64,000 bases of DNA from Candidatus Thorarchaeota archaeon (GTDB lineage Archaea; Asgardarchaeota; Thorarchaeia; Thorarchaeales; Thorarchaeaceae). The translations under genes were made by a program, and so were the position numbers. This document shows positions 1 through 64,000 of the stretch, one piece after another (positions within the stretch are counted from its first letter, which is position 1; the number at the start of each line of letters is the position of its first letter). The stretch is taken from the NCBI GenBank assembly GCA_048882325.1, contig JBHLRS010000009.1, forward strand, positions 32,001 to 96,000, in the 5' to 3' direction. A model generated the notes under the pieces. The model ran no database searches. It was given only the letters and a program-made list of their open reading frames with translations, and was not told the DNA's origin.

Positions 1-432
1 CTGTTCTCCAAAGCATTCCAGTGAATAACCGACCCCTCTTGATGCCAACAGTGCTGCAATACGTGCGGATTCCAGTGGTGTGGGTTTGCCTCTGGAAATC
101 AGCCCGTGACGTTTTGCTAGTATCTTCAGAGGAGTTTGACGAGGTGGGACTCCAGTAACCTGTACGATTCTGGTTTCCGTTGGAATCCTATCAACAAGAT
201 GAAAGAGTGATTTTGTGTCAGGGACTATCTCGAAGATATTATCTGTACAGAGCCACTTGGGTTTGACTTCACGAACCAGTTTCAGTAATGCACCTCTGGA
301 TATCTCTGGATATTCATTCAGGACAATCTCATCTCTAGTAATCACACAAGCGAATTTTGGCGCTCTCTTTGAATTTGCACTGTATGAAGGAAGTATGTCA
401 AAACCTATGATGAATACACCATCGTCGCCCAT
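1..432 (-). CDS. DUF460-family protein (COG2433-like), N-terminal part; runs off the window
   Basis: Manual translation from ATG 432: MGDDGVFIIGFDILP...LCTDNIFE...IVQVTG...LESARIAALLASRGVG. Open to position 1; not in the ORF track. Confidence 0.7.
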   Translation of the reverse strand, partial: MGDDGVFIIGFDILPSYSANSKRAPKFACVITRDEIVLNEYPEISRGALLKLVREVKPKWLCTDNIFEIVPDTKSLFHLVDRIPTETRIVQVTGVPPRQTPLKILAKRHGLISRGKPTPLESARIAALLASRGVGYSLECFGEQ

Positions 433-574
433 TGCAGTACTACAAACTACATAGTGGTATTGAACCTATTTATTCTCTCAATATTGAACAAATGACGAAA
501 TTGGTCATCCTCAAACAACAACTATAATAAAGCCGGGTTTGAGCAACGACCAATACTCATTCGAGGTGTAACAA

Positions 575-856
575 CTGTCCGAAACACTTGAAATCAACAA
601 TGACGATGCAATTTTGCGAATTGGACGCGCCCTTTCATCAGGAACTCGGCTGAAAATTTTGAAGATTCTACTTCAGGGAGAGAAAGACGTAACACGAGTG
701 GCTAGACACCTCGGCGGGACCGAAGCTAATGCCAGTGCTCAGATTAAGATTTTGAAGGATGCTGATTTACTGGATTGTAGATACGAACCCGGTCAGCATG
801 GTCTCAAGAAAATATCATGGACCAAGATTAAACGCATCATCATTGACTTGGAATGA
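575..856 (+). CDS. ArsR-family winged-helix transcription regulator
   Basis: ALSSGTRLKILKIL...VARHLG..EANASAQIKIL. GAGGTG RBS at 563-568 points to an in-frame CTG at 575; the track starts at TTG 614. Confidence 0.8.
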   Translation: MSETLEINNDDAILRIGRALSSGTRLKILKILLQGEKDVTRVARHLGGTEANASAQIKILKDADLLDCRYEPGQHGLKKISWTKIKRIIIDLE

Positions 857-906
857 TTCTCTCTTCCAGATAAGATTGACAAACACTAGTCTGTTGGAGA
901 GCCGAA

Positions 907-1509
907 CTAAGCAGCTAAATGTGCTTTCCAACGGCGAATTCTTTTCAGTATATTATCACGTTCGTCAGGACGAATAGTTTTCTTTCCGCGAGCTTCAAGG
1001 AAGTTTAGAACTATATCCATATCTCTTCCTACCTTCCCCTTTTTGGATTCAGTATCATCATCAATAAGGTATTCTCTCGCAGCTTGTAGATATTCATAGA
1101 TTATCTCTGCGGGTGCTTCTCCTGTACGAAGCTCGTGTGCAATCGGATCAAGAACTCTATTCACTTTCGCACTGTTATTGGTTTCTGGATCTTCGGGTAC
1201 AGGTGTTTCAAAAGTAGGTTCATTTGGAGGTTTAGAATCGTCAATTTCTGAAGGTGGTGCTGGTGTTGCTTCTTGAGACTCTGAGTTTGGTGTCTTTATT
1301 TCAGAGAAGAGTGGGAGAATTGATGGAGATGTTTCTGACGCTGTACTGGAAACAAGGTTTAGACGGCTGCGTAGTTCACGGAGTTGGTCAAAAAGCTCTA
1401 CAAGACCAGATTGCATTGAATCAATCAGTTGTTTAATCTCGTTTAGGTCGTCTTCAGTCAATTGATAGGTAACCCCGATTGTTTTTGTCGTATCCGAGAG
1501 AAACTCCAT
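907..1509 (-). CDS. hypothetical protein (coiled coil, Pro/Glu-rich linker, helical C-terminal domain)
   Basis: 200-aa ORF co-oriented directly after herA. Confidence 0.7.
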   Translation of the reverse strand: MEFLSDTTKTIGVTYQLTEDDLNEIKQLIDSMQSGLVELFDQLRELRSRLNLVSSTASETSPSILPLFSEIKTPNSESQEATPAPPSEIDDSKPPNEPTFETPVPEDPETNNSAKVNRVLDPIAHELRTGEAPAEIIYEYLQAAREYLIDDDTESKKGKVGRDMDIVLNFLEARGKKTIRPDERDNILKRIRRWKAHLAA

Positions 1510-1542
1510 TCTTTCATCTTATCAGGATTGTGGGGAGGGACA

Positions 1543-3057
1543 CTATTTGTCAGATTTCTTCACAGCATCGGACAGGCTTTTGATTATACCAGTTGGTTCA
1601 AATTTCCGCTGACGTATTTTGACAAATGTGGGAACTGCTACCGTTTCGCCAACAAAAAGCGATTCACCAATTTCAAGAGTAGTGATCGAGTCCAATGAAG
1701 AGCGATCGATACCCTCACTTGACTTACCAATATGGTCCAGATCGTATGGATTTGTGCATCTGAAGATGGCTTGATTGCTACATTGACTTAGAACTGTCGT
1801 GGAGAGTTTCACCGGTCTTTGAGAGATTAAGCAGAGAAGTGCGTAGAACTTTCTACCTTCTCGTGCAATTGTTTCAATACGACTCTTTGGTAAGGCGAGC
1901 TCGTGTCGGCTCTCAGGACAAAACTGGTGAGCCTCCTCAAGAACTAGTAAGAACGGTGGAATCTGCTCACGTCGCCTTAGATGGAGAAGTTCACTAGCCA
2001 AGTGGGAAACGATGATTTGCTTCTTCTTAAGACTAATAAAATCGCTTAGGTCAATCAAGGTGATTTTCCCTGGCCTCACTACTGTATTGATGTTTGGAAC
2101 AGCCTCTTTCCCGAAAAGTCCGGTTTCATCAAGATTGATCAACCAGCCAGAAAGTGCCTCACGTGTGTTCTTGCTGATTTTTTCATCACTCTGGACATAC
2201 TCTACAACATCTGCTAACGTGTATCCCTCTCTCAGTGAGCTCTTCATCTCTGACACAACTCTGCGCAAGTCTCTGACTTGAATTGAACTCATGTCTGATA
2301 CAAGAGACCCTATCGCTTCTGCAGAAAGCGTTTGGACAGGTATCTGAAAATGTGAACCTCTGATATGCTCAATCTCAAATTGTCCTTTCGGTAATCCAAG
2401 GGCTTCAGGAGTGATATCCTGCAGATATGTGTATTCACCATGTACATCTACGACAACCACCGAAAGTCGACCTCTTTCCTTAAGCCGGGAGAGTAGCTCC
2501 TCCAGAAGAACTGACACAAAATAGGACTTGCCAGCACCGCTCATTGCTAGTATTGCTAGATGTTTGGAAAGTAAACGGTCAAGTGATGGGGCAAACTCCA
2601 GATTTTGATATGCTAACCGACCAAGATGAAGACCTTTTTCCAAGTCTAGTTTCAGAAAGGAGGCAAGAATATCTTCGTCAACTCTTCTAACAACAGCTCC
2701 TGGAGACACTGCAAAGTACGGTCGAACGGTTCGACCTTCACTCCATAGACCCAAAACCCTTGCCATAGCAATTGTGTACTGCCATCGGTCTGTTGGAAAG
2801 ATCGATCGCAGTGGTTCGCCCCTTGATTGGTATTCGCGAACTGCTTCTGCATGTTGGTAATATCGGTTTGTACGTATTAAATCTTGAACCCTCGCTATCA
2901 CTGTACCTGCATCAGTGACAACTGAAATGAATTCCCCACGGCGTGCAACAATTTCTTTAGGTCCACCTTCGAGCACAAATGAAAATTCCATTACACTTGG
3001 ACCAGCATCAGTTGAAACAACGGTTCCAAGTCGTGTGGTTGATGAAAATTCAGCCAT
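1543..3057 (-). CDS. herA: HerA DNA end-resection ATPase
   Basis: N-terminal HAS barrel; AMSGAGKS, DVHGEY, LEEAH, REGRKF; adjacent to nurA. Confidence 0.92.
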   Translation of the reverse strand: MAEFSSTTRLGTVVSTDAGPSVMEFSFVLEGGPKEIVARRGEFISVVTDAGTVIARVQDLIRTNRYYQHAEAVREYQSRGEPLRSIFPTDRWQYTIAMARVLGLWSEGRTVRPYFAVSPGAVVRRVDEDILASFLKLDLEKGLHLGRLAYQNLEFAPSLDRLLSKHLAILAMSGAGKSYFVSVLLEELLSRLKERGRLSVVVVDVHGEYTYLQDITPEALGLPKGQFEIEHIRGSHFQIPVQTLSAEAIGSLVSDMSSIQVRDLRRVVSEMKSSLREGYTLADVVEYVQSDEKISKNTREALSGWLINLDETGLFGKEAVPNINTVVRPGKITLIDLSDFISLKKKQIIVSHLASELLHLRRREQIPPFLLVLEEAHQFCPESRHELALPKSRIETIAREGRKFYALLCLISQRPVKLSTTVLSQCSNQAIFRCTNPYDLDHIGKSSEGIDRSSLDSITTLEIGESLFVGETVAVPTFVKIRQRKFEPTGIIKSLSDAVKKSDK

Positions 3058-3060
3058 TTG

Positions 3061-4224
3061 TTAGCCTCCAAAAGGATTTCTTGAACGTCTTTTCTCAAGT
3101 GTCAAATAGGTGAGCCCAGATAAAGCCATGAGACGGTCGATGATTAATCGTGTTTCATTGGTAGTAATCTTTGCCCTTGCATCAGCCTCAAGAATTGGAG
3201 TAGGCACTCCGTACTCAGGATGCTGTGAAGCTAAGGGGAGTATCGCAGAAAGAGCTTTATCCAGTTTGTCTGTGACTGCATCATCGTCCTCAGCTGAAAG
3301 ATACTCCACTCTTATTGGTAAATCATCTCTTGCAGTCTTCAGATATGTGACCCAGATTGATGATGCCCAGGCAGACAAATCATCACTCGGAGAATTTGTA
3401 TTAAGAACAAGCTCTGATGAGTATCGAAATGCAAAGGACCTTTCTCCTTCCTCCAAGAATGTATCAAGGAGATCACAGTCTCGAGATATTTTGAGTAACC
3501 ATCTATAGTCAACTCCTTGCATCATTTCGAAGATTTCTGGTTTTCGAACAATGTGAGGAAGAATTTCACCCATTATCGTAGCTACACGTGTTGATCTACT
3601 ATCTTTGACAATACCGATCAACGTTGTACCTTTCTTCCGGGCTTTGTGATAGAGTTGTTTGTAAAGAGATAGAACCTCTTGGAATTTCTCATATACAATA
3701 GAACCGGTTTGGGGACGGTCTCGAGGGTGATAGAATAAGGATCCATCCAATAGTATCAAATCCGTGTGATACTCTTCAAGAACTGATAGTGTGACTCTGA
3801 GTTCTGCTGCAATTCGTTCTAGTGATGCAAACTGGTCCAATTCAATACTAGACAATGTTAACATTAGTGGACTTATTTTTGGTTCAGGAAATGCATCAGG
3901 ATAGAAATCAACAATTGGACCATCTTCTGGTCCAAATTGGAAAATAACAGCAACCCCCCGCGTCAAGACCAAGTCCATCGATCTAAATCGTTTTCTGACC
4001 AAACCCCCATCAATCCCCGCAATTCTGAGACCTGATAGATTTGTAGGTTCTATCTTCGTGTAGAACTGTTTGTCAACAATATTCGACGCAACCGCTGGGA
4101 ATTTGCCTAGGTCAATTTTACTTCTGACATTTCTGAGGACATCGCCAAAGCGTTCTCTTGTCACCTCGATATGCTCAATCTCCTCAACCAATTTTGATAG
4201 TAACTTATCGAGGTTTCTTTCCAC
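3061..4224 (-). CDS. nurA: NurA 5'-3' nuclease
   Basis: GIDGG, LLDGSL, GIVKDS, YGVPTPILEADARAK motifs. Confidence 0.9.
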   Translation of the reverse strand: MERNLDKLLSKLVEEIEHIEVTRERFGDVLRNVRSKIDLGKFPAVASNIVDKQFYTKIEPTNLSGLRIAGIDGGLVRKRFRSMDLVLTRGVAVIFQFGPEDGPIVDFYPDAFPEPKISPLMLTLSSIELDQFASLERIAAELRVTLSVLEEYHTDLILLDGSLFYHPRDRPQTGSIVYEKFQEVLSLYKQLYHKARKKGTTLIGIVKDSRSTRVATIMGEILPHIVRKPEIFEMMQGVDYRWLLKISRDCDLLDTFLEEGERSFAFRYSSELVLNTNSPSDDLSAWASSIWVTYLKTARDDLPIRVEYLSAEDDDAVTDKLDKALSAILPLASQHPEYGVPTPILEADARAKITTNETRLIIDRLMALSGLTYLTLEKRRSRNPFGG

Positions 4225-5906
4225 TACTTCTTCACTCTCACCTTTCTGTATTCCAGAGCAGCCTTAATTAATCCCAAGTAGAGTGGATGGGGCTTGTCGG
4301 GACGAGACTTGAACTCCGGGTGGTATTGTACTCCAATCCAGAAGGGGTGGTCGACCAGCTCAATTGCGTTGATGATTCGACCAGTTGAGTCGAAAGCAGA
4401 AACTCGTAGACCCTGTTCATCCATTTTATTCAAATACCGATCAATCAGGTGATACCTGTGACGAAATCTCTCATGTACCTTGTCGGTACCATAGAGTTTG
4501 TGTAAACGAGTGCCTTCAACAATGTGAACATCATGGCCACCAAGACGCATTGTTCCACCCTTATCATCAATGCTTTTCTGTTCATCCAACAAGTCAACCA
4601 CAGGATAAAGGCTGTCAATATCTACCTCTGTGGTATGAGCTCCTTTCCAATCCATCACGTTCCTAGCAAATGCTATTGTAGAGAGCTGAGCACCATAACA
4701 AATGCCTAGGAGTGGTATCTTTGAAGTTAATGCAACAGAAGCAGCACATATCATTCCTTCGACACCACGTTCTCCAAAACCAGGAGTTAGAAGAACACCA
4801 TCTACTTCTGACAAATCTTCATTAAGAAACTCCTCAGTGCATCGTTCTTCAGTTTCAACCCATCGTATCTCAATCTTAGCACCGCATGCAGCTGCTGCAT
4901 GAACTAAAGCTTGGTTGATGCTCTTATACGAATCTCCAAGTGTCGTGTATTTGCCTGGCATTGCAATTACGACAGATTCCGTAGCAGTTTGATAGGACTC
5001 TACCATTTTGGACCAGGTTTCGGTGTTGGGTGTCTGTGATTTCATCCCGAAGTGTTCAACGAGAATGTTTCCAAGACCTTCCTCCTCGAATAAGAGTGGG
5101 AGTTGGTAAATCACAGGAATATCTGGGTTTGAAATAACCCTCTCTGTGGGAATGTTACAGAATAAGGCTATCTTCTCCTTTGCAGCGTCTGGAAGTTTGC
5201 TCTCTGCTCTGCAGATTGTTACATCTGGCTGGAGTCCTAAACTCTGAAGTGTTCTGACACTGTGCTGTGTTGGTTTGGTCTTGAACTCTCCAACTGATTT
5301 TATGTAAGGTACAAGAGTGACATGTACAACAGCGGTACGAGACCTCCCCAACTCGCGTACAATCTGTCGCACAGCCTCGAGAAATGGCATTGCCTCAATA
5401 TCGCCTACCGTACCACCTATTTCTACAAGAAGAACATCAGGAATGGGTTCTTTTTCTATAACATCCCATATTCTTTGTTTTATTCTCTCAGTAATGTGAG
5501 GAATGATTTGAACTGTCCGCCCAAGAAAGCCACCTTTTCGTTCCTCCAGAATCACTGAGATGTAAATTTGCCCTGATGTGATATTCTGAGAGGGGTGTAC
5601 CTCCATTCCAGTAAATCGTTCATAGGTTCCAAAGTCCAAGTCAATCTCTGAGATTGTAAATTCAAAACCTTCGACCGGTTGAAATGTCCAAGTCTGATCT
5701 GTCACAAAGACCTCTCCATGTTCTATTGGATTCAGAGTACCAGGGTCAATGTTCAGATATGGGTCAATCTTGATTATTCGAATACTATATCCTCTGAACT
5801 GAAACAGTTTTGCAATAGATGCAGTGGTGACTCCCTTTCCAATACCTGAGAGAACTCCACCTGTAATGAACACAAAATTTGGTCTTTCTCGCATAGAATC
5901 CAACAT
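4224..5906 (-). CDS. pyrG: CTP synthase
   Basis: TGGVLSGIGKG, KIDPYLN, KTKPTQHSV; glutaminase GICYG and QYHPE. Confidence 0.97.
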   Translation of the reverse strand: MLDSMRERPNFVFITGGVLSGIGKGVTTASIAKLFQFRGYSIRIIKIDPYLNIDPGTLNPIEHGEVFVTDQTWTFQPVEGFEFTISEIDLDFGTYERFTGMEVHPSQNITSGQIYISVILEERKGGFLGRTVQIIPHITERIKQRIWDVIEKEPIPDVLLVEIGGTVGDIEAMPFLEAVRQIVRELGRSRTAVVHVTLVPYIKSVGEFKTKPTQHSVRTLQSLGLQPDVTICRAESKLPDAAKEKIALFCNIPTERVISNPDIPVIYQLPLLFEEEGLGNILVEHFGMKSQTPNTETWSKMVESYQTATESVVIAMPGKYTTLGDSYKSINQALVHAAAACGAKIEIRWVETEERCTEEFLNEDLSEVDGVLLTPGFGERGVEGMICAASVALTSKIPLLGICYGAQLSTIAFARNVMDWKGAHTTEVDIDSLYPVVDLLDEQKSIDDKGGTMRLGGHDVHIVEGTRLHKLYGTDKVHERFRHRYHLIDRYLNKMDEQGLRVSAFDSTGRIINAIELVDHPFWIGVQYHPEFKSRPDKPHPLYLGLIKAALEYRKVRVKK

Positions 5907-5957
5907 AAGTGACCTCAGAAATAGTTTTGGGACAGTACCTATTGCCTAGGTCTAATT

Positions 5958-5988
5958 ATGTGACTGCGGTCACATCGGGTCGTATAAA
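5958..5988 (-). promoter_or_regulatory. pyrG promoter: TATA-like TTTATAC with a downstream palindrome
   Basis: ATGTGAC-TGCG-GTCACAT at 5958-5975; TTTATAC on the minus strand at 5988-5982. Confidence 0.4.
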
Positions 5989-6026
5989 TGGTTTGCCAGA
6001 TGTTTCTGTGATTGAGCATTTCGCGC

Positions 6027-6608
6027 TCATGAAACTGGTTGAGCAAGTATACTTGCACGCATAGCACTCTGAAAGAGATACTGAAATGCTTCCATAATGT
6101 TATGACCCTCTCTAGCGACGCTCCTGAAGACAGGCACAGATGATGGAATTCTCAAGTGTGACCTAAGCTGTTCTTCTTGTATGGCACTTGGGAGATCTTG
6201 TTTGTTGAGACACACGATTAACGGCAGAGGTCGCTCCTCCTCTTCAATCATTGACATTAACTCATTCCAACTTGCCAGATTTTCATCAAGGAGATGTTCT
6301 TGAGAGTCTGCAACAAAAATCACTCCATCGGCCCCGACCAGCACGACTTCACGTGTAGACCTATAGAAGTCTTGACCTGTGGCAGACCAAACATGTGCAT
6401 TGATTGTCCAACTATTACTCAGTGAAAAAGGAATAGTGCCAAAATCACAAAACATTGTTCTTCCAACAGTGTTCTCAATTGATGTCAGTTTCTCAGCATA
6501 GTCTAATGAAGAAAACAGCCAACGAATCGAGGTTGTTTTTCCACTCATTGCAGGTCCAAAGAAGACTATCTTGAGTCCCACCGTACGATTGCCATAGTCG
6601 ATTATCAC
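6027..6608 (-). CDS. MglA-type small GTPase
   Basis: G1 GPAMSGKTT; switch I RTMFCDF (MglA-like Arg); G3 ATGQ without Asp; GADGVIFVADSQ; G4 NKQD. Confidence 0.88.
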   Translation of the reverse strand: MIIDYGNRTVGLKIVFFGPAMSGKTTSIRWLFSSLDYAEKLTSIENTVGRTMFCDFGTIPFSLSNSWTINAHVWSATGQDFYRSTREVVLVGADGVIFVADSQEHLLDENLASWNELMSMIEEEERPLPLIVCLNKQDLPSAIQEEQLRSHLRIPSSVPVFRSVAREGHNIMEAFQYLFQSAMRASILAQPVS

Positions 6609-6623
6609 TTATCTGACCCCCAG

Positions 6624-7544
6624 TCATGTTCCCCACATGCTGTCTACCCACGCTCCGAGTCCCGACAAAGCTCCGCTTTTTACACAATCAGAGAAATCTT
6701 CATGCCATTCAGCTCTTATGAATTGAATCAAATCAGGAAGCTCTCCTCCATCCCATCCAATGGCTTCATAGAGGTTTCTCTCTGTCAATGTTGTGGATGC
6801 GCCAAGTTCCCTAGCTAGACGAATTCTTGACAATAGAGTGACTGCTCTACGGGCTGCATGAACATAGTTGTTTATCTCTTCTTCAAACACATCTTGTGTG
6901 AGTTTCTCTGACTCGTCATCTAGTTTCAGAACAGCATTGAGAATGTGCTCTGAAACTTTGAGTCCACGAAGTGACTTAGTGAGGAGTCGTCTGATACGTT
7001 CTAGAGATTGTTTCTTTCTCACCAGGATCTTGTTCACAATTTTCTTCTCAACCTCAAGACTGCTATTTGATGGTCTAACAAGTGAGAAAGTAATGGATGA
7101 TGGTGAACTCACTCTTAATATTCCACAGTTGCCTGAATTTTTGAGAATATGAGCGGTTACATCTTGGAGCGTACTTTCAGTTACTTGTACACCTAGCACT
7201 GTGAAACCGAGAGGTACAGCAAGGATCCAACCTGCAAAGTGTGAGATTCTATCCATTGCTAGTCGAAGATTCCCTGAGAGACCACAAACAATAGTCCTAC
7301 TCACCTCATAGTTGTGTTTTTCCTCCTCCCATACTGCGAGAATCTCGGATTCGGAAGTGAAATCACGCCAGAACACAAGTTTGTGTCGATGAGGACAGAG
7401 AGTAGTCAGACTCTCTGTGATATCATCTACTAGTTCGATATCCTCACCTGCGACAATCACTGGCATCCGTTCCAGTAATGCATTCAATAGAAGAGGAAAT
7501 TGGTCGCCCATCAACTCGATTAATTTCATGATTGAGTATGTCAT
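6624..7544 (-). CDS. hypothetical protein with a probable cDENN (folliculin/SMCR8-like) domain
   Basis: FPLLLNALLERMPVIVAGEDIELVDDITESLTTLCP resembles the start of the cDENN core; lies between Roadblock and GTPase genes. Confidence 0.55.
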   Translation of the reverse strand: MTYSIMKLIELMGDQFPLLLNALLERMPVIVAGEDIELVDDITESLTTLCPHRHKLVFWRDFTSESEILAVWEEEKHNYEVSRTIVCGLSGNLRLAMDRISHFAGWILAVPLGFTVLGVQVTESTLQDVTAHILKNSGNCGILRVSSPSSITFSLVRPSNSSLEVEKKIVNKILVRKKQSLERIRRLLTKSLRGLKVSEHILNAVLKLDDESEKLTQDVFEEEINNYVHAARRAVTLLSRIRLARELGASTTLTERNLYEAIGWDGGELPDLIQFIRAEWHEDFSDCVKSGALSGLGAWVDSMWGT

Positions 7545-8488
7545 GGTTCTCTCCTCGTTAACATTAAGCCACCATCAGAACCTCCTGACAGCAGCAGCTC
7601 TTTCAGATCATCTGGAACTGCGGGTTTCACTGCAGAAGCGGCAGCTAAAACTCTTCGTATCTCCTCAATGTAGTGTTTCAGTAACAGTCTCATCAAACCG
7701 AGTTTCTGGCTATCTTTATCCACCCACAGGCTAAACACGCCATTTGGAACAGCATAGATGAAATGGCGAGTTTCAGCTGTTTCACAGAGAACGGTCTGTA
7801 ATGAGCTGTTCCGGAGTGTTCGTACTACTCGTTCTGACGCATCATGAAGTGCAAAAGACATTGCAGCCAATCGGTCGTTAGTAAACCCTTCTAATGAAAC
7901 TCGGACTCCACCACTTAATGAAAGAAACACGGATCCAATATTAGGAATGCAGTCATGTACTTGGCGTAAAAGAGCTCTGAGACTAAGTGCTTGTGAGCGA
8001 TCAAGGGAAATCATGGAGCGTGATACACCATAACTTGTATCACGACCCTCTGCCACAGCAAACCCTTGAAGTACTTTCTGAGTTTCGTCGATACTATAAG
8101 AACGGAGTGGAGGTAATCTTCCGTCTACATGTTCTCTCAGAAGAAAAGAAAGTCTAGATAGATTATCCTTCATCTCAATAAATAATGCAGCTAGATTAAC
8201 TCTGGGTGCTGTTGTTACTGTCAGAAAATAGTCTGGATCATTTGGCAACGAAGCAAGAAAGACCTTCGATGTATCAGACTCCATCAGTAGATAATTGAAA
8301 TCACCATGTATGAGTTTAGCCACTCCGAAGATTGCACAGGTCGATGATGCCACAGCAAAGACTTCATCCTTGCTGAACCATACTCCTGCGCTTGCAACGG
8401 GGAGTCCATCTTTTTGGATTAAAACGACATTCTCAACACCGGTGATGGCTTTTATGTTCTGGAGAGTTTCAGTCAATTCGTCGCTCAA
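7541..8488 (-). CDS. tandem Roadblock/LC7 (MglB-like) protein
   Basis: GVENVVLIQKDGLPVAS...FAVASS, and a second repeat IGSVFLSLSGG...RLAAMSFAL. Confidence 0.85.
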   Translation of the reverse strand: MSDELTETLQNIKAITGVENVVLIQKDGLPVASAGVWFSKDEVFAVASSTCAIFGVAKLIHGDFNYLLMESDTSKVFLASLPNDPDYFLTVTTAPRVNLAALFIEMKDNLSRLSFLLREHVDGRLPPLRSYSIDETQKVLQGFAVAEGRDTSYGVSRSMISLDRSQALSLRALLRQVHDCIPNIGSVFLSLSGGVRVSLEGFTNDRLAAMSFALHDASERVVRTLRNSSLQTVLCETAETRHFIYAVPNGVFSLWVDKDSQKLGLMRLLLKHYIEEIRRVLAAASAVKPAVPDDLKELLLSGGSDGGLMLTRREP

Positions 8489-8623
8489 GTCCTCAGCTCC
8501 GGACGGAAAGTTGGGTTCAACTTAGAATCCTTCTCGCGACTATATAACCACCACACAGAATTGAAAATCAAACACTTTCTCTTTGCAAGTTCTTTAAGAT
8601 CGTGTATATGGACTGGAGCTTTA

Positions 8624-9919
8624 TTACATGTGTATCAAAGCTGCGTCAGGAACCTCCTGAAAGACCTCTCGTGCAGCTCGTCCCACTTTGGTTCGATTCT
8701 TTTCAATAGTGTATACACGAATGACATCAAGGTATGTCTTCATCATTTCTGCAATATTAGAGTATTCAGAGAGATTGTGAGGTACTCGTTTCCCATCAAC
8801 CATCTCAAAGATTCCTATTTCCATCGGATCAAGTTGGTGCGGATTATAAGGAACTGATGGCAGTGTTGGAACATCAACTATCACCTCTTCATGACTGACT
8901 CCAGCAAGAGCTGCAATTTCATCTTGTATACTCTCACGAACCTTGCTTTTGGTGAGGATTTTGGAAACAAATCGATCTTGTGTATGAAGGACCTTTTCAA
9001 ATACAGATTTGTAGAGAACACGTGAATCAAGAAGAGTAATCATCCGTATCGCCTCTTTAGCTTCCTCCGATTCGGTTGGATCAATGTTTCGAATTCTAGA
9101 TATGAGAAACATGTCATCCAGCTTCATGAATTCTTCAGGTGATGAGAAACTGGTAAGTTCCAGCACCTTGTCTGCTGCCTCAATCAACTTGACAAGCATC
9201 ACTTCGACACTACGTACGGTTTTATGATAATAGACATTGAGAAACATCTCGTACCGTGCAACAAGAAATGACTCTAATGCCCCTCTTGCGGCTATGTCAA
9301 ATTGCATCTCAAAGTCCTTTGATATTTCGATACTATCAATCAAGCGATGGATATCGACGAGTCCATAATTAACACCACAATAGAACGAATCCCGAATCAG
9401 ATAATCCATCTTGTCGGAATCTATCTGTCCAGCGACAATTCCAGCTATGATTTTGTCCTTCTTGGTCTTTTGTCGACCACGAACCAGGTCACCAATTCGT
9501 TTCTTTGAGATTCCATCATCTTCCAAAATATCACCTAGTTCACTCTTGAGGATTATCCACTCTGTCACATCTTCATGGTTCATTCGTCGTTTTTCAAGAA
9601 GCACTTCTTCAAAGACATGGCTGAAGGGCCCATGACCAATATCGTGAAGAAGACCAGCGATTCTTACTTCTTGCAGTTTTTTATCTCCAAGACCCATTTG
9701 ACTCAAAAGCCTTCGACCACTTAGTCCTGCTAAATACATGACCCCAACACAGTGACTAAAGCGTGTATGTTCAGCTGTAGGATAGACAAAGTGACCACCT
9801 GAAAGCTGTTTGATTCTTCGTAATCTTTGATATGGTTGTGAGTTGATGATTTTAGATTCAATTTCAGTTATACCTATGAAACCGTGAATTGGGTCATTTA
9901 TCTCTATAGCAAATTCCAT
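8624..9919 (-). CDS. HD-domain phosphohydrolase (SAMHD1/dNTPase-like)
   Basis: INDPIHG, QRLRRIKQL, HTRFSH, LLHDIGHGPFSH, DKMDYL; start refined to ATG 9919. Confidence 0.9.
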   Translation of the reverse strand: MEFAIEINDPIHGFIGITEIESKIINSQPYQRLRRIKQLSGGHFVYPTAEHTRFSHCVGVMYLAGLSGRRLLSQMGLGDKKLQEVRIAGLLHDIGHGPFSHVFEEVLLEKRRMNHEDVTEWIILKSELGDILEDDGISKKRIGDLVRGRQKTKKDKIIAGIVAGQIDSDKMDYLIRDSFYCGVNYGLVDIHRLIDSIEISKDFEMQFDIAARGALESFLVARYEMFLNVYYHKTVRSVEVMLVKLIEAADKVLELTSFSSPEEFMKLDDMFLISRIRNIDPTESEEAKEAIRMITLLDSRVLYKSVFEKVLHTQDRFVSKILTKSKVRESIQDEIAALAGVSHEEVIVDVPTLPSVPYNPHQLDPMEIGIFEMVDGKRVPHNLSEYSNIAEMMKTYLDVIRVYTIEKNRTKVGRAAREVFQEVPDAALIHM

Positions 9920-9945
9920 TGTTTGCTCACCATCTTGGAAGATTG

Positions 9946-10689
9946 TCACATCTGAGGGTCGAAAGATCGTATCTCTCGTACTAATTCCTCGGCAGAATCT
10001 ATTTTTGATATACATAAAGGTAGGTGTATGCTGTCAGCTATCTTTACAGCAAGTGGATCCAGCTCTTTCACACCTTGTAGAATCACCACTGCTGGTTTTA
10101 CAGCCACCGAGGTGCCAATCTGACTGGCTTTTATTGCCACCATTGGAGACCGGCCAGTGGTAACATTGGTGAGAACTGCTCCACGTTGAGTCGTTCCACC
10201 ATAAAGACGAAGTAGTTGCTGTGGAGTCAAACTGACAATAGCTTTGATACTATCAAGAACAGTATAACCATAGATGTCCCTATCGAGTAAGTTCCGGTGG
10301 GTCAAGATTTTACAGTCAAGATGATTCACAAGCAGACGTGATGGTATTGGAACCCCAAATTCACGGCTATCAAGGATTGCATCAGAAGAGATTTCGGGAG
10401 TGATAAGTTTCTCCAGGGCTATTGCTACCCTTCCACCCTCAGATGCATCCATCTCAATTAATCCTTCCACAAAACGTTTGATTGTTTCCACTCGGGGTGA
10501 TTTCCGTCTTCCACTCTCATAGTCACTAATTACTGAGGGTGAAACATTGAGATGTTTGGCGAGATTCTTCTGGGAGATGTGAAATCTTTCACGCCACCGT
10601 CGCATTACGGCGCCAGGATCGCTCTCTGCGAGGCAAATCTCACCAGCCATTGCTTCTGCAAGTCTCCGGAGCGCCTCACTATTGTCCAT
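9946..10689 (-). CDS. XRE-HTH transcription regulator (COG1709-like)
   Basis: PGAVMRRWRE..ISQKNLA...VISDYESGRRKSP; TNVTTGRSPMVAI. Confidence 0.85.
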   Translation of the reverse strand: MDNSEALRRLAEAMAGEICLAESDPGAVMRRWRERFHISQKNLAKHLNVSPSVISDYESGRRKSPRVETIKRFVEGLIEMDASEGGRVAIALEKLITPEISSDAILDSREFGVPIPSRLLVNHLDCKILTHRNLLDRDIYGYTVLDSIKAIVSLTPQQLLRLYGGTTQRGAVLTNVTTGRSPMVAIKASQIGTSVAVKPAVVILQGVKELDPLAVKIADSIHLPLCISKIDSAEELVREIRSFDPQM

Positions 10690-10804
10690 AACCTGTTTGC
10701 TCTTGAGAATCGCTATAAGAGTTGTGCACTACTGGTTAGTGACTGGCGGGATTGTACCGAAGGACTCAAAGCAGTTGCTTGAGCTGTTCGGATTGGTTCT
10801 GCAT

Positions 10805-11569
10805 ATGTTTTTCACGTTCATTGTTGGTACTGCTGGGTCAGGAAAATCTCTACTCACTGCATCACTGGAGAAGTGGCTTGTTGGGTCGGATTTGAGTGTG
10901 GCTGTTGTCAATTTGGACCCTGGTGTTGACTCTCCACCGTATACAAGTAATGTCGATATCAGGGAATACGTAGACTACGGGGAAGTAATGAGTTCATTTG
11001 GCTTGGGTCCAAATGGGGCTCTTGTAGCTTCACTGGACATGGCAGTTAGTAGTGTAAACGATATGAGAGATGAGATTATTGATACCGATCGAGACTATGT
11101 TTTAGTAGACTGTCCTGGACAGATGGAGCTTTTTGCATATCGAAATTCCGGACCTTTGATGGTTTCTAGTCTCAGTGGTGATGATCCTTCACTCTCTCTA
11201 TATTTGCTTGATTCCAATATTGCTAGAACTCCTACTGGCTATCTCTCTTCAACTCTATTGGGAATCTCGATTAGTATACGATTCAGCTTGCCACAACTGA
11301 ATATCTTGAGTAAGCCAGATATCTTGACTGAGGAAGAGGTGGAAGAGATTGTAGGGTGGGGTTCAGAACCATATTTGCTTGAGGAGGCACTAGAATCATC
11401 TTCAGAAGGACTGCGAAGAGAGTACTCGAGGTCGATTATGGAGATGCTCGAATCTCTAGACACTGCAATTGGTAGTGTACCGGTTTCAGCTAAAGAAATG
11501 ACTGGGATTGATTTGTTGTACGGGGAAATGCAACGTATTTTTGCAGGTGGAGACAATCTATACGAGTGA
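10805..11569 (+). CDS. GPN-loop GTPase
   Basis: GTAGSGKS, NLDPG, GLGPNGAL, DCPGQME; start refined to ATG 10805. Confidence 0.93.
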   Translation: MFFTFIVGTAGSGKSLLTASLEKWLVGSDLSVAVVNLDPGVDSPPYTSNVDIREYVDYGEVMSSFGLGPNGALVASLDMAVSSVNDMRDEIIDTDRDYVLVDCPGQMELFAYRNSGPLMVSSLSGDDPSLSLYLLDSNIARTPTGYLSSTLLGISISIRFSLPQLNILSKPDILTEEEVEEIVGWGSEPYLLEEALESSSEGLRREYSRSIMEMLESLDTAIGSVPVSAKEMTGIDLLYGEMQRIFAGGDNLYE

Positions 11570-11576
11570 TGGGTAT

Positions 11577-12602
11577 TTGACCAAATATTTCGTCTATATC
11601 TCTGGTGAAGCTGTTGAGGTGGCAAAAGCAGAGGTAGATGTATTGATTCGTCTATCGGAGATTGATAAACATGTCAATTGGGATGGACGTATAGGTCTAG
11701 TGGACTCGCATGATGATCCAACCCCTTTCTTTCTTGAACGAGCTGCTCTGATCAAAGAGGCGGGAATAGTCTTGGCTGAAGCAGACTCACAGGATGAATT
11801 GCTCAGTGACCTATCAGATGATGTGTTAATGGATGCTATTGGAATTGAACACACCTTTTCTGTAAGAACAGTATCTGAGAATGGAAGTGTTTCTATCCGT
11901 GATAAGCGTGATTTTGAAACCAAGCTTGGTGCATACATCAAACATGCTGTTAGTGCGAAAGTGGACTTAGATTATCCTCAAGCACGTATTCTTGCTATTT
12001 TCACAGCGGGACAAATTCGAGTATGCAAATCTATAGCTTCAAAACTAAGACCAATGTTGAGAGAGAGAGAACCCGGTCGAAAACCATTCTTTCATCCTAG
12101 TATGATGAATGCCTTTCTAGCAAGAGTAATGTGTAATCTTGCAGGAGTTATGCCAAATGAAACAGTACTCGACCCATTTTGTGGAGGTGGAGGAATTCTT
12201 TGCGAGGTTTCACACATTGGCGCAAGATCAATTGGAGTTGATTTGAACTGGCGACTCCTATCGGGAAGTGTGGAAAATCTCTCTTCAGTTGGCCAAAATT
12301 ATAGCGTCATTCAGGGCGATGCTCGGTATATGCCAATTCTAGAATGTGACTGTATTGTGACAGATCCACCCTATGGGAGAGCAAGTTCGACTAGGGGAGC
12401 TCAGGCTATAGGACTCGTGGAGTCACTCTTTGGTAGAGTTGACATGATTCTTCGTCGTCGATATGACAGTGTTTGTATATGTGGGAGCGACAAAATGAAC
12501 CTAAAGGACTTGGCTGAGAGAATGGGTCTTACGGTGAGTCGAATCCTACAAATCAGAGTTCATAGTGGATTGGTTAGAGAGTTACTGGTGCTTGGGGTTT
12601 AG
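11577..12602 (+). CDS. tRNA (guanine(10)-N2)-methyltransferase, THUMP plus SAM domain (Trm11/TrmG10)
   Basis: KPFFHPS, LDPFCGGGG, VTDPPYGR, RVHSGL; probable TTG start at 11577. Confidence 0.85.
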   Translation: MTKYFVYISGEAVEVAKAEVDVLIRLSEIDKHVNWDGRIGLVDSHDDPTPFFLERAALIKEAGIVLAEADSQDELLSDLSDDVLMDAIGIEHTFSVRTVSENGSVSIRDKRDFETKLGAYIKHAVSAKVDLDYPQARILAIFTAGQIRVCKSIASKLRPMLREREPGRKPFFHPSMMNAFLARVMCNLAGVMPNETVLDPFCGGGGILCEVSHIGARSIGVDLNWRLLSGSVENLSSVGQNYSVIQGDARYMPILECDCIVTDPPYGRASSTRGAQAIGLVESLFGRVDMILRRRYDSVCICGSDKMNLKDLAERMGLTVSRILQIRVHSGLVRELLVLGV

Positions 12603-13024
12603 TTGTGAACAATCCTGCCGTCTTTGGTCGGAGGAGTGAACCACTTCACAAATTGATCATATTCTTGTTCTGAAGAAAAGACAAGGACAATTTCTATACA
12701 GCCTAGAGGAGGCAATTCTTGGTTGTCATCAATTATTCGGGTTTTCTTAGCTAGTGCAGCTTGCTTGTCAAAGTAAATCTTGGTCGATGTTCCATTCCAG
12801 TTCGATTCTAATCGTTTCCGAGCTGCATCGATGATTCTTGTTTCATGAATTGCTTGCCGCACGTGATTCATGACATCGCGGTTCTTGAAGGTTCCAGAGA
12901 TATCTGATACTTCACTGCCCTTCGTGATTACAAACTCAAGTCCACCCAGAAGATTATCAAGTGCCTTTCCAACTTTCGTGGTGTCTTCGGTGGGGTTTAC
13001 TGGACATGAAACGAGAACTTCCAT
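12599..13024 (-). CDS. DUF54/COG1931 RNA-binding protein
   Basis: PVNPTED..KV..AL.NL, IIDAARK, FDKQAA, PPLGCI. Confidence 0.8.
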   Translation of the reverse strand: MEVLVSCPVNPTEDTTKVGKALDNLLGGLEFVITKGSEVSDISGTFKNRDVMNHVRQAIHETRIIDAARKRLESNWNGTSTKIYFDKQAALAKKTRIIDDNQELPPLGCIEIVLVFSSEQEYDQFVKWFTPPTKDGRIVHN

Positions 13025-13025
13025 C

Positions 13026-13565
13026 TCAGACCAGCCTCTTTACCAATTTCTTGGACTGATCTTGAAATTCATCGAGTGAGCCTTCATTTACAATCATAAT
13101 GTCACTTAGGGCTATTACTCCTCCTAGACCCACCGAAATTTCTCTGATGTCACGTTCTCTGAAAACTTCCCAACTAGAAGGTGCATCCTCACGGTTTCGT
13201 TCACAAAGTCGTCTGTAGCGTTCCTTTGGGGAAGTATGGACACAGATGATGACAACAGAATCAGCGCAATCATCAAAGACATCGATCTCAGCAATGCTTC
13301 TACAACCCTCGATGACGACGATGTCTGAATTAAGTTCTTTCAGTTCATCTACACAGAAACTTGCGACTGCTCCAGGACCGTTCTTTTCTCGAAGTTCTAG
13401 CATGACTTTCTTGGTATTTTCTAGGTTTGGCTCAAGTCCGCGCCTTCGAGTTTCATTGCGTATCACATCGCCCATCACAATCACTGGAATACCAGCATCA
13501 TGAAATGCTTGAGCGACACCACTCTTTCCCGCACCTGGCATACCAGTCACTATTATCAGTTTCAT
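13026..13565 (-). CDS. dephospho-CoA kinase-like P-loop kinase (archaeal COG0237)
   Basis: VTGMPGAGKS, MGDVIR, IEGCRS, ERDIRE; start refined to ATG 13565. Confidence 0.8.
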   Translation of the reverse strand: MKLIIVTGMPGAGKSGVAQAFHDAGIPVIVMGDVIRNETRRRGLEPNLENTKKVMLELREKNGPGAVASFCVDELKELNSDIVVIEGCRSIAEIDVFDDCADSVVIICVHTSPKERYRRLCERNREDAPSSWEVFRERDIREISVGLGGVIALSDIMIVNEGSLDEFQDQSKKLVKRLV

Positions 13566-13688
13566 TGTTCCCACCTGAAACCTCTCGCCTTCGTCTTGTG
13601 ATTGTCCTTTAAGAATTCCCTTAGAGCCAACTAGCGTCACTGTAATATCGTGGATGTGCATTATTTAATCGTCAATAGAGGTGTTTGT

Positions 13689-14258
13689 GTGACTGATGAA
13701 GTCAGATCTTTTCTTAGTATAGATATCGAAGACCAATCATTGTTGTCACAGATTCTGAATATTCAGGGAAGGTTAGACCAGAGTGCAGCAAAGATGAAGA
13801 TTGTCAAGAGTGAGAACATTCACTTCACACTGCGGTTCTTCGGTGATACGCCTTTGACAAAGTTGGACCAAATCAAGACGCGTCTTGATGAATTAGACTT
13901 CGACCCATTTGAGATTGAAATCGCAGGTGTTGGTGCGTTCCCAAACAAGAAACGACCCAGAGTAATTTGGATTGGAGTTACACAAAATGCATCTGAAGTT
14001 GTGAAACTCAAGGCCAAGATCGATTCTTCATTAATCGATATTGGTTATCAACCTGAGCAAAGAAAGTATACACCTCATGCAACAATTGCCAGGGTTCGTC
14101 ATGTTAAGAATGCGAAAAGAATTGCTGACAATCTGGAATATCTGTCTGGTGAAATTATTGGTAGAATGAGAGTCGTGCGACTAACTATGATGAAGAGTAC
14201 CCTCACTCCCTCAGGACCAATTTATGAACCCCTATGGGAGGTCGGTAATGAATCCTGA
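13689..14258 (+). CDS. thpR: RNA 2',3'-cyclic phosphodiesterase
   Basis: Two 2H motifs, HFTL and HATI; STLTPSGPIY. Confidence 0.92.
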   Translation: MTDEVRSFLSIDIEDQSLLSQILNIQGRLDQSAAKMKIVKSENIHFTLRFFGDTPLTKLDQIKTRLDELDFDPFEIEIAGVGAFPNKKRPRVIWIGVTQNASEVVKLKAKIDSSLIDIGYQPEQRKYTPHATIARVRHVKNAKRIADNLEYLSGEIIGRMRVVRLTMMKSTLTPSGPIYEPLWEVGNES

Positions 14259-14264
14259 AAGAAG

Positions 14265-14401
14265 TGGTGGGCCGGGGGAGACTTGTTCCGATGGGGGAAG
14301 TCCCGAATCGTTTGAACTCCCGATCTCTTGCATTCTGTGACTTGAGGCGTAAATCCTCAGCCGCCCCAAGCAAGAATCATACCAAGCTAGACTACCGACC
14401 C
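14265..14401 (-). tRNA. tRNA-Pro(GGG) with two introns (37/38: 14333-14363; 58/59: 14283-14311), CCA encoded
   Basis: Acceptor GGGTCGG/CCGGCCC, anticodon stem CTTGC/GCAAG, T-stem GGGAG/CTCCC. Strict BHB in the T-loop (GTTC/GAAC; bulges AAA and AAG). Confidence 0.9.
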
Positions 14402-14495
14402 GTGCTGCATGAGTCTTTTGAGATACTCATGACTGAATTGCCGTGTCTCGAACTTAAGATAAACATTACCACTCTTTCGAGTGTTCAAAGAAGTT

Positions 14496-14511
14496 TGGAA
14501 CACATGTTCTA
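14496..14511. promoter_or_regulatory. TGGAACACATGTTCTA palindromic site
   Basis: 15/16 identical to the origin-region motif at 48471-48486. Confidence 0.5.
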
Positions 14512-14601
14512 ATAGCTCTCGTAATTGCATGAAAAGATTCAGACTTATCAGTATCTTCACTATCCACCATAGATTGTAGCTCAAACAAGAGATGGCTTAG
14601 G

Positions 14602-15651
14602 ATGGTTACAGATCTAGTATACCACGATATCTTCGTTGAACACGTGATGTCTAGAGGACATCCTGAAGGTCCTGAAAGACTGAGAAGTGCGATGAGTTCT
14701 ATCGGTGGTGCAGGTCTACTGAATGATCAGAAAGTGAATCTATTAACTCCAGAGAAAGCCATTTTGGATGAGGTGTACCAAATTCATGGGAAAGCGTATC
14801 TTGAAGGTATAAGAGCAAAATCGGAGAAAGGAGGTGGTATATACACAATGGACACCTCTGTCAACTCATTCACATATGATGCTGCATTGTTTGCAGCTGG
14901 CGGAGGGATAAAGGCAGTTGATCGGGTCATGTCGGAAGATTCAGAGAATGGCTTTCTGCTGTGCAGACCCCCAGGTCATCATGCGGAGTTTGAACGTGCT
15001 TTTGGTTTCTGTTTTATCAACAACATTGCAGTTGCTGCTAAACATCTCTTGGAAAAACATGATGTTGAACGCGTAATGATAGTTGATTATGACGCGCATC
15101 ATGGAAATGGAACGCAGCGAAGTTTCTATTCCTCGAAGGATGTACTTTATGTTGGACTACATCAGGATGGAAGAACTCTATTCCCAGGATCTGGATTTGC
15201 TAGTGAAATTGGAGTTGGAGAAGGTGAAGGTTACACAGTAAATCTGGCAATGTACCCAGGAGCTGGAGATAGGTCGTATGACTTGGCTTTTACCAAAGTT
15301 CTCGATCCCATTGCTAAATCGTTCAACCCTGACTTCATACTTGTTTCTGTTGGCTACGACGGACATTTCATGGATCCGTTGACAAACCTCGGACTGACTA
15401 CTGCAGGCTTTGCAATGATGAATTCCCGTCTAAAACGGATGGCTGAGAGTCATGCTGATGGGAAGATAGTAGCCTTTCTAGAAGGTGGGTATAATCTTGA
15501 TGTGATGGGTATGTGTGCCTTGAACCTTGTTCAAGAATTTGCTGGTTTGAAAGTTACAAGGTTTGATGATGAGAACACAGAGAGCACAATTGCAACCGAG
15601 TATACCGAGAAACTGATTGAGAAGATCGTAACAGATTCACCCCTGGTTTAG
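14602..15651 (+). CDS. histone deacetylase family protein
   Basis: HPE, RPPGHHA, GFC, DAHHGNGTQ, DGH..DPL, EGGY. Confidence 0.93.
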   Translation: MVTDLVYHDIFVEHVMSRGHPEGPERLRSAMSSIGGAGLLNDQKVNLLTPEKAILDEVYQIHGKAYLEGIRAKSEKGGGIYTMDTSVNSFTYDAALFAAGGGIKAVDRVMSEDSENGFLLCRPPGHHAEFERAFGFCFINNIAVAAKHLLEKHDVERVMIVDYDAHHGNGTQRSFYSSKDVLYVGLHQDGRTLFPGSGFASEIGVGEGEGYTVNLAMYPGAGDRSYDLAFTKVLDPIAKSFNPDFILVSVGYDGHFMDPLTNLGLTTAGFAMMNSRLKRMAESHADGKIVAFLEGGYNLDVMGMCALNLVQEFAGLKVTRFDDENTESTIATEYTEKLIEKIVTDSPLV

Positions 15652-15672
15652 ATTGAGATTCGATGACTAGAT

Positions 15673-18600
15673 TCACATCACAAAAGCGGAAACATTGTCA
15701 TCCATTGTTTTTACTATTAGATTTCTTGGAGTGGTTTCACTTTCTTCAAGGTACTCAGACGCAGTGAGAACGCATACCACTTTGCTAGATTTGCATGTTC
15801 TACAGGCTATTTCACTATGTAAATTGAGAAGTGTATTCAGTTGCTGCTGATTTGGAAATATAACATAAGAAGTATCACCAACACAAAGGTCATAGTATCC
15901 ATGATTTTTGGACACTTTGGAATGATGTTTCTTCAGCTCTTCCTCAATGGAGGTGATTGCCTTTTCCTTTAGATGCTTCAAGACTGATGAATTAACTAGC
16001 CAGAGTCCTTCTGTGAGCTCCATGAATTGTGATTCGCCGTTGACACGGAGGGCAATTAAGACCTCATCAGCTAACAGTTCTGTCAGAGCACGCTTCCCTT
16101 CCTCTATGTTTAGTGGAGCGGACCTGCCCTTCAATGACTGAAGAGCTGTAGTTTCTATGAACTCAAGTAGCTCTTCCCATTTGACTTGTCCATTTGATAT
16201 GTCAACTAGGTCTTGAATCAGACCAAACCATAGCCGAATCTGAATCGCTCTATTGGTTGCGGATCCTACACCATGCATAGCTCCAATCAAATCTACTTTT
16301 TCATGTGATTCCTCCTCCACATCCTCTGCTAGCTGAGTCTGGACAATGGAAGCCTCTGACTGACCTGATTTACTCGCTAGTCCATCAATAATTGAATCTA
16401 AGGATCGTGGAAATGCAGAAACGACACTGACCTCATTGAATTCCTCAGATGAGTCCATCAGTTCCCTTAGTTTTGCAGCTGCAACGCTACCTCGTACAAC
16501 CACAATTAGCTCACTTACCCCATTCTGTAGTTTACTCATCTGTCCTCGAATTCTGTCTAGTGTTGAACCGATTGATGATGCTCGTAAGTGTTCAGGAATA
16601 ACTATCACTGCTCTGTCTTCAAGGACTATGTCCGGCCAATCCAGATTGGCTGACATTGAGGAGGTATTGTATTCTATCCCGAGTTTCTCATAGATATATT
16701 CAACAATCACCCGTCTTACAGCACCTAGGGCTTTTCCTGGTAGAGCAAAAACAAATCCTCCATCTACAAGTGCTAATGCTTCTCTTTCAACACTACCCAA
16801 TGATACTAGATTTCGAATCGCTTCTGAAATGTCATCATCCACAACATTAGAGTCAAGTACAGAGAGAAGATTTCGGATTTCACTCTCTGTCGCCCAGCCC
16901 TCTGATGCAAGGAATGCAACAACGTGATTTCCAAGTCTATCTATTCTGTTAAAGACAAGCGTCTGTGCTTTGATATCTTCAACCGCTTCAGTATTATCCA
17001 AGTCACTAGTAATTGCCCCCTCATCCGATACAGTGGATTCGATAACAGAATCGATTTCACTTTCAGTAATGTCATTAGACGGTTGTTCGCTTTGACCCAA
17101 TGTGTCTGGAAATCGTTGAGTGACAATTTCAAAAGTTTCAGTGTCAGGTATACTCATCAAGGCTCTCCCACGTTGTAGACTTCGGAGATACTGTTCTTGA
17201 TCGCTACTCAATGAAAGAAATCTTCCTCCAACATGACTGTCATAGGGTAAGCGAAACACTACCTTGGTAGATGTGTTTGCTAGGATGTTTGTAGAGATGT
17301 TGGGTCTAGTTGAAACTACAATAACACCTTGTCCTGTAGCCCGTTGTAGCATCACCATAGATTCACCAGTAGTTACATCAGCTGCAGAGTGTCTTGTATA
17401 ACTCTCAGGAACAAGATTGCTTGCTTCTTCTAATACAACAACATGATGTAGACCTTCTGTGATACCTCGCTTCATGGCACTGTCGAAGATACGCTTCGCA
17501 ACAAGATTGTAAAGCAATCGAGCAGAATCCATTCCACCAACACGTGCAACATGAGAAAGATCAAGAATTACGCGTTTAGCAAGTAATTCTGAGAACTGAA
17601 CTGATTCACCCTCTTTACCAAGGATTGATCCTAATGGTTCTCTGGTCAAAATCTCCAGACGGTTGATTAAAGCGTCTCTTGTCATATTCCCAGTCCGATC
17701 GTTACCTGATAATTCGTTAATTGCTGATATTAATGATTGAACCGAGTTTCCATGATTTAACGTTTCTGCGACTCGCATCACAGAGTCTCTGAGTAGTTTT
17801 TCCATTGCTGGAGAGAGTTCAGATGAATCACCTCTTTCATTCAATAACTCCTTCAAAATAACAAATGTTGAATGAGCGTGATTCTCATCATCAGCCATCT
17901 CAGGGTCAATAAGGTTAATGGAGAATGAAGTGTCAAGACCAGGTTTCAATACAAGAACTTCTGTTTCACTATGATTGACCAGACCATGATATTCAGACCC
18001 CTTTACGTCAAATATCCACCAAGGTATAGAAGTCTTCATGCTCAGCTGAGCCATAAGATGCTTGACAAGTGTAGTCTTTCCACTGCCAGTTGCTCCTAAG
18101 ATTGCAATATGTTCTCTTAACCAATTCACCTTCAAGCCAACATCAGATAATCGTCGACCTCCGAACACAGTTTTACCAATAACTAGTTCATTGTCCACTA
18201 ACTCTTTTGTGGGGACTGGAAAAACGGGAGCATGTTTCGGAGTGATTACAGGTAGCTGTTGAATTGGTGTATTCACAAGGGACGACAATTTTGCAATGTG
18301 AATTCGCTGACGTTTCAAATGGCGGCGAGTCAGTATTTTGAAGACATTCCGTTTTGAGTACTTATGATATTTCAGCTTGATGGAGTTTCCACCACCCCAT
18401 ATCGAGTGGATCAACCCTATTACTCCATCCATATCCACATCCATGCGGCTGTTTTTGGTCGGGCTTACTTTGAAATATACTGTAGAGTCAAACCATCCAG
18501 CTCCATCCTGAATTTCTTCATAACGGGTCACCAATCTTTTCTTTGCTGCATGGTCTTGTAATGACTCCTCTTTTCGCTTCTCTTTTGATTGAATGCTCCT

Positions 18601-19473
18601 CCATTGATTTTCAAGTGAACGCTTTTCTTTTCCAGGTTTAGCTGAAGAGAATACACAGGTCATACTTGTGGTATATCCCTGTTTAAGAGATGTCGAAAGG
18701 TATGTTCCAATCTGAGAAGCTTCTAGAGTTGGGAATACCCGTGGTTGTCCTTGCAGAGCTAGGAATCCCAGTAAGTCATTCCCATGCTTGATTTTCAGTT
18801 CTCTCGATTCGAGGCAAATCCCATTTATGTGAGTAAGAGCAACAGATTCGAGAGAGTCACCCTCTAGAAGCTTTAATTCCACATTATTGAGAGATGACAA
18901 AAGAATTGCTTCAGTCCGGGTTGCCTCTCTTCTCAATATCTCCTGTATCTGTTTTGACGTGTGACCGGTTGCTGTGATAAAGATACGTAGGAATGGCTCT
19001 CCATTTGTAACTCCAACCTCAAAAGCCATTGTTATTGATTTGTCCATTCCTGCTCTCATCGCAAGTAACATAGTTTCATTGTATCTCGGTTTTCCATTCT
19101 CATCTAGATACACCGAACCAGAAACTGACATAATATCAAGACAACATGTCCCAATCACAAAGTCATCGAGCTGAACAAGTAGTGTGCTGTCCTGAATCGA
19201 TACTGAAGGATTCTGAAGACGAACTTTCTTCATAGTCAGGTAAGACCCAGTTATAACTGGTATAAGACACACAATCACTTCAACCATTATTTTTTGAGGG
19301 ATAAAGGGTTGACTGAACAGTCCAATCAATGGTAGGAGGTAGACTAGTAGTAGATACAATCCCGATGCTATTGTACTAAACACCCAGACTATAGCTAACC
19401 ATGATTTTGGTCGTCTATGCAAATCATGAGAAGCCACAGCTGTGTTCTCTCGTAGGGAAATACGAAATGGCAT
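15673..19473 (-). CDS. membrane-anchored HerA/VirB4-like (DUF87) ATPase with a long C-terminal extension
   Basis: Two N-terminal hydrophobic helices; GATGSGKTT, FDVKGSEY, VVLEEA, ILANTSTKVVFRL; C-terminal wHTH-like segments. Confidence 0.75.
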   Translation of the reverse strand: MPFRISLRENTAVASHDLHRRPKSWLAIVWVFSTIASGLYLLLVYLLPLIGLFSQPFIPQKIMVEVIVCLIPVITGSYLTMKKVRLQNPSVSIQDSTLLVQLDDFVIGTCCLDIMSVSGSVYLDENGKPRYNETMLLAMRAGMDKSITMAFEVGVTNGEPFLRIFITATGHTSKQIQEILRREATRTEAILLSSLNNVELKLLEGDSLESVALTHINGICLESRELKIKHGNDLLGFLALQGQPRVFPTLEASQIGTYLSTSLKQGYTTSMTCVFSSAKPGKEKRSLENQWRSIQSKEKRKEESLQDHAAKKRLVTRYEEIQDGAGWFDSTVYFKVSPTKNSRMDVDMDGVIGLIHSIWGGGNSIKLKYHKYSKRNVFKILTRRHLKRQRIHIAKLSSLVNTPIQQLPVITPKHAPVFPVPTKELVDNELVIGKTVFGGRRLSDVGLKVNWLREHIAILGATGSGKTTLVKHLMAQLSMKTSIPWWIFDVKGSEYHGLVNHSETEVLVLKPGLDTSFSINLIDPEMADDENHAHSTFVILKELLNERGDSSELSPAMEKLLRDSVMRVAETLNHGNSVQSLISAINELSGNDRTGNMTRDALINRLEILTREPLGSILGKEGESVQFSELLAKRVILDLSHVARVGGMDSARLLYNLVAKRIFDSAMKRGITEGLHHVVVLEEASNLVPESYTRHSAADVTTGESMVMLQRATGQGVIVVSTRPNISTNILANTSTKVVFRLPYDSHVGGRFLSLSSDQEQYLRSLQRGRALMSIPDTETFEIVTQRFPDTLGQSEQPSNDITESEIDSVIESTVSDEGAITSDLDNTEAVEDIKAQTLVFNRIDRLGNHVVAFLASEGWATESEIRNLLSVLDSNVVDDDISEAIRNLVSLGSVEREALALVDGGFVFALPGKALGAVRRVIVEYIYEKLGIEYNTSSMSANLDWPDIVLEDRAVIVIPEHLRASSIGSTLDRIRGQMSKLQNGVSELIVVVRGSVAAAKLRELMDSSEEFNEVSVVSAFPRSLDSIIDGLASKSGQSEASIVQTQLAEDVEEESHEKVDLIGAMHGVGSATNRAIQIRLWFGLIQDLVDISNGQVKWEELLEFIETTALQSLKGRSAPLNIEEGKRALTELLADEVLIALRVNGESQFMELTEGLWLVNSSVLKHLKEKAITSIEEELKKHHSKVSKNHGYYDLCVGDTSYVIFPNQQQLNTLLNLHSEIACRTCKSSKVVCVLTASEYLEESETTPRNLIVKTMDDNVSAFVM

Positions 19474-19721
19474 CTACATCTTCCTCATCATACTAACTCT
19501 AGACCAAGAGAGATTGTTTTTGGAGTTGAACCATCGTACCTTTGTTGAGCATATGAACACCCCTAAACAAATCATCCAATACTATGCACTCTATAGGAGA
19601 ATAAAAACCCAGAAACAGAATGATGAACTGGTGACGAAACCCTAGAAGAGTGATTTCGGTACCTACCTCTCAAAATCCCTAGGGGGTATAGACAATCAAG
19701 AAATCAGACTGGTTCCCAATA

Positions 19722-21662
19722 ATGTTGCTTGTTCTACTCTTGATATCACTAACTACGTTGACGACTGAACCAATATCTGCAGAGGGCGAGATTGTGGTTG
19801 TTCGAGGAAACACTATCTTAATCACCGTCACACTTCTTCAGAATGGTAGCTTCGGAGAACCAGTACCAGACCAGTGGATACATTTCTTTGACCAGAGCTA
19901 TAACTCGTTCTTAGGTTCTGAAAAGACAGATGCAAACGGTATCGCTTCACTTTCATGGGGCATTCCCATTGATCATGCACTTGGAATGACAACCATCAAT
20001 GCAACATTTTTGGGTAATGAGTCACTGTCACTAGCTCCGTCATATCAATGGAGTGTCTTGACAGTAGTTTCCTCTACAACTATCGAGATTGACCAGGTGC
20101 CTGATTCACTCGCCCCAGGAGATTTCTTATCATTCTTAGTTCACCTGACTGATGACACAGATAGTCCAATTGAGAACGCCTCTGTGAAAGTGTTTAAGGA
20201 TTATACACCTATTGCTGTTGCTAAGACCAACTCATCAGGAGATATTCACTTCAAGATTGATTGCAACAGCACATGGATAACACTAGGAAACAATGACATA
20301 AGAGTTGTATTTGAACAAGATTTGGCAAAGCACCTCAATGGATCTGAGTTTACGTTCATTGTCGATATATCAAAAATACCTACGTTTCTGCTTCCTCATG
20401 GTTGGTATCCAACTAATGTCACTCTTGGTGAATTTGTTGATTTGTATATTGAGCTCTCTGAAACAGCTAATCCCATGCCGAATGAGGCTATCCAAGTCCT
20501 CCTAGATGATTCTCCTCTAGTTCTTGTTACCTCTAACAATTCTGGAATCGCCCGTGCTCTGTTGGATATCGATGAACGATTCACTCTTGGGGTTCATATC
20601 CTGCAATTTTTGTACAATGGTACATCGAGGTACTCTGTATCAAATTACGAATATCCTTTATCTATAACCAGCCCAGCACAGTTGAGCATTGAAGTTCCGG
20701 AATCTGCTTCGATAGGCTCAATCGTCGATCTTGAAATTGCAATTTCGGATTCATTAGGTCGTCCGATTCCTGATTCGCTTATCACACTAGTTGACACTAC
20801 ATCTGATCAGACCTTTACGGTTCCTTCGAGCTCAACTAAAACAGTTATCAATTTTCAATATGTGGTGCAAGGTCCTACCGGCACCCACATTCTCAATGTA
20901 GAAGTGTCAGAGAATCTATTTGTGACGAACGGAAATTGCAGTGCTACCTTTGTTGCATGGTCCAAGCCTGTTATGTTCATTCTCAACGTCAATGTGGATC
21001 ACTATGCCTCTCCCAATCAAGAGATCTTTTTTGAATTACAGATGACTGATTGGAATGGAAATTGTTCCTATAGACCTCTCTATCTTATGTTAGATGGCCA
21101 GGTCTATCTATCAAGAACGACAGGCATAGATGGGAAACTTACTCTTGCTCTTACTGCTCCACTGATTGAAAAGGTGTACAATATATCAATGGTCTATGAG
21201 GGAAATAATACACTCTTTGAAAGTCCAACAAAGCTCGATTATGACCTTCATGTGACTAGTCAAATGCCTGTGCGACTTGAACTCGATTCCTATGAGGTTA
21301 ATGCTGCACGACATGAACTAGATATACGTCTAATATTGAAAGCATTCAATGGCTCTACACTACAAGGAGTGAATGTGAATTTTGTCTGGTTAGATTCACA
21401 CTTCGACTCCCAAACAAGCGATGGGGGATTGGTTATTCTTCATCTTAGAGTTCCTGCAATAAATGGTATCTATGTCTTATACTATGAAATTGAGGACGCA
21501 GCATCAATAGTTCCAACAAATGGAACATACCTGATTGAGATTACGATTTCTGATGTAATGTCACTACAGGGAATTGGTGTTGTTGGTCTAGCAATAGCTC
21601 TTTTTGCTTCAGTTGGAATCTCAGCCGTACCAATCCTAAGACGAAGATATCTTGTAGGATAA
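19722..21662 (+). CDS. cell-surface protein with Ig-like beta-sandwich repeats
   Basis: Signal peptide; repeated TD.NG.A / G.H.L...Y.G patterns; C-terminal TM helix plus RRR. Confidence 0.75.
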   Translation: MLLVLLLISLTTLTTEPISAEGEIVVVRGNTILITVTLLQNGSFGEPVPDQWIHFFDQSYNSFLGSEKTDANGIASLSWGIPIDHALGMTTINATFLGNESLSLAPSYQWSVLTVVSSTTIEIDQVPDSLAPGDFLSFLVHLTDDTDSPIENASVKVFKDYTPIAVAKTNSSGDIHFKIDCNSTWITLGNNDIRVVFEQDLAKHLNGSEFTFIVDISKIPTFLLPHGWYPTNVTLGEFVDLYIELSETANPMPNEAIQVLLDDSPLVLVTSNNSGIARALLDIDERFTLGVHILQFLYNGTSRYSVSNYEYPLSITSPAQLSIEVPESASIGSIVDLEIAISDSLGRPIPDSLITLVDTTSDQTFTVPSSSTKTVINFQYVVQGPTGTHILNVEVSENLFVTNGNCSATFVAWSKPVMFILNVNVDHYASPNQEIFFELQMTDWNGNCSYRPLYLMLDGQVYLSRTTGIDGKLTLALTAPLIEKVYNISMVYEGNNTLFESPTKLDYDLHVTSQMPVRLELDSYEVNAARHELDIRLILKAFNGSTLQGVNVNFVWLDSHFDSQTSDGGLVILHLRVPAINGIYVLYYEIEDAASIVPTNGTYLIEITISDVMSLQGIGVVGLAIALFASVGISAVPILRRRYLVG

Positions 21663-21672
21663 AGACAAGAAG

Positions 21673-21781
21673 TGGTGCTCCGGCCGGGATTCGAACCCGG
21701 GTCGGGGGATCGAGAGTCCCCCATGCTGGGCCGGACTACAGTCGGTATCATTGTAAGGAATATACAATGCTCTACCGGAGC
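21673..21781 (-). tRNA. tRNA-Glu(CTC) with a 31-nt intron at 10/11 (21741-21771), CCA encoded
   Basis: Acceptor GCTCCGG/CCGGAGC; anticodon arm GGGGA-CT-CTC-GA-TCCCC. Removing the insert restores D-stem GTGT/GCAT. Confidence 0.88.
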
Positions 21782-21869
21782 CGTGAATGGATTGCCAGTC
21801 CGGAGCGCGAGAAGGCTCGTTTGGAATTATGCAAATAAGCCTTTCCCCGCAACATGAGGACTAAAGAAT

Positions 21870-22079
21870 CTAAGGTGCACTGAATAATTGAGTTAGACTA
21901 CTCCAACTATCCTGTAATAACTGCAGTAATCCTCCCACAACATCTTGTGCCCACCCTGTGGCTTGAAGGATGACCGCAATAACAATAGAAACTGTGACAA
22001 CTGCAAGCCCAAGGAGCAGACTCTCCTCAACTAGCGGTCCTCCCTGTTCATTACGAATTAAACCATCATCCTTTGTCAA
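21870..22079 (-). CDS. Flp/Tad-like prepilin (class III signal peptide)
   Basis: 69 aa from TTG 22079 (AGGTG RBS); RNEQG|GPLVE with E+5, then a hydrophobic helix; follows a TadA-like ATPase. Confidence 0.65.
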   Translation of the reverse strand: MTKDDGLIRNEQGGPLVEESLLLGLAVVTVSIVIAVILQATGWAQDVVGGLLQLLQDSWSSLTQLFSAP

Positions 22080-22144
22080 AGATATCCACCTTGAACTGAT
22101 GTTTTGCTGGTTCCTTTTAAGGTCCCCAAAAGATCTGGACCACT

Positions 22145-23839
22145 CTATGCTTCTGACTTGATGAATTTCATCGGGTGTCCCTTTGACCACATCTCTTCGC
22201 TTATTGTGTGAAAACTCATGGGATTGCTATTTAGGCGGATGATTTCAGTCAGATTCCTTAGAGCTGGAATATGGCTTTTGACCCCGGACTCTCTTGCATG
22301 GTTTAGAAAAGCTCCATCATCTGCCCAGTCCTCATTAATACCTTCGATGGAATCATAGATTTTATTGAGACCTGAGAATACAACTAATCCGTTTACCACC
22401 CTTCGTCGTATTTCTGAGATTTCGCTCACGATTCGTTTAGACTCCCCTGGTTTCGGTCTTTCTAAAGTAACAATGATATCCAAGAGCGCAATGTTGTCTT
22501 CTTGAATTCTATGGCCGAGTTTCCACCTAGAAATAAGACTGGACGCCGACTCGCTGTGACATGTTTGAATAGTACGAAGACCTGCTATAATAGCCTGAAA
22601 AAGGGCGTTGCTGTGTTCTGCAGTCTGAATCTCTCCTAGAATGAGATAGTCTGGCGACCGATGGAGACATTTGATTATTTCATCACTTTTGTTAAATTTC
22701 GTCAATTGCTCATCCATGGGGTCAACTCTGAAACGTACCTGATGGTGATCTTTCTGTGGTCTGCTTTCAATGGCATCTTCAATGTAGATTTTTCTCCACC
22801 ACTTTGGTGTAGTCATATCCAAGGCATTCAACAAAGTTGTTTTTCCAGTACCTGGACCTCCAGTTATAGTAATGTTGAACCTGCATGAAACAGCGAAGAC
22901 TAGAATTGCTGCAACATCAGATGTCATAGTTTCATTCTCTATCAATTCACTAATAGTAAACGGATTGTTCCTCGCTCGACGAATTTCGAGATGTAGTCCA
23001 TCTGGACTTAATGGTGGCATACTTGCAGAGAAACGAAGTGCGGCATCTTGAATACGTATATCCATTTTGAGAGAGGGGTTGCTTCTATCTAGGTGGAGAT
23101 TGCTTTCAGCGCGAATTAGAGTGATAATTTTTGAAACATCCTGCTTATAAAAAGTGAAATCTGTTATACATCTACCATATCGTTGATGATCAAAATAGAT
23201 TGGTACTCCAGGACTATCAAGGTATATTTCCTCTACCCAATCATCATGGATAAGGGGCATAAGTACGCCAAGGATGTTTCGACGATGAGCGACGATCTCA
23301 GCGAGTCGCATCCGAGTTGCTTCATTCATCTCAGGAATTAAGTCCAAGATGTGAATGGAAATATCCTTGATTGCCTGATTTAATTTCTGTGTTATTCCCA
23401 CCTTCAAAGAGTTAGTTCTGTTTCCAGATTGGAAAGGTTTCTCAATCAAATCTTCAACAAGTGAGTTTTCTAGTGCGGTTCTGACCAATGGAACAGTTGT
23501 GTATCGTGCTTGATTATTTTCTGTCTGATGAAAAACAGATAGATGAGAGCCCACTTTGTAAATTGCTAAGATATCGTCTAACATGTCAACTAGGTGCATG
23601 TTAGAACCAATAAAGACAGTTTCCCAACCCTCAGTTCGCCATGATGGTTCAGGTAATTTCAGACTCTTCAGAGTACAGAAGTGAAACAAACCTCTTCCAG
23701 TTTCAACTATGATAATCTGTGATTTTTCGTTTCCAGATTCCTTGATATGGTTGAGCCTCTGACAACCAAAATCACTCCTCTGAGAACACTTTTCACAACG
23801 TCCAACAGGACATTGGACAACATGGATATCTGAATTCAA
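22145..23839 (-). CDS. TadA/CpaF/VirB11-family pilus or secretion ATPase
   Basis: VEEIYLD, GGPGTGKTTLLNAL, IED..E, RSPDYLILGEI, TCHS. Confidence 0.88.
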   Translation of the reverse strand: MNSDIHVVQCPVGRCEKCSQRSDFGCQRLNHIKESGNEKSQIIIVETGRGLFHFCTLKSLKLPEPSWRTEGWETVFIGSNMHLVDMLDDILAIYKVGSHLSVFHQTENNQARYTTVPLVRTALENSLVEDLIEKPFQSGNRTNSLKVGITQKLNQAIKDISIHILDLIPEMNEATRMRLAEIVAHRRNILGVLMPLIHDDWVEEIYLDSPGVPIYFDHQRYGRCITDFTFYKQDVSKIITLIRAESNLHLDRSNPSLKMDIRIQDAALRFSASMPPLSPDGLHLEIRRARNNPFTISELIENETMTSDVAAILVFAVSCRFNITITGGPGTGKTTLLNALDMTTPKWWRKIYIEDAIESRPQKDHHQVRFRVDPMDEQLTKFNKSDEIIKCLHRSPDYLILGEIQTAEHSNALFQAIIAGLRTIQTCHSESASSLISRWKLGHRIQEDNIALLDIIVTLERPKPGESKRIVSEISEIRRRVVNGLVVFSGLNKIYDSIEGINEDWADDGAFLNHARESGVKSHIPALRNLTEIIRLNSNPMSFHTISEEMWSKGHPMKFIKSEA

Positions 23840-23908
23840 CTAGTAGAGCACCTCATGATTTCTACATCTTATTCAGACAAATCCTACATAATCTCCTAGA
23901 CATTCAAG

Positions 23909-24946
23909 TCACTGGGCTTGTGATACTTCGATGACCTTTTTCATCATTCCAAAGTGATCTCTGATACTATACTCGGCCACCTCGGTTGCAATTGAAGCAA
24001 GCTTTTGTGTTAGCACGGCTCTCCTTCCATATTGTATCGCAATCAGTCGGTCACTCGCATAGGCAGCTGAAACTGTAAATATGAACGGATTTCTTCCGCC
24101 GCGTTTTGAAGCAGGTATTATTTTGAGAACTTCGAGTATCTTGTTTCTAAGAGCGTTCTCATAGTCCTTTGGTTCCCAACCTCGTGATTGAACCTTACTG
24201 ACTACTCTTGGGTTGTTCATCAACATTGAAAGCACTCTTGGAACATAGTCCTCTGGTTTTCGGATTTCCGGTGAGTAGCCTGTGAGCGACTTGAGCCTGA
24301 GTGCTTCTCGCACAATTGCTCTCACATTGACTCGGTGTCCGCATTTTTCAAACACATCAGCTATTTCATCAAGTGTTATCGGAGCCTCCTCTTTGAACTC
24401 CCTTACAGCCATGAGAAGACACACAGCAATCAACAGTATGTTATTACTGACGTTTCCTGCTGCTTCATTCACCACTTTCTTGTATAGATACGCAGTCCGA
24501 TCGCGAACTTGCTCATTGATCATGAGTAGCTTTGACACATGATTGAGAGTTCTAAGAGCTCTGTATTTTGCCTCATTCTTGCCAATTCTGATTCTGGTGC
24601 TGTATATTGTTTTCAGCCGCTTGAATTTCTTCTGCATTCTTCCTGAGAGTGCCTGTCCTTGTGCATCTTGAAAATACCGATCTTTATGGAAGCCAATGTA
24701 GCTGCCAAGACCGTCCACAATATGCATTCGGTTTCCTAATGATACATACATAGTTGCATCAGGGGAATCGCCAGTGGGTCGTTCGCCCATCTGATATGTA
24801 GGCAAAACGTATTCTCTAGAAAGCACCAAACCGCATTCAGCACATACTATGTGTCCCTGACTAGTGACCAAAAAACCACTACAGTCAGGACAGGATTTTG
24901 AATTCGTTAAACGAGATTCACATGTTCCATCAGTCAAAAACCACAC
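23909..24946 (-). CDS. tfb: divergent transcription initiation factor TFB (TFIIB) paralogue
   Basis: Zn ribbon CPDC...CAECGLV; cyclin repeats; KPEDYVPR; GRNP; LTQK. Confidence 0.8.
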   Translation of the reverse strand: MWFLTDGTCESRLTNSKSCPDCSGFLVTSQGHIVCAECGLVLSREYVLPTYQMGERPTGDSPDATMYVSLGNRMHIVDGLGSYIGFHKDRYFQDAQGQALSGRMQKKFKRLKTIYSTRIRIGKNEAKYRALRTLNHVSKLLMINEQVRDRTAYLYKKVVNEAAGNVSNNILLIAVCLLMAVREFKEEAPITLDEIADVFEKCGHRVNVRAIVREALRLKSLTGYSPEIRKPEDYVPRVLSMLMNNPRVVSKVQSRGWEPKDYENALRNKILEVLKIIPASKRGGRNPFIFTVSAAYASDRLIAIQYGRRAVLTQKLASIATEVAEYSIRDHFGMMKKVIEVSQAQ

Positions 24947-25103
24947 CCATTAGAGATGTGCACAATCATTCCTAACTAAGTTTCAGATACCAATTATACA
25001 TTCACAGAGAATAACAATCTGTTCAAGTAGACTTTGACTGATATTGAGCGGTCTTTGTCGGTCTGGTCAGAAAGAGAGGTGACCGAAAGTAATCTTAATG
25101 GGA

Positions 25104-25469
25104 TTACATAAAAGCCAGAAAGAACTTCTCTGAGTTGAAAACGTTACTCTGACTTGGAGTTGGTTTTCCTAGTGTGAAGACTAGTCGCAATCCACCTACG
25201 GATCCAATTACTTCAAGACCATTTTTCTCAGTCTTTTTGAAGACGCCACTCTCTACATAGAGCTTTGCTTGTTCACCTTTTGTAATTGGCTTAGAATCGA
25301 TGATAACAGTGATTGAATCATTAGCATTCAGTGTGTCACAAAGTGCATCCGGAAGCTCGAGTGAGAGTGTTGCTCCATCACTTTTCGAGGAAACCTTCAA
25401 TAACTTCAATCTTCTCGTTTCCGTTTCCTCAACAGAGTCAATGACTGCAGTCTTAAGCCTAATTACCAT
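25104..25469 (-). CDS. rpo8: RNA polymerase subunit Rpo8 (RpoG, RPB8 homologue)
   Basis: 121-aa beta-rich protein; SVGGLRL corresponds to the RPB8 SxGGLL signature. Confidence 0.65.
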   Translation of the reverse strand: MVIRLKTAVIDSVEETETRRLKLLKVSSKSDGATLSLELPDALCDTLNANDSITVIIDSKPITKGEQAKLYVESGVFKKTEKNGLEVIGSVGGLRLVFTLGKPTPSQSNVFNSEKFFLAFM

Positions 25470-25591
25470 AAATGATCCACCTCTATATGCTAGAGTCTAT
25501 TTTTCACGGCATGCCTTTGCGAATTAAACCTACCGTTGAAACCATGTGCCGTTTTTTAGGAAGCATAATGACGATTTTCTGGTGTAGCTAA

Positions 25592-27382
25592 GTGAATCGG
25601 AAAGTGGTAGCACTCGCCCCCCTCTCTTTGCTTCTAGTCACATGTCTTGTTGTTCCAGTTTCAGCATTCTACTTTGACTTTCAGTCCTTCGAAACTGACA
25701 AGTTGGTATATGAAGTTGGAGAAACGATTAACATGGTCGCAAAGTTAATCGCAGATTTCAGTGACGAGGGGTGGTGCAACGTATCATTTGGAGTTGTTAC
25801 AGATCTTGGTCCTTCTTTTGCGGAAGGATACTCTATTCCTCCATCTCCATTGGTCCGTTACCTAAATTCGTCATATACAATTCTTCCAGAGCATACTTCG
25901 CCCACTGAAACAGGTGTACAAGCTTTTGTCATCTTTACTGTTCAGATTTTCGATGTAGGAGAACAAAGTGAGGGTGATAACATCCTAATCACAATTAACA
26001 GAGGACATCTCAATGCTTTTCCACAAATTCCTCTCATTGCGCAGTATGGATTGAATACATCACTCCCATTGAAAATTGCTAGTATTCATAATAGTGATGT
26101 TGTCTACTCTGGCGAGTCTGTTACATTGCATGTGGAGAATTCAACTTCACATACTGTGTTACATACTAATGTAACCACAACTTCCGAAGGAATGGTACAC
26201 CTCAATTGGAGTGACTCGTTTGGTGCTCCTGGTCTGTATAATCTGACTGTTTCCAGCGATGGAAATGAAGACTTTCTACCACTAGCTGATTCATTCGAAC
26301 TAACAGTTCTTCCAGCGCCTTCAAATTTAACCGCAATCTCTACACCCGGCACAGTATATTGTCAAGCACCTGATGGTAGTCATGTTCAACTTGCTGAGAT
26401 TATAGTTGAGCATACGGATGTAGATTCAATCCCTATCAATGATAGTCTAGTACGATGGACTGCAAGCTTTGGATCTGGTTCGTTGGCCAAATTGGGTGCT
26501 GGTCTGTATTCTGGTATGATTCCCTTCAATACAAGTCCAGGGTCTTATACCATCAATATCACATCCACTAATCCTCAATATCAGAGTAGTGGAACTGAAG
26601 TCATTGTGGATGTCCTAGCAAATATATTGCAATTCACTCCAGTACAGTCATCTTGGAATGTGACAAGAGGTGACAATGTGACTGTTGAGTTCCTTCTGGA
26701 ATCAACCCTTGATTGGAATCAATCAATACAACTAGATTTCATAGATGAAAAAACGCAGTTCTCAGTAACATCAAGTGTCCTGCCGGGCATTCCTAAGTTT
26801 CAACAAATCCCAATCTGGCACAACATCTCTGTAGGACAACATATCGTTGATATTTCCTCAACAAGTGAGTACTATGAGTTTACTACTACTCCTCAAATTG
26901 AATTGGTTGCTATTGGGACAATGAATGTTTCAATGTTGATACAAACTGTATACTATAGTGAAACATTAGATTTCAATCTAGATATCGTTGATGATGATAA
27001 TCAACTGGTTTCAAATGCTGAGGTTTCTATTTTCTGTGATGAGGATATCACGTCTTTTGCGACCACCGGTTATGTCAATACGAGTGCAAACCAAACTGTA
27101 GGATTGCCGTTATGGATTCAACTAGGCATACACAATCTTACCTTTATTGTCAACAGTCAATACTATGAGTCGATTATCTATATCGTAACCATCAAAGTCT
27201 GGATGCGGACTAACCTCACCATTGTTATATCAAGTGATTCGAATTCAATTGCTGAAGATACTCAGTTTGACATCACACTAAGTATCTCATCTGGATTAAT
27301 CATGAGTCCTCCACCAATTTTGTGTAATGGAGTTACCTCTACAATACCTTTCACAGCTCGACTCACTTCATTTGACAATTGA
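25592..27382 (+). CDS. secreted or cell-surface protein with Ig-like repeats
   Basis: Signal peptide; TDKLVYEVGE (MG2-like) start; beta-rich with many NxS/T sequons. Confidence 0.72.
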   Translation: MNRKVVALAPLSLLLVTCLVVPVSAFYFDFQSFETDKLVYEVGETINMVAKLIADFSDEGWCNVSFGVVTDLGPSFAEGYSIPPSPLVRYLNSSYTILPEHTSPTETGVQAFVIFTVQIFDVGEQSEGDNILITINRGHLNAFPQIPLIAQYGLNTSLPLKIASIHNSDVVYSGESVTLHVENSTSHTVLHTNVTTTSEGMVHLNWSDSFGAPGLYNLTVSSDGNEDFLPLADSFELTVLPAPSNLTAISTPGTVYCQAPDGSHVQLAEIIVEHTDVDSIPINDSLVRWTASFGSGSLAKLGAGLYSGMIPFNTSPGSYTINITSTNPQYQSSGTEVIVDVLANILQFTPVQSSWNVTRGDNVTVEFLLESTLDWNQSIQLDFIDEKTQFSVTSSVLPGIPKFQQIPIWHNISVGQHIVDISSTSEYYEFTTTPQIELVAIGTMNVSMLIQTVYYSETLDFNLDIVDDDNQLVSNAEVSIFCDEDITSFATTGYVNTSANQTVGLPLWIQLGIHNLTFIVNSQYYESIIYIVTIKVWMRTNLTIVISSDSNSIAEDTQFDITLSISSGLIMSPPPILCNGVTSTIPFTARLTSFDN

Positions 27383-28389
27383 CCAAGACTGAGTTCAGGG
27401 ACTAACAACTTGTCCACTGATTTTGCGAATTTCCTTATCGCATCATCTGGGAAAGGCCAAAGTGTCTTCAGTCTCATGGACCGGATGGTGGGTTCTGAGG
27501 TCAACTCCATTAGTTCTTCCACTGATCTCGAAGTAGAACCGTATGAAATTATACCCCATGTAGCAATGTCTGGTCCTGTAATTTCATAATCCTCAAGGAT
27601 ATGAGCCGCATTCTGAATCTTTGCAGATAGTCGCCGAATCAATTTGTCATGAACTTCTGGGTCTGCAGTCTTTCTAAGTCCTAGCTCATTATGAGTTGAT
27701 CCAGTAATGAGTAAGTCATGCCCGTCACCAAATCTAGGCATCAATGCATGTCCATCATCATCAGTACTCCCATAAGGTGTTGCTCCCACTGATGCAAACC
27801 GCCTCTTCACTGTAGTGTCACGAGTTACATCAATCACCACCTTTTCCCGGGAATGAGCTACAATTTCATCTGAGAGTAAAATAACTGGATGCCTCAGCCT
27901 TTCAGACAACTCAAAGGCCCTCAAAGTTAGTTCGTAGGTTTCTTGTGCAGAGTTAGGAGCGAGTACAACGCTTTCATGATCTCCATGAGTTCCCCATCGT
28001 GCTTGCATGAAATCTCCTTGAGCAGCTTTTGTTGCCTGCCCTGTGCTTGGACCAGCTCTCTGAACATCAACAATGACACAAGGAGTTTCCGTCATTATTG
28101 CATATCCGATATTCTCTTGCATCAGACTGAATCCTGGACCTGATGTTGCAGTCATAGACAATGCTCCACCCCAAGAACTCCCAATGATTGCAGATATGGC
28201 TGCAATTTCGTCCTCCATCTGAACATATACCCCTCCGATTTTCGGAAGTCTAGCTGACATAATCTCAGCAATCTCAGAAGCAGGAGTAATAGGATATCCA
28301 GCAAAGAATTTACAACCTGCAGCAATTGCAGCTTCAGCGCAGGCTTGATTTCCCTGCCAGAATTCGACTGATTGATTTTTGGCAGACAT
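27262..28389 (-). CDS. korA: 2-oxoacid:ferredoxin oxidoreductase alpha subunit
   Basis: AGYPITPASE, QMEDE, TATSGPGFSLMQE, QRAGPSTG. Confidence 0.92.
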   Translation of the reverse strand: MSAKNQSVEFWQGNQACAEAAIAAGCKFFAGYPITPASEIAEIMSARLPKIGGVYVQMEDEIAAISAIIGSSWGGALSMTATSGPGFSLMQENIGYAIMTETPCVIVDVQRAGPSTGQATKAAQGDFMQARWGTHGDHESVVLAPNSAQETYELTLRAFELSERLRHPVILLSDEIVAHSREKVVIDVTRDTTVKRRFASVGATPYGSTDDDGHALMPRFGDGHDLLITGSTHNELGLRKTADPEVHDKLIRRLSAKIQNAAHILEDYEITGPDIATWGIISYGSTSRSVEELMELTSEPTIRSMRLKTLWPFPDDAIRKFAKSVDKLLVPELSLGQLSNEVSRAVKGIVEVTPLHKIGGGLMINPDEILSVMSN

Positions 28390-28499
28390 AGTTACGACTC
28401 CAATTTGTCGTTGGTCAACATGGTCAAGATAAGCATACTCTTACAGCAGTACTAAATTGCCGATAGTCTTTTATCAAATTTAACTTGGTGAGTCACGAA

Positions 28500-28576
28500 G
28501 CGACCGTGGTCTAGCCTGGTTAGGACGGAAGCCTCCCAAGCTTCCAAGCCGGGTTCAAATCCCGGCGGTCGCACCA
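28500..28576 (+). tRNA. tRNA-Gly(CCC), no intron, CCA encoded
   Basis: GCGACCG/CGGTCGC; GAAGC-CT-CCC-AA-GCTTC; CCGGG-TTCAAAT-CCCGG. Confidence 0.96.
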
Positions 28577-28619
28577 CTGATTTTCGTCAGATTTAAGGGA
28601 GGATAATTAATTATATTCT

Positions 28620-28694
28620 TGGCGAGCGATGATTGCGATGACCCCTATGAGTCAGAATTGACGATGATATGGATCTTGAGTTAGGAGCTCGCCA
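28620..28694 (+). ncRNA. K-turn / box C/D-like small RNA
   Basis: Terminal stem TGGCGAGC/GCTCGCCA; three GATGA boxes, each opposite a GA; internal GTCA/TGAC hairpin; TTTAAG about 25 nt upstream. Confidence 0.65.
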
Positions 28695-28787
28695 TTACTT
28701 TCGGTAACCTCCCCTTTTATCATACATTTAATCGTACGCTCCGCAAATGCTTTTAAGGTGCCTCAGCGAAATTGCATTTGGACTGTC

Positions 28788-29999
28788 ATGCCGCACGACT
28801 ATGTTGAAGATGAACTCAGTAGGCGTAGTGTCTTCAAATCTGAACAATTCCTATCGATAGACTATGTGCCAGAGAGTCTTCCCCATCGACAGTCCGAGAT
28901 TAGAACACTTGTTCAAAGTTTCAAGACTTTGATCAGTTCACCGGGGCGCACTAGTCACAAGTTCATCATTGAAGGTCCTGTGGGAACAGGGAAGACAGCG
29001 GTGGCTAAGCGGTTTTCTGAACAGATGATTCAAGCTGCAAAGCGGAGAAATATCAGACTCCACAGTATCCATATTAACTGCCGTGTTAACAAGACCGCAT
29101 ATCTCGTTTTTCTTAGAGCTCTAAGGGAGTTCAAACCGAAATTTCCTAGACGTGGTCATTCTCCTGACGAGTTACTACAGATGCTAGTTGAAGTCCTTGA
29201 TGAGGAGGATCGCTATCTCCTTCTGATTCTTGACGAACTTGATTACTTCATTAGGCAAAGGGGATCAGACATTCTCTATGACCTCACAAGACTAATGGAT
29301 GACCGACTAAATGCCACACAGCGCCTCTCAATAATAGGAATTGGTCGTAAGATTCCTCTTGATGATGAAATTCTGGATTCTAGTACACGTAGTACGCTCC
29401 AGCGTAATGTCCTCCGTTTCTCGAGGTATAATCGCGATGCGCTTTCTGACATCCTCACCGACCGTGTAGATATGGCATTTGAGAGTAAGGCAGTCATGGA
29501 TGAAACGATTCAAGTAATCTGTGATATTGCAGCTGAACATGGTGATGCACGATATGCAATTGAACTCCTCTGGCGTGCAGGAAAACGTGCAGATCGTGAC
29601 CGAGTAGATGTTGTAATTCCTGACTATGCCCGTCGTGCAAAAGCTGACACACATCCAGAACTCAGAAAAGAGATTTTTGCTGCATTGCCAACACAACACA
29701 AACTTCTGCTCCTAGCTGCAGCAAGACAGCTTAGGGAAATTCGTAGTGCCTATGTCACCATAGGCGAAGTCGAAGAGATGTATCGTACAATTTGTGAAGA
29801 GTATTATGAAGAACCTAGAGCTCATACTCAGATTTGGGAATGGGTACAAGATCTTCACTCTCATGGTATAATTGATACGAAAAAATCAGGGACAGGACAA
29901 AGAGGACAGACAACTCTCATAGGCTTTTCAGACGTTCCAGCTGAGATGTTGGAGCAATTTCTCTCAGGATTACTTGATACATCTAAGGAGGCTGTGTGA
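28788..29999 (+). CDS. cdc6: Orc1/Cdc6 replication initiator
   Basis: DYVPESLPHR, GPVGTGKT, HINC, ILDELD, GDARYAI, C-terminal winged helix. Confidence 0.95.
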   Translation: MPHDYVEDELSRRSVFKSEQFLSIDYVPESLPHRQSEIRTLVQSFKTLISSPGRTSHKFIIEGPVGTGKTAVAKRFSEQMIQAAKRRNIRLHSIHINCRVNKTAYLVFLRALREFKPKFPRRGHSPDELLQMLVEVLDEEDRYLLLILDELDYFIRQRGSDILYDLTRLMDDRLNATQRLSIIGIGRKIPLDDEILDSSTRSTLQRNVLRFSRYNRDALSDILTDRVDMAFESKAVMDETIQVICDIAAEHGDARYAIELLWRAGKRADRDRVDVVIPDYARRAKADTHPELRKEIFAALPTQHKLLLLAAARQLREIRSAYVTIGEVEEMYRTICEEYYEEPRAHTQIWEWVQDLHSHGIIDTKKSGTGQRGQTTLIGFSDVPAEMLEQFLSGLLDTSKEAV

Positions 30000-30005
30000 A
30001 AATAG

Positions 30006-30290
30006 ATGAACGACGATAATGTGTCAAAGATTCCTATAGAGGAGATATTCTCGTCAAGAGGTCGAATCAAAATTCTCAAGGAACTGGCTGCTTCAAATGA
30101 GCTGAATATCTCAGAATTATGTAGGAGAGTAGATCTCAATCATAGCTCTACTAAATCACATCTAGAAGTGTTGTTGAGTTCGGGTCTGATAGAAGAAAAG
30201 AAATTTGGCAGAATCAAAATTTACCGATACAAGATTGAGGACCTCAGAGCACGTTCATTAAGAAGTTTGTTTAATCTTTGGGAGTCATGA
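30006..30290 (+). CDS. ArsR-like winged-helix protein downstream of cdc6
   Basis: FSSRGRIKILKEL..ELNISEL..LNH..TK.HL...EKKFGRI. Confidence 0.85.
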   Translation: MNDDNVSKIPIEEIFSSRGRIKILKELAASNELNISELCRRVDLNHSSTKSHLEVLLSSGLIEEKKFGRIKIYRYKIEDLRARSLRSLFNLWES

Positions 30291-31180
30291 GAGGGTTCCA
30301 GAATATGGTTAGCTATCTCTCTCGCCTATTCTATCTTGGTGACAACTATTATGGCTCACAATACCAACCAGGACTTACCACTGTCCAAGGAGAACTAATT
30401 GATGCACTTTCAGATTGGAGTGGAGAGCATCATTCCACCCAAACAGTTCAGATCTCCGGTAGAACCGACAGAGGAGTTCACAGTATTGGTCAGTTAGTGA
30501 TGGTGTCCACGGAAAAACAGTTCAATATTGACAAAATAAATCGGTACCTCCCTGATGACATCATATTATGGGCTTTTACAGTTGCACCTTCTAATTTCGT
30601 GCCTCGCTATGATGTATTGATGCGACACTATCGATACTATCTTGATCAATCTTGGTCACAGGTGAATCTGACATCTGTTAAGAAGGCTGTATCACTTCTT
30701 GTTGGGTCAAATGATTTCAATCGCCTTGCAAAACCTGATGGTGATAGAAACACAGTCACAACAATTCTGAATATATCAATACATGAATTCAACGGATCAT
30801 ACTTTTTAGATATCTTTGGAACTCGATTTCTTTGGAAACTCATTCGTAAAATGATCACTCTGCTCACAGAAATTGGCAAAGAAAGAATCAGACTTGATGC
30901 AATTAATGACATTCTCTCAGGAAAACGAGTTCTTGCAAGTGGCGTTCAGCCAGCACCTCCAGAGAATTTGGTTCTTATGGAATCAGTTGTACCAATTAGG
31001 ATGACGACAAGCAAAAACGCAGTCAGACTAATTCGAACTATGTTGGCGGATCAACTTGGTAGATATAGACGCGCAATTACGACAATCGAAAATGTCAGTG
31101 GTTTCTTTTCTGAACCAAAGATGACTTTTCAACATTCAACCAAGCAGCAAAATCACTCAGACTCTTTGGATTTATCTTGA
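30287..31180 (+). CDS. truA: tRNA pseudouridine(38-40) synthase
   Basis: GSQYQP..TVQG, GRTDRGVH, RHYRY, FLWKLIR; ATGA overlap with the upstream stop. Confidence 0.9.
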   Translation: MRGFQNMVSYLSRLFYLGDNYYGSQYQPGLTTVQGELIDALSDWSGEHHSTQTVQISGRTDRGVHSIGQLVMVSTEKQFNIDKINRYLPDDIILWAFTVAPSNFVPRYDVLMRHYRYYLDQSWSQVNLTSVKKAVSLLVGSNDFNRLAKPDGDRNTVTTILNISIHEFNGSYFLDIFGTRFLWKLIRKMITLLTEIGKERIRLDAINDILSGKRVLASGVQPAPPENLVLMESVVPIRMTTSKNAVRLIRTMLADQLGRYRRAITTIENVSGFFSEPKMTFQHSTKQQNHSDSLDLS

Positions 31181-32315
31181 TAATCTCATGAATAACATCA
31201 AGATGAGTACTTCTTACTCTCCTTTTTGAAACTCCTGTGAGAGAAGATAGGGCGCTACGAACCTCAGACTGTTTGTCGCGTTTTCTATTCCCTTGCCAAA
31301 CTAATAATGGCCATGTGGGTTGTGAATACTTAACTCGCCGGAATGGTGATTCAGATCGACTCATTGCCACTCCCAGTGAAAGGAAATCGTAAAAGTATGC
31401 AAGAAGTTTCCAGTTCTGGTCTCTCATAATTCTTCCAAGCGTCATATCAGCAAGAGAGAGCTGTTCAAACCCCTCATCCAGTTCTTTTGGAGTTAAAAGA
31501 TGAAGATGAAGGTTCTCTTCTAGCCATAGCACCAATGAATCGTGGTTAAGCTCAGATTCAGATACTGCTCTTTTTGCCATTTTAGAATCAGCTGATGCAA
31601 ACAGATGCCAGAGTGTTTCTTCTGTTCCTCTTTTTGAATCTCTAAAGACTGTCTCTATTGCTGAAGATGTCAAACCACTTCTTACATGTGACTCCAAATC
31701 AGAGATTGCAGCACGCAGGTCACCTCCAGAACCTTCGATAATCTCATCCAGAACGTCACTTGAAACATCCGCCTTGTTTTCAGATAATATGCGTTTCAAG
31801 ACCTTTTCCATGTCGTCGTTATCGATAAGACCGAAATTGAAGACTTGACATACCTTCATCAAGTCCTTGAGACGTGGACTGTTCGGATCATTTGCAGTCA
31901 TCACAATCGGATGAACTGTATCTTTGATCACCTTCAAGATTGCACCAACGCCACCTCTGTCGCTAGTCCCAGAGAGACCATCAACTTCATCAAGCAGTAT
32001 AATTCGTGGTCTGCCATCAAGAGTTTGTTGAGATACGGCTCGCCAAACAAGTGTTTCAATACTATCCTTGTTCCTTTTATCACTCGAATTGAATTCTACA
32101 AGTTCCATATTCATTTCATTTGCTAATGCGCCTACTGACGCTGTCTTTCCTGTTCCTGGAGGACCAATTAGGAGTGCTGCTCTCTTACTCGGTATCTGTG
32201 ATGACCATGATTTAACCCATGTTTTGAGTGATGTCAGAGTTTCTTGATTTCCAACAAGACTGTCCGTTTTTTTCGGACGATGTTTCTCGGGCCAAGGTAG
32301 ACTTTCGTTGGTCAT
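31095..32315 (-). CDS. rfcL: replication factor C large subunit
   Basis: PWPEKHRP, GPPGTGKT, EFNSSDKR, LDEVD, GDLRAAI. Confidence 0.93.
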   Translation of the reverse strand: MTNESLPWPEKHRPKKTDSLVGNQETLTSLKTWVKSWSSQIPSKRAALLIGPPGTGKTASVGALANEMNMELVEFNSSDKRNKDSIETLVWRAVSQQTLDGRPRIILLDEVDGLSGTSDRGGVGAILKVIKDTVHPIVMTANDPNSPRLKDLMKVCQVFNFGLIDNDDMEKVLKRILSENKADVSSDVLDEIIEGSGGDLRAAISDLESHVRSGLTSSAIETVFRDSKRGTEETLWHLFASADSKMAKRAVSESELNHDSLVLWLEENLHLHLLTPKELDEGFEQLSLADMTLGRIMRDQNWKLLAYFYDFLSLGVAMSRSESPFRRVKYSQPTWPLLVWQGNRKRDKQSEVRSALSSLTGVSKRRVRSTHLDVIHEIIKINPKSLSDFAAWLNVEKSSLVQKRNH

Positions 32316-33271
32316 TCCGAATCACTACCAAATCCTAACCGAGCTAATAGTGATGAGAGCTGTATCTCACCATTAGCCCCTTCGCCAACTCGAAATTCTA
32401 TCTCTGCCGTTTGATCAAGTATATCCATTCGTTTTCGATTATCTAGACCGAGACTCTCAATCTCTCGATGCATTTGTTTCACTAAATCCACAGGCGATAC
32501 TCCTTGTTGATAGATAAGATTCCTAAGACTGTCAAGTGATTCGAGGTAGTTACCCTCTTTAGCATCGCTAAGCATTTTTCTCACAATTTCGGGACTAGCT
32601 CTGCCTGATATTGAATAAACAATCTCATCGGTCACTTTCTGACCTGTTGATGATGCGGCTTGAAGAAGGTTGATAGCTGCTCTCATATCACCCTCAGCAA
32701 GATACAAGATTGCTTCAGTTCCAGCTGCAAGAAGACTCACTCCTTCCGCCTTAGAAATAAACTTGAGCCTGCTTGCTATATCCTCATTATCAAGTCGAGA
32801 GAATCGAAATATTGCACATCTTGATTGGATAGGTGGAATGATACGACTAGAGTAATTACAAATCAATACCATTCGACATGAGGAAGCATAGGACTCCATG
32901 GTTCGTCTCAGAGCATGCTGAGCATCTGCGGTGAGATGGTCGGCTTCATCAAGAATAAGTATCTTGAATGGTGCATCGCCTGATGGCATAGTTCTTGCAA
33001 AATTCTTGATCTGATTTCGCACAACGTCAATACCTCGTTCGTCACTAGCATTTAGCTCCATGAAATTTCTTTCAAATGTGTCACCAAAGAGATCTCTTGC
33101 CATTGCCATTGCTGCAGTAGTCTTACTTGTTCCTGGTGGTCCTGCAAACAAACAATGAGGTACTGCTTTGGTTTCTACAAATTTCTTCAAGCTCTCTACT
33201 AATGATTCTTGACCTATTATCTCGCCAAGAGTCGGAGGCCGATACTTTTCAGTCCACAGGTCCAAATCCAT
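32312..33271 (-). CDS. rfcS: replication factor C small subunit
   Basis: WTEKYRP, GPPGTSKT, ELNASDERG, LDEAD, IQSRC; start refined to ATG 33271. Confidence 0.95.
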   Translation of the reverse strand: MDLDLWTEKYRPPTLGEIIGQESLVESLKKFVETKAVPHCLFAGPPGTSKTTAAMAMARDLFGDTFERNFMELNASDERGIDVVRNQIKNFARTMPSGDAPFKILILDEADHLTADAQHALRRTMESYASSCRMVLICNYSSRIIPPIQSRCAIFRFSRLDNEDIASRLKFISKAEGVSLLAAGTEAILYLAEGDMRAAINLLQAASSTGQKVTDEIVYSISGRASPEIVRKMLSDAKEGNYLESLDSLRNLIYQQGVSPVDLVKQMHREIESLGLDNRKRMDILDQTAEIEFRVGEGANGEIQLSSLLARLGFGSDSE

Positions 33272-33501
33272 TTGTTGTTTCCATCCATTATTGATGAATA
33301 GGTTGCCAGCAGCACTGGTCAAATCTATAACGACTCTTTCTTTGCGCCTTAAAAGATTCTCTGGCAACACAACTATTTCTCACAGACAAAGCATAGGATT
33401 AATCACTCTGGCTCGTAATCATAGAGCAAGGGCTTTATCTCGGCACGGTAAGAATGAGGTGTGGAAATTTCATGAAGCTTTGTAGTGAAGCAAAAGAGGA
33501 A

Positions 33502-34029
33502 ATGAAACGCTTTGAAATGATGTTTCTTAATGAAACTCGAGAGTGTATATTCCAAAAGCCAATATCTAGGATTGTCGTTGGCGGAACCAAACTTGGTCCT
33601 TTCAAGAAAGGAGACCGTGTCACCTTTCCTAATTGGGTAATAGAACAGTTTCTGAAACATGACTTAGTAGACATTGTACCTGAGGACGCCTATGACTCGC
33701 TAAGACGACTTCAGAATCTCTATCGAGAAGAAGAGAAGCAACCGCACAAGCTACAGACATTTCAACCATATCTCTATACTGCGCTCAGCAGGAAAATACT
33801 TCGATTGCAAAGTGACAGAACATCGATAGATCCGAGAAAGTACGACGAGATTGAAAGACTGCAGCGTATGCTTCCATTTTTGGTCGAAACTAGATTATCA
33901 AAGATACTTCGAGTTGCCAAATCTGGTGCTTACCAAGACAAGAGAAAACAGATGGCTCATGAGGAGCGATGGCTGTGCGAAGAGCTGATTAGTTTACTCT
34001 CTGGATGGCGCCAAAACATCATGGAATGA
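33502..34029 (+). CDS. GINS subunit (Gins23/Psf2-type, B domain first)
   Basis: LGPFKKGDRVTFPNW, then a helical domain with RLSKI...EER; immediately upstream of mcm. Confidence 0.8.
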   Translation: MKRFEMMFLNETRECIFQKPISRIVVGGTKLGPFKKGDRVTFPNWVIEQFLKHDLVDIVPEDAYDSLRRLQNLYREEEKQPHKLQTFQPYLYTALSRKILRLQSDRTSIDPRKYDEIERLQRMLPFLVETRLSKILRVAKSGAYQDKRKQMAHEERWLCEELISLLSGWRQNIME

Positions 34030-34121
34030 ACAATTAGTATTAGTGCCCTTAAATACAAGTCAAAAAGAACAAGGAGTCGAATACTGACAAACGAAAATGA
34101 ACGATATCGAGGCTGAGAAAA

Positions 34122-36182
34122 ATGTCAGATGAACAAGAAAGATTCGAAGAGTTCCTAAGAACCTACAAAGATGAACAGGGAACTCTGACTTATTGGTCAA
34201 GAATCCAACAAATGTCAATTAATGATGAAATTTCACTCACTATCGATTTTCAGGATTTGACAAGCTTTGATAATGTATTCATGGCACTAGCAGCGGAAGA
34301 CCCTCAGAAATTTTTGGAGTTGTCTGACAATGCTCTAATTTCAGTTCTTCGAATAGAGGACCCTGATTATGTTAACAGCCTCGATGTCAGTTTCATAAAG
34401 ACACGGTTTGTCAATTATCCTGATCATGTAGCTCTTCGTGCGCTTCGTTCGCGGCATATTGGAAAACTGATCCATATCAGTGGTATCATGATGAGAGCCA
34501 GTGAGGTCAAGCCATTACTGGTTCAAGCTATGTTCCTGTGCAGAATCTGTCAGGCTGAGATTCCTCAACCACAGGAAGAAGGAAGATATACTGAACCAGC
34601 ATTGTGTCCTGTTTGTACAAAGAAGACGCCTATGCGTCTGATTCCTCAGAAATCACAGTTTAAGGACTGGCAGAAAGTACGAATCCAAGAATCACCGGAA
34701 GAACTCCCTCCTGGACAAATGCCTCGTTCAGTTGATGTCATCTTGGAGGGGGATATCGTAGATATTTCTCGTCCTGGGGAACTTGTCAAGGTGACTGGAA
34801 CCCTTCAAACATCTCCTGACTTCTCAAGAAGAGGTGGAAAACTAGCAACTTTCAACGTCTTCATTGAAGCAAATGGAGTAGAAATATCTGAAAAGGAATA
34901 CGAGCAGCTTGAGATATCAGAGGATGATGAGAAGCTGATAAAGGAACTTGCTGAGGACCCATATGTACATGAAAGAATATTCGCATCGATAGCCCCTTCA
35001 ATACAGGGTCATGAACATATCAAAGAATCAATTGCGCTGCTCCTCTTTGGAGGGGTTGGGAAGACGCTCCCCGATGGTACACGCCTTCGAGGCAAGTCAA
35101 ACATTCTGATGATTGGAGACCCTGGAACAGGAAAAAGCCAGATTCTCAAGTTTGTTTCTGGACTAGCAGCTCGAGGATTATACACATCTGGGAAAGGGAC
35201 TACTGCAGCCGGACTCACTGCAGCTGTTGTTCATGATACTGAATCTGGTGCTATGACTTTGGAAGCTGGGGCACTGGTTCTATCCGATCAGGGAGTTGCA
35301 TGCATAGATGAATTTGACAAAATGGACCCCAATGATCGCACTGCAATACATGAAGCTATGGAGCAGCACACAGTAAGCATCGCAAAAGCTGGAATTGTTG
35401 CAACTTTGAATGCAAGAACCTCTATTCTTGCAGCTGCCAACCCTACCTTAGGACGATATGAATCTTCACTCTCTGTTCAAGATAATATCAGACTACCATT
35501 CACTATTCTTTCAAGGTTTGATTTGATTTGGATTCTGGTGGACACTGTCGAAGCAACAAGAGACCGTGAGCTTGCACAGTTCATTCTTAATATGCATCAA
35601 ATGAAGAAGGAAAAAGGTCAGACTGCAACACCCACTATTGCTCCTGAGTTCTTGAAAAAGTACATAGGATATGCAAATCGATACGTCATACCCCAGTTAA
35701 CACCGGAAGCCGCAGAAGTAATCGAGAACTTCTATGTTGACCTCCGGAAGAGTGCAGAAGGAGGAGCCTCACCAGTACCAATCACAGCACGTCAACTGGA
35801 ATCACTTGTTCGTCTATCTGAGGCGAGAGCACGCATGGCCTTACGGACCAAAGTTACCAAGGAAGATGCTCAAGCAGCCATTAGACTCATGGAAGAATCC
35901 TTGCGGATGGTAGCACTTGATAGAATAACGGGGAAGATCGATATCGATCGTCTTGTATCTAAGATGAGTGCATCACAACGTAGCTCATCAGATATAATCA
36001 TCAAAGCAATTCGTGATATGGAGGCTGAAGGGACCTCGACTGTGAACAGGGACGCTCTGATTCAGAGAGCAGTTTCGATGGGTCTACCTCGTGAACGTGC
36101 TGAAGAGGTTATTGAGAAACTGTTAGCTGAAGGGATTCTGTATAGTCCACGCGAAGGCAAAATAAGACACTCTCAGAGCTAG
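34122..36182 (+). CDS. mcm: MCM replicative helicase
   Basis: C4 Zn finger, GDPGTGKSQ, IDEFDKM, SRFDL, ITARQLE; no intein. Confidence 0.97.
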   Translation: MSDEQERFEEFLRTYKDEQGTLTYWSRIQQMSINDEISLTIDFQDLTSFDNVFMALAAEDPQKFLELSDNALISVLRIEDPDYVNSLDVSFIKTRFVNYPDHVALRALRSRHIGKLIHISGIMMRASEVKPLLVQAMFLCRICQAEIPQPQEEGRYTEPALCPVCTKKTPMRLIPQKSQFKDWQKVRIQESPEELPPGQMPRSVDVILEGDIVDISRPGELVKVTGTLQTSPDFSRRGGKLATFNVFIEANGVEISEKEYEQLEISEDDEKLIKELAEDPYVHERIFASIAPSIQGHEHIKESIALLLFGGVGKTLPDGTRLRGKSNILMIGDPGTGKSQILKFVSGLAARGLYTSGKGTTAAGLTAAVVHDTESGAMTLEAGALVLSDQGVACIDEFDKMDPNDRTAIHEAMEQHTVSIAKAGIVATLNARTSILAAANPTLGRYESSLSVQDNIRLPFTILSRFDLIWILVDTVEATRDRELAQFILNMHQMKKEKGQTATPTIAPEFLKKYIGYANRYVIPQLTPEAAEVIENFYVDLRKSAEGGASPVPITARQLESLVRLSEARARMALRTKVTKEDAQAAIRLMEESLRMVALDRITGKIDIDRLVSKMSASQRSSSDIIIKAIRDMEAEGTSTVNRDALIQRAVSMGLPRERAEEVIEKLLAEGILYSPREGKIRHSQS

Positions 36183-36210
36183 GTCATATCGCACTGCGGA
36201 GAGGAAGAAT

Positions 36211-38442
36211 ATTCGACTGGAAGAACTAGATATCAACAAGAGAATAATCACACACCTTGAATCTCAAGGAATTTCTGATCTTTTTCCTCCACAGGCTAGT
36301 GCATTTAAAACAGGAGTTCTTGAGGGAAAAAATCTCGTTCTAGCAATACCAACTAGTTCAGGTAAGACACTTGTTGCAGAGATTTGCATGTTGAAAGCTA
36401 TACTTGATGGCAGAGGTAAAGCATTGTATCTTGTACCACTAAAATCATTGGCTCGTGAGAAATATGCGGAGTTCAAGAGATACGAGTCTCTGGGTATCAC
36501 CACATCAATGTCAGTAGGTGATTATGACTCGCCTGGAACTCGTTTGAGTGAAGCAGATATTGTGATTGTGACGACTGAAAGAGCTGACTCTTTGGTCCGT
36601 CATAAGGCTGAATGGATTGATGATGTTGGAATTGTCATCGCTGATGAAATCCATCTCATCAACGATTCAAAAAGAGGACCCACACTAGAGATGGTTCTGG
36701 CAAAGCTCACTCAATTAGTGGAAGACATTCAGATTGTGGCATTAAGTGCAACAATATCAAATGCGAGTCTAATTGCTGAATGGCTTGAAGCTGAGCTTGT
36801 GCGGGATACATGGAGACCAGTACCTCTACATGAAGGGGTCTATCTTGATGGGAAAATCAGTTTTTATCGAGATGGAAAAAACAAACCACGGAAGGTCAAT
36901 AGAACAAGAAAAGAAGAGCTGGCAGATGTTGTCTGTGATACACTTGATGAAGGTGGACAGGTTCTAGTTTTCGTTTCAAGTCGTCGATCAGCAGTTGCAG
37001 TTGCAAAGAAACTTGCACCCTTTCTACGACGATATATTTCCGACGAAGTAATGCGTAAGCTCTCCAAAGGAGCGACTAAGATTGGAGGAACTCCTTCTGC
37101 GCCTGAAGCCTCTAAGACCCTAGCGCGGTTAATAGCGAACGGAGCTGCATTTCATCATGCAGGTCTTGACAATCAGGAACGTGCTCTGGTGGAGGACTAT
37201 TTCAAAGATGACTTGTTGAAAGTGATTGTTGCGACTCCGACACTTGCAGCTGGCGTGAACCTTCCTTCAAGACGTGTTATTATTCGTGATTACAGACGGT
37301 ACGAGTCTGACCGTGGAAGCTACCCAATTCCAGTTCTTGAATACAAACAAATGGCTGGAAGAGCAGGTAGGCCCAAATATGATGACTATGGAGAAGCTGT
37401 TCTCATAGCCCGGACAGAACCGGAACATGATTTTCTAATTGATAATTATACGCTTTCAGAGCCCGAGGAAATTACTTCTAAACTAGCCTCCCCCCGAGCA
37501 GTTCGGGTTCACATCTTGGCATCAATAGCAGCCGAAATGACCAGAAACCGTGAAGAGATAGACTCTCTGATGGCAGGGACTTTCTTCTCACGTCAGTTTG
37601 ATCAATGGGAAATCAATCATCATGTTTCTTCGGCTCTGGGATTTCTTAAAGAAGGAGGGCTCGTAGACTCAACATCAGATAACTCGTATATTGCTACACC
37701 TCTTGGAAGAAGGACCTCGCAGTTGTATATTGACCCCTTCACAACAATCCTGTTTCGTGATGTCCTGTCAGGAACTGACAAACACAGCATCTTTGGAGTT
37801 TTACATTTATTATGTCATACACCAGACCAAGCCCTTACATACGTGACGAGCTCAGAAACTGAAGAGTATGAAATCGCTGTAGACGAACATCTTGATGAAC
37901 TCATGATTGAACCACCTATTGAAGAAGATCCTCGAACCTACTCGGAATTCCTTGCACAAATTAAGACAGCAGCACTACTCCAAGATTGGATTTCAGAGAA
38001 AACTGAGAAAGATATCACAGAACAGTATAATGTAGGAATGGGAGATGTTCATAGATTCGTTCAGACTGCAGAATGGTTGGCATATGCAGCATCGGAGATT
38101 TCGAGAATAGCCAATGCAACTAGCCATGTCCCATTTCTCCATAATCTGCGATCACGGCTTCGATATGGAGTACGCTCAGATATTCTGGAACTTGTTGGTC
38201 TTAGAGGTGTTGGACGTGTCAGAGGTAGAATGCTCCACAATCATAATTTGGTCAACCTACCGGATTTATACAAAGTTCCAATAGAAGAACTTGCAAGAAT
38301 ACCAGCTATCGGTTCAGCGATAGCAGAGTCAATTAAGAAGCAACTAGGTTTTGATGTAAAGCTGACTGGTTCTGATGGAGAAGTAGTAGCTAACGATGAT
38401 GATATTGATTCAATGCAGACCTTGTTGGAGGACTATGACTGA
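36211..38442 (+). CDS. hel308: Hel308 (Ski2-like) DNA helicase; non-canonical start
   Basis: Q-motif LFPPQ and Walker A PTSSGKT lie upstream of the track's ATG 36388; DEIH, SAT, QMAGRAGR; C-terminal HhH. Confidence 0.92.
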   Translation: MRLEELDINKRIITHLESQGISDLFPPQASAFKTGVLEGKNLVLAIPTSSGKTLVAEICMLKAILDGRGKALYLVPLKSLAREKYAEFKRYESLGITTSMSVGDYDSPGTRLSEADIVIVTTERADSLVRHKAEWIDDVGIVIADEIHLINDSKRGPTLEMVLAKLTQLVEDIQIVALSATISNASLIAEWLEAELVRDTWRPVPLHEGVYLDGKISFYRDGKNKPRKVNRTRKEELADVVCDTLDEGGQVLVFVSSRRSAVAVAKKLAPFLRRYISDEVMRKLSKGATKIGGTPSAPEASKTLARLIANGAAFHHAGLDNQERALVEDYFKDDLLKVIVATPTLAAGVNLPSRRVIIRDYRRYESDRGSYPIPVLEYKQMAGRAGRPKYDDYGEAVLIARTEPEHDFLIDNYTLSEPEEITSKLASPRAVRVHILASIAAEMTRNREEIDSLMAGTFFSRQFDQWEINHHVSSALGFLKEGGLVDSTSDNSYIATPLGRRTSQLYIDPFTTILFRDVLSGTDKHSIFGVLHLLCHTPDQALTYVTSSETEEYEIAVDEHLDELMIEPPIEEDPRTYSEFLAQIKTAALLQDWISEKTEKDITEQYNVGMGDVHRFVQTAEWLAYAASEISRIANATSHVPFLHNLRSRLRYGVRSDILELVGLRGVGRVRGRMLHNHNLVNLPDLYKVPIEELARIPAIGSAIAESIKKQLGFDVKLTGSDGEVVANDDDIDSMQTLLEDYD

Positions 38443-39236
38443 ATTCTTGTACAAACAGTCGATTCTTTTTGAAGTAGAGATTTGAGACGATCAGGAACTG
38501 TAAGGTTAAAGATGATGATCTCCCGATTCTGTTTGGTGAGTTCTAGAAGCTCACTGAGTTTCTTTGCCATACCGCCAGTGACATCAGTATTGGTAGAGGG
38601 TCCAGCCTTTGAAAGAATAGAGTCCATGTTTTCTTGATTGATTACAGGAATGTGTTTTGCAGATGGATTCAGTTTTGGATTGTCATCCATAACTCCATCC
38701 ACGTCTGTTCCAATGAGGATTGTTTCTGCGTCCATCTGTTCCGCAAGATAGACTGCAATCGTATCGCCGCTAAGTATGGAAGCTGTACTTTCTTCATCAA
38801 AACAGACATCTCCATGTGTCACCACAACAAGTCCATTGTCCAGTGCTTTTTGAATTATGTTTGTGGGAAAGTCTTGTATCAACCCATTTTTTAGTATAGT
38901 AGTGCAGAATGGAGGAATAACAACTGCTGGAATACATTCTCCATTTAGACTAGTTTCTACAGCCATCGCAAGCTCCGACATGTTGTGACGTATTGGTGCG
39001 ATGCCTTTCAAGAGAAGGTCTTTGGGACTTTTAGGGTCGCCATAACCATGCGAATGTGCAGCTTGGTGACCATGAGCTCCACCACCAAGAACAAGGATCA
39101 GCTCCCCTTGCCGTGTCTGAAGCTCTCTTGCTATGCGAGCTAGGTTCTCCTCGTTGACCTTTGGAGGTGATGAATCCTTGAAAGTAATTACGGATCCACC
39201 TAGTTTCACAATTGTGAGTGATTTCAATAACACCAC
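38433..39236 (-). CDS. isopentenyl phosphate kinase
   Basis: KLGGSVIT.K, GGGAHGH, HGDV, SGD, DVTGGM. Confidence 0.85.
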   Translation of the reverse strand: MVLLKSLTIVKLGGSVITFKDSSPPKVNEENLARIARELQTRQGELILVLGGGAHGHQAAHSHGYGDPKSPKDLLLKGIAPIRHNMSELAMAVETSLNGECIPAVVIPPFCTTILKNGLIQDFPTNIIQKALDNGLVVVTHGDVCFDEESTASILSGDTIAVYLAEQMDAETILIGTDVDGVMDDNPKLNPSAKHIPVINQENMDSILSKAGPSTNTDVTGGMAKKLSELLELTKQNREIIIFNLTVPDRLKSLLQKESTVCTRIQS

Positions 39237-39372
39237 ATATTGTCAAAGTGTGGGGCATGCTTATGGACGTTGCTTTTCTTAAGAGCTGAATTTTGTCACA
39301 CACAAGACAAGGTTTTTATCCGGTTCAGATTTGGAAACGTCGGACACCTCGCTTAAATTGAGGGATTCTTAA

Positions 39373-39684
39373 ATGACTCAAAGAGCAAGAATCAGATTAT
39401 CTAGCACAAGTACAGAACACCTAGATGGTGTGTGTAATCAAATTAAGAGGATTACTCGCAAGACAGGTGTCCGAATGGCTGGGCCTATTCCTTTGCCTAC
39501 TCGTAGAATGGTCATACCCACAAGAAAGACCCCATGTGGTCAGGGATCTGAGTCTTGGGACAAGTGGGAGATGAGGGTTCACAAGCGTCTAATCGATATT
39601 GATGCAGATGAACGAGCAATTCGTCAGATAATGCGTGTTAGGATTCCCGATTCTGTATACATCGAAATAGAGCTGACTGGATAA
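39373..39684 (+). CDS. rpsJ: 30S ribosomal protein uS10
   Basis: [24 protein letters not shown]. Confidence 0.97.
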
Positions 39685-39793
39685 GTTGTACTTACCCTAG
39701 CAATTCTTACTTTATTGTACAAACTTAGTTGAATACAAACCCTTTTTGCACAATTCTACAAGAGAGTTCTACTACTCATGAGGTCTCTCAGAG

Positions 39794-41617
39794 ATGTGTG
39801 GAATAATTGCTGTAGTACAAGAACGCGGTGTTGTAGCCCCTTTTCTACATCAGGCGTTAAAACGTCTAGAATACAGGGGTTATGACTCAGTGGGAGTAAC
39901 TACTATAGCAGATAATAAACTGCACACCAAGAAAGACAAGGGAAAGATTGAGGAAGTTCACAATCGCCTTAATCTCGATGAGATGCCAGGACTTATCGGG
40001 ATTGGTCATACTCGTTGGGCTACTCATGGAGCACCATCAATGTCAAATGCACACCCACATTTTGATTGTGAGGACAAAATTGCAATAGTGCATAATGGTG
40101 TGATTGACAATTTCATGGAACTCAGAAAAGAGCTGAGTGAGGGAGGTCACAGATTCAACTCCGAAACTGATACTGAAGTAATCCCTCACATGGTTGAGGA
40201 CTATATGAAAGATGGGTTGAATCTGACTGAAGCTATCAAAGAAGTTGCCAAGCGTATTGAGGGAACATATGCCATAGTAGCAATGTCAACCAAAGAAGAC
40301 GGTAAGATTGTATGCACACGTGATGGAAACCCCTTGGTTATTGGGACCAAATCTGGAACCTCATATGTTTCTTCTGACATTCCTGCGTTCTTACCAATGA
40401 CAAATGACATGATTCTGCTGCTTGATGGAGAAATTGCAACTCTAACGACGAAAGGTGTGCAAATTGAGAAACTGTCAGATGGTTCAGTAGTAGACCGAGA
40501 GTCTATCAGGATTAGTTGGACCGCTGATCAGGCACAAAAGAGTGGATATCCTCACTTCATGTTGAAGGAGATACATGAGCAACCTGATGCCGTCAAGAAC
40601 ACGCTTAGGCTCCCAGCAGCAAGTATCAGAAGCGCAGCTGAGATAATCAAAGAATCGGAAAATGTGTACCTGTTGGCAATGGGTACTTCAGGCCATGCTG
40701 CACAAGCAGGAAAACATATGTTTGCATCGCTTTCAGGCATACTACCATCCTTCGTACTGGCAAGCGATTTCCCAGATACGGTGTATGGAGCACTAACTGA
40801 GAGGGATTGTATTATTGCTATTACACAGTCAGGCGAAACTACAGATACCATCACTGCTGTGAAATATGCCAAACAATATGGTGCAAAGATAGTTACGATT
40901 ACAAATGTTGTTGGTAGTTCAATAACTCGTCTTGCAGATCACACAGTGATAACTCAAGCCGGTCCTGAGATAGGCGTCGCTGCTACAAAGACCTTCATGG
41001 TTCAGCTAACTTCTCTCGCACTGATTGCTCTAGCATTAGGAGAATTGAGTGAGTTCAGTGATTCTAAAGAGATACTAAGGAAACGTAGATTCTTGGATGC
41101 ATTACCCGAGCTCATTTCAGAAGTCATCTCAAGGAATGAAGAAAAGGCTCGACGTTTGGCATCGGTCTTGTATGAGAAACCAAGCCTCCTCTTCTTAGGA
41201 AGAGGAGTATCAATATCCACCGCTGAGGAAGGAGCATTAAAGCTCAAGGAGATTGCATACAATCATGCAGAAGCATACTCCGCAGGGGAGTCTAAGCATG
41301 GACCCATTGCACTTGTTCAAAATGGCTATCCAGTCATTTTCATTGCTCCTTCAGATGATACGAGAAATCGAATTGTTGGCAATATCATGGAGATGAAAGC
41401 AAGAGGAGCAACCATTATTTCTGTGATTCAGAAGGATGATGATGAGATTGCTGGTTTGTCAGATCATGTGTTTGCAATTCCAAAAATAGATGAACCTGAG
41501 TTTTCGACTATGCCATACATTGTTCCATTGCAGTTATTCAGTTATTACATGGCTTTGAGAAAAGGGTATGACCCTGATAAGCCACGTAATCTTGCCAAGT
41601 CAGTCACCGTTCTTTAG
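39794..41617 (+). CDS. glmS: glutamine-fructose-6-phosphate aminotransferase
   Basis: MCGI, LEYRGYDS, HTRWATHG, DKPRNLAKSVTV. Confidence 0.97.
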   Translation: MCGIIAVVQERGVVAPFLHQALKRLEYRGYDSVGVTTIADNKLHTKKDKGKIEEVHNRLNLDEMPGLIGIGHTRWATHGAPSMSNAHPHFDCEDKIAIVHNGVIDNFMELRKELSEGGHRFNSETDTEVIPHMVEDYMKDGLNLTEAIKEVAKRIEGTYAIVAMSTKEDGKIVCTRDGNPLVIGTKSGTSYVSSDIPAFLPMTNDMILLLDGEIATLTTKGVQIEKLSDGSVVDRESIRISWTADQAQKSGYPHFMLKEIHEQPDAVKNTLRLPAASIRSAAEIIKESENVYLLAMGTSGHAAQAGKHMFASLSGILPSFVLASDFPDTVYGALTERDCIIAITQSGETTDTITAVKYAKQYGAKIVTITNVVGSSITRLADHTVITQAGPEIGVAATKTFMVQLTSLALIALALGELSEFSDSKEILRKRRFLDALPELISEVISRNEEKARRLASVLYEKPSLLFLGRGVSISTAEEGALKLKEIAYNHAEAYSAGESKHGPIALVQNGYPVIFIAPSDDTRNRIVGNIMEMKARGATIISVIQKDDDEIAGLSDHVFAIPKIDEPEFSTMPYIVPLQLFSYYMALRKGYDPDKPRNLAKSVTVL

Positions 41618-41659
41618 GTCTTTAAATCACACTGAACAACAAGATAGTGTGTGAAACCA

Positions 41660-41908
41660 ATGTGGCTGTATTCGATTCTTAGTCCGCTGACCGACTTCGC
41701 GAGCCTGATAGCTGGCTATTTCATGGAGATATGGGATTTCTTGATCTTCATTGGAAATATCTCAGCCTTTGTAGTGGTTCTAGTTGGTGCAATTCTGTGG
41801 TTTACTGGAGTCAATGAAAAAAGAGGTAAGGGGTTGGTGCTCAGCGGCATTCTCTTAGCAATCATCGTTCAATATTTCGTATTCTACCCACCATCGTTTG
41901 TCCTATAA
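41660..41908 (+). CDS. small two-helix membrane protein, VirB2/TrbC (CedA1-like) pilin candidate
   Basis: Hydrophobic hairpin with a basic loop: VVVLVGAILWFTG-VNEKRGK-GLVLSGILLAII. Confidence 0.5.
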   Translation: MWLYSILSPLTDFASLIAGYFMEIWDFLIFIGNISAFVVVLVGAILWFTGVNEKRGKGLVLSGILLAIIVQYFVFYPPSFVL

Positions 41909-43117
41909 TAGCTCTGAGGCAATGATTGTAATAGTATCTACAAGACGGTCTATGTCATCTTGCGAATTGTAGCCATGAATCGATGCTTGGATCAGTCCTT
42001 CATCTGCAATTGCCTGAACAAGAGGGTGTGCGCATATTATGCCGCTTCTCACAGCGATGTTAGACTCATCTAGGAATAGTGCTACATCATGACAACTAAT
42101 CCCAGCATCAGGATTGAGGTTGAATCCGAAGATAGTGCTATTTTCATCAGGCGTACCATAGAGTATGAGGTCATCTATCTCAGTGAGCCTTTGAACCATG
42201 TATCTTGAGAGCTTTGCAAGGTGTTTGACCAAGCCCTGTGATTTGAGCCGGATTAGATAGTCAAGAGAGCTATTCAGACCTGCAATAGCTGGTAGATTGA
42301 GAAATCCTGGTTCAAACTTGTCTGGCTGTAACGCAACCTCAAAAGATCCATTTTCCACCTTAGTGACTGAAGAGGCACCCAGGATACCTGGTTTGTGAGC
42401 TTCACCAATGGATTTGTCAATCCATTGAACAGCTAGTCCTGGGGGTCCCATGAAACCTATGTTGCCTGATAGAAGTAGAATGTCTGGCCCAAGTTTTGTT
42501 AGTTTTTCATTGGTGAGTCCTGCTGAACGAGTGGCATCTGTTATCAAAAGCGCATTGCTCTGATGAACAATATCTGAAACTGTCTGTATTGGATTACGGA
42601 TGCCCGGGCCCGGCGACACATGACTGACTGCTACTAGACCGGTGTTGTCATCCACACTCTTCTCTAATTCATCAATCCGTAATGTTCCCTTTTCATCAAT
42701 TGGGACTATGTCTATCTCTAATCCTAAGACTTTAGCTGACCGAAGTAATGAAACAAGAATTGAGTTTTCCTCGCTCTGTCCTATCACAAGTTTGTTCTTC
42801 CCGCTAGTCTTCCAGTCAAAACCATATACAAACGATGCAACAGCTGAAGAGATTGACTTCTGAAATGAGATCTGAGAACTATCAGTTTCCAAGAAGGTTG
42901 CTAGTTTTTTCCTAGTTTCTTCGACAATAGCTCCACCTTTCACAGCAAGACGATGGGCTCCACGACGTGCGGAAGCTACCACTGAATCAAGAAAAGAACT
43001 CGTCGCAGAAACAGCCACACGTGGGACAAGCGTCGTGCTCGCGGAGTCGAAGTATGCCAAGTCTGGCATGTTATCATAGACTCCAAAATCGTGCTTTATA
43101 TCAAAGTCATTAGACAT
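41903..43117 (-). CDS. SufS/cysteine desulfurase-like class V protein, catalytically degenerate
   Basis: YFDSASTT, KFEPG, IAVRSGIICA; the PLP lysine site reads SGNI instead of SGHK. Confidence 0.8.
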   Translation of the reverse strand: MSNDFDIKHDFGVYDNMPDLAYFDSASTTLVPRVAVSATSSFLDSVVASARRGAHRLAVKGGAIVEETRKKLATFLETDSSQISFQKSISSAVASFVYGFDWKTSGKNKLVIGQSEENSILVSLLRSAKVLGLEIDIVPIDEKGTLRIDELEKSVDDNTGLVAVSHVSPGPGIRNPIQTVSDIVHQSNALLITDATRSAGLTNEKLTKLGPDILLLSGNIGFMGPPGLAVQWIDKSIGEAHKPGILGASSVTKVENGSFEVALQPDKFEPGFLNLPAIAGLNSSLDYLIRLKSQGLVKHLAKLSRYMVQRLTEIDDLILYGTPDENSTIFGFNLNPDAGISCHDVALFLDESNIAVRSGIICAHPLVQAIADEGLIQASIHGYNSQDDIDRLVDTITIIASELL

Positions 43118-43161
43118 GATTAGTATTCATGTGATGAGCGACTTTAATACCATGCTATACA

Positions 43162-44157
43162 TTGGCCGCAGTGATTGTAGTGAGTATAGAACTTGTTGAA
43201 GGTTACTTCATCATCACTGTTGACAATCTCATCTTTGAGGTCAAGGGCATAGTTCATCCTAGAAACCGCGTTGTTGCATACCTTCGATATGTTCCAACTT
43301 CTAGTGGGTATAAGAAAATCTATGATCTCAATGAGAGAGAATCCTATCTTCAGAAAAACTACCCGTCGTATCTTTGGTTCAGTGAACCTCACGGAAGAGT
43401 GATACAGTCTGTATCCAGTGATAAAATCAAATCAATACTAAATCCTGTGGATTGTCTGAAAAGCCTTCAAAACCGTGTTGGAGATATATCAGACCTTGAA
43501 GAGTCTTCCGTGAATCTCGCTGAGAAACTAATAGAGTCAACAGGGATTAGATGGTCAGATATAGGTATCACAGGATCACAGCTTGTGGGAGTTGCAAAGA
43601 AGGACTCCGATATTGATCTGGTAGTTTTTGGCGAGAGAGCTTGCCGGAAGTTTTACTCAGAGCTATTTCAGGCAATAACAACAATTCCAGGCGTGACACG
43701 CTATGTTGGTTCATTGCTTGATGAACATGTTTCCTTCAGATGGAAAGCGCATACAAAGTTGAGACCTATTCTTCGTGAAATTGAGCACGCGAAAATCTTG
43801 CAGGGTATGTTTGGAGGTTATCACTTCTTCGTGAGACTAGTCAAGACTCCAAAGGATTTTGATCAAGTCTTTGGTGATTTGTCATTTCAGATGAGAGGTC
43901 AACAATTTGTTTCAGGTTCAGTGATTGAAGACAGTGAATCTATGTTCACACCGTGTGAGTATCTGGTTGTGTGTGATGAAATACCAAATCTTAGGAAACT
44001 CGTAAGCTATCGAGGTCGGTTTACTGAGCAGGTTTCAAAAGGTGCATCGTTTCAAGCGCAAGGAAGACTCGAGTTGGTTAGAGATCATAGGGAGAATGAT
44101 CAATACTTACAGCTTGTCTTAGGTGAACTCCCAACTGACTATCTGATTCCCACTTAG
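43162..44157 (+). CDS. predicted nucleotidyltransferase (COG1665-like)
   Basis: FEVKG..HP...AYLRY; GITGS...SDIDL; SYRGRF.EQ. Confidence 0.8.
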   Translation: MAAVIVVSIELVEGYFIITVDNLIFEVKGIVHPRNRVVAYLRYVPTSSGYKKIYDLNERESYLQKNYPSYLWFSEPHGRVIQSVSSDKIKSILNPVDCLKSLQNRVGDISDLEESSVNLAEKLIESTGIRWSDIGITGSQLVGVAKKDSDIDLVVFGERACRKFYSELFQAITTIPGVTRYVGSLLDEHVSFRWKAHTKLRPILREIEHAKILQGMFGGYHFFVRLVKTPKDFDQVFGDLSFQMRGQQFVSGSVIEDSESMFTPCEYLVVCDEIPNLRKLVSYRGRFTEQVSKGASFQAQGRLELVRDHRENDQYLQLVLGELPTDYLIPT

Positions 44158-44627
44158 GCTTTCACATCTTGTTCATATTTACATTAATTCACACATAGTT
44201 TGTGTGAATGGCGCCTTTATTGTGAACACTCCGGGAGAAACGGGCCTCTTATTGCCTTAATAACAGAATGAAGGCATGATATGTTCTATGATACCTGTGA
44301 ATGGACACACCCCTTCGTTTCCTGTGGAAACAAGAAAGAAGACATATGAAATGGTTACATCCTCATTCACAAGAATCATAGATTAGTGAATGGTGAACAG
44401 GCTGGAGAATACCGTGTTTTCAGTGAAAAAAGCGTTCATATTGCTCTTTTATGGTCAAGAAGACCTGACAGGACGTCAGCACAGCAAAAACGAAGCGGAC
44501 GAGTTCTATATGTGTACAGACACACTATGTAGCTCTTATCACTGTATACATAATTCACATACTCACACTTATTTGGAATTTGACTCTACTTCATTGTGAA
44601 TAGTCAATAGTATCGGAGAGAATTGGT
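44158..44627. repeat. array of GTGAA/TTCAC motifs with one ORB-like element
   Basis: 11 exact GTGAA/TTCAC copies counted by eye; ORB-like GTTTCCACAGGAAACGAAGGGGT on the minus strand at 44331-44309. Confidence 0.7.
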
Positions 44628-45257
44628 TTGACAAGTGAAGACAGGACTAACTATGTGTATGAGTTCACATACAGTTCCGCACCAGGTCTTCGTGAAATAT
44701 TCCAGTGTAAATATGTCAGACCAGATGAAGCACTTAACAGGTTCAGAAAGATCCTCGCACTAACCGAGTCTCCTTTTGATTTCAAGATTATAGTTTCTGA
44801 TGAAACGATGGGTGAAGAATCTAGTTTTCAAGTGAAGGGTGGTAGTATAGAGGAGATGTTCGTCAAGTTCAAGGTTTTTCTAGAAACTAGTACAGGCTTT
44901 GTCTTTAAGCCTATCAGTGAAGAGGCCGCAGAGGTCGGGATGGAAGACATCCGATTTGAGTCTATGAGCAATTATGACAAGATGCAGGTGATAATTTACG
45001 CTTCTTTCAAACATGGAAAGTTCTCCTCCCTTGATGTCACTGAGATTTATCAGGACTCGTTCAACGAGGATTTGCCAAAGAGTACGGCATCTACCTACTT
45101 GGCCAGAATGTGGAATAATGGAAAGGGTCACCTGGAACGTTATGGAAACCGCTCTGGTTACACATATCGTCTCAGAACAGAGATTGCAGAAGTTCAGAAA
45201 GAAACAGAAAGAGCTGAAGAACTTCTCGCCGCGATACAGATGAGAGTAAGAGATTGA
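44628..45257 (+). CDS. winged-helix DNA-binding protein
   Basis: C-terminal FSSLDV..IY...LPKSTASTYLARM...LER.G...YTYRL; GGAG RBS with a TTG start. Confidence 0.72.
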   Translation: MTSEDRTNYVYEFTYSSAPGLREIFQCKYVRPDEALNRFRKILALTESPFDFKIIVSDETMGEESSFQVKGGSIEEMFVKFKVFLETSTGFVFKPISEEAAEVGMEDIRFESMSNYDKMQVIIYASFKHGKFSSLDVTEIYQDSFNEDLPKSTASTYLARMWNNGKGHLERYGNRSGYTYRLRTEIAEVQKETERAEELLAAIQMRVRD

Positions 45258-45297
45258 ACTAGGTCACTGAAGACCCAATTCAAACCCATGATGGTCA

Positions 45298-46614
45298 TTA
45301 TAGGTCAAATATCTTCTCATCCAACTTAATATCTAGCGTTTCAAGTTCTTCGAGAATTGGTTCATAGATTTCAGGGATAATAGGTCTATGAACACCAGTC
45401 AAAGCAATCTTCCCCTCAAGGATCATTTTGCTGGCGATTGCAACTGGGAGAGCTACAGTCCTGGACATCGAGCTATCCCCATTTGGAATGCCGTAATCAA
45501 TGAGAGTCGAAGTGATTTTCTGTTTCTTGTCAGGATACTCAGCTATGAACTCGTGATGCATGACTATCATGTCGCGTTCTCCTGGTGCATACTGTAATTT
45601 TTCTTCGAAAAGGTTACACAGAGCATCAAGAACTGTGCTGATTCCTGAAGGAATCTCATTGTCTTCAAACAGGCCTAGCCATTCTAAGCGTGTGATAATT
45701 TGATCACTTGGATCAAGACCACAGGCCTTGGCAACTGCAGACTTCACATCAGAATCACTTGTCGATGTTAATTCACGCATTAGACCAGCATATGTCATTC
45801 CAGCAAAGGATCTTTCTTCTATATCGAGAAGACCCAAGTCTGCAATCTTGTCAAGCGTTCCACACCATCCGACATTCCTGAATGTACCACGAAGCATTGT
45901 GTCTGTTTCAGGGATATTGTAGATGTCTATGTAGGAAAGACTATCTCGATTTGGATATCCTTCAAAAGTACCCATTCCAGGGACTTCCATCAGCTCACAG
46001 TTTTCAAATAGCTCAGGGCCAGGAATCCTAACTTCTTTTCCATCACGCAAGAAATGTGCATCATTGCGTCCTGCCAAGAGAACCCCCCTGGGACTCCAAG
46101 AGAGTTTGTATCCGTATGGATTATTGTTCGCATCTGGAGCAGGAAGACCCCCCGTGAATGAAGTGAAGCTTACAATCTTTCCACTGTTATTGTGGACATC
46201 ATCAATGATTTTCATAGCACTCATATGGTCGATACCTGGATCGACTCCACATTCGTTTAAAAGAAGTATACCAGCATTCTTTGCATCATCTTCGAGTGCT
46301 TTCATTTCATCCGAGATATAGGATGTTGTGCAGAAGTGGGTCCTGTGTTTGATTGCTACTCTGGCAGCCCTGACATGGTATGTGTAAGGCAATAAAGAAC
46401 AAACAAGATCTGCCTTCTCTGTAAGCTCTTCAAGGAGCTCGTAATCTTCTGCAATGTTGAAGGCTACTGCCTCTGCATTCTTGCAGCCCTCAATTAGACG
46501 TTCGGCTTTGCTTATAGTACGGCTCGCAACAATGACATGAAAACCATTGTCTGAGAGATATTGGATGTATGGACGGGCGACTAAGCCTGCGCCCAGACAC
46601 ACTATTTTCTTCAT
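45298..46614 (-). CDS. saccharopine dehydrogenase (Lys9 / AASS SDH domain-like)
   Basis: LGAGLV, SLLPY, E.G.DPGIDHM, GGLPAP..NNP.GYK.SWSP, YPNRDS. Confidence 0.92.
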   Translation of the reverse strand: MKKIVCLGAGLVARPYIQYLSDNGFHVIVASRTISKAERLIEGCKNAEAVAFNIAEDYELLEELTEKADLVCSLLPYTYHVRAARVAIKHRTHFCTTSYISDEMKALEDDAKNAGILLLNECGVDPGIDHMSAMKIIDDVHNNSGKIVSFTSFTGGLPAPDANNNPYGYKLSWSPRGVLLAGRNDAHFLRDGKEVRIPGPELFENCELMEVPGMGTFEGYPNRDSLSYIDIYNIPETDTMLRGTFRNVGWCGTLDKIADLGLLDIEERSFAGMTYAGLMRELTSTSDSDVKSAVAKACGLDPSDQIITRLEWLGLFEDNEIPSGISTVLDALCNLFEEKLQYAPGERDMIVMHHEFIAEYPDKKQKITSTLIDYGIPNGDSSMSRTVALPVAIASKMILEGKIALTGVHRPIIPEIYEPILEELETLDIKLDEKIFDL

Positions 46615-46625
46615 TTGTTGTCCTC

Positions 46626-47918
46626 CTATTGGATATATTGAGTGAGATATTGATAGTTCTCTGTTAGTTTACCTTGGTATACGATAATGGCGTCTTTGAG
46701 CTCTCGGGGTAGATTGAGTTCTGTGAACTTAACAGTAAAGTCAGCCTTTGCTAAAGCCGGAATGAAATCAAGGAGTGTTTCACTGAATGACATAGATGAT
46801 TCACGTGGAAGCTCGGCTGGTAGATTGTCAACTGCCATCACGACTGGACCATCGCCTATGACACCTAGTTTGGCTTGGTCCTCATCAACTATGTAGGTGA
46901 ATGCTGGTTTGTCTGGTTTTGTACAGTTTAGAGTGAACTCAATTGCACCTTGTATGTCACAGGATATGTCTCCTACAATCTGGAGTCTTCGGGATTCTTG
47001 TTTCCAATGGTGCTGAATGAACTCCTTCGTTACTAAACGAGGATACTTGTCAGACCAATAAATGCAGTTCATCAACACAGTGATGTATGGAATGTATTTG
47101 TGGAATACTCCAACATACTTTGATTTTCCATTCTTGTAGTAGTCTTGGAGGTCAAACTGTTGAGAAGTATCTCGAGGTTCAACCATATGTTCCTCCTTGA
47201 AAACACACTTGTAGATTATTTCTGAATTAGGAGAAACATCTTCGATTTCTTCAGGATCAATATCCTTGTGTGGAAGAATATCGAATATCTCTTGAGCTCC
47301 CCTTGACACGTTGCCATAACCAGCGAAGCCAATCACAAATGGGTTGATTTCCTTTGGAAGCCCTTGTTCTTTAATTCGTTTACCAAGAGCAGCGAACTCC
47401 TGTTTTACTTGTTCGACTCCTCCAAGTTCAAGTGTTGGTTTCATCTCCGCAAATGGATTTGGTTTTATGCCTAGACTCTCTAGGCGTTTACCAAGCATGC
47501 GAAATGTGTTGGATATCCCAGCCATGCCGGCCCAGTTTCCAAAGAATATTAATCTTCGACCTTTTTCATCAACGACTCGTTCATAGTCAATCAATGTCGC
47601 TCCAATATCCAAGATCCGTTTGAGCATGGGCATATTGTAATCCTGACCTTTGATAGTATGACTAAAGAATACGTAGACAATATTCTTCTCGAAGAAATCA
47701 ATTGGCATCTCCTTGATACCCAGTACCACTGGTGTGTTGGTACCTTTTAATGGTAAAACATCTGCTTGATACTCGTCTTCCTTGAAAGCGCGCTGATTGC
47801 TTGGTTCGATCACAAATTCAATGCCATATCTGTCATGTAACAGCTTTGCATGATCAGGTACAACTGGAACTCGGGTTTCGTATGCTTTCTCCTCTTTTCT
47901 AAGACCAATCCGGTTCAT
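46626..47918 (-). CDS. lysine-ketoglutarate reductase (AASS LKR domain-like)
   Basis: FFSHTIKGQ.YNM, LIDYE, GYGNVSRGAQE, DISCD, VDNLPAELP. Confidence 0.9.
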   Translation of the reverse strand: MNRIGLRKEEKAYETRVPVVPDHAKLLHDRYGIEFVIEPSNQRAFKEDEYQADVLPLKGTNTPVVLGIKEMPIDFFEKNIVYVFFSHTIKGQDYNMPMLKRILDIGATLIDYERVVDEKGRRLIFFGNWAGMAGISNTFRMLGKRLESLGIKPNPFAEMKPTLELGGVEQVKQEFAALGKRIKEQGLPKEINPFVIGFAGYGNVSRGAQEIFDILPHKDIDPEEIEDVSPNSEIIYKCVFKEEHMVEPRDTSQQFDLQDYYKNGKSKYVGVFHKYIPYITVLMNCIYWSDKYPRLVTKEFIQHHWKQESRRLQIVGDISCDIQGAIEFTLNCTKPDKPAFTYIVDEDQAKLGVIGDGPVVMAVDNLPAELPRESSMSFSETLLDFIPALAKADFTVKFTELNLPRELKDAIIVYQGKLTENYQYLTQYIQ

Positions 47919-48032
47919 TGATTGACCTCCTGGTCAGGTGCAGACTGTATGCATTGGTGAGGTCGTGGGCCATGCTTCTCCTGCTTTAACCTTTCTCTCT
48001 CGGCCAAGATTGTATTACTAGAACTAAAAATC

Positions 48033-48733
48033 AGAACACGTGTTCTTCAAAGTGTTGATTCACATGACTTCGTACTTGTATCTGTATGACTGTCAACATG
48101 CTAGACGAACTAACGCAAGACGTGTAGCATTCACGAAGGAGCTCTATGGATACTATTACACTTGGAGAACAAAGTCTGGAGTCAAACAGAAACGTCGACA
48201 AGGTCTCTTAGACGAGTGTCCAGGTTCTGAAGCTGTTGCAGATTCAGCCATCCTTGTTCCTTCCGAACATCGAATAGTTTTTGATACACTGTTCAGGACG
48301 TATGATGATATTCTCAAGTTGAAGATCTTCGAGGTTGTCCAAGAGATAGAGTGATGTGTGAATCTTCGAACACGTGTTCTAATATTTATTACATGTATTA
48401 CAATTGATAATCTTCTGGATCTCACTCTTTCATTTCCACTGGAACTCTTTCTTGTGTCACTTATTTCCACTGGAACACGTGTTCTACAAACAATTGGACC
48501 CCCTTGTTTCCACTAGAGATTATTAACAACTATCTAATCGGTTAAATATCAAAAAATATATATAATCGTTTAAAGAGCTGACTTTTATCTCCATTTTTTT
48601 AATGCATAATAATACCCGCTGCAAAGATTCTCCATAAGATCTCTCGAGTGGAAGCCAAGGGGTCTTATCCAGACACTATTTTAAAGAATACAGGGACGTG
48701 ACGAGCGTAATATTCACTAGAACACGTGTTCCA
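48033..48733. repeat. four copies of the palindrome GAACACGTGTTC
   Basis: At 48034, 48368, 48473 and 48720; 48471-48486 and 48718-48733 form a perfect 16-bp inverted repeat. Confidence 0.9.
48064..48354 (+). CDS. small Cas2/VapD-like ferredoxin-fold protein (tentative)
   Basis: 96 aa; YLYLYD...RRVAF.KELYG...DSAILVP; bracketed by palindromes. Confidence 0.5.
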   Translation: MTSYLYLYDCQHARRTNARRVAFTKELYGYYYTWRTKSGVKQKRRQGLLDECPGSEAVADSAILVPSEHRIVFDTLFRTYDDILKLKIFEVVQEIE

Positions 48734-48800
48734 AATGTAAAAATCACTTTGTCCAGTACCACAAAACTGATACAGTTCGCATATTTCCACCCGAAATACC
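48355..48800. other. probable chromosomal replication origin (oriC)
   Basis: TTTCCACTGGAAC at 48433 and 48464; inverted G-string ORBs at 48498-48519 (-) and 48642-48663 (+) flank an AT-rich tract at 48520-48613. Confidence 0.82.
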
Positions 48801-48820
48801 CATACGCGGAGGATCAGTGA

Positions 48821-50713
48821 TTGGCAAAGCCCAAGGAACTTCTTGAGGACAAACCTGGGAAGGAGATTCTTCTTCTTGCCAATGAAGCAATTGCTCGAGG
48901 TGTATTGGAAGCAGGTGTCAGACTAGTGGCACTATATCCTGGAACACCAAGTAGCGAGATTGGAAACAATCTGACACTCATGGCTCCACATATCCAGAAC
49001 TTCTACTTCGAATTTAGCACCAACGAAAAGGTTGCCTTGGAAGTGGCTGGCGCTGCCGCGGTTGCGGGTGTGAGATCCATGATGGTCTGCAAAGGTCCAG
49101 GTCTCAATGTCGCAGCTGACCCATTTTTCTCACTGGCATATGTTGGGGTCCGAGGAGGAATGGTGATTGTCGTTGCCGATGACCCAAGCATGTGGAGCTC
49201 ACAGAATGAGAACGATAGTCGATATTATGCGCTGATGGGAAATATGCCAATGATGGAACCAGCTGATCCTATTGAAGCAAAATCTATGTTACTTGAGGCT
49301 TACAAATTCTCTGAGAAGCTAGAACTTCCGGTTCTCTTTCGAACCACAACAAGAGTGAATCACACACGAGCTCCAGTGAAATTTGGCAAAATCCTCTCAC
49401 GCCCTGATAAGATTGAGTTCGAAAAGGAACCGTTCCGTTTTGTGCCAGTTCCATCTGTTGCACGCAAACGACATCCCTGGCTTTTGGGACAGATTGAGAA
49501 AGCACGTGAGCTCTCTGAGAAAAGTGCTCTGAACTTTACTGAAGGTAAGGGTGATCTTGGTATAATCACATCTGGTGTTTCCTACAATTATGTGGTCGAG
49601 GCTTTATCGACGATGGAAATCGAAGCAGAAGTCCTGAAGCTTGGAATCACCCATCCAATCCCTGAGAAGATGATGACAGAATTCCTACGCCGCCACAAGC
49701 AGGTCATGGCTGTGGAAGAGCTCGAACCAGTCCTTGAAACACACGCAAGACGCTTGGCTCATCTGAATAAACTCAATGTAGAAATTCTTGGAAAAGAACA
49801 AGGCATTTTCTCACGCACTTACGAATATAGCCCTAGGATTGTCATGGATGCTTTGAAGAAGGTTACTACACGTAATACACCTATTAACTGGGAAGAAATC
49901 GACCAGAAGACAGGTGAACTACCAGAACTACCTCCTAGACCACCACTTCTTTGTGCAGGCTGTCCTCACAGAGCAACCTATTATGCAATCCGCACAGCGA
50001 CTAGAGGAAAAGCAATCTATCCTTCTGACATTGGTTGCTATACTCTGAGTATTGCGCCTCCACTGGAAACAGCCGACATTCTCTTTGACATGGGATCCTC
50101 AATAACTACGGCATGCGGTCTTGCTGAAGTTACAGAACAGGATGTTGTAGCCACAATTGGTGATAGTACATTCTTTGCCTCAGGTCTTCCAGGTATTGCA
50201 AATGCAGTCTATAACCAGCATCGAATCTGCATAGTGATACTTGACAATCGAACCACAGCAATGACTGGTCACCAACCGCATCCAGGTACCGGGATTACAG
50301 GTATGCAGAAAGAGGTTCCACCCTTAGACATTGCGGAAGCATGCAAAGGTCTAGGTGTGAAATATGTCAAGACTGTTGAACCGTTTGAATCAATGGCAGG
50401 TCTCGTTGCTGAAGTTCGTGAGATGGTCAAATGGGTAAGAGAAAACCATAGTCCTGCAGTACTAGTTTCAATAGAACCATGTGCACTTCTTACTGCCGCG
50501 GATCGTCGACGAGCTGGGGAATTCCCACCCAAGTACTATGTCGACTCAGAGATTTGCAATGCATGCAAACGTTGTCTCAATCGTTTATCTTGTCCTGCCA
50601 TGTACATGGATCCAGAAACAGAACAGGCTGTGATTGATGAAACTCTGTGCAATCTCTGTGGAACCTGTGTTTCAGTTTGTCCACAGGGCGCAATAAAACA
50701 GGAGGATAAATGA
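48821..50713 (+). CDS. iorA: indolepyruvate:ferredoxin oxidoreductase alpha subunit
   Basis: YPGTPSSE, NEKVALE, GLNVAAD, LCAGCPHR, GDSTF, two C-terminal 4Fe-4S motifs. Confidence 0.95.
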   Translation: MAKPKELLEDKPGKEILLLANEAIARGVLEAGVRLVALYPGTPSSEIGNNLTLMAPHIQNFYFEFSTNEKVALEVAGAAAVAGVRSMMVCKGPGLNVAADPFFSLAYVGVRGGMVIVVADDPSMWSSQNENDSRYYALMGNMPMMEPADPIEAKSMLLEAYKFSEKLELPVLFRTTTRVNHTRAPVKFGKILSRPDKIEFEKEPFRFVPVPSVARKRHPWLLGQIEKARELSEKSALNFTEGKGDLGIITSGVSYNYVVEALSTMEIEAEVLKLGITHPIPEKMMTEFLRRHKQVMAVEELEPVLETHARRLAHLNKLNVEILGKEQGIFSRTYEYSPRIVMDALKKVTTRNTPINWEEIDQKTGELPELPPRPPLLCAGCPHRATYYAIRTATRGKAIYPSDIGCYTLSIAPPLETADILFDMGSSITTACGLAEVTEQDVVATIGDSTFFASGLPGIANAVYNQHRICIVILDNRTTAMTGHQPHPGTGITGMQKEVPPLDIAEACKGLGVKYVKTVEPFESMAGLVAEVREMVKWVRENHSPAVLVSIEPCALLTAADRRRAGEFPPKYYVDSEICNACKRCLNRLSCPAMYMDPETEQAVIDETLCNLCGTCVSVCPQGAIKQEDK

Positions 50714-50714
50714 G

Positions 50715-51329
50715 ATGTCCGGTAATAATGGTAATACAATTAATATTGCGATTACTGGTGTGGGAGGCCAAGGGGTTCTGACTCTTGCTGAGATTCTAGC
50801 CAAAGCGGCACTACAGTGTGGGCTCAACGTTCGTGTTGGAGAGATTCATGGGATGGCTCAAAGAGGTGGCCATGTTGTCTGTACAGTTCGTGTGGGCAAG
50901 AACGCAAGAGGACCCATTGTAGATCCAGGTTCTGCACATCTTCTAGTTGGTTTCGAACCTGTAGAAACTCTCAGGGAGATTCAGCTAGTGAAACAAGGCG
51001 GCTGTGTTTTGATGAGTTCCCACGTCCAACATCCAGTTGCGGTTTCAATGGGACAGGCTGAGTATCCTGATCATGATGAAATAATCACGAACATGAACAA
51101 GTACACTGACAGGATTATCGAGTTTGATGCTATGGAGCTTGCAGTGAAAGCAGGCAGTACACGTGCACTTAACATGGTCATGCTAGGAGCTATCGTTGGT
51201 ACTGGTCTTGTACCAATCACAGAAAAAGCCGCAATGGATGTTGTTCGTGAGGCATTTCCAAAAAAGTTTGAGAAAATCAATACTACAGCAACTAAATTAG
51301 GCTTCGAACAGGCAAAATCGTGTAGCTAA
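50715..51329 (+). CDS. iorB: indolepyruvate:ferredoxin oxidoreductase beta subunit
   Basis: GVGGQG, EIHGMAQRGG, NMVMLGA. Confidence 0.95.
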   Translation: MSGNNGNTINIAITGVGGQGVLTLAEILAKAALQCGLNVRVGEIHGMAQRGGHVVCTVRVGKNARGPIVDPGSAHLLVGFEPVETLREIQLVKQGGCVLMSSHVQHPVAVSMGQAEYPDHDEIITNMNKYTDRIIEFDAMELAVKAGSTRALNMVMLGAIVGTGLVPITEKAAMDVVREAFPKKFEKINTTATKLGFEQAKSCS

Positions 51330-51343
51330 TACAAGTATTACAA

Positions 51344-52622
51344 CTACCAGTCAATCAGATTCCCTGCAGCAACTGCAACCTGACCAATAGAAATCCCTCC
51401 ATCACCTAGAGGAACATCTCTGTGGATAAGGGGTATGAGATCATCTCTACTGACGTGATTTACCACAGCTCGTGTGATGATTCTGTTAAGTGCAACACCA
51501 CCAGAGAAACCAACATGCTGAACCTGATTCTCTTTAGCCACCTTACACGCAATATATGCCAAAGCTTCTCCCAAGTACCACTGTGCAGCATAGGCTATCT
51601 CATGTTCGCTAACACATTGTTCCTTTAACTCATGGACCTGCATCAAACCATGTGAGGTATCCAAGTTCAGTCCATCCCTTGATTTTATGAATCTAGGCTT
51701 GATCTGTTTCTTAGTAGGTTTCGCAAAAGCCTCGAGCTTCATAGGACATTCTCTATCATAGGAATTCATTGAACTTATTCCGAGAACTATAGCTACAGCA
51801 TCAAGGAACCTTCCAGCGCTTGTACTGTTCATCACACCAATCTGACGATTGATTGAATCAATTAGAATACTCAATATGTCAGATGTAATTCGGGTATCAG
51901 GCGCGATAGGCACTGATTCAATAACTCTGAGGAGGAGGTCATTTCTCTCTAGTGAGTTACCCAAATAGCTATTCAGAATCCCAATCGCAGACCTGGCAGC
52001 AAAAACAGCAGAGAGATCTCCACTTGGATAATCTACACCTTTAAGACCGCCAACTTTCTTGAAGTCTCTTAGACCACCAATCAATACTTCTTCTCCCCAT
52101 CCGTTACTGTCCATGCCAAACCCATACTCGTCAACTGTAATACAAACAATACTTGTATCACATAGCAATTTGCGGTCCACATGCTGCACATGAGGTGAAT
52201 GGGTAACGATACCATCGTGACTTTGAGTCTGTTAAGTCATGAATACAATAAACACACATTGCAATGTCTGACTGTAAAACAGGAATCGCTCCCTCTGTTC
52301 TCTTGTCCGAAGACATCTGTATCTCGAAGAATGTGAAGGAATCCGTGACATCTGTCCAATCAACGGTCAATGAATCAATGCGCGATATTGATGGAGGATT
52401 GTTCTTTATACTTTCAATCAGATCATTGATTCCTGTTTCTTCTCCTTCTGCTACAATCTTTACTCCTGCATCATCCAAGTTGAGAACAAATCCAGTGAGT
52501 GAGAACGAATCAGCAACATTGTAGACAAATGGTCTAAATCCAACTCCTTGGACTATCCCTGCTACATGAATCTCAGCTCTTTTCCTCACTGGCCATGACA
52601 CCTTTGATTTTTCCGTGATCAT
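51344..52622 (-). pseudogene. hypF: hypF carbamoyltransferase pseudogene (two out-of-frame fragments, large internal deletion)
   Basis: GIVQGVGFRPFV plus the first Zn finger ends at CAACGPQ. The second fragment has a degenerate DG.G.G.DG..WGGE motif, then TSAGRFLDA, SGGV, GDGGISIGQ. Confidence 0.85.
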
Positions 52623-52740
52623 TTCCGATATTAATTCGTTGAAGTGGCTGAACCTATCCTGTATTACAAGAAATACCAGTACCATGCCTGCTCTTTGTAG
52701 GTCCTCTTAAGGTCCATGTAGGAAAAAGGTTTGAGCTGCT

Positions 52741-53157
52741 TTGACGACTCATAGTACACGTACCCGGTCCTTGGTTAGAGAACCTGAAGTCACTCCTTCA
52801 ATACTAGCTTCAATACCAGAATGTCTTAGAGATGCTCTGAAAGAAGCAATCAGTACAAGAGGGAAAGGAAGGAAATCGGTCTTGATTTCAAGCAACAGTC
52901 TCACTAACAGGTTCATCTTCTCCAGATGGGGCATACGTCCGTCTCAACGAAGGAGATACAAGAATCTCTTTGCATCAGTGAGAAAACAGAGTCGAGTTGT
53001 GTTTCAGCATTTTCTTCTTAGAGGTCGAATTGAATGGACTGATGGTTCAGAGAAACACATCTTTGGAGTCTACAAATTCGATGAGATACGAGGAAATCTC
53101 ATTCTTGGGTTCGTGGTAATGACACCAGAGTCAGAATGGACCCTTTCTAAGCGATGA
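52741..53157 (+). CDS. hypothetical basic protein
   Basis: 138-aa Arg/Lys-rich ORF; no family recognised. Confidence 0.6.
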   Translation: MTTHSTRTRSLVREPEVTPSILASIPECLRDALKEAISTRGKGRKSVLISSNSLTNRFIFSRWGIRPSQRRRYKNLFASVRKQSRVVFQHFLLRGRIEWTDGSEKHIFGVYKFDEIRGNLILGFVVMTPESEWTLSKR

Positions 53158-53353
53158 TCCATACCAAACTGAAAGCTACATAAGCCTCCACTACTCTCGT
53201 CTGTATACAAAACTGTATCCACCCATTGATACTTCTTGGGAGTATTAGAAAAAGGCGTTATAACGCTTTATTTTCGATTTAAACGATGAATAGGACTGAT
53301 ACAGAGAATGGTCAAACACACACAGAAACCACAATTGAAAATGGTGAATTGAC

Positions 53354-53902
53354 TTGGGACCTGAGAACACTAAACAAGTTGGAGAAAAAACACGTATGAA
53401 ACAGTTGACATCTGGAGCTCGACAGGTACTGAAAGAACCAATTCTGAAGAAGCTCCAAGAAGGTTCAGTACTGAGCGAGGCACAGATAGAAACATTGCTC
53501 ATTGATTTAGTGGTAGAGGATGGATATGGGGTCCATATCACATATGAGGACAAAGCCGCATATCGGTCAAGACAAGGGAGTAGATCTCGAGGTGTTTCAA
53601 GAGGAGCATTCAATAGAACTCTGAAACAAGCCAGACGAAATCTGTCTCGTTGTCTTTACACTATGTTACTTCTCGCATACTTGGGTCTCTTTGAACTCAC
53701 AATATTCCGACCATTCGAAGAGGTTGCAGCTCGGATAGGTGACTATCGAAGAATCCGTGACATTCTTGCTGGAAAGACTGAGTTGACTACAGAAGAACTG
53801 GAGAGTGTCAGAACGACTGAACGAATTATCATGTCAGCACTAGATGAATTATCATCCTCACTTGCACTGAAATCTGAGATATCAAAGAAGAAGTCGGACT
53901 GA
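53354..53902 (+). CDS. HTH-containing protein (sigma-70 region 4 / HTH_10-like)
   Basis: LSEAQIETL...GVSRGAFNRTLKQARRNL. Confidence 0.65.
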   Translation: MGPENTKQVGEKTRMKQLTSGARQVLKEPILKKLQEGSVLSEAQIETLLIDLVVEDGYGVHITYEDKAAYRSRQGSRSRGVSRGAFNRTLKQARRNLSRCLYTMLLLAYLGLFELTIFRPFEEVAARIGDYRRIRDILAGKTELTTEELESVRTTERIIMSALDELSSSLALKSEISKKKSD

Positions 53903-53914
53903 TCGGATAAAGAA

Positions 53915-54110
53915 AAGAAAATGGCTCGAGCGTGTCGCACCGGAAGGATTCCGACGCAATTTGAGCACAGTCGTTCTCCAGCACTCAAGCAACCATTAGG
54001 TCATCCTGGAGGTTTGTTTGAGGAGATAGAGATGACAATGACGAGCGCCTGAAACGTCGGAGAGATGTGTCCAGTCGACGTCGGCCTTCTTGCCATTGTA
54101 CGACACACTC
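53915..54110 (-). ncRNA. unclassified ~185-nt rod-shaped RNA
   Basis: 13-bp end-to-end helix GAGTGTGTCGTAC/GTGCGACACGCTC, six further nested helices with G-U pairs, then a U-rich tract. Confidence 0.72.
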
Positions 54111-54295
54111 ATATTTTACATGGTAACAATGATACATAGTTCTAATCTTAGAACGAACTTTTTACCAGATTTTTCTTCGAAATTTGGCGCGTTTGATACA
54201 TGTAATACAACGAATACAATTCTCAATATCCCACGAAACCTTAACCGTAATCACATATGCACTAACACAATATACAGCTACAGAAGTGATTTTAC

Positions 54296-55549
54296 TTGAC
54301 TGACGAGAATACCCGCGATAGGATTTTCAGAGCAGTCAAGGAACGCATCAAGGAAACCGATGAGCAAGACAGAATACAGATGATAACCAACGCAATTGGG
54401 GATCGACGATATAGAGACCTTGTTGACATCGTTGCAAGGATTGAGGGTGAAAGTGACTGGCCCACAGCACTTGAGTATCTGATGAAGGCACAAGATAAGA
54501 AGTATTCCTCACCTATGACTATTGGTCAAGACAAGACAAGTTTGGAAGCGCTGAAATATAGGGAGATGATATTCGAGCTGCTATCCTGTCGCGGATTAGA
54601 GCCTGTCCCAATATCAATGACCAATCTTCTCACAAGCTTGAAAAACGAACCTTCACTTGTTGCTGCATCACGAGTTCTTTTGACCAAGCTAGAAGAAATG
54701 ACTATAAAGCAGATTGAAGCTGGCGATACCCTGTTCTTTGATTTCTCTGAGAACGTATCTATTTCTCAAGAAGTTGTAAACCTACTAGATCAAACTAGAA
54801 AAGAGAACATCCAAAACATCTCCATAAATCAAAACGGAAATCTATTCAATGTGGCTCCTCTCTGGCACAGTGAGTATGGTCGGCTTGCCATGTCTAATCT
54901 GGGGATTAAGGGGAATATTGTGGATTCCGACACATTCGATAGTGTATTATCAGTATTACAAGTATCCTCTATCATCAAAACAAGAACCGTGAACGTTCCT
55001 CTGCCTAGGAACATGAATGAGGATTCGTGGACTCGTCCCACAAACCAATCCTATAGAAAACTTCACTCTCATCTGATACATCATGAAGTGAACGACCTGA
55101 AGCTCTCGGCAAGCCGACACTCGATACCACTACTCAATGCACTTCTCAACGAAGCACTATCCACTTACGATAATGAATCATCCACTAACAAGTATAGGAA
55201 CATACTCGATTATATCAATGCACACATCTCGGTTCGTGACATAGAATCCCTACTTGCTTTGGAGAAAGCATCACGAATGAAGAACGTACGTATCGCAACT
55301 GCAGCAATCCTAGCTATTGGCAATTTTTATAATGAATCATCAGTCGCAACGCTGTTGAACCTCTTTTGTGCTGGAAGAGATGATGCGATAATTCAATCAA
55401 CTTCAAAAGCTATTGAGAATGTGTACAAGAAATGTCCAGAAGCAGATCATGCAATTTCCATTTCAGTGGATTCTGAATGCAGAAACCGTGGTACACTAAA
55501 GAAACTCTACAGACGTCTTAGCAAGGAAAAACCAGTGTATTACCGGTAG
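54296..55549 (+). CDS. helical protein with C-terminal HEAT-like repeats
   Basis: VRIATAAILAIGNF...SVATLLNL...IIQSTSKAIENV. Confidence 0.6.
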   Translation: MTDENTRDRIFRAVKERIKETDEQDRIQMITNAIGDRRYRDLVDIVARIEGESDWPTALEYLMKAQDKKYSSPMTIGQDKTSLEALKYREMIFELLSCRGLEPVPISMTNLLTSLKNEPSLVAASRVLLTKLEEMTIKQIEAGDTLFFDFSENVSISQEVVNLLDQTRKENIQNISINQNGNLFNVAPLWHSEYGRLAMSNLGIKGNIVDSDTFDSVLSVLQVSSIIKTRTVNVPLPRNMNEDSWTRPTNQSYRKLHSHLIHHEVNDLKLSASRHSIPLLNALLNEALSTYDNESSTNKYRNILDYINAHISVRDIESLLALEKASRMKNVRIATAAILAIGNFYNESSVATLLNLFCAGRDDAIIQSTSKAIENVYKKCPEADHAISISVDSECRNRGTLKKLYRRLSKEKPVYYR

Positions 55550-55608
55550 TACATAGAATACTGACCCTGACGACAGACATAAATCACACTCACTTCTGGC
55601 GTGAACCC

Positions 55609-56994
55609 ATGAAGAGTTCTGAGACCAAGCTAATCAAGAGCATGGATTCTTTCTTCAACCCAAAACGTGTTGCTCTTGTTGGTGCGTCTACAGACTACAG
55701 AAAACTTGGCAATTCAATACTGATGAATCTGCTAGCATCTGAGATAGAAGTGTATCCAGTAACTCGGAGTAGAGACCGTGTACTCGGAGTACAAGCTTAC
55801 AAAAGTCTCGCTGATCTACCAGAACCTGTTGATTTAGTCATCGTGGCTGTCGCTGCAAAGTACTGTTCTTCACTTATGCCTGAAATTAGAAAAGCCGGAG
55901 CAAGAAACGCAGTAGTGATTTCTGGTGGATTCAGTGAGGCTGGTCCCGATGGAGCTGAATTAGAACAAAGTCTTGTGAAGTCCGCCCAAGATGCAGGAGT
56001 ACGAATAATCGGCCCTAACTGTGTAGGCGTTTCCAACACCCGCTTGTTCAATGGCACATTTACGATGATGCCAGAACGAGGTAATATTGCATTTGTTTCC
56101 CAAAGTGGTGCTCTTGGTGGGATGCTTATTTACACAACTAGCGCTAAGAGGATTGGGATGAGTAAATTTGCTAGTATAGGTAATTCTGCAGACGTCGGTT
56201 TTGTTGAAATTCTTGACTATTTTAGAGAGGACCCAAAATCATCAGTCATTGCAGCCTATGTTGAAGGTGTTGATGAGGGCCGGGCACTGTTCCAGTCTTT
56301 ACATAATGCAGCGAAAGTGAAACCTGTGGTTTTATTGAAAGGTGGAAGGAGTGAGGCTGGTGGTCGTGCCGCATTATCACACACTGGATCTCTAGCTGGA
56401 TCTACGAAGATGTTTGAAGGAATGATACGGCAAGCTGGGTGTGTTAATGCCCCGACTTTAGATACCCTCTTTGAAATCTGTAAGCTTTTTGATTATCAAC
56501 CGCTACCAAAGGGGAACCGCATTGGTATTATTAGTAATACAGGTGGAGCAGGAGTTCTTGCTACCGATGCAGCAGCTGAGCTTGGCCTTGAAATTACAAC
56601 TCTCTCAAATAACACAAAAGAAGAACTTCGCCAAGTATTACCTCCAATGGCCTCAACCAACAATCCAATTGATATTGTCGCAAGTGGCGGTAGGAGAGAA
56701 TACAGAATAGCAACCGAACTCCTGTTAAGAGACACCAATGTTGACGTACTCCTCGTCATTTGTGCAGTTCCAACATTTGCAGGAATGACACAGACTGAAC
56801 ACGCAGCAGGAACTCTGGAAGGTGTTCGATCTGCCTCGATGAACAAACCAGTTGTAGGTGTTTGGCTAGCTGGAGATGTAGGTAAACCAGGAAAGGATCT
56901 TCTTGAAATGAATCGAATACCATGCTACGACGACCCAGCTGAAGCGGCACTTTGTATATCACGAGTAGTTGAGTATTCTGAAATGCATCGTTAG
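55609..56994 (+). CDS. acdA: ADP-forming acyl/acetate-CoA ligase alpha subunit
   Basis: VALVGAS, IIGPNC.G, SQSGALG, SHTGSLAG, NNPID. Confidence 0.9.
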   Translation: MKSSETKLIKSMDSFFNPKRVALVGASTDYRKLGNSILMNLLASEIEVYPVTRSRDRVLGVQAYKSLADLPEPVDLVIVAVAAKYCSSLMPEIRKAGARNAVVISGGFSEAGPDGAELEQSLVKSAQDAGVRIIGPNCVGVSNTRLFNGTFTMMPERGNIAFVSQSGALGGMLIYTTSAKRIGMSKFASIGNSADVGFVEILDYFREDPKSSVIAAYVEGVDEGRALFQSLHNAAKVKPVVLLKGGRSEAGGRAALSHTGSLAGSTKMFEGMIRQAGCVNAPTLDTLFEICKLFDYQPLPKGNRIGIISNTGGAGVLATDAAAELGLEITTLSNNTKEELRQVLPPMASTNNPIDIVASGGRREYRIATELLLRDTNVDVLLVICAVPTFAGMTQTEHAAGTLEGVRSASMNKPVVGVWLAGDVGKPGKDLLEMNRIPCYDDPAEAALCISRVVEYSEMHR

Positions 56995-57048
56995 GCTAAT
57001 ACTATCTATACTCACTTGTATCCTAATACCAGTATTACAAGTGATAAT

Positions 57049-57351
57049 CTACTGCGATTCAAGATATTCCTCTGCGATTTGCGGAAATTCTTGTGCAACT
57101 GCTTCACGAAGCTGCTTTTCTACCCACATACTCAGGTTGATTGCCTTTGACTTTCTGATGGCTTTCAGGCAAGCTCTGAGGTCGGTTGGAATTGAGAAAG
57201 AAACGATTGGGCTCTTACGTTCCTTGTTTGGAACAGATATCAGCTCACTGTGTCTTTCTATTGGAACAGTTTCCCTAGTTGTCATCCGAGTCGGTTTATC
57301 CTCTCCGTCTTCTTTTTCCGCTTCTTTTCTATACTTTCCAAGTAGACTCAT
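57049..57351 (-). CDS. ribbon-helix-helix DNA-binding protein with a flexible N-terminal tail
   Basis: 100 aa from ATG 57351 (GGAGGT RBS); IVSFSIP-TDLRACLKAI-NLSMWVEKQLREAV. Confidence 0.7.
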   Translation of the reverse strand: MSLLGKYRKEAEKEDGEDKPTRMTTRETVPIERHSELISVPNKERKSPIVSFSIPTDLRACLKAIRKSKAINLSMWVEKQLREAVAQEFPQIAEEYLESQ

Positions 57352-57352
57352 G

Positions 57353-58327
57353 TCATTGTACCTCCTTGAGTAGCGTTGCGTATGCTTCCGAAACAAGTTC
57401 AGCAATGTCCTTGGTCACTTCTGGACTTCCAGCGTTTCTAAAATTCTCAGCTGCTACTTGTTGACATCCGCGGGCAAGCATTCTAATATCACGTGGATTT
57501 CCTTTTGCTGCGGTATTGATTACCCTCACCGCATCATCACTAAAGGGGTATATTTCAAAGTCATTAGGATTGAATCCATCAATCCGGCCTTGTGCATATG
57601 CAATCCGACGTCCTATGAATTCCCTTGCCTTCGCGTCATTAAGTGGTGGAACATCGAGTGGCTCAGTACGATCTGCAATCTGCGGCAGAAATGAAAGCAT
57701 TGCATTCCAGTATATCAGAGTTCCAGACATGACCAAGGTAAAAATCGGTTCATCAAGAGCTCCCGAATATGCATCAATCATTTCCTCAGTCGGTAGGTCC
57801 GCAAGGAATCTCAACTTGTGAAAAGCTGCTTCTTGATTGTCAGCAACATCTTCAATGAACAGTGCTGTTCGACTTTGTTCTTCAAGATATCTTCGAAGAC
57901 TTTCTTTCGCAACTGCATCAATAATCTGGCTAGACTCCCATGACCTTCTGTATTTTATTCTGAGGGAATCAGCAATTGCAGAAGCCATTTGTTTCTCATA
58001 GAGACCAGTCATTCCAACATAGCCAGTGATGAATTTGTTGCCCTTACGATCCGCCAACGTAGGCAAATCTCTTAGTGCCAACAGCATCAACGTGCTCTTG
58101 CCTGAGCCTACGGGTCCTCGAATGAAGACATGACGTTCATTCGTAATAATCAAGTCAACAATGGAATCCAAAAAGTCACTGTCCTCTATGTACAAGCGAC
58201 TGTCTGGCATCTTGAAGCCACGAAAAGGTGAGAATCTAGCACCAATCTTTTCTTCCCACGCCCGGAGAACTTCCTTACGTGTATTGAAGTGACGAATCAA
58301 TGCACTCTCATGAATTGCAATTGTCAT
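57353..58327 (-). CDS. ExeA/GspA-like AAA+ ATPase
   Basis: SPF, GPVGSGKST, LFIED, LVMSG, IADR, GNPRDI; GGAGGT RBS before ATG 58327. Confidence 0.78.
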   Translation of the reverse strand: MTIAIHESALIRHFNTRKEVLRAWEEKIGARFSPFRGFKMPDSRLYIEDSDFLDSIVDLIITNERHVFIRGPVGSGKSTLMLLALRDLPTLADRKGNKFITGYVGMTGLYEKQMASAIADSLRIKYRRSWESSQIIDAVAKESLRRYLEEQSRTALFIEDVADNQEAAFHKLRFLADLPTEEMIDAYSGALDEPIFTLVMSGTLIYWNAMLSFLPQIADRTEPLDVPPLNDAKAREFIGRRIAYAQGRIDGFNPNDFEIYPFSDDAVRVINTAAKGNPRDIRMLARGCQQVAAENFRNAGSPEVTKDIAELVSEAYATLLKEVQ

Positions 58328-58496
58328 CTTGTGGACCTCCAAAGATGTGGTATCACAAGTACTTCTTGTAATACAATTTTGAAACTGTAGTTGAGGATAT
58401 AAAATGTATGGTAAATCTTGTCTATCAGACACAACCTTTTTGAAGAGAATGTACTGGCTGGAAGTTCAATCCACAGCTTTACAGGAGTCATTTAGT

Positions 58497-58775
58497 ATGG
58501 ATGTAGATCGAATCAAGCATATCATGAACTCTCTGATGATTCTCTCCTTTCTCATCTTTGGTGCTCTCTCAGGAATCATACTGATAACAGATGTCCGACT
58601 AACTGCTACATCCGTTTCTCTACCTTTTGCTTTCCTGTATCTTTCTCTAGCCACCTTCATAATCACAGCTCAAATCGAAGAGCGTCCGAAACTGATACAT
58701 AAATATCTCCGCGACTGGTTGGTAATCTGTCTAATCGGAATCATCATCAGTGCATTAGCCTTCACAATCTACTGA
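58497..58775 (+). CDS. small three-TM membrane protein
   Basis: Three hydrophobic helices in 92 aa. Confidence 0.65.
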   Translation: MDVDRIKHIMNSLMILSFLIFGALSGIILITDVRLTATSVSLPFAFLYLSLATFIITAQIEERPKLIHKYLRDWLVICLIGIIISALAFTIY

Positions 58776-58842
58776 TACAGAACACAAGAGTTTAGAACTG
58801 CTATGATGTACACCACGCTACCCCTCTAACGAAGTGAAAACC

Positions 58843-59478
58843 ATGAGTAAGATTCTCCCTGGCACAAAGACCACTCGCATGGAACTACTCGCACTGAAGA
58901 ATAGAATGCGGCTAGCTGAGAGGGGGCATGATCTTCTGCGAGAGAAACGAGACTCACTCATTATGGAGTTCTTTAATGCTATTGCAGAAATAAAAGAAGC
59001 CAGAGAAAAAGTTGATGCTGCACTTAATGAAGCATTCTCAGCACTCACCCAAGCAAAGATGGTAATGGGCCCAGCAAGAGTAGTCGAGTTCGCATATGCA
59101 AGTAGATTCGAGGCAAATCTTAGTATCTCAACCAGATCAATGATGGGAGTTAGAGTGCCAGTCCTGTCAGTGGAGCAACACACCCCTGACCTTCCCTACT
59201 CACTCTCAGACTCAAGCGCAAAATTTGATGTCATGAGTGAGAAGTTCAAGGAAGCACTGAACGCCATTGTTCGTCTGGCTGAGATTGAGTCTACAGTGAA
59301 ACGTCTCGCACTTGAAATTGAGCGTACAAAGCGGCGAGTGTCTGCCTTAGAAACAGTGGTAATTCCTCGACTTGATGCAACTGCTCGTTTCGTAAAGCTA
59401 GCACTCGAAGAACGTGAACGTGAGGACTTTGTTAGACTGAAGATGGTCCGTGATTGGATTACTGCTGAAGAAGAATGA
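58843..59478 (+). CDS. atpD: A/V-type ATP synthase subunit D
   Basis: TRMELL.LK...A.RGH.LL.EKRD.L; EIERTKRRVSALE..VIP. Confidence 0.95.
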   Translation: MSKILPGTKTTRMELLALKNRMRLAERGHDLLREKRDSLIMEFFNAIAEIKEAREKVDAALNEAFSALTQAKMVMGPARVVEFAYASRFEANLSISTRSMMGVRVPVLSVEQHTPDLPYSLSDSSAKFDVMSEKFKEALNAIVRLAEIESTVKRLALEIERTKRRVSALETVVIPRLDATARFVKLALEEREREDFVRLKMVRDWITAEEE

Positions 59479-59506
59479 CCGAACGTATTATTTGTAATAC
59501 AAATAA

Positions 59507-59893
59507 TTAGCGTCTGAGTTTGAGGATTGCAGCAGCCAAGTCGCCTTCGGTCTCTTCCAAGGCCTGCTTAGCCACTTGAATGTCAACACCTGTTTGACTA
59601 GCAACCAAAGCTGCATCTTCCATTGGAACTTCGACCTTCTTCTCAACTTCAGGAACTGTTTCAGTTTTAGTTTCAGTACTACCTGAAGGACCTCGTTCAG
59701 TCTTTGTTCCTGCTACCTGATATGACTCACTACCACCTTGTTTGATCATCGTAACCTGAGCATTAGAGATGACCCACTCTTTGTCTGCGAAGCGGAAAAT
59801 CACTTCTTTCACACCTTCAATCTCTTTCTGCTCTATACCCATCTTCTTCATCATTCGAGCCATCTGTTTTGGCGACATTCCTCTAAATCCCAT
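59507..59893 (-). CDS. nac: nascent polypeptide-associated complex protein
   Basis: MMKKMGI, LVASQTGV, GDLAAAILKL (UBA). Confidence 0.93.
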   Translation of the reverse strand: MGFRGMSPKQMARMMKKMGIEQKEIEGVKEVIFRFADKEWVISNAQVTMIKQGGSESYQVAGTKTERGPSGSTETKTETVPEVEKKVEVPMEDAALVASQTGVDIQVAKQALEETEGDLAAAILKLRR

Positions 59894-59980
59894 ACTGACC
59901 AGTTCCGTTTCTCATCAGATAGTGCAGGTTGTTCCTTTACACGTTTTCCACACCTGCTGAATCTACAATGGATAAAACGA

Positions 59981-60820
59981 TTACGATTCGGATGTAACAA
60001 TGATGTCAAACACATAATGACCCATTCCTGGAGAATAGTTCTTGACAAGTCTGACATCAATAGCAGACTCATATCCGCGGTCCTTGGACGTACTTTTGAT
60101 TTCAGTTATGATAGTTGCTAGCCTAGTTTCTGGGGCGTTCATATGCATATGGATAACCCCCCCTTCTTCAACCAAGGTGTCGAGAGCAAAAGGAAGATAC
60201 TCGATTGTATCATGTAGATATCCCATGACAACCCGATTAGCCTCTTTCTTTGGATGAACTTCCCGGCAATCTCCAAGTATCGCTTTCACACTTTGAGTAA
60301 AACCATTCAAGGTGATATTCTCAAGTAGGAATTGGTATGCATCTTGATTAATCTCAATCGCAGTGACCTCAACCTCAGCTGCTTTCGCAATGTGAAGAGC
60401 AAATTGACCTACGCAAGAGAACATATCCACAACTTTCTCTCCATCATTGACCAGATCTGATAGACGTATTCTCTCTCTCCTGTTACCTCCTGAGAATGTT
60501 AGACGAAGTGGATCAAGGCGAAACTTGATTCCTCTCTCAACATGTGTAGTAATTGTATTACTATTCCCAGCAACCAGCTCATACGAAGGTAATCTTGTTG
60601 CACCTGCAGTGGGACCCGTTCTCACAGCGACTGACTGAATACGTGGATCGAATTCCAGGGTCTTCTCACCAATAACTGAAACATATTTCATTGTGTTAAA
60701 ATCTAGATGTAGTAGGGCAACATATCCTACGAGATGAAAACCTGAAGGTAACACAATTTCATTGGGAACTATACCATCTAATTCACGTCTGAGGAAATCT
60801 CTATACCTCATTGTTTTCAC
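59981..60820 (-). CDS. Trm5/Taw2 (Met-10+) family tRNA-modifying SAM enzyme, Taw2-like
   Basis: FSGGNRRER, DMFSCVGQF, IEIN, RVVMGY, VKNYSPG. Confidence 0.8.
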   Translation of the reverse strand: MKTMRYRDFLRRELDGIVPNEIVLPSGFHLVGYVALLHLDFNTMKYVSVIGEKTLEFDPRIQSVAVRTGPTAGATRLPSYELVAGNSNTITTHVERGIKFRLDPLRLTFSGGNRRERIRLSDLVNDGEKVVDMFSCVGQFALHIAKAAEVEVTAIEINQDAYQFLLENITLNGFTQSVKAILGDCREVHPKKEANRVVMGYLHDTIEYLPFALDTLVEEGGVIHMHMNAPETRLATIITEIKSTSKDRGYESAIDVRLVKNYSPGMGHYVFDIIVTSES

Positions 60821-60836
60821 AAATCGCTAGACCTGT

Positions 60837-62039
60837 CTAGCAGTATATGTTTCCAGGAGCTCGATCACCTGAACCCCGATCTTGGACCTTTGATATTGCC
60901 TTCCGGAAGTCATCCTGCGTAACACATGTTCTATTATCACGAATCGCGAACATACCTGCTTCTGTACAAATTGTCTTGATGTCTGCACCAGTTCTTCCAT
61001 GTGTTGCAGAGAGCAACTGGTCGAAATCAACTGTATCGTGAATATTCATTCCACGAATGTGTATCTTGAAAATCTCTTTTCTGCTCTCATCATCAGGTAA
61101 TGGAAATTCGATGATTCGATCAAATCGACCTGGTCTCAAGAGTGCTGGGTCCAAAATGTCTGGGCGATTGGTTGCACCCAGAACGGCTACTTGGCCGCGG
61201 GTCTCGAAACCATCCAACTCACTCAGAAGTTGCATCAATGTACGTTGTACTTCTCTGTCTCCTGATGTTGCAATATCAAGCCTATGAGAACCTACTGCAT
61301 CAAGTTCATCAACAAATATGATTGCTGGGGCCTTCTCTTTGGCAAGCATGAAAATTTCACGAACAAGTCGGGCTCCTTCACCAATGAACTTCTGAACCAG
61401 CTCTGAACCTATAACACGGATAAAGGTCGCATTAGTTTCTTGAGCAACAGCTCGAGCTGACAGTGTCTTACCAGTTCCTGGTTTACCTGTTAGTAAAATT
61501 CCCTTTGGTGGTTCAATACCTACTTCTTCAAACAGTTCAGGTTTCAGGAGCGGGAGTTCTACAGTTTCCCTAATTTCTCTGATTTGCTCTTGTAGACCAC
61601 CAATGTCTTGGTATGATACATTTGGAGCCTCCTCAATTTCCATGGCTCTGATTATTGGATCACGAGAGGGAGGAAGCTCCTGAGTGATTGCAAATGATCT
61701 TTGATTAAGTGCCACAAGAGCTCCAGGCTGAAGTTTGTCTTTTGGAATTGATGATGCCACATGAACGACAAAATTAGGTCCTGTGGAGCTTTTGACTATG
61801 GCTCTGCCGTCTTCAAGCATCTCAGTAATCGTGGCAGTAATGAGTGGTGACTGTCGTAATTTCTCTAGTTCAGTCCTTAAAGTCTGAGTTTCTTTCTCAA
61901 GTCGACTACGTTCAGTTTGGAGTATCTGTTTCTCAGTTTCCAATGCCCTGAGTCTACGTTCAAGATGCCTAGTGTAGCTCTGTGAGTAAGTTGAGTCATC
62001 AACGCTACTTTCGTCGTTTGTATCTGTAGTACCCGGCAT
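60837..62039 (-). CDS. pan: proteasome-activating nucleotidase
   Basis: Coiled coil and OB fold; [22 protein letters not shown]; HbYX tail IYC; start refined to ATG 62039. Confidence 0.95.
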
Positions 62040-62190
62040 TGAATGGCACCTCAGGACCTCATCCGCTGAAATTGTTTTAAGGATTGCTTTGAGGGAGCCG
62101 CTAGCAATATCTAATCTCACTTGTGTATATGTATAGTCGGCAATCTTTATCAACACACCTCGATTCAATAACAAACTGAGGGAATCTGCT

Positions 62191-62781
62191 ATGCCCAGTT
62201 GTGAACTATGTGGCAGAAACATGAAGGGTCGCGGTCGAAACGTGACAATTGAAGGAGCTTCAATGCTAGTTTGCCCCCAGTGTGCCTCCAAATTTGGTGG
62301 TCCGTCCACATCTTCCGAATCTCGATTATCATCTACTCCCAAAACGCGCCCTTCCTGGACTGGTGGTCCTGAAAAACAGACACCTTCGTCTAGTGGACCA
62401 AGAAGGGTTTCCGCTCCAAAACCCAAGCCCAGAACCAGATCGGGTGTTTTGATTGATGATATGGAACTTATCGAAGACTATGCACAAAAAATCCGGACTG
62501 CTAGACAAAAGAAAGGCTATTCTCAAGAAGAACTAGCTCAGAAGATTGGCGAGAGAATCTCAACACTACAATCAATCGAATCAGGCCGATTAAAACCGAC
62601 AGGCAAAACAATACGTGGTCTTGAACGAGAACTCGATATATCACTCCTTGAAGCAGTCGGGACATCGCCAATTAAGGTGAGTAAAAGTAGGTCAAGTGCT
62701 GGCCCTACTCTTGGAGATAGAGTTGTTGTGAAGAGAAAAATGTCGCAGAAGACACGACAAGAAGATACCGAAGCGAAGTGA
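62191..62781 (+). CDS. mbf1: archaeal multiprotein bridging factor aMBF1
   Basis: CELCG...VC..C Zn ribbon, XRE HTH, TLGD. Confidence 0.93.
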
Positions 62782-62891
62782 ATATATAGTATCTGGACGT
62801 ATAATATTATAGGTGTAAATTTCCACTGCGGATGTTTTCGCTATTATCTAGGTCAGTCGACTATCCACATTACATTTGGGTGAATACTTCA

Positions 62892-63413
62892 ATGGTTCAT
62901 AGTAATTTCAATCACGACCTCTTCCGCCTTGTTGTTGAGGAAATTGCGGGTAAGGAAGGGGTAGATGTATCGACTGTCCTAGTTAACGCAGAAGAAACTA
63001 CCGACGAAGAGATCGCAACCAAAACAGATCTCAAGCTCAATATCGTACGAAGAATACTCTACAAACTCCATGATAACCATCTTGCATCATATCGACGAAT
63101 TAGGGATGCAAATACTGGCTGGTTCTTATATTACTGGAAAATTGACCCCAAAAAGGCACAAGCTTTAGTCAATAGAAAGAAGAGAATGGTACTAAATCTA
63201 CTTGAACAGAGACTTGAACACGAGAGCAATAATGATCTCTATGCTTGTGTCAATCGTGACTCATCACCGGTACCATTTGAAGAGGCAATGAACCTTTCTT
63301 TCCGTTGCCCCACTTGCAATGGACAACTAGAATTTGTAAATAATGAACAAGCAATCTCATTTTTGAGAAAACGCGTCGAAGAGCTCAAGGCTGACCTTGA
63401 AGCCACATCCTAG
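62892..63413 (+). CDS. tfe: transcription factor TFE (TFIIE alpha)
   Basis: TDEEIA, VRRILYKL, GWFLYYW, FRCPTC. Confidence 0.93.
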   Translation: MVHSNFNHDLFRLVVEEIAGKEGVDVSTVLVNAEETTDEEIATKTDLKLNIVRRILYKLHDNHLASYRRIRDANTGWFLYYWKIDPKKAQALVNRKKRMVLNLLEQRLEHESNNDLYACVNRDSSPVPFEEAMNLSFRCPTCNGQLEFVNNEQAISFLRKRVEELKADLEATS

Positions 63414-63490
63414 ACAATAGTACGATTACTTCTTCTTTTCTACAAAAGGTACTTAGCACAACTCAGAAACATGTAGTTTGGGGTTCCCAA

Positions 63491-64000
63491 TTGAAGACCA
63501 TTGTTCTGCTTTCAAAGGCATATGGCTCATACCGAGGACGATTATTAGAAACTGTCAGATCCGAAGTTTCAGAGATGATAGCAGAACTTGATGCTGAAAT
63601 TGTTGGTATTGGTACCGACAGCAAGAATCACATCACAGTGAAAATTCGGGGTGATGATGAGGAGTTCGTAGCCAATGTACTCGTTAAAGAGTACGGAAAT
63701 TCACTCCAATCAGAAAGTCTTGTCCCAAACAAGACATACTTTGGTCAACTCTTAGATGTTGGAAAGGTAGGGTATGGAATATACTCTGACATAGGTGTCA
63801 CTGACTCAAAAAGAATGGATGCATTAGTCCCACTTCATCGGTTACGTGAGCAGCTTGATTTGAATGGTCCGCTCAAGACAATCATTGATGTATTTGTACT
63901 TGTAGATCATCTCCCCGTAGAAGTGAATCTCACAAGTATTGATTTGTATAGTGAAAGGGTAGAAGCTGATCTTAGTGAAACGACATTAACGCGAATCACC
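63491..64000 (+). CDS. DUF2110-family protein, partial; runs off the window
   Basis: Manual translation from TTG 63491: KAYG...GDDEEF..N.L.KEYG...DVGKVGYGIYSDIG; usual position after tfe. Confidence 0.75.
   Translation, partial: MKTIVLLSKAYGSYRGRLLETVRSEVSEMIAELDAEIVGIGTDSKNHITVKIRGDDEEFVANVLVKEYGNSLQSESLVPNKTYFGQLLDVGKVGYGIYSDIGVTDSKRMDALVPLHRLREQLDLNGPLKTIIDVFVLVDHLPVEVNLTSIDLYSERVEADLSETTLTRIT

Follow-up and report, generated by a model that had tools for sequence, protein, structure and literature searches.

A Thorarchaeial copy of a known Asgard operon encoding a tandem Roadblock protein, a predicted longin-less DENN-like protein and an MglA-type GTPase

Introduction

The Rab, Arf and Rag GTPases that act in membrane traffic and nutrient signalling of eukaryotes have Roadblock and longin platforms and DENN modules among their core regulators. 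The Ragulator–Rag system comprises a Rag GTPase with a C-terminal Roadblock domain, the LAMTOR1 scaffold and two Roadblock heterodimers. In the FLCN–FNIP and C9orf72–SMCR8 complexes it is the longin domains, and not the DENN domains, that make the catalytic contacts (PMC12290439), while DENN domains of the DENND1 type have been reported to contact the switch regions and to act as GEFs (6ekk/3tw8; PMC3521125). In the bacterial MglA–MglB system, the switch I arginine of MglA acts as an intrinsic arginine finger (PMC10933270), Thr78 of MglA is reported to replace the canonical G3 aspartate (PMC3000849) and MglB alone has been reported with both GAP and GEF-like activities on MglA (10.1101/2023.03.05.531159; PMC13408092).

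[quoted passage not shown] (bioRxiv 10.1101/2020.10.19.343400, Fig. 5b; Nature 2021). These authors made the DENN assignment independently and from profiles, reported its conservation in the majority of Asgard lineages and suggested that the operon represents an FLCN-like regulator of small GTPases (10.1101/2020.10.19.343400). Structures have also been reported for single Asgard Roadblock and Rab-like proteins (PMC10933270), and an AlphaFold3 remark exists on a different Thorarchaeota MglA–MglB-like pair (PMC13408092). A search of the literature on Asgard archaea with FLCN or DENN, and on Thorarchaeota with MglA or MglB, found no experimental work on the module. Here a three-gene cluster of this composition is analysed in a 64,000-nucleotide stretch (the window) of a Candidatus Thorarchaeota archaeon (contig JBHLRS010000009.1).

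Results

Layout of the three-gene cluster

Three open reading frames were located on the minus strand, exactly at the coordinates given in Table 1, in the 5'→3' order tandem Roadblock protein, DENN-like protein and MglA-type small GTPase. The stop codon of gene 1 overlaps the start codon of gene 2 in an ATGA read from the sequence at 7544–7541, and genes 2 and 3 are separated by a short spacer. The tight coupling claimed in the preliminary description, with its ATGA overlap and 15-nt gap, is therefore present as described. Beyond gene 1, no Roadblock or scaffold gene was found in the operon. It should also be noted that the flanking genes vary by lineage, with pyrG and an HD-domain gene in Thor and 16S rRNA in a Loki-labelled family.

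Table 1. Features of the cluster, in window coordinates
Feature	Coordinates	Strand	Basis or remark
Candidate archaeal TATA box, TTATATA	8541..8547	-	~56 nt 5' of the gene 1 TTG; inferred from sequence
Shine-Dalgarno-like stretch, GGAGCTGAGG	8491..8500	-	Abuts the gene 1 TTG start; putative, read from sequence
Gene 1, tandem Roadblock protein, 315 aa, TTG start	7541..8488	-	Pfam, AF2 model, Foldseek
N-terminal Roadblock domain, residues 1-120	8129..8488	-	Model secondary structure
Linker, residues 121-163, low confidence	8000..8128	-	pLDDT 43-62; alignment
C-terminal Roadblock domain, residues 164-282	7643..7999	-	alpha-beta-beta-alpha-beta-beta-beta-alpha in model
C-terminal tail, residues 283-315	7544..7642	-	Conserved PxxDxxxLL; short predicted helix 293-300
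Gene 2, predicted longin-less DENN-like protein, 306 aa, ATG start	6624..7544	-	AF2 model, Foldseek, VIA-align
cDENN-like alpha/beta core, residues ~1-160	7065..7544	-	Model secondary structure; alignment
dDENN-like helical part, residues ~161-306	6627..7064	-	Model; structural matches; alignment
Spacer between genes 2 and 3, 15 nt, CTGGGGGTCAGATAA	6609..6623	-	Shine-Dalgarno-like GGGGG run; read from sequence
Gene 3, MglA-type small GTPase, 193 aa, GTG start	6027..6608	-	Closest solved relatives MglA
P-loop GPAMSGKT, residues 18-25	6534..6557	-	G18 and A20-K24 invariant in 19 orthologues
Switch I G49-R50-T51	6456..6464	-	Invariant in 19 orthologues; pairwise alignment to MglA
G3 motif S75-A-T-G-Q79	6372..6386	-	Alignment to MglA and 19 orthologues
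G4 motif NKQD, residues 135-138	6195..6206	-	N135, K136 and D138 invariant; checked against DNA

The tandem Roadblock protein

The TTG start of gene 1 is consistent with the orthologues in the alignment. Its product matched Pfam Robl_LC7 in two stretches (E 7e-10; 38.9 bits, the gathering cut-off being 23), and the AF2 model (pLDDT 78.5, pTM 0.76) contained two alpha-beta-beta-alpha-beta-beta-beta-alpha domains. Foldseek matches of this model included the Asgard Roadblock structures 9jue and 7f8m, MglB and LAMTOR2 (6b9x_B), with TMt values of 0.66–0.84, as well as further LAMTOR2 entries and the MP1–p14 complex. The Pfam, model and Foldseek results together bear out the earlier proposal of a fused Roadblock pair in the first protein, and two diverged Roadblock domains per chain were present in all 19 orthologues (19/19). 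The pTM of the model is only suggestive of the two domains packing as an MglB-like pseudo-dimer.

The N-terminal domain is better conserved than the C-terminal one and carries the motif GVENVVLxQxDGxPxxSxGVW, in which G17, V18, Q25, D27, G28, P30, G35 and W37 were invariant in the orthologue alignment. At the sequence level, 9jue_D and 7yh1_D, both Roadblock structures, were weak matches to the C-terminal domain. In the alignment, a (F/L)(K/P)PPLR motif is conserved in the linker, with P127 invariant and P126 nearly so; possibly this PPLR-type motif is a docking motif. The predicted helix of the tail may be analogous to the C-terminal helix of MglB.

The DENN-like protein

The AF2 model of the gene 2 protein was confident and started directly with a cDENN core. 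The Foldseek comparison of the 6624–7544 product, proposed earlier as a check, returned folliculin for all five top matches, with a probability of 1.00 and weak E values (1.5e-3). With VIA-align, the top five matches were all DENN proteins, with 187–206 residues aligned spanning residues ~1–285, at a sequence identity to DENN proteins of 8–14%. The target ranges all lay after the longin domain (FLCN 345–558, DENND10 157–357, DENND1A 170–367), and a longin (uDENN) domain is absent from the gene 2 polypeptide, the alignments beginning after the longin parts of the targets. The model and the VIA-align ranges thus agree with the preliminary description, in which the middle protein was said to begin with the cDENN core and to lack the longin. 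The gene 2 protein is accordingly modelled with an alpha/beta core of cDENN type, a helical dDENN part after it and no longin. Within the core, R26, P28, R53 and E75 are invariant and R83 and W106 nearly invariant in the alignment, and the C-terminus ends in a conserved tail of GDWIDSLWG type, modelled with low confidence.

Pfam gave no match on the gene 2 protein itself, DENN and Folliculin_C included. Among 37 members of the DENN-like family, Folliculin_C was matched in two (best E 4.8e-4) and DENN in one (0.09), all below threshold. A search of the family profile against PDB sequences (hmmsearch) retrieved no DENN protein and only spurious ferritin matches (E 0.014). Matches to P-loop ATPases were restricted to residues up to ~160 and ranked below the DENN matches. 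No Walker A or B motif was visible in the gene 2 sequence, and an identity as a degenerate P-loop ATPase was rejected on this ground and on the longer, better ranked DENN matches. The gene is single-copy in this Thorarchaeota genome. A search among longer proteins found no relative of the family and thus no Roadblock–DENN or longin–DENN fusion, which is weak evidence, and there is therefore no Rosetta-stone support.

The GTPase

Against solved structures, the gene 3 protein matched MglA first (3t12_A, E 8.6e-30; M. xanthus MglA, 2e-28) and then Arf (4e-9). Its Pfam matches were Arf, Roc and Ras, with Gtr1_RagA at E 4.7e-5. R50 in switch I was aligned pairwise to the intrinsic arginine finger of MglA (ERTLFFDF). 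The G3 aspartate position is occupied by S75, by S or T in all orthologues, and is aligned to the MglA threonine; Q79, invariant in 19 orthologues, is aligned to the glutamine of the MglA PGQ and represents the equivalent of the catalytic glutamine. The orthologue-invariant signatures GxAMSGK, G49-R50-T51, [S/T]xTGQ and NKxD, together with the match to MglA, uphold the MglA signatures previously noted, and judged by its sequence the gene 3 product clearly belongs to the MglA type. It consists of the G domain only, without a C-terminal Roadblock domain.

Conservation and distribution in Asgard archaea

The order and strand of the three genes were kept in 18 of the 18 loci sampled, from nine further Asgard families, and because of this recurrence the tight arrangement is not due to chance. 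The junctions in these loci are overlaps or gaps of ≤25 nt, except for three start-call artefacts stemming from the longest-ORF rule (L039, L046 and L047). Identity in the operon proteins between families is only 20–35%.

The DENN-like gene was detected in 165 of 301 Asgard genomes, in 11 of 30 families with the largest ones included, and the tandem Roadblock gene in 170 of the 301 with almost the same distribution at family level. The two genes are gained and lost jointly at this level. The module is present in Thor-, Loki- and Hod-labelled lineages and in several unnamed families, and Baldr- and Asgardarchaeia-labelled homologues are on record. Families represented by a Jord-, Frey- or Atabey-like genome yielded no copy of it. 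The term "ancestral" used earlier is weakened because the module was found in none of the 28 Heimdallarchaeaceae genomes searched, although one module-bearing family includes a MAG labelled Hodarchaeota.

The DENN-negative Asgard lineages have MglA-like GTPases with single-domain Roadblock neighbours only. Genes of 446 and 415 aa lie 3' of the best MglA-like GTPases in a Heimdallarchaeum genome and an f14 genome, respectively; these gave no informative Pfam match and an hhalign probability of 0.1–0.2 to the DENN-like family. A hidden DENN partner in these lineages was rejected, no hhalign similarity being found for either candidate.

Comparison with bacterial and eukaryotic systems

The cluster shares several features with the MglA–MglB polarity switch of Myxococcus xanthus and Thermus thermophilus (3t12, 6izw, 6h5b). 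MglA is the closest solved relative of the GTPase, both have the intrinsic arginine and catalytic glutamine and lack the G3 aspartate, and in both systems the gene lies next to that of a Roadblock-fold partner. However, MglB has a single Roadblock domain per chain and forms a homodimer, while in the gene 1 protein two diverged domains share one chain, and the DENN-like third gene has no counterpart in the bacterial module.

Differences were also seen with respect to FLCN–FNIP and C9orf72–SMCR8 (6nzd, 6ulg, 8dhb, 7mge, 6lt0, 7o2w). The Asgard DENN chain has no longin, a second DENN protein for pairing is absent, and the putative client is of MglA type with its own arginine finger and is not a Rag or an Arf. 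No invariant arginine was seen in the orthologue alignment of the tandem Roadblock protein, and identity is 10–14%. The DENND1A/B–Rab35 GEF module and DENND10 of Commander (6ekk, 3tw8, 8p0v) likewise differ in that their chains have an N-terminal uDENN/longin, and their client is a Rab. With Ragulator–Rag (LAMTOR1-5) the cluster has the Roadblock platform in common, LAMTOR2 and MP1–p14 being among the Foldseek matches of gene 1. The earlier label "Ragulator-like" is a loose one because the GTPase is not a Rag (MglA E 9e-30 against 4.7e-5 for Gtr1_RagA) and carries no C-terminal Roadblock domain, and because there is no LAMTOR1-type scaffold; two Roadblock domains are present instead of four or more.

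Discussion

Relation to the published operon

On the basis of composition and distribution, the cluster is the Thorarchaeial copy of the Asgard operon that Liu et al. (2020/2021) had predicted earlier. The identification rests on these two properties because the names used by Liu et al. are "Rab-like" and "LAMTOR1-like". In both descriptions three adjacent, co-oriented genes encode a Roadblock protein, a DENN protein and a small GTPase other than Rag, and the distribution measured here fits that reported for most Asgard lineages. The GTPase is called Rab-like in the published account and is of MglA type here. Both the operon and the analogy to FLCN were thus published in 2020/2021, and the compact three-part unit singled out in the preliminary description is not new. 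The text of Liu et al., as far as it was accessible, makes no mention of a fused Roadblock pair or of the missing longin of the DENN protein. Relative to that part of the text, the present analysis adds the MglA type of the GTPase with its intrinsic arginine finger, the fused Roadblock pair and the modelled longin-less DENN. It further adds the joint gain and loss of the regulator genes and the distribution of the module, found in a Hodarchaeota-labelled family and in 0/28 Heimdallarchaeaceae.

Proposed mechanism and alternatives

The observed folds, catalytic motifs, operon structure, conservation and co-distribution of the genes are set here beside binding, GAP and GEF roles and a controlled cellular process, all of which we infer. 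The operon probably encodes a self-contained GTPase switch made up of an MglA-type GTPase, a tandem Roadblock GAP platform and DENN as the third subunit. The GTPase would bring its own catalytic arginine (R50) and glutamine (Q79), and the tandem Roadblock protein, as a covalently linked pseudo-dimer in the role of the MglB homodimer, would bind one GTPase and position these residues. Translational coupling would tie the synthesis of the longin-less cDENN and dDENN protein to that of the other two. This protein may promote nucleotide exchange as DENND1 does, or it may be a scaffold or modulator of the Roadblock–GTPase pair, similar to the DENN domains of FLCN–FNIP and C9orf72–SMCR8. A prediction of the trio complex (Roadblock protein, GTPase and DENN as partner), run without controls, gave a score of 0.01, which speaks neither for nor against binding.

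The likeness of gene 2 to DENN could be a generic one of alpha/beta and helical elements, with the gene encoding a RecA/PilT-like ATPase domain that has degenerated, or else a fold unrelated to DENN, as the negative hmmsearch against PDB sequences and the empty Pfam result for the protein itself might suggest. This is very unlikely, as the ATPase matches end near residue 160 whereas the DENN matches continue through the dDENN part and rank higher; the folliculin matches, the Pfam matches of family members to Folliculin_C and DENN, which are weak but specific, the lack of a visible Walker motif and the independent assignment published by Liu et al. (10.1101/2020.10.19.343400) also stand against it. 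That the three genes are adjacent for expression only is scarcely credible: order, strand and tight junctions persist in all sampled loci despite the low protein identity, families gain or lose the genes jointly, and the neighbours of the operon change between lineages.

The role of the DENN-like protein leaves more room for other readings. It could be an effector or adaptor which recognises the GTPase in its GTP-bound state and couples it to cellular machinery such as that of membranes, the cytoskeleton or ribosome biogenesis, with the Roadblock protein alone serving as GAP and possibly as GEF. In favour of this are the two activities reported for MglB alone (10.1101/2023.03.05.531159; PMC13408092), the origin of the catalytic contacts in longin and not DENN domains (PMC12290439) and the DENN-negative Asgards, which manage with MglA-like GTPases and single-domain Roadblock neighbours. 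We nevertheless think it unlikely, since a stable subunit accounts better than a downstream effector for the strict translational coupling and for the joint inheritance with the Roadblock gene, and since DENND1-type domains are reported to touch the switch regions as GEFs (6ekk/3tw8; PMC3521125). A more specific form of the switch, held only tentatively, is that the tandem Roadblock protein and the longin-less DENN form a stable, split longin–DENN-like heterodimer regulating the MglA-type GTPase, in which the Roadblock pseudo-dimer replaces the longin pair, and that the fused longin–DENN proteins of eukaryotes derive from such a complex. The docking elements of this heterodimer would be the PPLR linker, the PxxDxxxLL tail and the C-terminal ...SxWG of DENN, all conserved and of low confidence.

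Significance

Among prokaryotes, no simpler setting than this operon is known for a genetic link between a DENN fold, a Roadblock platform and a small GTPase, and the operon is therefore a good system for asking what role DENN had before eukaryotes. If the split heterodimer is real, DENN modules would first have partnered MglA-like switches with their own arginine finger, and FLCN–FNIP, C9orf72–SMCR8 and the DENND GAPs and GEFs would descend from a split archaeal complex.

Operon organization

The preliminary description had reported an operon of three genes, encoding a tandem Roadblock protein (gene 1), a DENN-like protein without the longin part (gene 2) and an MglA-type small GTPase (gene 3), and its ORFs, ATGA overlap and 15-nt gap were confirmed. 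By the names of homologues, the window belongs to Thorarchaeota. The neighbours of the operon in the window are unrelated genes, with an HD-domain protein gene upstream on the same strand, a GPN-loop ATPase gene farther upstream on the opposite strand, and pyrG (CTP synthase), nurA and herA in close succession downstream. The three-part unit had been presented as new. The same module is already described by Liu et al. (bioRxiv 10.1101/2020.10.19.343400), where the GTPase of the Asgard operon is stated not to be a Rag and a FLCN-like role is suggested. The locus in the window is a member of that module, as its composition and distribution match those of the operon described there. A literature search found no experimental paper on the Asgard Roadblock/DENN/GTPase module.

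Coordinates of the operon and related features (L-numbers denote loci from other Asgard genomes; all others are window positions)
Feature	Position	Strand	Remarks
Gene 1	8488..7541	-	315 aa, TTG start
Gene 1 linker	8000-8128	-	conserved proline-pair motif PPLR
Gene 1 tail	7544-7642	-	conserved PxxDxxxLL
Gene 2	7544..6624	-	306 aa, ATG start
Gene 2 C-terminal end	6627-6660	-	conserved ...GDWIDSLWG type
Gene 3	6608..6027	-	193 aa, GTG start
ATGA overlap	7544-7541		gene 1 stop and gene 2 start; DNA sequence
Spacer CTGGGGGTCAGATAA			15 nt, gene 2 stop to gene 3 GTG; read from DNA sequence
TTATATA box	8547-8541		upstream of gene 1; read by eye only
GGAGCTGAGG stretch			upstream of gene 1; read by eye only
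Candidate TATA box TTTATA	5988-5983		between GTPase stop and pyrG
pyrG, nurA, herA	1543-5906	-	Pfam
16S rRNA gene, family f9	L039:5542-6503	+	Rfam SSU_rRNA_archaea, 901 bits
16S rRNA gene, family f9	L032:1-368	-	Rfam SSU_rRNA_archaea, 315 bits
Second GTPase, family f9	L032:3700-4386	-
Second GTPase, family f9	L040:1460-2149	+
DENN-like gene, genome G147	L039:3267-4160	-
446-aa protein, family f5	L052:2062-3402	+
415-aa protein, family f14	L053:2114-3361	+

Sequence features and predicted structures

The GTPase had been credited with MglA signatures, correctly, because MglA proteins from Thermus (E 8.6e-30) and Myxococcus (2e-28) are its closest relatives of solved structure, with Arf and Rab next at only 1e-9 to 1e-7, its R50 falls at the position of MglA's intrinsic arginine finger in the alignment, and Ser or Thr replaces the canonical Asp at G3, as in MglA. 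Among 19 aligned orthologues the P-loop GxAMSGK, G49-R50-T51 of switch I, T77-G78-Q79 and NKxD are invariant.

Gene 1 matched Pfam Robl_LC7 over the cut-off in two stretches (E 7e-10). Its AF2 model, built from an alignment of 19 orthologues (pLDDT 78.5, pTM 0.76), shows two Roadblock domains, at residues 1-120 and 164-282, each with the complete alpha-beta-beta-alpha-beta-beta-beta-alpha fold, with the linker between them and the C-terminal tail at low confidence. Each domain resembled the Asgard Roadblock crystal structures 9jue and 7f8m, MglB (6izw, 6hjm, 3t1s) and LAMTOR2 (6b9x_B) in Foldseek (TM 0.66-0.84). Conservation is far higher in the N-terminal domain, with the motif GVENVVLxQxDGxPxxSxGVW, and no Arg is invariant among the 19 orthologues.

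No match to gene 2 was found in Pfam or NCBIfam. The protein belongs to a small family, with 65 clusters (50% identity) in a set of 1.84 billion proteins, all named members being hypothetical proteins from Asgard MAGs that carry the labels Thor, Odin, Baldr, Asgardarchaeia, Loki, Hod and Promethearchaeota. The AF2 model from 37 aligned members was confident (pLDDT 89.5, pTM 0.85) and shows an alpha/beta core of five strands over about residues 1-160 and, C-terminal to it, a helical part. Foldseek gave folliculin for all top five PDB matches (3v42, 6nzd, 6ulg, 8dhb; E 1.5e-3 to 9e-3; probability 0.91-1.00), with DENND1A/B and one chain of 7mge (C9orf72:SMCR8:WDR41-ARF1) ranked lower. An independent VIA-align search of 48,161 chains placed DENND10 first (score 13.5, target residues 157-357), folliculin 6nzd_H and 3v42_B second and third (12.9 and 12.8, 345-558), C9orf72 fourth (11.1, 202-465), SMCR8 fifth (10.8, 705-911) and DENND1A seventh (9.6, 170-367). 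Weak but specific support for the DENN assignment comes from sequence matches in the family, with two members touching Pfam Folliculin_C (best E 4.8e-4) and a third match to Pfam DENN in one member (0.09). The folds assigned in the preliminary description, a Roadblock pair and a folliculin/DENN-like middle protein, are correct.

Within gene 2, R26, P28, R53 and E75 are invariant and R83 and W106 nearly so. All lie directly before strands in the model except E75, at a helix end; given the parallel-sheet topology they should therefore share one sheet edge, a candidate interface. PPLR, PxxDxxxLL and the C-terminal end of gene 2, all in low-confidence regions, look like short docking motifs. In genome G147 the DENN-like profile match starts about 26 codons before the first ATG/GTG/TTG in the open frame, and therefore the start codon may be unusual or the N-terminus different.

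Distribution and gene order

Profile searches of 301 Asgard genomes detected the DENN-like gene in 165, at one copy each, and the tandem Roadblock gene in 170, with nearly equal family-level patterns: f1 (Thor), 74/76 and 76/76; Loki-labelled f9, 57/68 for both; f12 (a MAG labelled Hodarchaeota), 15/19 and 19/19; f3 and f15, 4/4 for both; and Loki-labelled f24, 5/7 for both. Neither gene was found by these searches in f5 (Heimdallarchaeaceae, 0/28), f22 (0/21), f14 (0/11), f27 (0/11), or in f7, f19 and f13, whose sampled genomes were Jord-, Frey- and Atabey-like, respectively. Lineage names are labels obtained by exact look-up of proteins from these genomes, and should be used with care, 'Hodarchaeota' for f12 included. 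NCBI assigns one homologue (P0091), which shares 83% identity with the Thorarchaeial protein, to 'Candidatus Odinarchaeota archaeon'; the MAG probably carries a wrong label.

All 18 loci from nine other families keep the tandem Roadblock gene first, then the DENN-like gene and then the GTPase gene, on one strand, with overlaps or gaps of <=25 nt except for three start-call artefacts. The surroundings vary by lineage. In f9 the operon and a 16S rRNA gene are divergent, with ~300 bp between the operon and the rRNA gene's 5' end; this proximity accounts for the operon's location at contig ends in many MAGs (the Roadblock gene is 200-1100 bp from the end in >20 MAGs), and probably also for its seeming lack in 11/68 f9 genomes. 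Some 500 bp downstream of the f9 operon is a second small GTPase gene in convergent orientation, whose product is longer (228-229 aa) and matches the operon GTPase at E 1e-20.

The best MglA-like GTPases of DENN-negative genomes score about 150 bits and have one to three single-domain Roadblock genes beside them; no DENN-like gene was seen in the neighbourhoods examined. Two or three separate Roadblock genes surround the GTPase in G038 (Freyarchaeum, L049), G012 (Atabey-like, L050) and G006 (Jordarchaeales, L051), one arrangement being Roadblock-Roadblock-GTPase-Roadblock; these GTPases are annotated as 'gliding-motility protein MglA' or 'ADP-ribosylation factor-like protein'. Such an array of separate genes could correspond, in unfused form, to the tandem Roadblock module. 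The gene after the best MglA-like GTPase encodes a 446-aa protein in Heimdallarchaeum and a 415-aa protein in an f14 genome. Neither protein has an informative Pfam match or resembles the DENN-like family; both are putative partners of an MglA-Roadblock pair.

Proposed mechanism

We infer a working model, its Roadblock-GTPase part drawn by analogy with MglA-MglB, in which a single GTPase would be bound by the fused Roadblock pair, and hydrolysis stimulated as the pair brings the GTPase's own R50 and Q79 into position. The lack of an invariant Arg in the Roadblock protein fits a GAP that supplies no finger. One MglB C-terminal helix contacts MglA (PMC13408092); speculatively, its counterpart in the fused protein could be the one C-terminal tail. 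Translational coupling and co-inheritance make a stable third subunit the most likely role of the DENN-like protein, which may act as a DENND1-like exchange factor or, in the manner of the FLCN-FNIP DENN parts, as a scaffold or modulator.

Follow-up and report, generated by a model that had tools for sequence, protein, structure and literature searches.

The window, by which we mean the whole 64,000-nt stretch of DNA that was analysed, carries between 48.0 and 48.8 kb a compact group of ORB-type boxes around an AT-rich duplex-unwinding element (DUE), together with a gene for a 96-aa protein (the small gene) and four copies of one palindrome (Table 1). A lone ORB, a cluster of short repeats and a gene for a 209-aa protein lie a few kilobases away, and one cdc6 gene lies elsewhere in the window. 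Positions refer to the window; those prefixed "C9:" are coordinates on contig C9, which carries it.

Table 1. Coordinates of the features at and around the ORB/DUE region
Feature	Position	Strand	Remarks
Window cdc6 (Cdc6-2)	28758-29999		Pfam Cdc6_C, Cdc6_lid, AAA; 18.5 kb from left ORB
TGTGAAT / GTGAA repeat cluster	44161-44601	no strand	surrounds lone ORB
Lone full ORB + G-string TTTCCACAGGAAACGAAGGGGT	44309-44330	-	4.2 kb from core; matrix 26.3, third in genome
209-aa gene	44628-45257	+	second origin-linked gene; no Pfam match
Palindrome 1 GAACACGTGTTC	48034-48045		18 nt ahead of start codon of small gene
96-aa gene (small gene)	48064-48354	+	ferredoxin-like or Cas2-like fold predicted; conserved, origin-linked
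Palindrome 2 GAACACGTGTTC	48368-48379		13 nt past stop of small gene; left end of segment inverted in other species
Mini-ORB GTTCCAGTGGAAA	48433-48445	-	beside the full ORB pair
Mini-ORB GTTCCAGTGGAAA	48464-48476	-	shares 4 nt with palindrome 3
Palindrome 3 GAACACGTGTTC	48473-48484		13 nt outward of left ORB
Left full ORB TCTCTAGTGGAAACAAGGGGGT	48498-48519	-	G-string faces away from DUE; matrix 35.9 of possible 36.9, top in genome
AT-rich DUE	48520-48641	no strand	122 bp between inverted ORBs, 73.8% AT
Right full ORB TCTCGAGTGGAAGCCAAGGGGT	48642-48663	+	G-string faces away from DUE; matrix 32.7, second in genome
Palindrome 4 GAACACGTGTTC	48720-48731		56 nt outward of right ORB; right end of invertible segment
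cdc6-1	C9:16521-17768		same contig, beyond window; 63 kb from origin

An earlier reading made from the letters of the window (the sequence-only reading) had described four ORB and mini-ORB sequences here, with an AT-rich tract between the inverted boxes and G-strings pointing away from it. All four sequences were found at those positions and on those strands, the G-strings of both full ORBs point outward, and the intervening tract is as AT-rich as claimed. The genome mean is 55.6% AT against the value tabulated for the DUE, and equally AT-rich 122-nt windows make up 0.044% of the assembly. The G-strings at the full ORBs are short (GGGG or GGGGG), and diverging genes flank the region. The mini-ORB core with its next base, TTCCAGTGGAAAT, is the reverse complement of the core of the P. 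furiosus ORB1/ORB2 oligonucleotides, which are bound by purified Pyrococcus Cdc6 (PMC1904270). An Rfam search of the region gave no match. The sequence-only reading was right to take the DNA as Asgard, for near-identical proteins carry the name Candidatus Thorarchaeota.

The 3.6-Mb assembly, which is 93% complete, was scanned with a 22-nt ORB matrix whose training set, 40 boxes, came only from 20 other species. The top four matches genome-wide (35.9, 32.7, 26.3 and 22.2 bits) begin at window positions 48498, 48642, 44309 and 48424, all within 4.4 kb; the next match scored 17.5 bits, and no second ORB cluster was found above that value elsewhere in the assembly. The exact core TCCAGTGGAAA occurs three times in the 3.6 Mb, two of these copies being in the ORB/DUE region. 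An inverted pair of near-ORB boxes on another contig (C34) was considered as a second origin and rejected, because the surrounding DNA is of ordinary composition and G-strings are absent.

The ORB/DUE region is present in 19 of 24 genomes of the genus. Across 19 species, mean column identity is 0.89 for the left and 0.87 for the right full ORB and 0.98 and 1.00 for palindromes 3 and 4, with the DUE at 0.72 and the spacers at 0.59-0.68. The DUE measures 125-127 bp in 17 of the 19, with an AT content of 0.65-0.75, and the mini-ORBs occur in only part of the genus. The ORB module was likewise conserved at all of the more distant Asgard loci examined. At 18 loci belonging to other genera and families, an ortholog of the small gene always adjoins ORB boxes with outward G-strings, and most of these loci have an inverted ORB pair spaced 140-240 bp. 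Across at least seven Asgard families the module is syntenic with the housekeeping genes iorAB, hypF, cdc6-1 and DP1.

The lone ORB has counterparts in eight other genera of the family, where a full ORB lies at a like distance, about 3.7 kb from the small gene. Exact TGTGAAT occurs six times in 415 bp of the surrounding repeat cluster, compared with about 0.12 copies expected from the window rate, and in a related locus (L033) the DNA separating cdc6 from the small gene is filled with the TGTGAAT/GTGAA motif. Relatives of the 209-aa protein are encoded at two other loci: in L033 by the gene that stands between cdc6 and the small gene (41% identity, E 2e-27), and in the Jordarchaeales locus L037 (37% identity, E 1e-12). 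The C-terminal part of the 209-aa protein reads like a winged helix.

The two cdc6 genes

An origin next to orc1/cdc6 is usual for the oriC1 class, but not obligatory, and this adjacency is the usual criterion of origin predictors. Here the ORB/DUE region lies 18.5 kb from one cdc6 paralog and 63 kb from the ortholog of the gene that is origin-linked in relatives. The sequence-only reading had noted the nearer gene, at about 18 kb and with no ORB upstream, and this proved correct: the 400 bp upstream of the window cdc6 contain no ORB or mini-ORB at up to two mismatches, and a tRNA-Gly gene sits there. It had also called the locus uncoupled from cdc6. That is true of this genome and of the Thor family as a whole, but the distance had been taken to the wrong gene, a paralog of about 30% identity.

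The gene that matters is probably cdc6-1, whose family score is 417 bits versus 299 bits for the window cdc6. The origin-adjacent Cdc6 proteins of relatives share 53-61% identity with Cdc6-1, against 30-31% with the product of the window gene; by sequence identity, Cdc6-1 is the true ortholog of the origin-linked Cdc6, and the window cdc6 is not. In this genome cdc6-1 has kept its pairing with PolD-DP1. Its promoter carries mini-ORB-like sites, which 15 of 17 family genomes have at 40-105 bp ahead of the gene.

Outside the Thor family, the boxes and the small gene are found at 0.4-2.2 kb from the cdc6-1 ortholog and DP1, and for the ORB pair of Jordarchaeales and at least four further Asgard families the distance to cdc6 and DP1 is 0.5-2 kb; adjacency to cdc6 was seen at the orthologous loci of nine non-Thor Asgard genomes, and one locus of the same order (L045) keeps DP1, cdc6, ORBs, small gene, iorA and hypF all together. 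Among 25 Thor-family genomes with origin and cdc6-1 on one contig, the two are 58 kb to 1 Mb apart, with a median of about 64 kb. The retention of the ORB pair beside cdc6 and DP1 in the other families indicates that the split is, on this comparative evidence, an old rearrangement specific to the Thor lineage, inside a conserved block of about 64 kb, and not another design of origin. The ancestral state would have had the origin beside cdc6-1 and PolD-DP1, as other Asgard families retain it, and the separation of origin from cdc6-1/DP1, by some 64 kb, would have come about by rearrangement in the common ancestor of the Thor family.

The small gene and the palindromes

The frame of the small gene is open in all 21 genus loci, with 69-91% amino acid identity. 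The gene is single-copy and was identified in 93 of 400 Asgard genomes; no ortholog was found outside Asgard. Around it, annotation shows saccharopine-dehydrogenase-like genes together with iorAB and hypF in this genome; in other families the neighbours are cdc6 and DP1. The AF2 model of the protein has a pLDDT of 85, and the N-terminal half has a pI of 10.2. The homodimer model scored 0.53 versus 0.31 for the best control; three runs shared at least 94% of contacts, with a partner pLDDT of at least 86, and the modelled partners pair via the C-terminal strand. Known homodimers reached the mark for dimer scores in 20 of 30 cases and monomers in 1 of 23, counts which are only rough because our own alignment was used.

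A resemblance to Cas2 was seen at the level of predicted structure. The modelled protein is small, with a ferredoxin-like beta-alpha-beta-beta fold and a dimer formed via edge strands, and a near-invariant Tyr-Asp closes strand 1. Foldseek matched the model to B. halodurans Cas2 (4es3) with probability 0.99, TM 0.53/0.59 and E 0.06, and nothing was returned at E<=0.001. With VIA-align, Z was 6.5 to 3exc and 6.2 to 1zpw (24% identity), scores that sit in the range of many common ferredoxin-like matches (Z up to 7.9, all below 8). The best match of a PDB profile search was also Cas2, at a non-significant E of 0.53. A Cas2 family member would be expected to show a significant sequence-profile match and a genomic association with cas1 and a CRISPR array; the 96-aa protein has no such match, and the annotated neighbours of its gene include no cas gene. 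Pfam searches with 21 members of the small-protein family gave nothing better than E 0.02, the Cas2 profile PF09827 found nothing in this genome at E<=0.01, and no cas genes were found near the small gene in gene tables or in searches of this and related loci. Unlike Cas2, the protein has no significant Cas2 Pfam match, and its genomic partner is the origin.

Perfect copies of GAACACGTGTTC number four in the window, compared with 0.14 expected, and eight in the genome. A palindrome regulon was considered and rejected; the other four copies have no link to replication genes, being near a C25 peptidase gene, an HdrA-like oxidoreductase gene and a 116-aa ORF, with one inside a coding region. The palindrome ahead of the small gene is present in all genus loci and in most of the distant loci. 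A 14-nt form of it occurs in 84 of 85 Thor-family genomes, usually at 2-10 sites (a reversed control pattern gave about 0); in the largest family lacking the small gene, 9 of 135 genomes have it. One family (f3) has the small gene and ORB pair with no strict palindrome, and another (f5) has single palindromes and no small gene; as statistics, this co-occurrence is weak because the families are few and related.

Palindrome 4 pairs with palindromes 3 and 2 as inverted repeats, perfect over 16 nt and imperfect over 28 nt. In nine of the genus genomes compared, the segment bounded by palindromes 2 and 4 has the opposite orientation with respect to the small gene, so that the core cassette has been inverted between species. 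The stretch is present in 21 sequencing runs; contigs from four of them show one orientation each and no strand-changing joints, as seen in contigs, in which minority forms are invisible. One run contained low-support joints that skip between palindrome edges (48045/48047 to 48473), perhaps originating from related organisms. Recombination between the palindrome-bearing inverted repeats may have flipped the cassette during evolution of the genus.

Origin reading and its alternatives

We consider the region at 48.0-48.8 kb very probably to be a chromosomal replication origin of the ORB/DUE (oriC1) type. At least two inverted boxes of ORB consensus, here two full ORBs and two mini-ORBs, and an AT-rich DUE between inverted ORBs are features of that class, and both are found at the locus. 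The anatomy, the uniqueness within the genome, the conservation and, most of all, the synteny argue well for the archaeal ORB/DUE origin that the sequence-only reading had proposed. Some archaea (Haloferax and Thermococcus) live without using their ORB origins (PMC5663688, PMC4010727), and sequence conservation is therefore no proof of use.

By analogy with Sulfolobus oriC1 and Pyrococcus oriC, we infer that the two inverted full ORBs are occupied by Orc1/Cdc6 monomers, most likely Cdc6-1 from its gene 63 kb away, and that the origin fires from here. The winged-helix domain would contact the DUE-proximal ORB core and the AAA+ domain the outer G-string, after which MCM would be loaded by the bound initiators at the AT-rich DUE of 122 bp. 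Added cooperative or regulatory binding might come from the mini-ORBs and from the lone ORB at 44.3 kb.

For the palindromes we infer a dimeric DNA-binding protein with the four GAACACGTGTTC copies as its operators. The best candidate is the 96-aa product, which would regulate itself and bracket the core as an origin-accessory factor; we put this at somewhat short of an even chance. A broader proposal is more tentative, and possible rather than probable: that in part of Asgard (Thor, Jord and four or more further families) there is a dedicated accessory system, one described in no other archaeon, in which a single-copy Cas2-like dimer of about 96 aa sits on 12-14-bp GAACAYRTGTTC palindromes around the core and its own gene and licenses or insulates initiation, or acts as a nuclease, with the winged-helix-like protein and the GTGAAT array as a second conserved origin-linked pair. 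The nuclease role is suggested because the Cas2-type Tyr-Asp is kept at the end of strand 1.

Strand composition gave a mixed picture. The cumulative keto curve of contig C9 peaks at C9:80465, coincident with the ORBs, and the cumulative GC, AT and purine minima lie at C9:65.4 kb, away from them. Keto sums per 10 kb flip sign in most of the 20 largest contigs, with noise equal to the signal at the ORB site. In a closed 1.42-Mb relative, sampled as 41 stretches, the orthologous locus coincides with a local AT/purine sign change only; the global skew extremes are elsewhere, close to 0 and at about 1.03 Mb, and the keto polarity is the reverse of that in this genome.

The lack of a clean origin signal in the skew is one of several observations that would suit a different role, in which the ORBs are Orc1/Cdc6 operators controlling the small gene and iorAB, or a dormant relic origin, and replication starts elsewhere or by recombination. 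Orc1 paralogs of Sulfolobales (Orc1-2) serve as regulators of transcription (PMC12490963, PMC9738581), origins that are dormant or dispensable occur in some archaea (PMC4595724, PMC5663688), the mini-ORB-like sites of the cdc6-1 promoter look regulatory, and the ORB region does sit between diverging genes. We regard such a role as unlikely. A simple operator has no need of the full layout, an inverted pair with outward G-strings and a fixed spacer, about 126 bp long and some 70% AT, which is kept across families; a relic would not keep a box identity of 0.87-0.89 while the spacers fall to 0.59; and the 93%-complete assembly offers no other ORB cluster as the real origin.

The inversion of the palindrome 2-to-4 segment in nine genus genomes, together with the inverted repeats of 16-28 nt at the cassette ends, could also be taken to mean that the cassette is a phase-variation switch flipped by a site-specific recombinase, with only incidental ORB-like boxes. 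This is very improbable: the ORB content is far above chance, a recombinase gene is absent nearby, and the cassette interior is symmetric and has no promoter-gene pair that flipping would affect. Each contig from the four runs has a single orientation, even if contigs hide minority forms, and rare homologous recombination between the inverted repeats accounts for the flips between species. Least probable of all, in our view, is that the module was brought in as the origin of an integrated plasmid or virus and is not the ancestral chromosomal origin. Sulfolobus oriC3 with whiP is accepted to have arisen by such a capture (PMC4010727), and the locus does have uncharacterised small genes of its own and a conserved winged-helix-like gene 3 kb off. 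The module is, against this, single-copy and syntenic with iorAB, hypF, cdc6-1 and DP1 in the seven or more families, it has no flanking integrase, tRNA target or direct repeats, and its likely cognate Cdc6 is the conserved, best-scoring chromosomal paralog.

Comparison with known origins

Taken as a chromosomal origin, the Thor locus shares with oriC1 of Sulfolobus/Saccharolobus (ORB3-DUE-ORB2, Orc1-1) two inverted ORBs around an AT-rich DUE, further ORB-type sites close by and an additional conserved short motif. Sulfolobus oriC1 is directly upstream of orc1-1, whereas the likely initiator gene here is 63 kb off. With the oriC of Pyrococcus and other Thermococcales it shares mini-ORBs of about 13 bp mixed with longer ORBs that carry a G-run, and an identical mini-ORB core. 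Thermococcales keep origin, cdc6 and dp1 together, with a second ORB cluster within dp1, and this neighbourhood is the one that non-Thor Asgard loci keep; in the Thor family, by contrast, the origin is parted from cdc6-dp1, and the flanking palindromes have no counterpart in Thermococcales. In haloarchaeal oriC1, as here, a G-string ends each ORB and inverted ORBs enclose an AT-rich region (PMC4010727). The haloarchaeal origins differ in being all cdc6-adjacent and in having an extended G-string, compared with the short one here, and no palindrome bracket is described for them.

Our literature search found no published description of a Thorarchaeota origin module, and no sequence-defined Asgard replication origin was found in the searchable literature; in one closed Asgard chromosome the origin was placed by skew alone (PMC9246712). 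The locus is a short, conserved, sequence-defined candidate origin with a named candidate initiator, Cdc6-1, which opens the way to binding, MCM-loading and marker-frequency experiments. The rule that an origin lies next to cdc6 fails for the whole family of 85 sampled genomes, and cdc6-anchored origin predictors will therefore miss or misplace the origin there.

The closest parallel to the palindromes and the 96-aa protein is the ucm motif of Sulfolobus, bound by UBP, a basic, dimeric protein of 111 aa whose C-terminal beta strand is strand-swapped (Dhanaraju et al. 2025, PMC12141716). In the dimer model, the 96-aa protein likewise joins via its C-terminal strand. The ucm motif lies within the DUE and is non-palindromic, whereas the Thor motif is a perfect 12-bp palindrome located outside the ORBs and also around the gene. 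UBP has been reported by its authors only from Sulfolobales and Desulfurococcales (PMC12141716), and PDB sequence searches with two small-protein profiles returned no UBP chain at E<=10. With the motif outside the ORB pair and no UBP match in those searches, the palindromes are not assigned to the ucm/UBP system, and the likeness would be one of functional analogy only. The authors of the UBP study asked whether analogous origin-acting proteins exist in other archaeal lineages (PMC12141716); the bracketing palindromes and the origin-linked small gene described here are a concrete candidate answer.

Anatomy and rarity of the ORB/DUE core

The sequence-only reading of this DNA had proposed a replication origin formed by two inverted origin recognition boxes (ORBs) and two mini-ORB cores. 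On re-checking, the sequences and coordinates of these boxes were matched exactly, and the inverted ORB pair, with G-strings directed outward from an AT-rich tract, the putative duplex-unwinding element (DUE), was confirmed. The assembly has a mean AT content of 55.6%, and 0.044% of all windows of equal length in the whole assembly are as AT-rich as the DUE. Extended by its next base (TTCCAGTGGAAAT), the mini-ORB core matches, in reverse complement, the core of the P. furiosus ORB1 and ORB2 oligonucleotides, which were bound by purified Cdc6 (PMC1904270).

Features of the origin locus and related sites on contig C9 (window positions unless marked C9)
Feature	Position	Strand	Remarks
Mini-ORB-like sites TTCCAGTCGAA, GTCCACTGGAA, TTCTAATGGAA	C9:16400-16465 (L031, outside window)		60-105 bp upstream of cdc6-1
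cdc6-1	C9:16521-17768		beyond window
cdc6 paralog	28758-29999		
Lone full ORB with G-string	44309-44330		third-best matrix match, 26.3 bits
209-aa gene	44628-45257		C-terminal part reads like winged helix
Palindrome GAACACGTGTTC, perfect, 4 copies	48034, 48368, 48473, 48720		
Small gene (96 codons)	48064-48354		
Mini-ORBs, 13 nt, GTTCCAGTGGAAA (n=2)	48433 and 48464	-	
Full ORB (left)	48498-48519	-	outer end G-string, pointing away from AT-rich tract
DUE	48520-48641		between ORBs; 73.8% AT
Full ORB (right)	48642-48663	+	outer end G-string, pointing away from AT-rich tract

The rarity of these boxes was assessed in the 3.6-Mb assembly (89 contigs, 93% complete), of which the window covers C9:32001-96000. 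The exact core TCCAGTGGAAA occurs three times assembly-wide, two of them at the origin locus. A 22-nt ORB matrix, trained on 40 ORBs from 20 other species, was used to scan both strands; the top four matches (35.9, 32.7, 26.3 and 22.2 bits) were located at window positions 48498, 48642, 44309 and 48424, respectively, the fifth scored 17.5 bits, and no second ORB cluster was found in the assembled sequence. The locus is very probably a replication origin, and its ORB/DUE layout is of a known kind. Elsewhere, on contig C20 (5620-5770; L030:2620-2775), an ORB-like box TCTCCATCGGAAATGAAGGGGA of 17.1 bits precedes an AT-rich stretch of ~90 bp and a single perfect palindrome AGAACACGTGTTCT; this site resembles one half of an origin, or else a promoter under regulation.

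Separation of the probable origin from its putative initiator gene

The genome carries two Orc1/Cdc6 genes, both on C9. The paralog within the window ends 18.5 kb from the ORBs, and the earlier claim that it lacks an upstream ORB was borne out, a mini-ORB also being absent there. The second gene, cdc6-1, lies 63 kb from the ORBs and is convergent with the gene for the PolD small subunit DP1. Loci in other Asgard lineages, among them one named Candidatus Jordarchaeales, were reached by way of remoter homologs of the small gene. There the gene and an inverted pair of ORBs are located 0.4-2.2 kb from a Cdc6 and DP1, the same classical archaeal oriC neighbourhood as in Pyrococcus, where the origin also lies by Cdc6 and DP1. 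These origin-adjacent Cdc6 proteins are 53-61% identical to Cdc6-1, but only 30-31% identical to the window's paralog, which is not the gene relevant to the origin. The proposed uncoupling from cdc6 thus holds for the putative initiator gene, whereas the cdc6 at 18 kb, on which it had been based, was the wrong one. An intact arrangement is retained in a locus from another family of the same order (L045), in the order DP1, cdc6, ORB, small gene, palindrome, DUE and ORB, palindrome, iorA, hypF. In the window, hypF (51344-52685) looks split into a 281-aa ORF (HypF_C_2) and a 175-aa ORF (acylphosphatase and zf-HYPF) overlapping by 32 nt; relatives carry one undivided gene (772-782 aa), in which Sua5 and HypF_C domains lie between these parts.

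The host's family, here called the Thor family, was sampled with 85 genomes; in none of the nine loci examined was the cdc6-1/DP1 pair less than 10 kb from the origin. The distance between cdc6-1 and the origin, in the 25 genomes with both on one contig, was 58-79 kb in 21, 129-157 kb in three and 1.02 Mb in one (median ~64 kb). Synteny, orthology and these family distances therefore indicate that the origin was parted from its putative initiator gene by an old rearrangement at the level of the family, within a block that is itself conserved. The exceptional gap was found in G370, on a single contig of 2.58 Mb (C1) with cdc6-1 at 783 kb and the small gene and ORBs at 1,808 kb; the other 24 genomes span 58-157 kb, and either the contig was mis-scaffolded or the chromosome has undergone a large rearrangement. 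A gene for an RFC/Rad17-like AAA+ clamp-loader subunit (31098-32315) follows ~1 kb past the end of the cdc6 paralog, so that the 64 kb separating cdc6-1 from the origin contain several replication genes.

Of 17 Thor-family genomes, 15 carry mini-ORB-like sites 40-105 bp upstream of the cdc6-1 start. These sites probably act as operators through which Cdc6 regulates its own gene, or else survive from the former flank of the origin. A textbook origin layout was observed in a closed 1.42-Mb Asgard genome (G026 C1:622354-624350; L040), in the order small gene, ORB, DUE of ~190 bp, ORB; cdc6 and DP1 follow at a distance of 1.5 kb. Across this chromosome skew reaches its global extremes near 0 and ~1.03 Mb, and an origin call based on skew would therefore overlook the locus. 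Strand skew was uninformative in these genomes.

The palindrome-bracketed cassette and the small gene

Four perfect palindromes occur in the window against 0.14 expected (eight in the whole assembly), the first two flanking the small gene and the last two the ORB-DUE-ORB core. Matches to the intergenic region of 902 bp were obtained in 19 of the 24 genus genomes (66-79% identity), and all 20 retrieved genus loci share the order palindrome, small ORF, palindrome, palindrome-flanked cassette. When the cassettes of 19 species were aligned in a common orientation, mean column identity was 0.98-1.00 in the palindromes, 0.87-0.89 in the ORBs, 0.72 in the DUE and 0.59-0.68 in the spacers; DUE length was 125-127 bp in 17 of the 19, with 65-75% AT in all. 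Such a profile reads as the footprint of putative protein-bound boxes, with a spacer between them that is under constraint for both its length and its composition. The segment between palindromes 2 and 4 (48368-48731) is inverted relative to the small gene in nine of the genus genomes compared (L018-L025, L027), and the inversion ends coincide with palindrome-containing inverted repeats, a perfect one of 16 nt and another of 28 nt. Contigs (not reads) from four runs each showed one cassette orientation, and the flips are most simply read as rare recombination events at the repeats as species diverged.

The 96-codon ORF is a real gene, open in 21/21 genus loci at 69-91% amino-acid identity. It is single-copy in 93 of 400 Asgard genomes, including 71 of 85 in the Thor family and all sampled members of three other families, and absent from the 135 of the largest family. 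Near-identical copies of its protein are filed in public records as Candidatus Thorarchaeota archaeon, and the Asgard assignment of this DNA holds. Relatives number 14 among 1.84 billion representative proteins, and no Pfam family was found. An AlphaFold model (pLDDT 85) has a ferredoxin-like fold, with Cas2 among its better structural matches (4es3, TM 0.53/0.59; 3exc and 1zpw, Z 6.2-6.5). Since unrelated ferredoxin-like folds match as highly, and the best PDB sequence match, a Cas2, has an E value of 0.53, the protein is described as resembling Cas2 in its fold alone. With a pI of 10.2, the N-terminal half of the small protein is strongly basic. A homodimer model passed its controls (0.53 versus 0.31 for the best control), with at least 94% of contacts shared by three runs and pLDDT of at least 86; 20 of 30 known homodimers and one of 23 monomers attained the same mark, figures that apply roughly here since an alignment of our own was used.

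A 14-nt form of the palindrome was present in 84 of 85 Thor-family genomes, in 9 of 135 of the large family without the small gene, and at ~19 sites per genome in one other family possessing the gene; a reversed control pattern was near zero. Family f3 has the small gene and ORBs with no strict palindrome, and f5 often has one palindrome with no detectable small gene. Given this co-occurrence, and a palindrome just before the start codon in every genus locus, the small protein is the best candidate for the palindrome binder, an assignment that is circumstantial and made tentatively.

The lone ORB lies ~3.7 kb from the small gene, and a full ORB is found at this same distance in eight further Thor-family genera. 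Around it, six copies of TGTGAAT occur in 415 bp against ~0.12 expected, and the stretch 44158-45257 comprises a TGTGAAT/GTGAA array with the embedded ORB ahead of the 209-aa gene. The C-terminal part of this gene's product is conserved in two other lineages, in the product of the gene that separates cdc6 from the small gene there (E 2e-27 and 1e-12). Array and gene may represent a second origin-linked pair of putative DNA-binding protein and site; two saccharopine-dehydrogenase-like genes (45298-47918) separate this block from the core.

Comparison with known origins

An origin of the ORB/DUE kind is new for Asgard archaea; our literature search found no paper on an Asgard ORB-type origin, these palindromes or the small gene, and in one closed Asgard chromosome the origin was picked from skew curves alone (PMC9246712). 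Two features are unusual, namely the relocation of the putative initiator gene by ~64 kb across the whole Thor family and the conserved bracket of palindromes and small gene, which is without a described counterpart. Among published systems, the nearest analogue is found at Sulfolobus oriC1, where the ucm motif is bound by UBP, a small dimeric protein (PMC12141716); the present system differs from it in motif position, motif symmetry and protein sequence.

What the first reader, a model, noticed from the sequence alone, without database searches (positions are those of the whole stretch)
53915..54110. Novel ~185-nt rod-shaped ncRNA displaying an anti-Shine-Dalgarno-like loop
Seen (minus strand): nested helices GAGTGTGTCGTAC/GTGCGACACGCTC, GAAGG/CCTTC, CCGACGT/GCGTCGG, TGGACACA/TGTGCTCA, TCTCCG/TGGAGA, TCAGGCG/TGCTTGA and GTCATCT/GGATGAC, then TTTTCTTTTCTTT. 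Many G-U pairs fix the strand and argue for selection at RNA level rather than a DNA inverted repeat. The apical loop (about 54029-54007) has no G and contains CTCCTC and ACCTCC, complementary to the GGAGG(T) RBSs used in this window. It lacks tRNA, SRP, RNase P and C/D signatures. Inference: an RBS-targeting regulator, a 6S- or Y-RNA-like protein decoy, or a fold-back mRNA for the 31-aa ORF at 54096-54001 (type I toxin-like).
Basis: partly seen in the sequence, partly recalled or inferred. Interest (0 to 1): 0.82.

Follow-up and report, generated by a model that had tools for sequence, protein, structure and literature searches.

The report
New structured small RNA of Thorarchaeota
This is a real, previously undescribed gene for a roughly 190-base hairpin-shaped RNA. 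It occurs once per genome across one family of Asgard archaea and always displays the same 11-letter loop sequence, but what it does is still unknown.

Summary
Window 54111-53923 (minus strand) folds into a long hairpin (MFE -70.8 kcal/mol, z -3.65).

It is a stand-alone RNA gene:
- An invariant palindrome GTTCTARGATTAGAAC plus a weak TATA-like box lies 27 nt before the 5' UGAG.
- An oligo-T run follows the 3' end.

A covariance-model search found one copy in 68 of 87 Thorarchaeia genomes (15 of 17 genera of one family). It found none in 125 genomes of 26 other Asgard families.

On 52 sequences, 51 of 64 base pairs show compensatory changes, and 88% of cells pair against 30-42% in slid controls. 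The loop core UCUAUCUCCUC is identical in all 52.

No Rfam family matches. SRP and RNase P RNAs lie elsewhere in the genome, and no Ro, La or Piwi gene was found. The internal ORF is not conserved.

Contigs from four metatranscriptome studies cover only this RNA and not its flanks.

Function is unresolved. The loop resembles the 16S 3' tail (anti-Shine-Dalgarno), but it pairs with start regions no better than composition-matched shuffles. My leading guess is a trans-acting anti-SD mimic (about 0.35). A protein-binding scaffold is nearly as likely.

First readers of this scan had flagged look-alike elements in four other genomes.

The parts
54139..54154 (-). Palindromic promoter/operator element GTTCTAAGATTAGAAC, at -44 to -29 relative to the RNA 5' end
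   Evidence: It is invariant apart from a few single-base variants in all homologous loci across about 15 genera, always at the same distance from UGAG. It is unique in the own genome. Outside Thorarchaeaceae only near-matches occur, at about the control rate and in unrelated or coding contexts.
54131..54138 (-). TATA-like box TATGTATC, at -27 to -20
   Evidence: It is conserved next to the palindrome. It sits where RNase P RNA and tRNA genes of this genome have CTTTTTATC / CTTTTATC. Its identity as a weak TATA box is inferred.
53923..54111 (-). The RNA itself, 189 nt from 5' UGAGUGUGUCGU to GCUCGAGCC. The 3' end probably lies a few U further on. The transcription start is inferred at 54111/54110.
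   Evidence: Covariance-model matches cover model positions 1-189. Sequence conservation begins and ends sharply. The fold is and the covariation.
54098..54111 (-). 5' strand of the closing stem (UGAGUGUGUCGUAC)
   Evidence: Helix 1 has 14 pairs, 97.8% of cells are paired, and 7 pairs show compensatory changes. The sequence is nearly invariant.
53927..53940 (-). 3' strand of the closing stem (GUGCGACACGCUCG), followed by the unpaired tail AGCC
54030..54036 (-). 5' strand of the apical stem (GUCAUCU)
   Evidence: Helix 10 has 91.6% of cells paired.
54007..54029 (-). Apical loop CUAUCUCCUCAAACAAACCUCCA. Motif 1, (U)CUAUCUCCUC, is invariant. Motif 2, ACCUCC, is mostly kept.
   Evidence: UCUAUCUCCUC is found in 52 of 52 sequences. 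Motif 2 variants are AACCUCC 22, UACCUCC 5, CUUCC 10, CCUCU 3, CCUCA 3 and none 6.
54000..54006 (-). 3' strand of the apical stem (GGAUGAC)
53909..53921 (-). Oligo-T tract UUUUCUUUUCUUU, taken as the archaeal terminator
   Evidence: A T-run follows the 3' end in nearly all homologues; two distant loci lack a clear run. One metatranscriptome fragment, with adapter sequence at both ends, stops at 53915. The terminator function is inferred from established knowledge that archaeal RNA polymerase terminates at oligo-T.
54053..54082 (-). Alternative 7-bp local hairpin in the 5' arm (GACGUCG 54082-54076 with CGACGUU 54059-54053). It competes with the rod helix CCGACGU/GCGUCGG.
   Evidence: On the MAFFT alignment A1, which is not fitted to any structure, 91.3% of cells pair and 3 of 7 pairs covary. 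Short homologues in other genera fold with a side hairpin at this place.

Best explanation
Shown: this is a stand-alone, single-copy gene for a structured non-coding RNA of about 190-200 nt, specific to the Asgard family Thorarchaeaceae.

Inferred anatomy:
- It is transcribed from the minus strand.
- Its dedicated promoter combines an invariant 16-bp palindrome, probably an activator site, with a weak TATA-like box directly downstream.
- Transcription ends at an oligo-T run.

The RNA has two sequence-invariant ends. One is a closing stem that joins the 5' and 3' termini. The other is an apical hairpin whose loop always shows UCUAUCUCCUC and usually a second AYYUCC motif. The stalk between them keeps its base pairing while its sequence changes freely.

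Inferred mechanism: the RNA acts in trans through the loop. The loop imitates the 3' tail of 16S rRNA. Motif 1, AUCUCCUC, compares with 16S AUCACCUC, and motif 2, ACCUCC, equals the anti-Shine-Dalgarno core. The loop would then bind GGAG-type purine tracts, that is the Shine-Dalgarno sites of mRNAs, or a factor that normally reads the 16S tail. In that way it would modulate translation initiation.

The gene, its structure and its distribution are shown. The promoter reading, the transcription start and the whole mechanism are inference.
For: Gene and structure:
- Fold z = -3.65.
- 39 of 52 homologues fold on their own into a single hairpin, although their arms have diverged.
- 51 of 64 pairs show compensatory changes; 87.7% of cells pair against 30-42% in slid controls; 0 of 500 shuffles reach the observed values.
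- One copy occurs in 68 of 87 Thorarchaeia genomes.
- The promoter motif and T-run are conserved at fixed positions.
- RNA-library contigs from 4 studies cover only 53897-54095 within the 901-nt stretch that was laid.

Mechanism:
- The loop core is invariant in 52 of 52 sequences.
- The Thorarchaeota 16S rRNA ends in GGAUCACCUCCU.
- SD-type motifs (GGAGG, GAGGTG, AGGTGA) are 4-9 times enriched at -18 to -3 before crude gene starts in this genome.
- Some motif-2 variants (CUUCC, CCUCU) still pair with GGAGG through G-U (this pairing is my reading).
- The loop pairs with start regions at least as well as the 16S tail does: mean -7.3 against -6.6 kcal/mol.
Against: - The real loop does not beat composition-matched shuffles on start regions; 24 of 60 shuffles do as well. 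Any CU-rich loop would therefore look 'anti-SD-like'.
- Invariance over 11-14 nt is more than an SD interaction needs.
- The complement GAGGAGATAG(AG) occurs mostly inside coding sequence (E-E-I-E codons), with no single conserved target.
- Only a minority of genes carry a full GGAGG.
- A stalk of about 60 bp and a sequence-invariant closing stem are unusual for base-pairing sRNAs and look more like protein-binding sites.
- No strand-specific or end-resolved transcript data were available.
Confidence: 0.35

Rival explanations
1. The RNA is the scaffold or decoy of a lineage-specific ribonucleoprotein. One or more proteins read the two AYYUCC motifs of the loop and the invariant closing stem in a sequence-specific way. 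The RNA then sequesters, delivers or organises them, with no link to Shine-Dalgarno pairing. This is comparable in logic to Y RNA, 6S, CsrB or SRP RNA.
For: - There are two separate sequence-invariant modules, the closing stem and the loop, joined by a stalk that is conserved only in pairing.
- Two similar motifs sit 8-16 nt apart in one loop.
- The order of the loop's letters is invariant, although shuffled loops pair with start regions equally well.
- No conserved RNA partner was found in the genome, in 16S or in 23S.
Against: - No candidate partner was identified. TROVE/Ro, La and Piwi are not detected (the La search rang in no control genome, so it proves little).
- The two neighbouring proteins are a DNA-binding-type protein and a HEAT-repeat protein with no RNA-binding signature.
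- The family of the 182-aa neighbour (p182) is wider than the RNA's distribution.
Confidence: 0.3
2. The RNA is a cis- or antisense-acting element of its neighbours. Read convergently, it could overlap read-through from the 182-aa gene. Alternatively its palindrome and promoter region could mainly regulate the divergent 417-aa gene, with the RNA as a by-product.
For: The block of 417-aa gene, RNA and 182-aa gene stays together in nearly all genera, even where the flanks are rearranged in genus g26.
Against: - The RNA has its own promoter, terminator and selected structure.
- It does not overlap either coding region.
- In genus g15 the 417-aa gene is lost and the RNA gene is inverted, yet the RNA is kept.
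- Metatranscriptome contigs cover the RNA and not the flanks.
Confidence: 0.05
3. The RNA is an mRNA for a small protein: the 31-aa ORF at 54096-54001, of the type I toxin kind.
For: An ATG-initiated ORF exists in the window and in close relatives.
Against: - The start codon is kept in only 20 of 52 homologues.
- ORF lengths range from 9 to 49 aa.
- The invariant loop is translated in all three frames (VISISS, HLYLLK, SLSPQ) in different genera.
- Substitutions follow base pairing, not codons.
Confidence: 0.02
4. The feature is a DNA-level inverted repeat, such as a MITE, a recombination site or an origin-associated hairpin, and not an RNA.
For: It is a long imperfect inverted repeat.
Against: - It is single-copy in every genome.
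- G-U pairs and the model score strongly favour one strand.
- The compensatory changes include G-U intermediates.
- A promoter and a T-run flank it.
- It is present in RNA libraries.
Confidence: 0.02

Closest known systems
C-rich-loop sRNAs that mask Shine-Dalgarno sites in Firmicutes (RsaE/RoxS, S. aureus RNAIII hairpins) and archaeal RBS-targeting sRNAs such as Methanosarcina sRNA41 (named from my own knowledge)
   Same: Invariant, unpaired pyrimidine-rich motifs complementary to GGAG-type ribosome-binding sites, present in two copies and displayed in hairpin loops. Each is a trans-encoded gene with its own promoter and terminator.
   Different: There is no sequence or Rfam relationship. This RNA has a stalk of about 60 bp that joins its 5' and 3' ends, a sequence-invariant closing stem and an 11-nt invariant core. 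It is archaeal (Asgard). Target pairing is not demonstrated and is no better than for shuffled loops.
Y RNA / bacterial Y-like RNA (YrlA) with Ro60
   Same: The termini are paired in a conserved stem, a pyrimidine-rich loop lies at the far end, and the 3' end carries oligo-U.
   Different: No TROVE/Ro60 gene was found in a 93%-complete genome. There is no Rfam Y_RNA match. The RNA is about twice as long, and no tRNA-like module is present.
6S RNA
   Same: Similar length (about 185-190 nt) and an overall rod shape with a closing stem. It would also act as a decoy that imitates a nucleic-acid ligand of a core machine.
   Different: 6S RNA is defined by a large central bubble that mimics an open promoter. 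Here the only large single-stranded region is the apical loop. No 6S family matched. 6S is bacterial.
Archaeal SRP (7S) RNA
   Same: A long helical rod with functional sites at both ends. It is single-copy and housekeeping-like in its distribution.
   Different: The genome's SRP RNA is elsewhere (contig C25). This RNA has no Alu or S-domain helices and gives no Rfam match here.

Membership tests
Any Rfam 15 family | Covariance-model match at the gathering score, or at least at E <= 10 | tested here: not met
   The only gathering-score hit in the window is a tRNA at 28500-28573. At E <= 10, region 53700-54400 gives only three weak hits, of which only one (snoR35, 12 bits, + strand) touches the RNA's 3' end and none lies on its strand.
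Y RNA / Ro RNP | A Ro60 (TROVE-domain) partner encoded in the genome | tested here: not met
   PF05731 finds nothing in the own genome (93% complete). The control genomes ring.
Y RNA / Ro RNP | A conserved bulged lower stem that binds Ro | not testable with these tools
   The closing stem is conserved, but no Ro is present to bind it.
6S RNA | A large central internal bubble between the closing stem and the terminal stem | tested here: not met
   The MFE and consensus structures have only 1-5-nt internal loops. The single large unpaired region is apical.
Archaeal SRP RNA | A match to RF01857, with helices 5, 6 and 8 | tested here: not met
   RF01857 matches contig C25:45216-45362, not this locus.
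Archaeal RNase P RNA | A match to RF00373 | tested here: not met
   RF00373 matches C3:141896-142234 at 164.6 bits.
Type I toxin or small-protein mRNA | A reading frame and start codon conserved among homologues | tested here: not met
   The ATG is kept in 20 of 52 homologues, and the frame through the loop differs among genera.
SD-masking C/U-rich-loop sRNAs (a functional class, not a homology family) | Unpaired pyrimidine motifs complementary to the organism's SD consensus | tested here: met
   The loop motifs are ACCUCC and AUCUCCUC. The 16S tail is GGAUCACCUCCU. SD motifs are enriched before starts.
SD-masking C/U-rich-loop sRNAs (a functional class, not a homology family) | Preferential pairing with translation-initiation regions beyond what composition gives | tested here: inconclusive
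   Start regions score better than internal regions (-7.32 against -6.65 kcal/mol), but 24 of 60 shuffled loops do as well.
MITE / transposon inverted repeat | Several dispersed copies per genome | tested here: not met
   One copy in the own genome and one per genome in 68 genomes, always in the same syntenic place.
miRNA-like hairpin precursor for Argonaute | An Argonaute/Piwi gene present, and a conserved arm with a variable loop | tested here: not met
   No Piwi domain was found in the genome. Conservation is the reverse: the loop is invariant and the arms vary.

The most novel reading that the evidence does not exclude
Thorarchaeaceae carry a lineage-specific ribonucleoprotein whose RNA imitates the 3' tail of 16S rRNA. 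It would do for the small ribosomal subunit what 6S RNA does for RNA polymerase. It would either titrate a factor that reads the tail (an initiation or 16S-maturation factor) or compete globally for Shine-Dalgarno sites. A dedicated transcription factor that binds the unique palindrome would switch it on. This would be the first global translation-decoy RNA described in archaea, and it would be found in the lineage closest to eukaryotes.
Probability: 0.15. Interest if true: 0.85.

Novelty: new variant of a known kind. Interest (0 to 1): 0.68.

Why it matters
Asgard archaea are the closest known prokaryotic relatives of eukaryotes. My full-text searches found no paper describing a non-coding RNA family of Thorarchaeota or this one.

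This RNA has the marks of an important cellular component rather than a sporadic regulator:
- It is single-copy and family-wide.
- It is strongly structured.
- It appears in environmental metatranscriptomes from several studies.
- It has an absolutely invariant loop and a dedicated promoter.

It gives a concrete target that is easy to synthesise, for pull-downs, structure probing and in vitro translation tests. It also supplies a covariance model for annotating Thorarchaeota genomes. If the anti-SD-mimic reading holds, it would show a new way of controlling translation initiation in archaea.

Tried and rejected
1. Rfam at the gathering score and at E <= 10 gave no family.

2. Known RNAs and partners. 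SRP RNA and RNase P RNA are elsewhere in the genome. No Ro/TROVE and no Piwi was found. The La search found nothing, but it also rang in no control genome, so it is uninformative.

3. The small-ORF or toxin reading is rejected, because the frame and the start codon are not conserved.

4. A single RNA target by exact complement. GAGGAGATAG(AG) occurs above the composition expectation (29 hits against about 6), but almost all hits are inside coding sequence and no conserved non-coding partner appears.

5. Pairing of the loop with translation-initiation regions is not better than for 60 composition-matched shuffles.

6. Pairing with 16S rRNA, 23S rRNA and their flanks gave only promiscuous CU/GA-rich duplexes:
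- -16 to -18 kcal/mol for the loop core, against a shuffle mean of -14.4 +/- 1.5 on 23S.
- -22.3 kcal/mol for the full loop on the 16S GGAGGAAGGUGGGG tract.
- Nothing specific.

7. Homologues outside Thorarchaeaceae:
- Model R3 found none in 125 genomes of 26 other Asgard families.
- The promoter palindrome occurs outside the family only with one mismatch, at about the control rate, and in unrelated contexts.
- A distant homologue of the 182-aa neighbour lies directly between the acetyl-CoA synthetase and hypF genes, with no room for an RNA.

8. Neighbour proteins as partners:
- The 417-aa protein folds confidently (pLDDT 91) but gives only generic HEAT/ARM matches for its C-terminal part.
- The 182-aa protein is a predicted DNA-binding protein with a wider family.
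- Neither gives a functional link.

9. Read laying. Only assembled contigs were available, so no strand, ends or expression level could be read. The absence of cover on the flanks may partly reflect the 85% identity cut-off applied to relatives.

10. One exact loop-pattern hit in a bacterial MAG (L041) is a chance match with no promoter or stems.

Full report
OBSERVATION. The minus strand of window 53905-54115 folds into one long, imperfect hairpin: -70.8 kcal/mol, z = -3.65, and none of 200 dinucleotide shuffles folds as well. The plus strand folds less well (z = -2.73). The element lies in a 390-bp gap between two plus-strand ORFs, 53354-53902 and 54296-55549.

ORGANISM AND COPY NUMBER. Record titles of loci that carry the loop sequence name Candidatus Thorarchaeota, which are Asgard archaea. 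The window lies in a 3.6-Mb MAG that is 93% complete, and the element occurs once in it.

GENE ANATOMY.
- Alignment of homologous loci shows conservation that starts sharply about 45 nt upstream of the hairpin and stops in a T-run just after it.
- The upstream block is a 16-bp palindrome, GTTCTA(A/G)GATTAGAAC (window 54154-54139). TATGTATC follows directly (54138-54131).
- About 19 variable bases follow, then the invariant 5' UGAGUGUGUCGU. The spacing is the same in about 15 genera.
- RNase P RNA and tRNA genes of this genome have CTTTTTATC or CTTTTATC at the corresponding place.
- I therefore read TATGTATC as a weak TATA box, the palindrome as a factor-binding site in the upstream or BRE position, and the transcription start as 54111/54110. 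All three are inferences.
- The palindrome is unique in the genome.
- The T-run after GAGCC(A/G) fits archaeal oligo-T termination, which is established knowledge.
- A covariance model scores the minus strand at 190-203 bits and the plus strand at 32-37 bits. This fixes the strand.

STRUCTURE IS UNDER SELECTION.
- Twenty of 23 sequences of the own genus fold, each on its own, into the same unbranched hairpin. So do 7 of 7 sequences of a second genus whose arms are unrelated in sequence.
- Aligned to a model built from 11 close sequences, 37 sequences give 89.2% paired cells against 28-42% when partners are slid. Forty-one of 64 pairs show changes on both sides.
- With 52 sequences from 15 genera, 87.7% of cells pair against 30-42% in slid controls. 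Fifty-one of 64 pairs show compensatory changes, and 0 of 500 shuffles reach the observed values.
- These alignments are fitted to the model, which favours the structure. The alignment-free folds and the slid controls argue that the signal is real.
- Conservation of sequence, as opposed to pairing, is confined to three places: the closing stem, a short UCAU before the apical stem, and the apical stem-loop.
- The RNA is not a pure rod everywhere. Homologues of 142-159 nt have a shortened 3' arm and a side hairpin in the 5' arm.
- In the own genus, a competing 7-bp local hairpin (54082-54076 with 54059-54053) also pairs in 91% of cells, and 3 of its pairs covary, on an alignment not fitted to any structure. 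Whether this is a switch or an overlap of constraints is unexplained.

DISTRIBUTION.
- Model R2 finds exactly one copy in 68 of 87 genomes of the class, in 15 of 17 genera of one family. It finds none in the single genome of the sister family.
- Model R3 finds it in 23 of 26 genomes of that family and in 0 of 125 genomes from 26 other Asgard families.
- The promoter palindrome is likewise family-specific as a promoter element.
- A distant homologue of the 182-aa neighbour sits directly between the acetyl-CoA synthetase and hypF genes with no intergenic room. This suggests that the RNA, with the 417-aa and 138-aa genes, was added at this place in Thorarchaeaceae.

WHAT IT IS NOT.
- No Rfam family matches.
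- SRP RNA and RNase P RNA are elsewhere in the genome.
- No Ro/TROVE or Piwi gene was found.
- The internal ORF is not conserved, and the loop is read in all three frames among homologues.
- It is single-copy and syntenic, so it is not a mobile inverted repeat.

EXPRESSION. Seven RNA-labelled runs from different studies hold a small share of the stretch's words. In the four runs that were laid (marine sediment, wetland, estuary and one unnamed metagenome), the only contigs, 151-163 nt long and 90-97% identical, lie on 53897-54095. That is on the RNA, and none lies on the flanking genes. One fragment carries adapter sequence at both ends and stops at 53915, inside the T-run. These are assembled contigs of relatives. 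They show presence in RNA libraries, not strand, ends or level.

FUNCTION: WHAT WAS TESTED.
- The loop core UCUAUCUCCUC is identical in 52 of 52 sequences.
- A second motif, (A/U)ACCUCC, is usually present. Variants such as CUUCC or CCUCU could still pair with GGAGG through G-U. The linker varies in length and often contains G.
- The Thorarchaeota 16S rRNA ends in GGAUCACCUCCU. Motif 1 therefore matches AUCNCCUC of the tail, and motif 2 equals the anti-SD core.
- SD-type hexamers are 4-9 times enriched before crude gene starts.
- The real loop pairs with start regions no better than shuffled loops of the same composition.
- Its exact complement has no conserved non-coding partner.
- 16S rRNA, 23S rRNA and their flanks offer nothing specific.
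- The anti-SD resemblance is therefore real at the sequence level but unproven as a mechanism. The strict order-invariance of 11-14 nt and the invariant closing stem fit a protein-recognised RNA about equally well.

CONTEXT.
- The order acetyl-CoA synthetase, 417-aa gene, RNA, 182-aa gene, 138-aa gene, hypF is kept across genera.
- In genus g26 the trio of 417-aa gene, RNA and 182-aa gene stays together while the flanks swap. In genus g15 the 417-aa gene is lost and the RNA gene is inverted in place.
- The 182-aa protein is a predicted DNA-binding protein, labelled UPF0251-like by one source, with a family reaching beyond the RNA's range.
- The 417-aa protein is Thorarchaeota-specific. It has C-terminal HEAT repeats and an N-terminal part with no clear structural match.
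- In four genera a second copy of the palindrome sits directly behind the stop codon of a membrane-anchored ArsR/HTH_20 regulator gene. That protein is a candidate for the factor that binds the palindrome. In the own genome the corresponding site is degenerate.

VERDICT.
- This is a genuine, previously undescribed structured ncRNA family of Thorarchaeaceae, with a dedicated promoter and an invariant loop.
- The most likely mode of action is in trans, through the loop. An anti-SD or 16S-tail mimic gets about 0.35 and an unrelated protein scaffold or decoy about 0.3. Other readings are unlikely.
- No paper on it was found in the searchable library.
- First readers of this scan had independently flagged look-alike ~180-nt elements in four other genomes.

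Noticed in passing
window 51344-52685 (- strand): hypF looks split and shortened here. A 175-aa ORF (acylphosphatase + zf-HYPF) overlaps a 281-aa ORF (HypF_C_2), about 450 aa in all, with no YrdC-like middle domain. A distant relative has an intact 783-aa HypF with all domains (L151:3564-5915).
   Followed up: partly
L149:3032-3047, L150:2954-2969; also L133, L135, L136: In four Thorarchaeaceae genera a second copy of the palindrome GTTCTAAGA(T/A/G)TAGAAC lies directly behind the stop codon of a wHTH regulator gene and before a secreted-protein gene; Pfam (checked at two loci) calls it ArsR/HTH_20, and its tail looks membrane-anchored. In L132 the spacing and a following TGAGTGTGTC mirror the RNA gene. 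The own-genome orthologue (C3:42880-43350) is followed by a degenerate AGTCTAAAATGAGATC.
   Followed up: partly
window 53807-53858 (- strand): A sub-threshold C/D-box sRNA-like match (Rfam sR5, 15.3 bits against a gathering score of 40), with recognisable C, D', C' and D boxes. It lies antisense inside the conserved 182-aa gene. It is probably chance, and I did not check its conservation.
   Followed up: no
window 54296-55549 (+ strand): A 417-aa protein found only in Thorarchaeota. The AlphaFold model is confident (pLDDT 91). The C-terminal part of about 150 aa is HEAT/ARM-like. The N-terminal part of about 250 aa has no clear match among solved structures by Foldseek.
   Followed up: partly
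window 54182-54190 (- strand GCGCCAAAT): A short motif, (A)GCGCCAAAT, is conserved within the genus in the divergent intergenic region upstream of the palindrome. It may belong to the promoter of the 417-aa gene.
   Followed up: no
L151 (ENA metagenome contig), 1516-5915: A 41%-identical homologue of the 182-aa protein sits between acetyl-CoA synthetase and hypF with gaps of only 93 and 50 nt. That lineage has the same neighbourhood but lacks the RNA, the 417-aa gene and the 138-aa gene.
   Followed up: partly
L140-L143, just 3' of the 16S rRNA: The spacer right after the 16S 3' end (CCUCCU) forms a small hairpin, N-CAUCU-(loop)-AGAUG-N. Its stem letters resemble the apical stem of the RNA (CAUCU / GGAUG). 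This may be coincidence.
   Followed up: no
G000 contig C25:45216-45362: The SRP RNA match (50.5 bits, model positions 112-260) appears to be cut off by the end of the contig.
   Followed up: no
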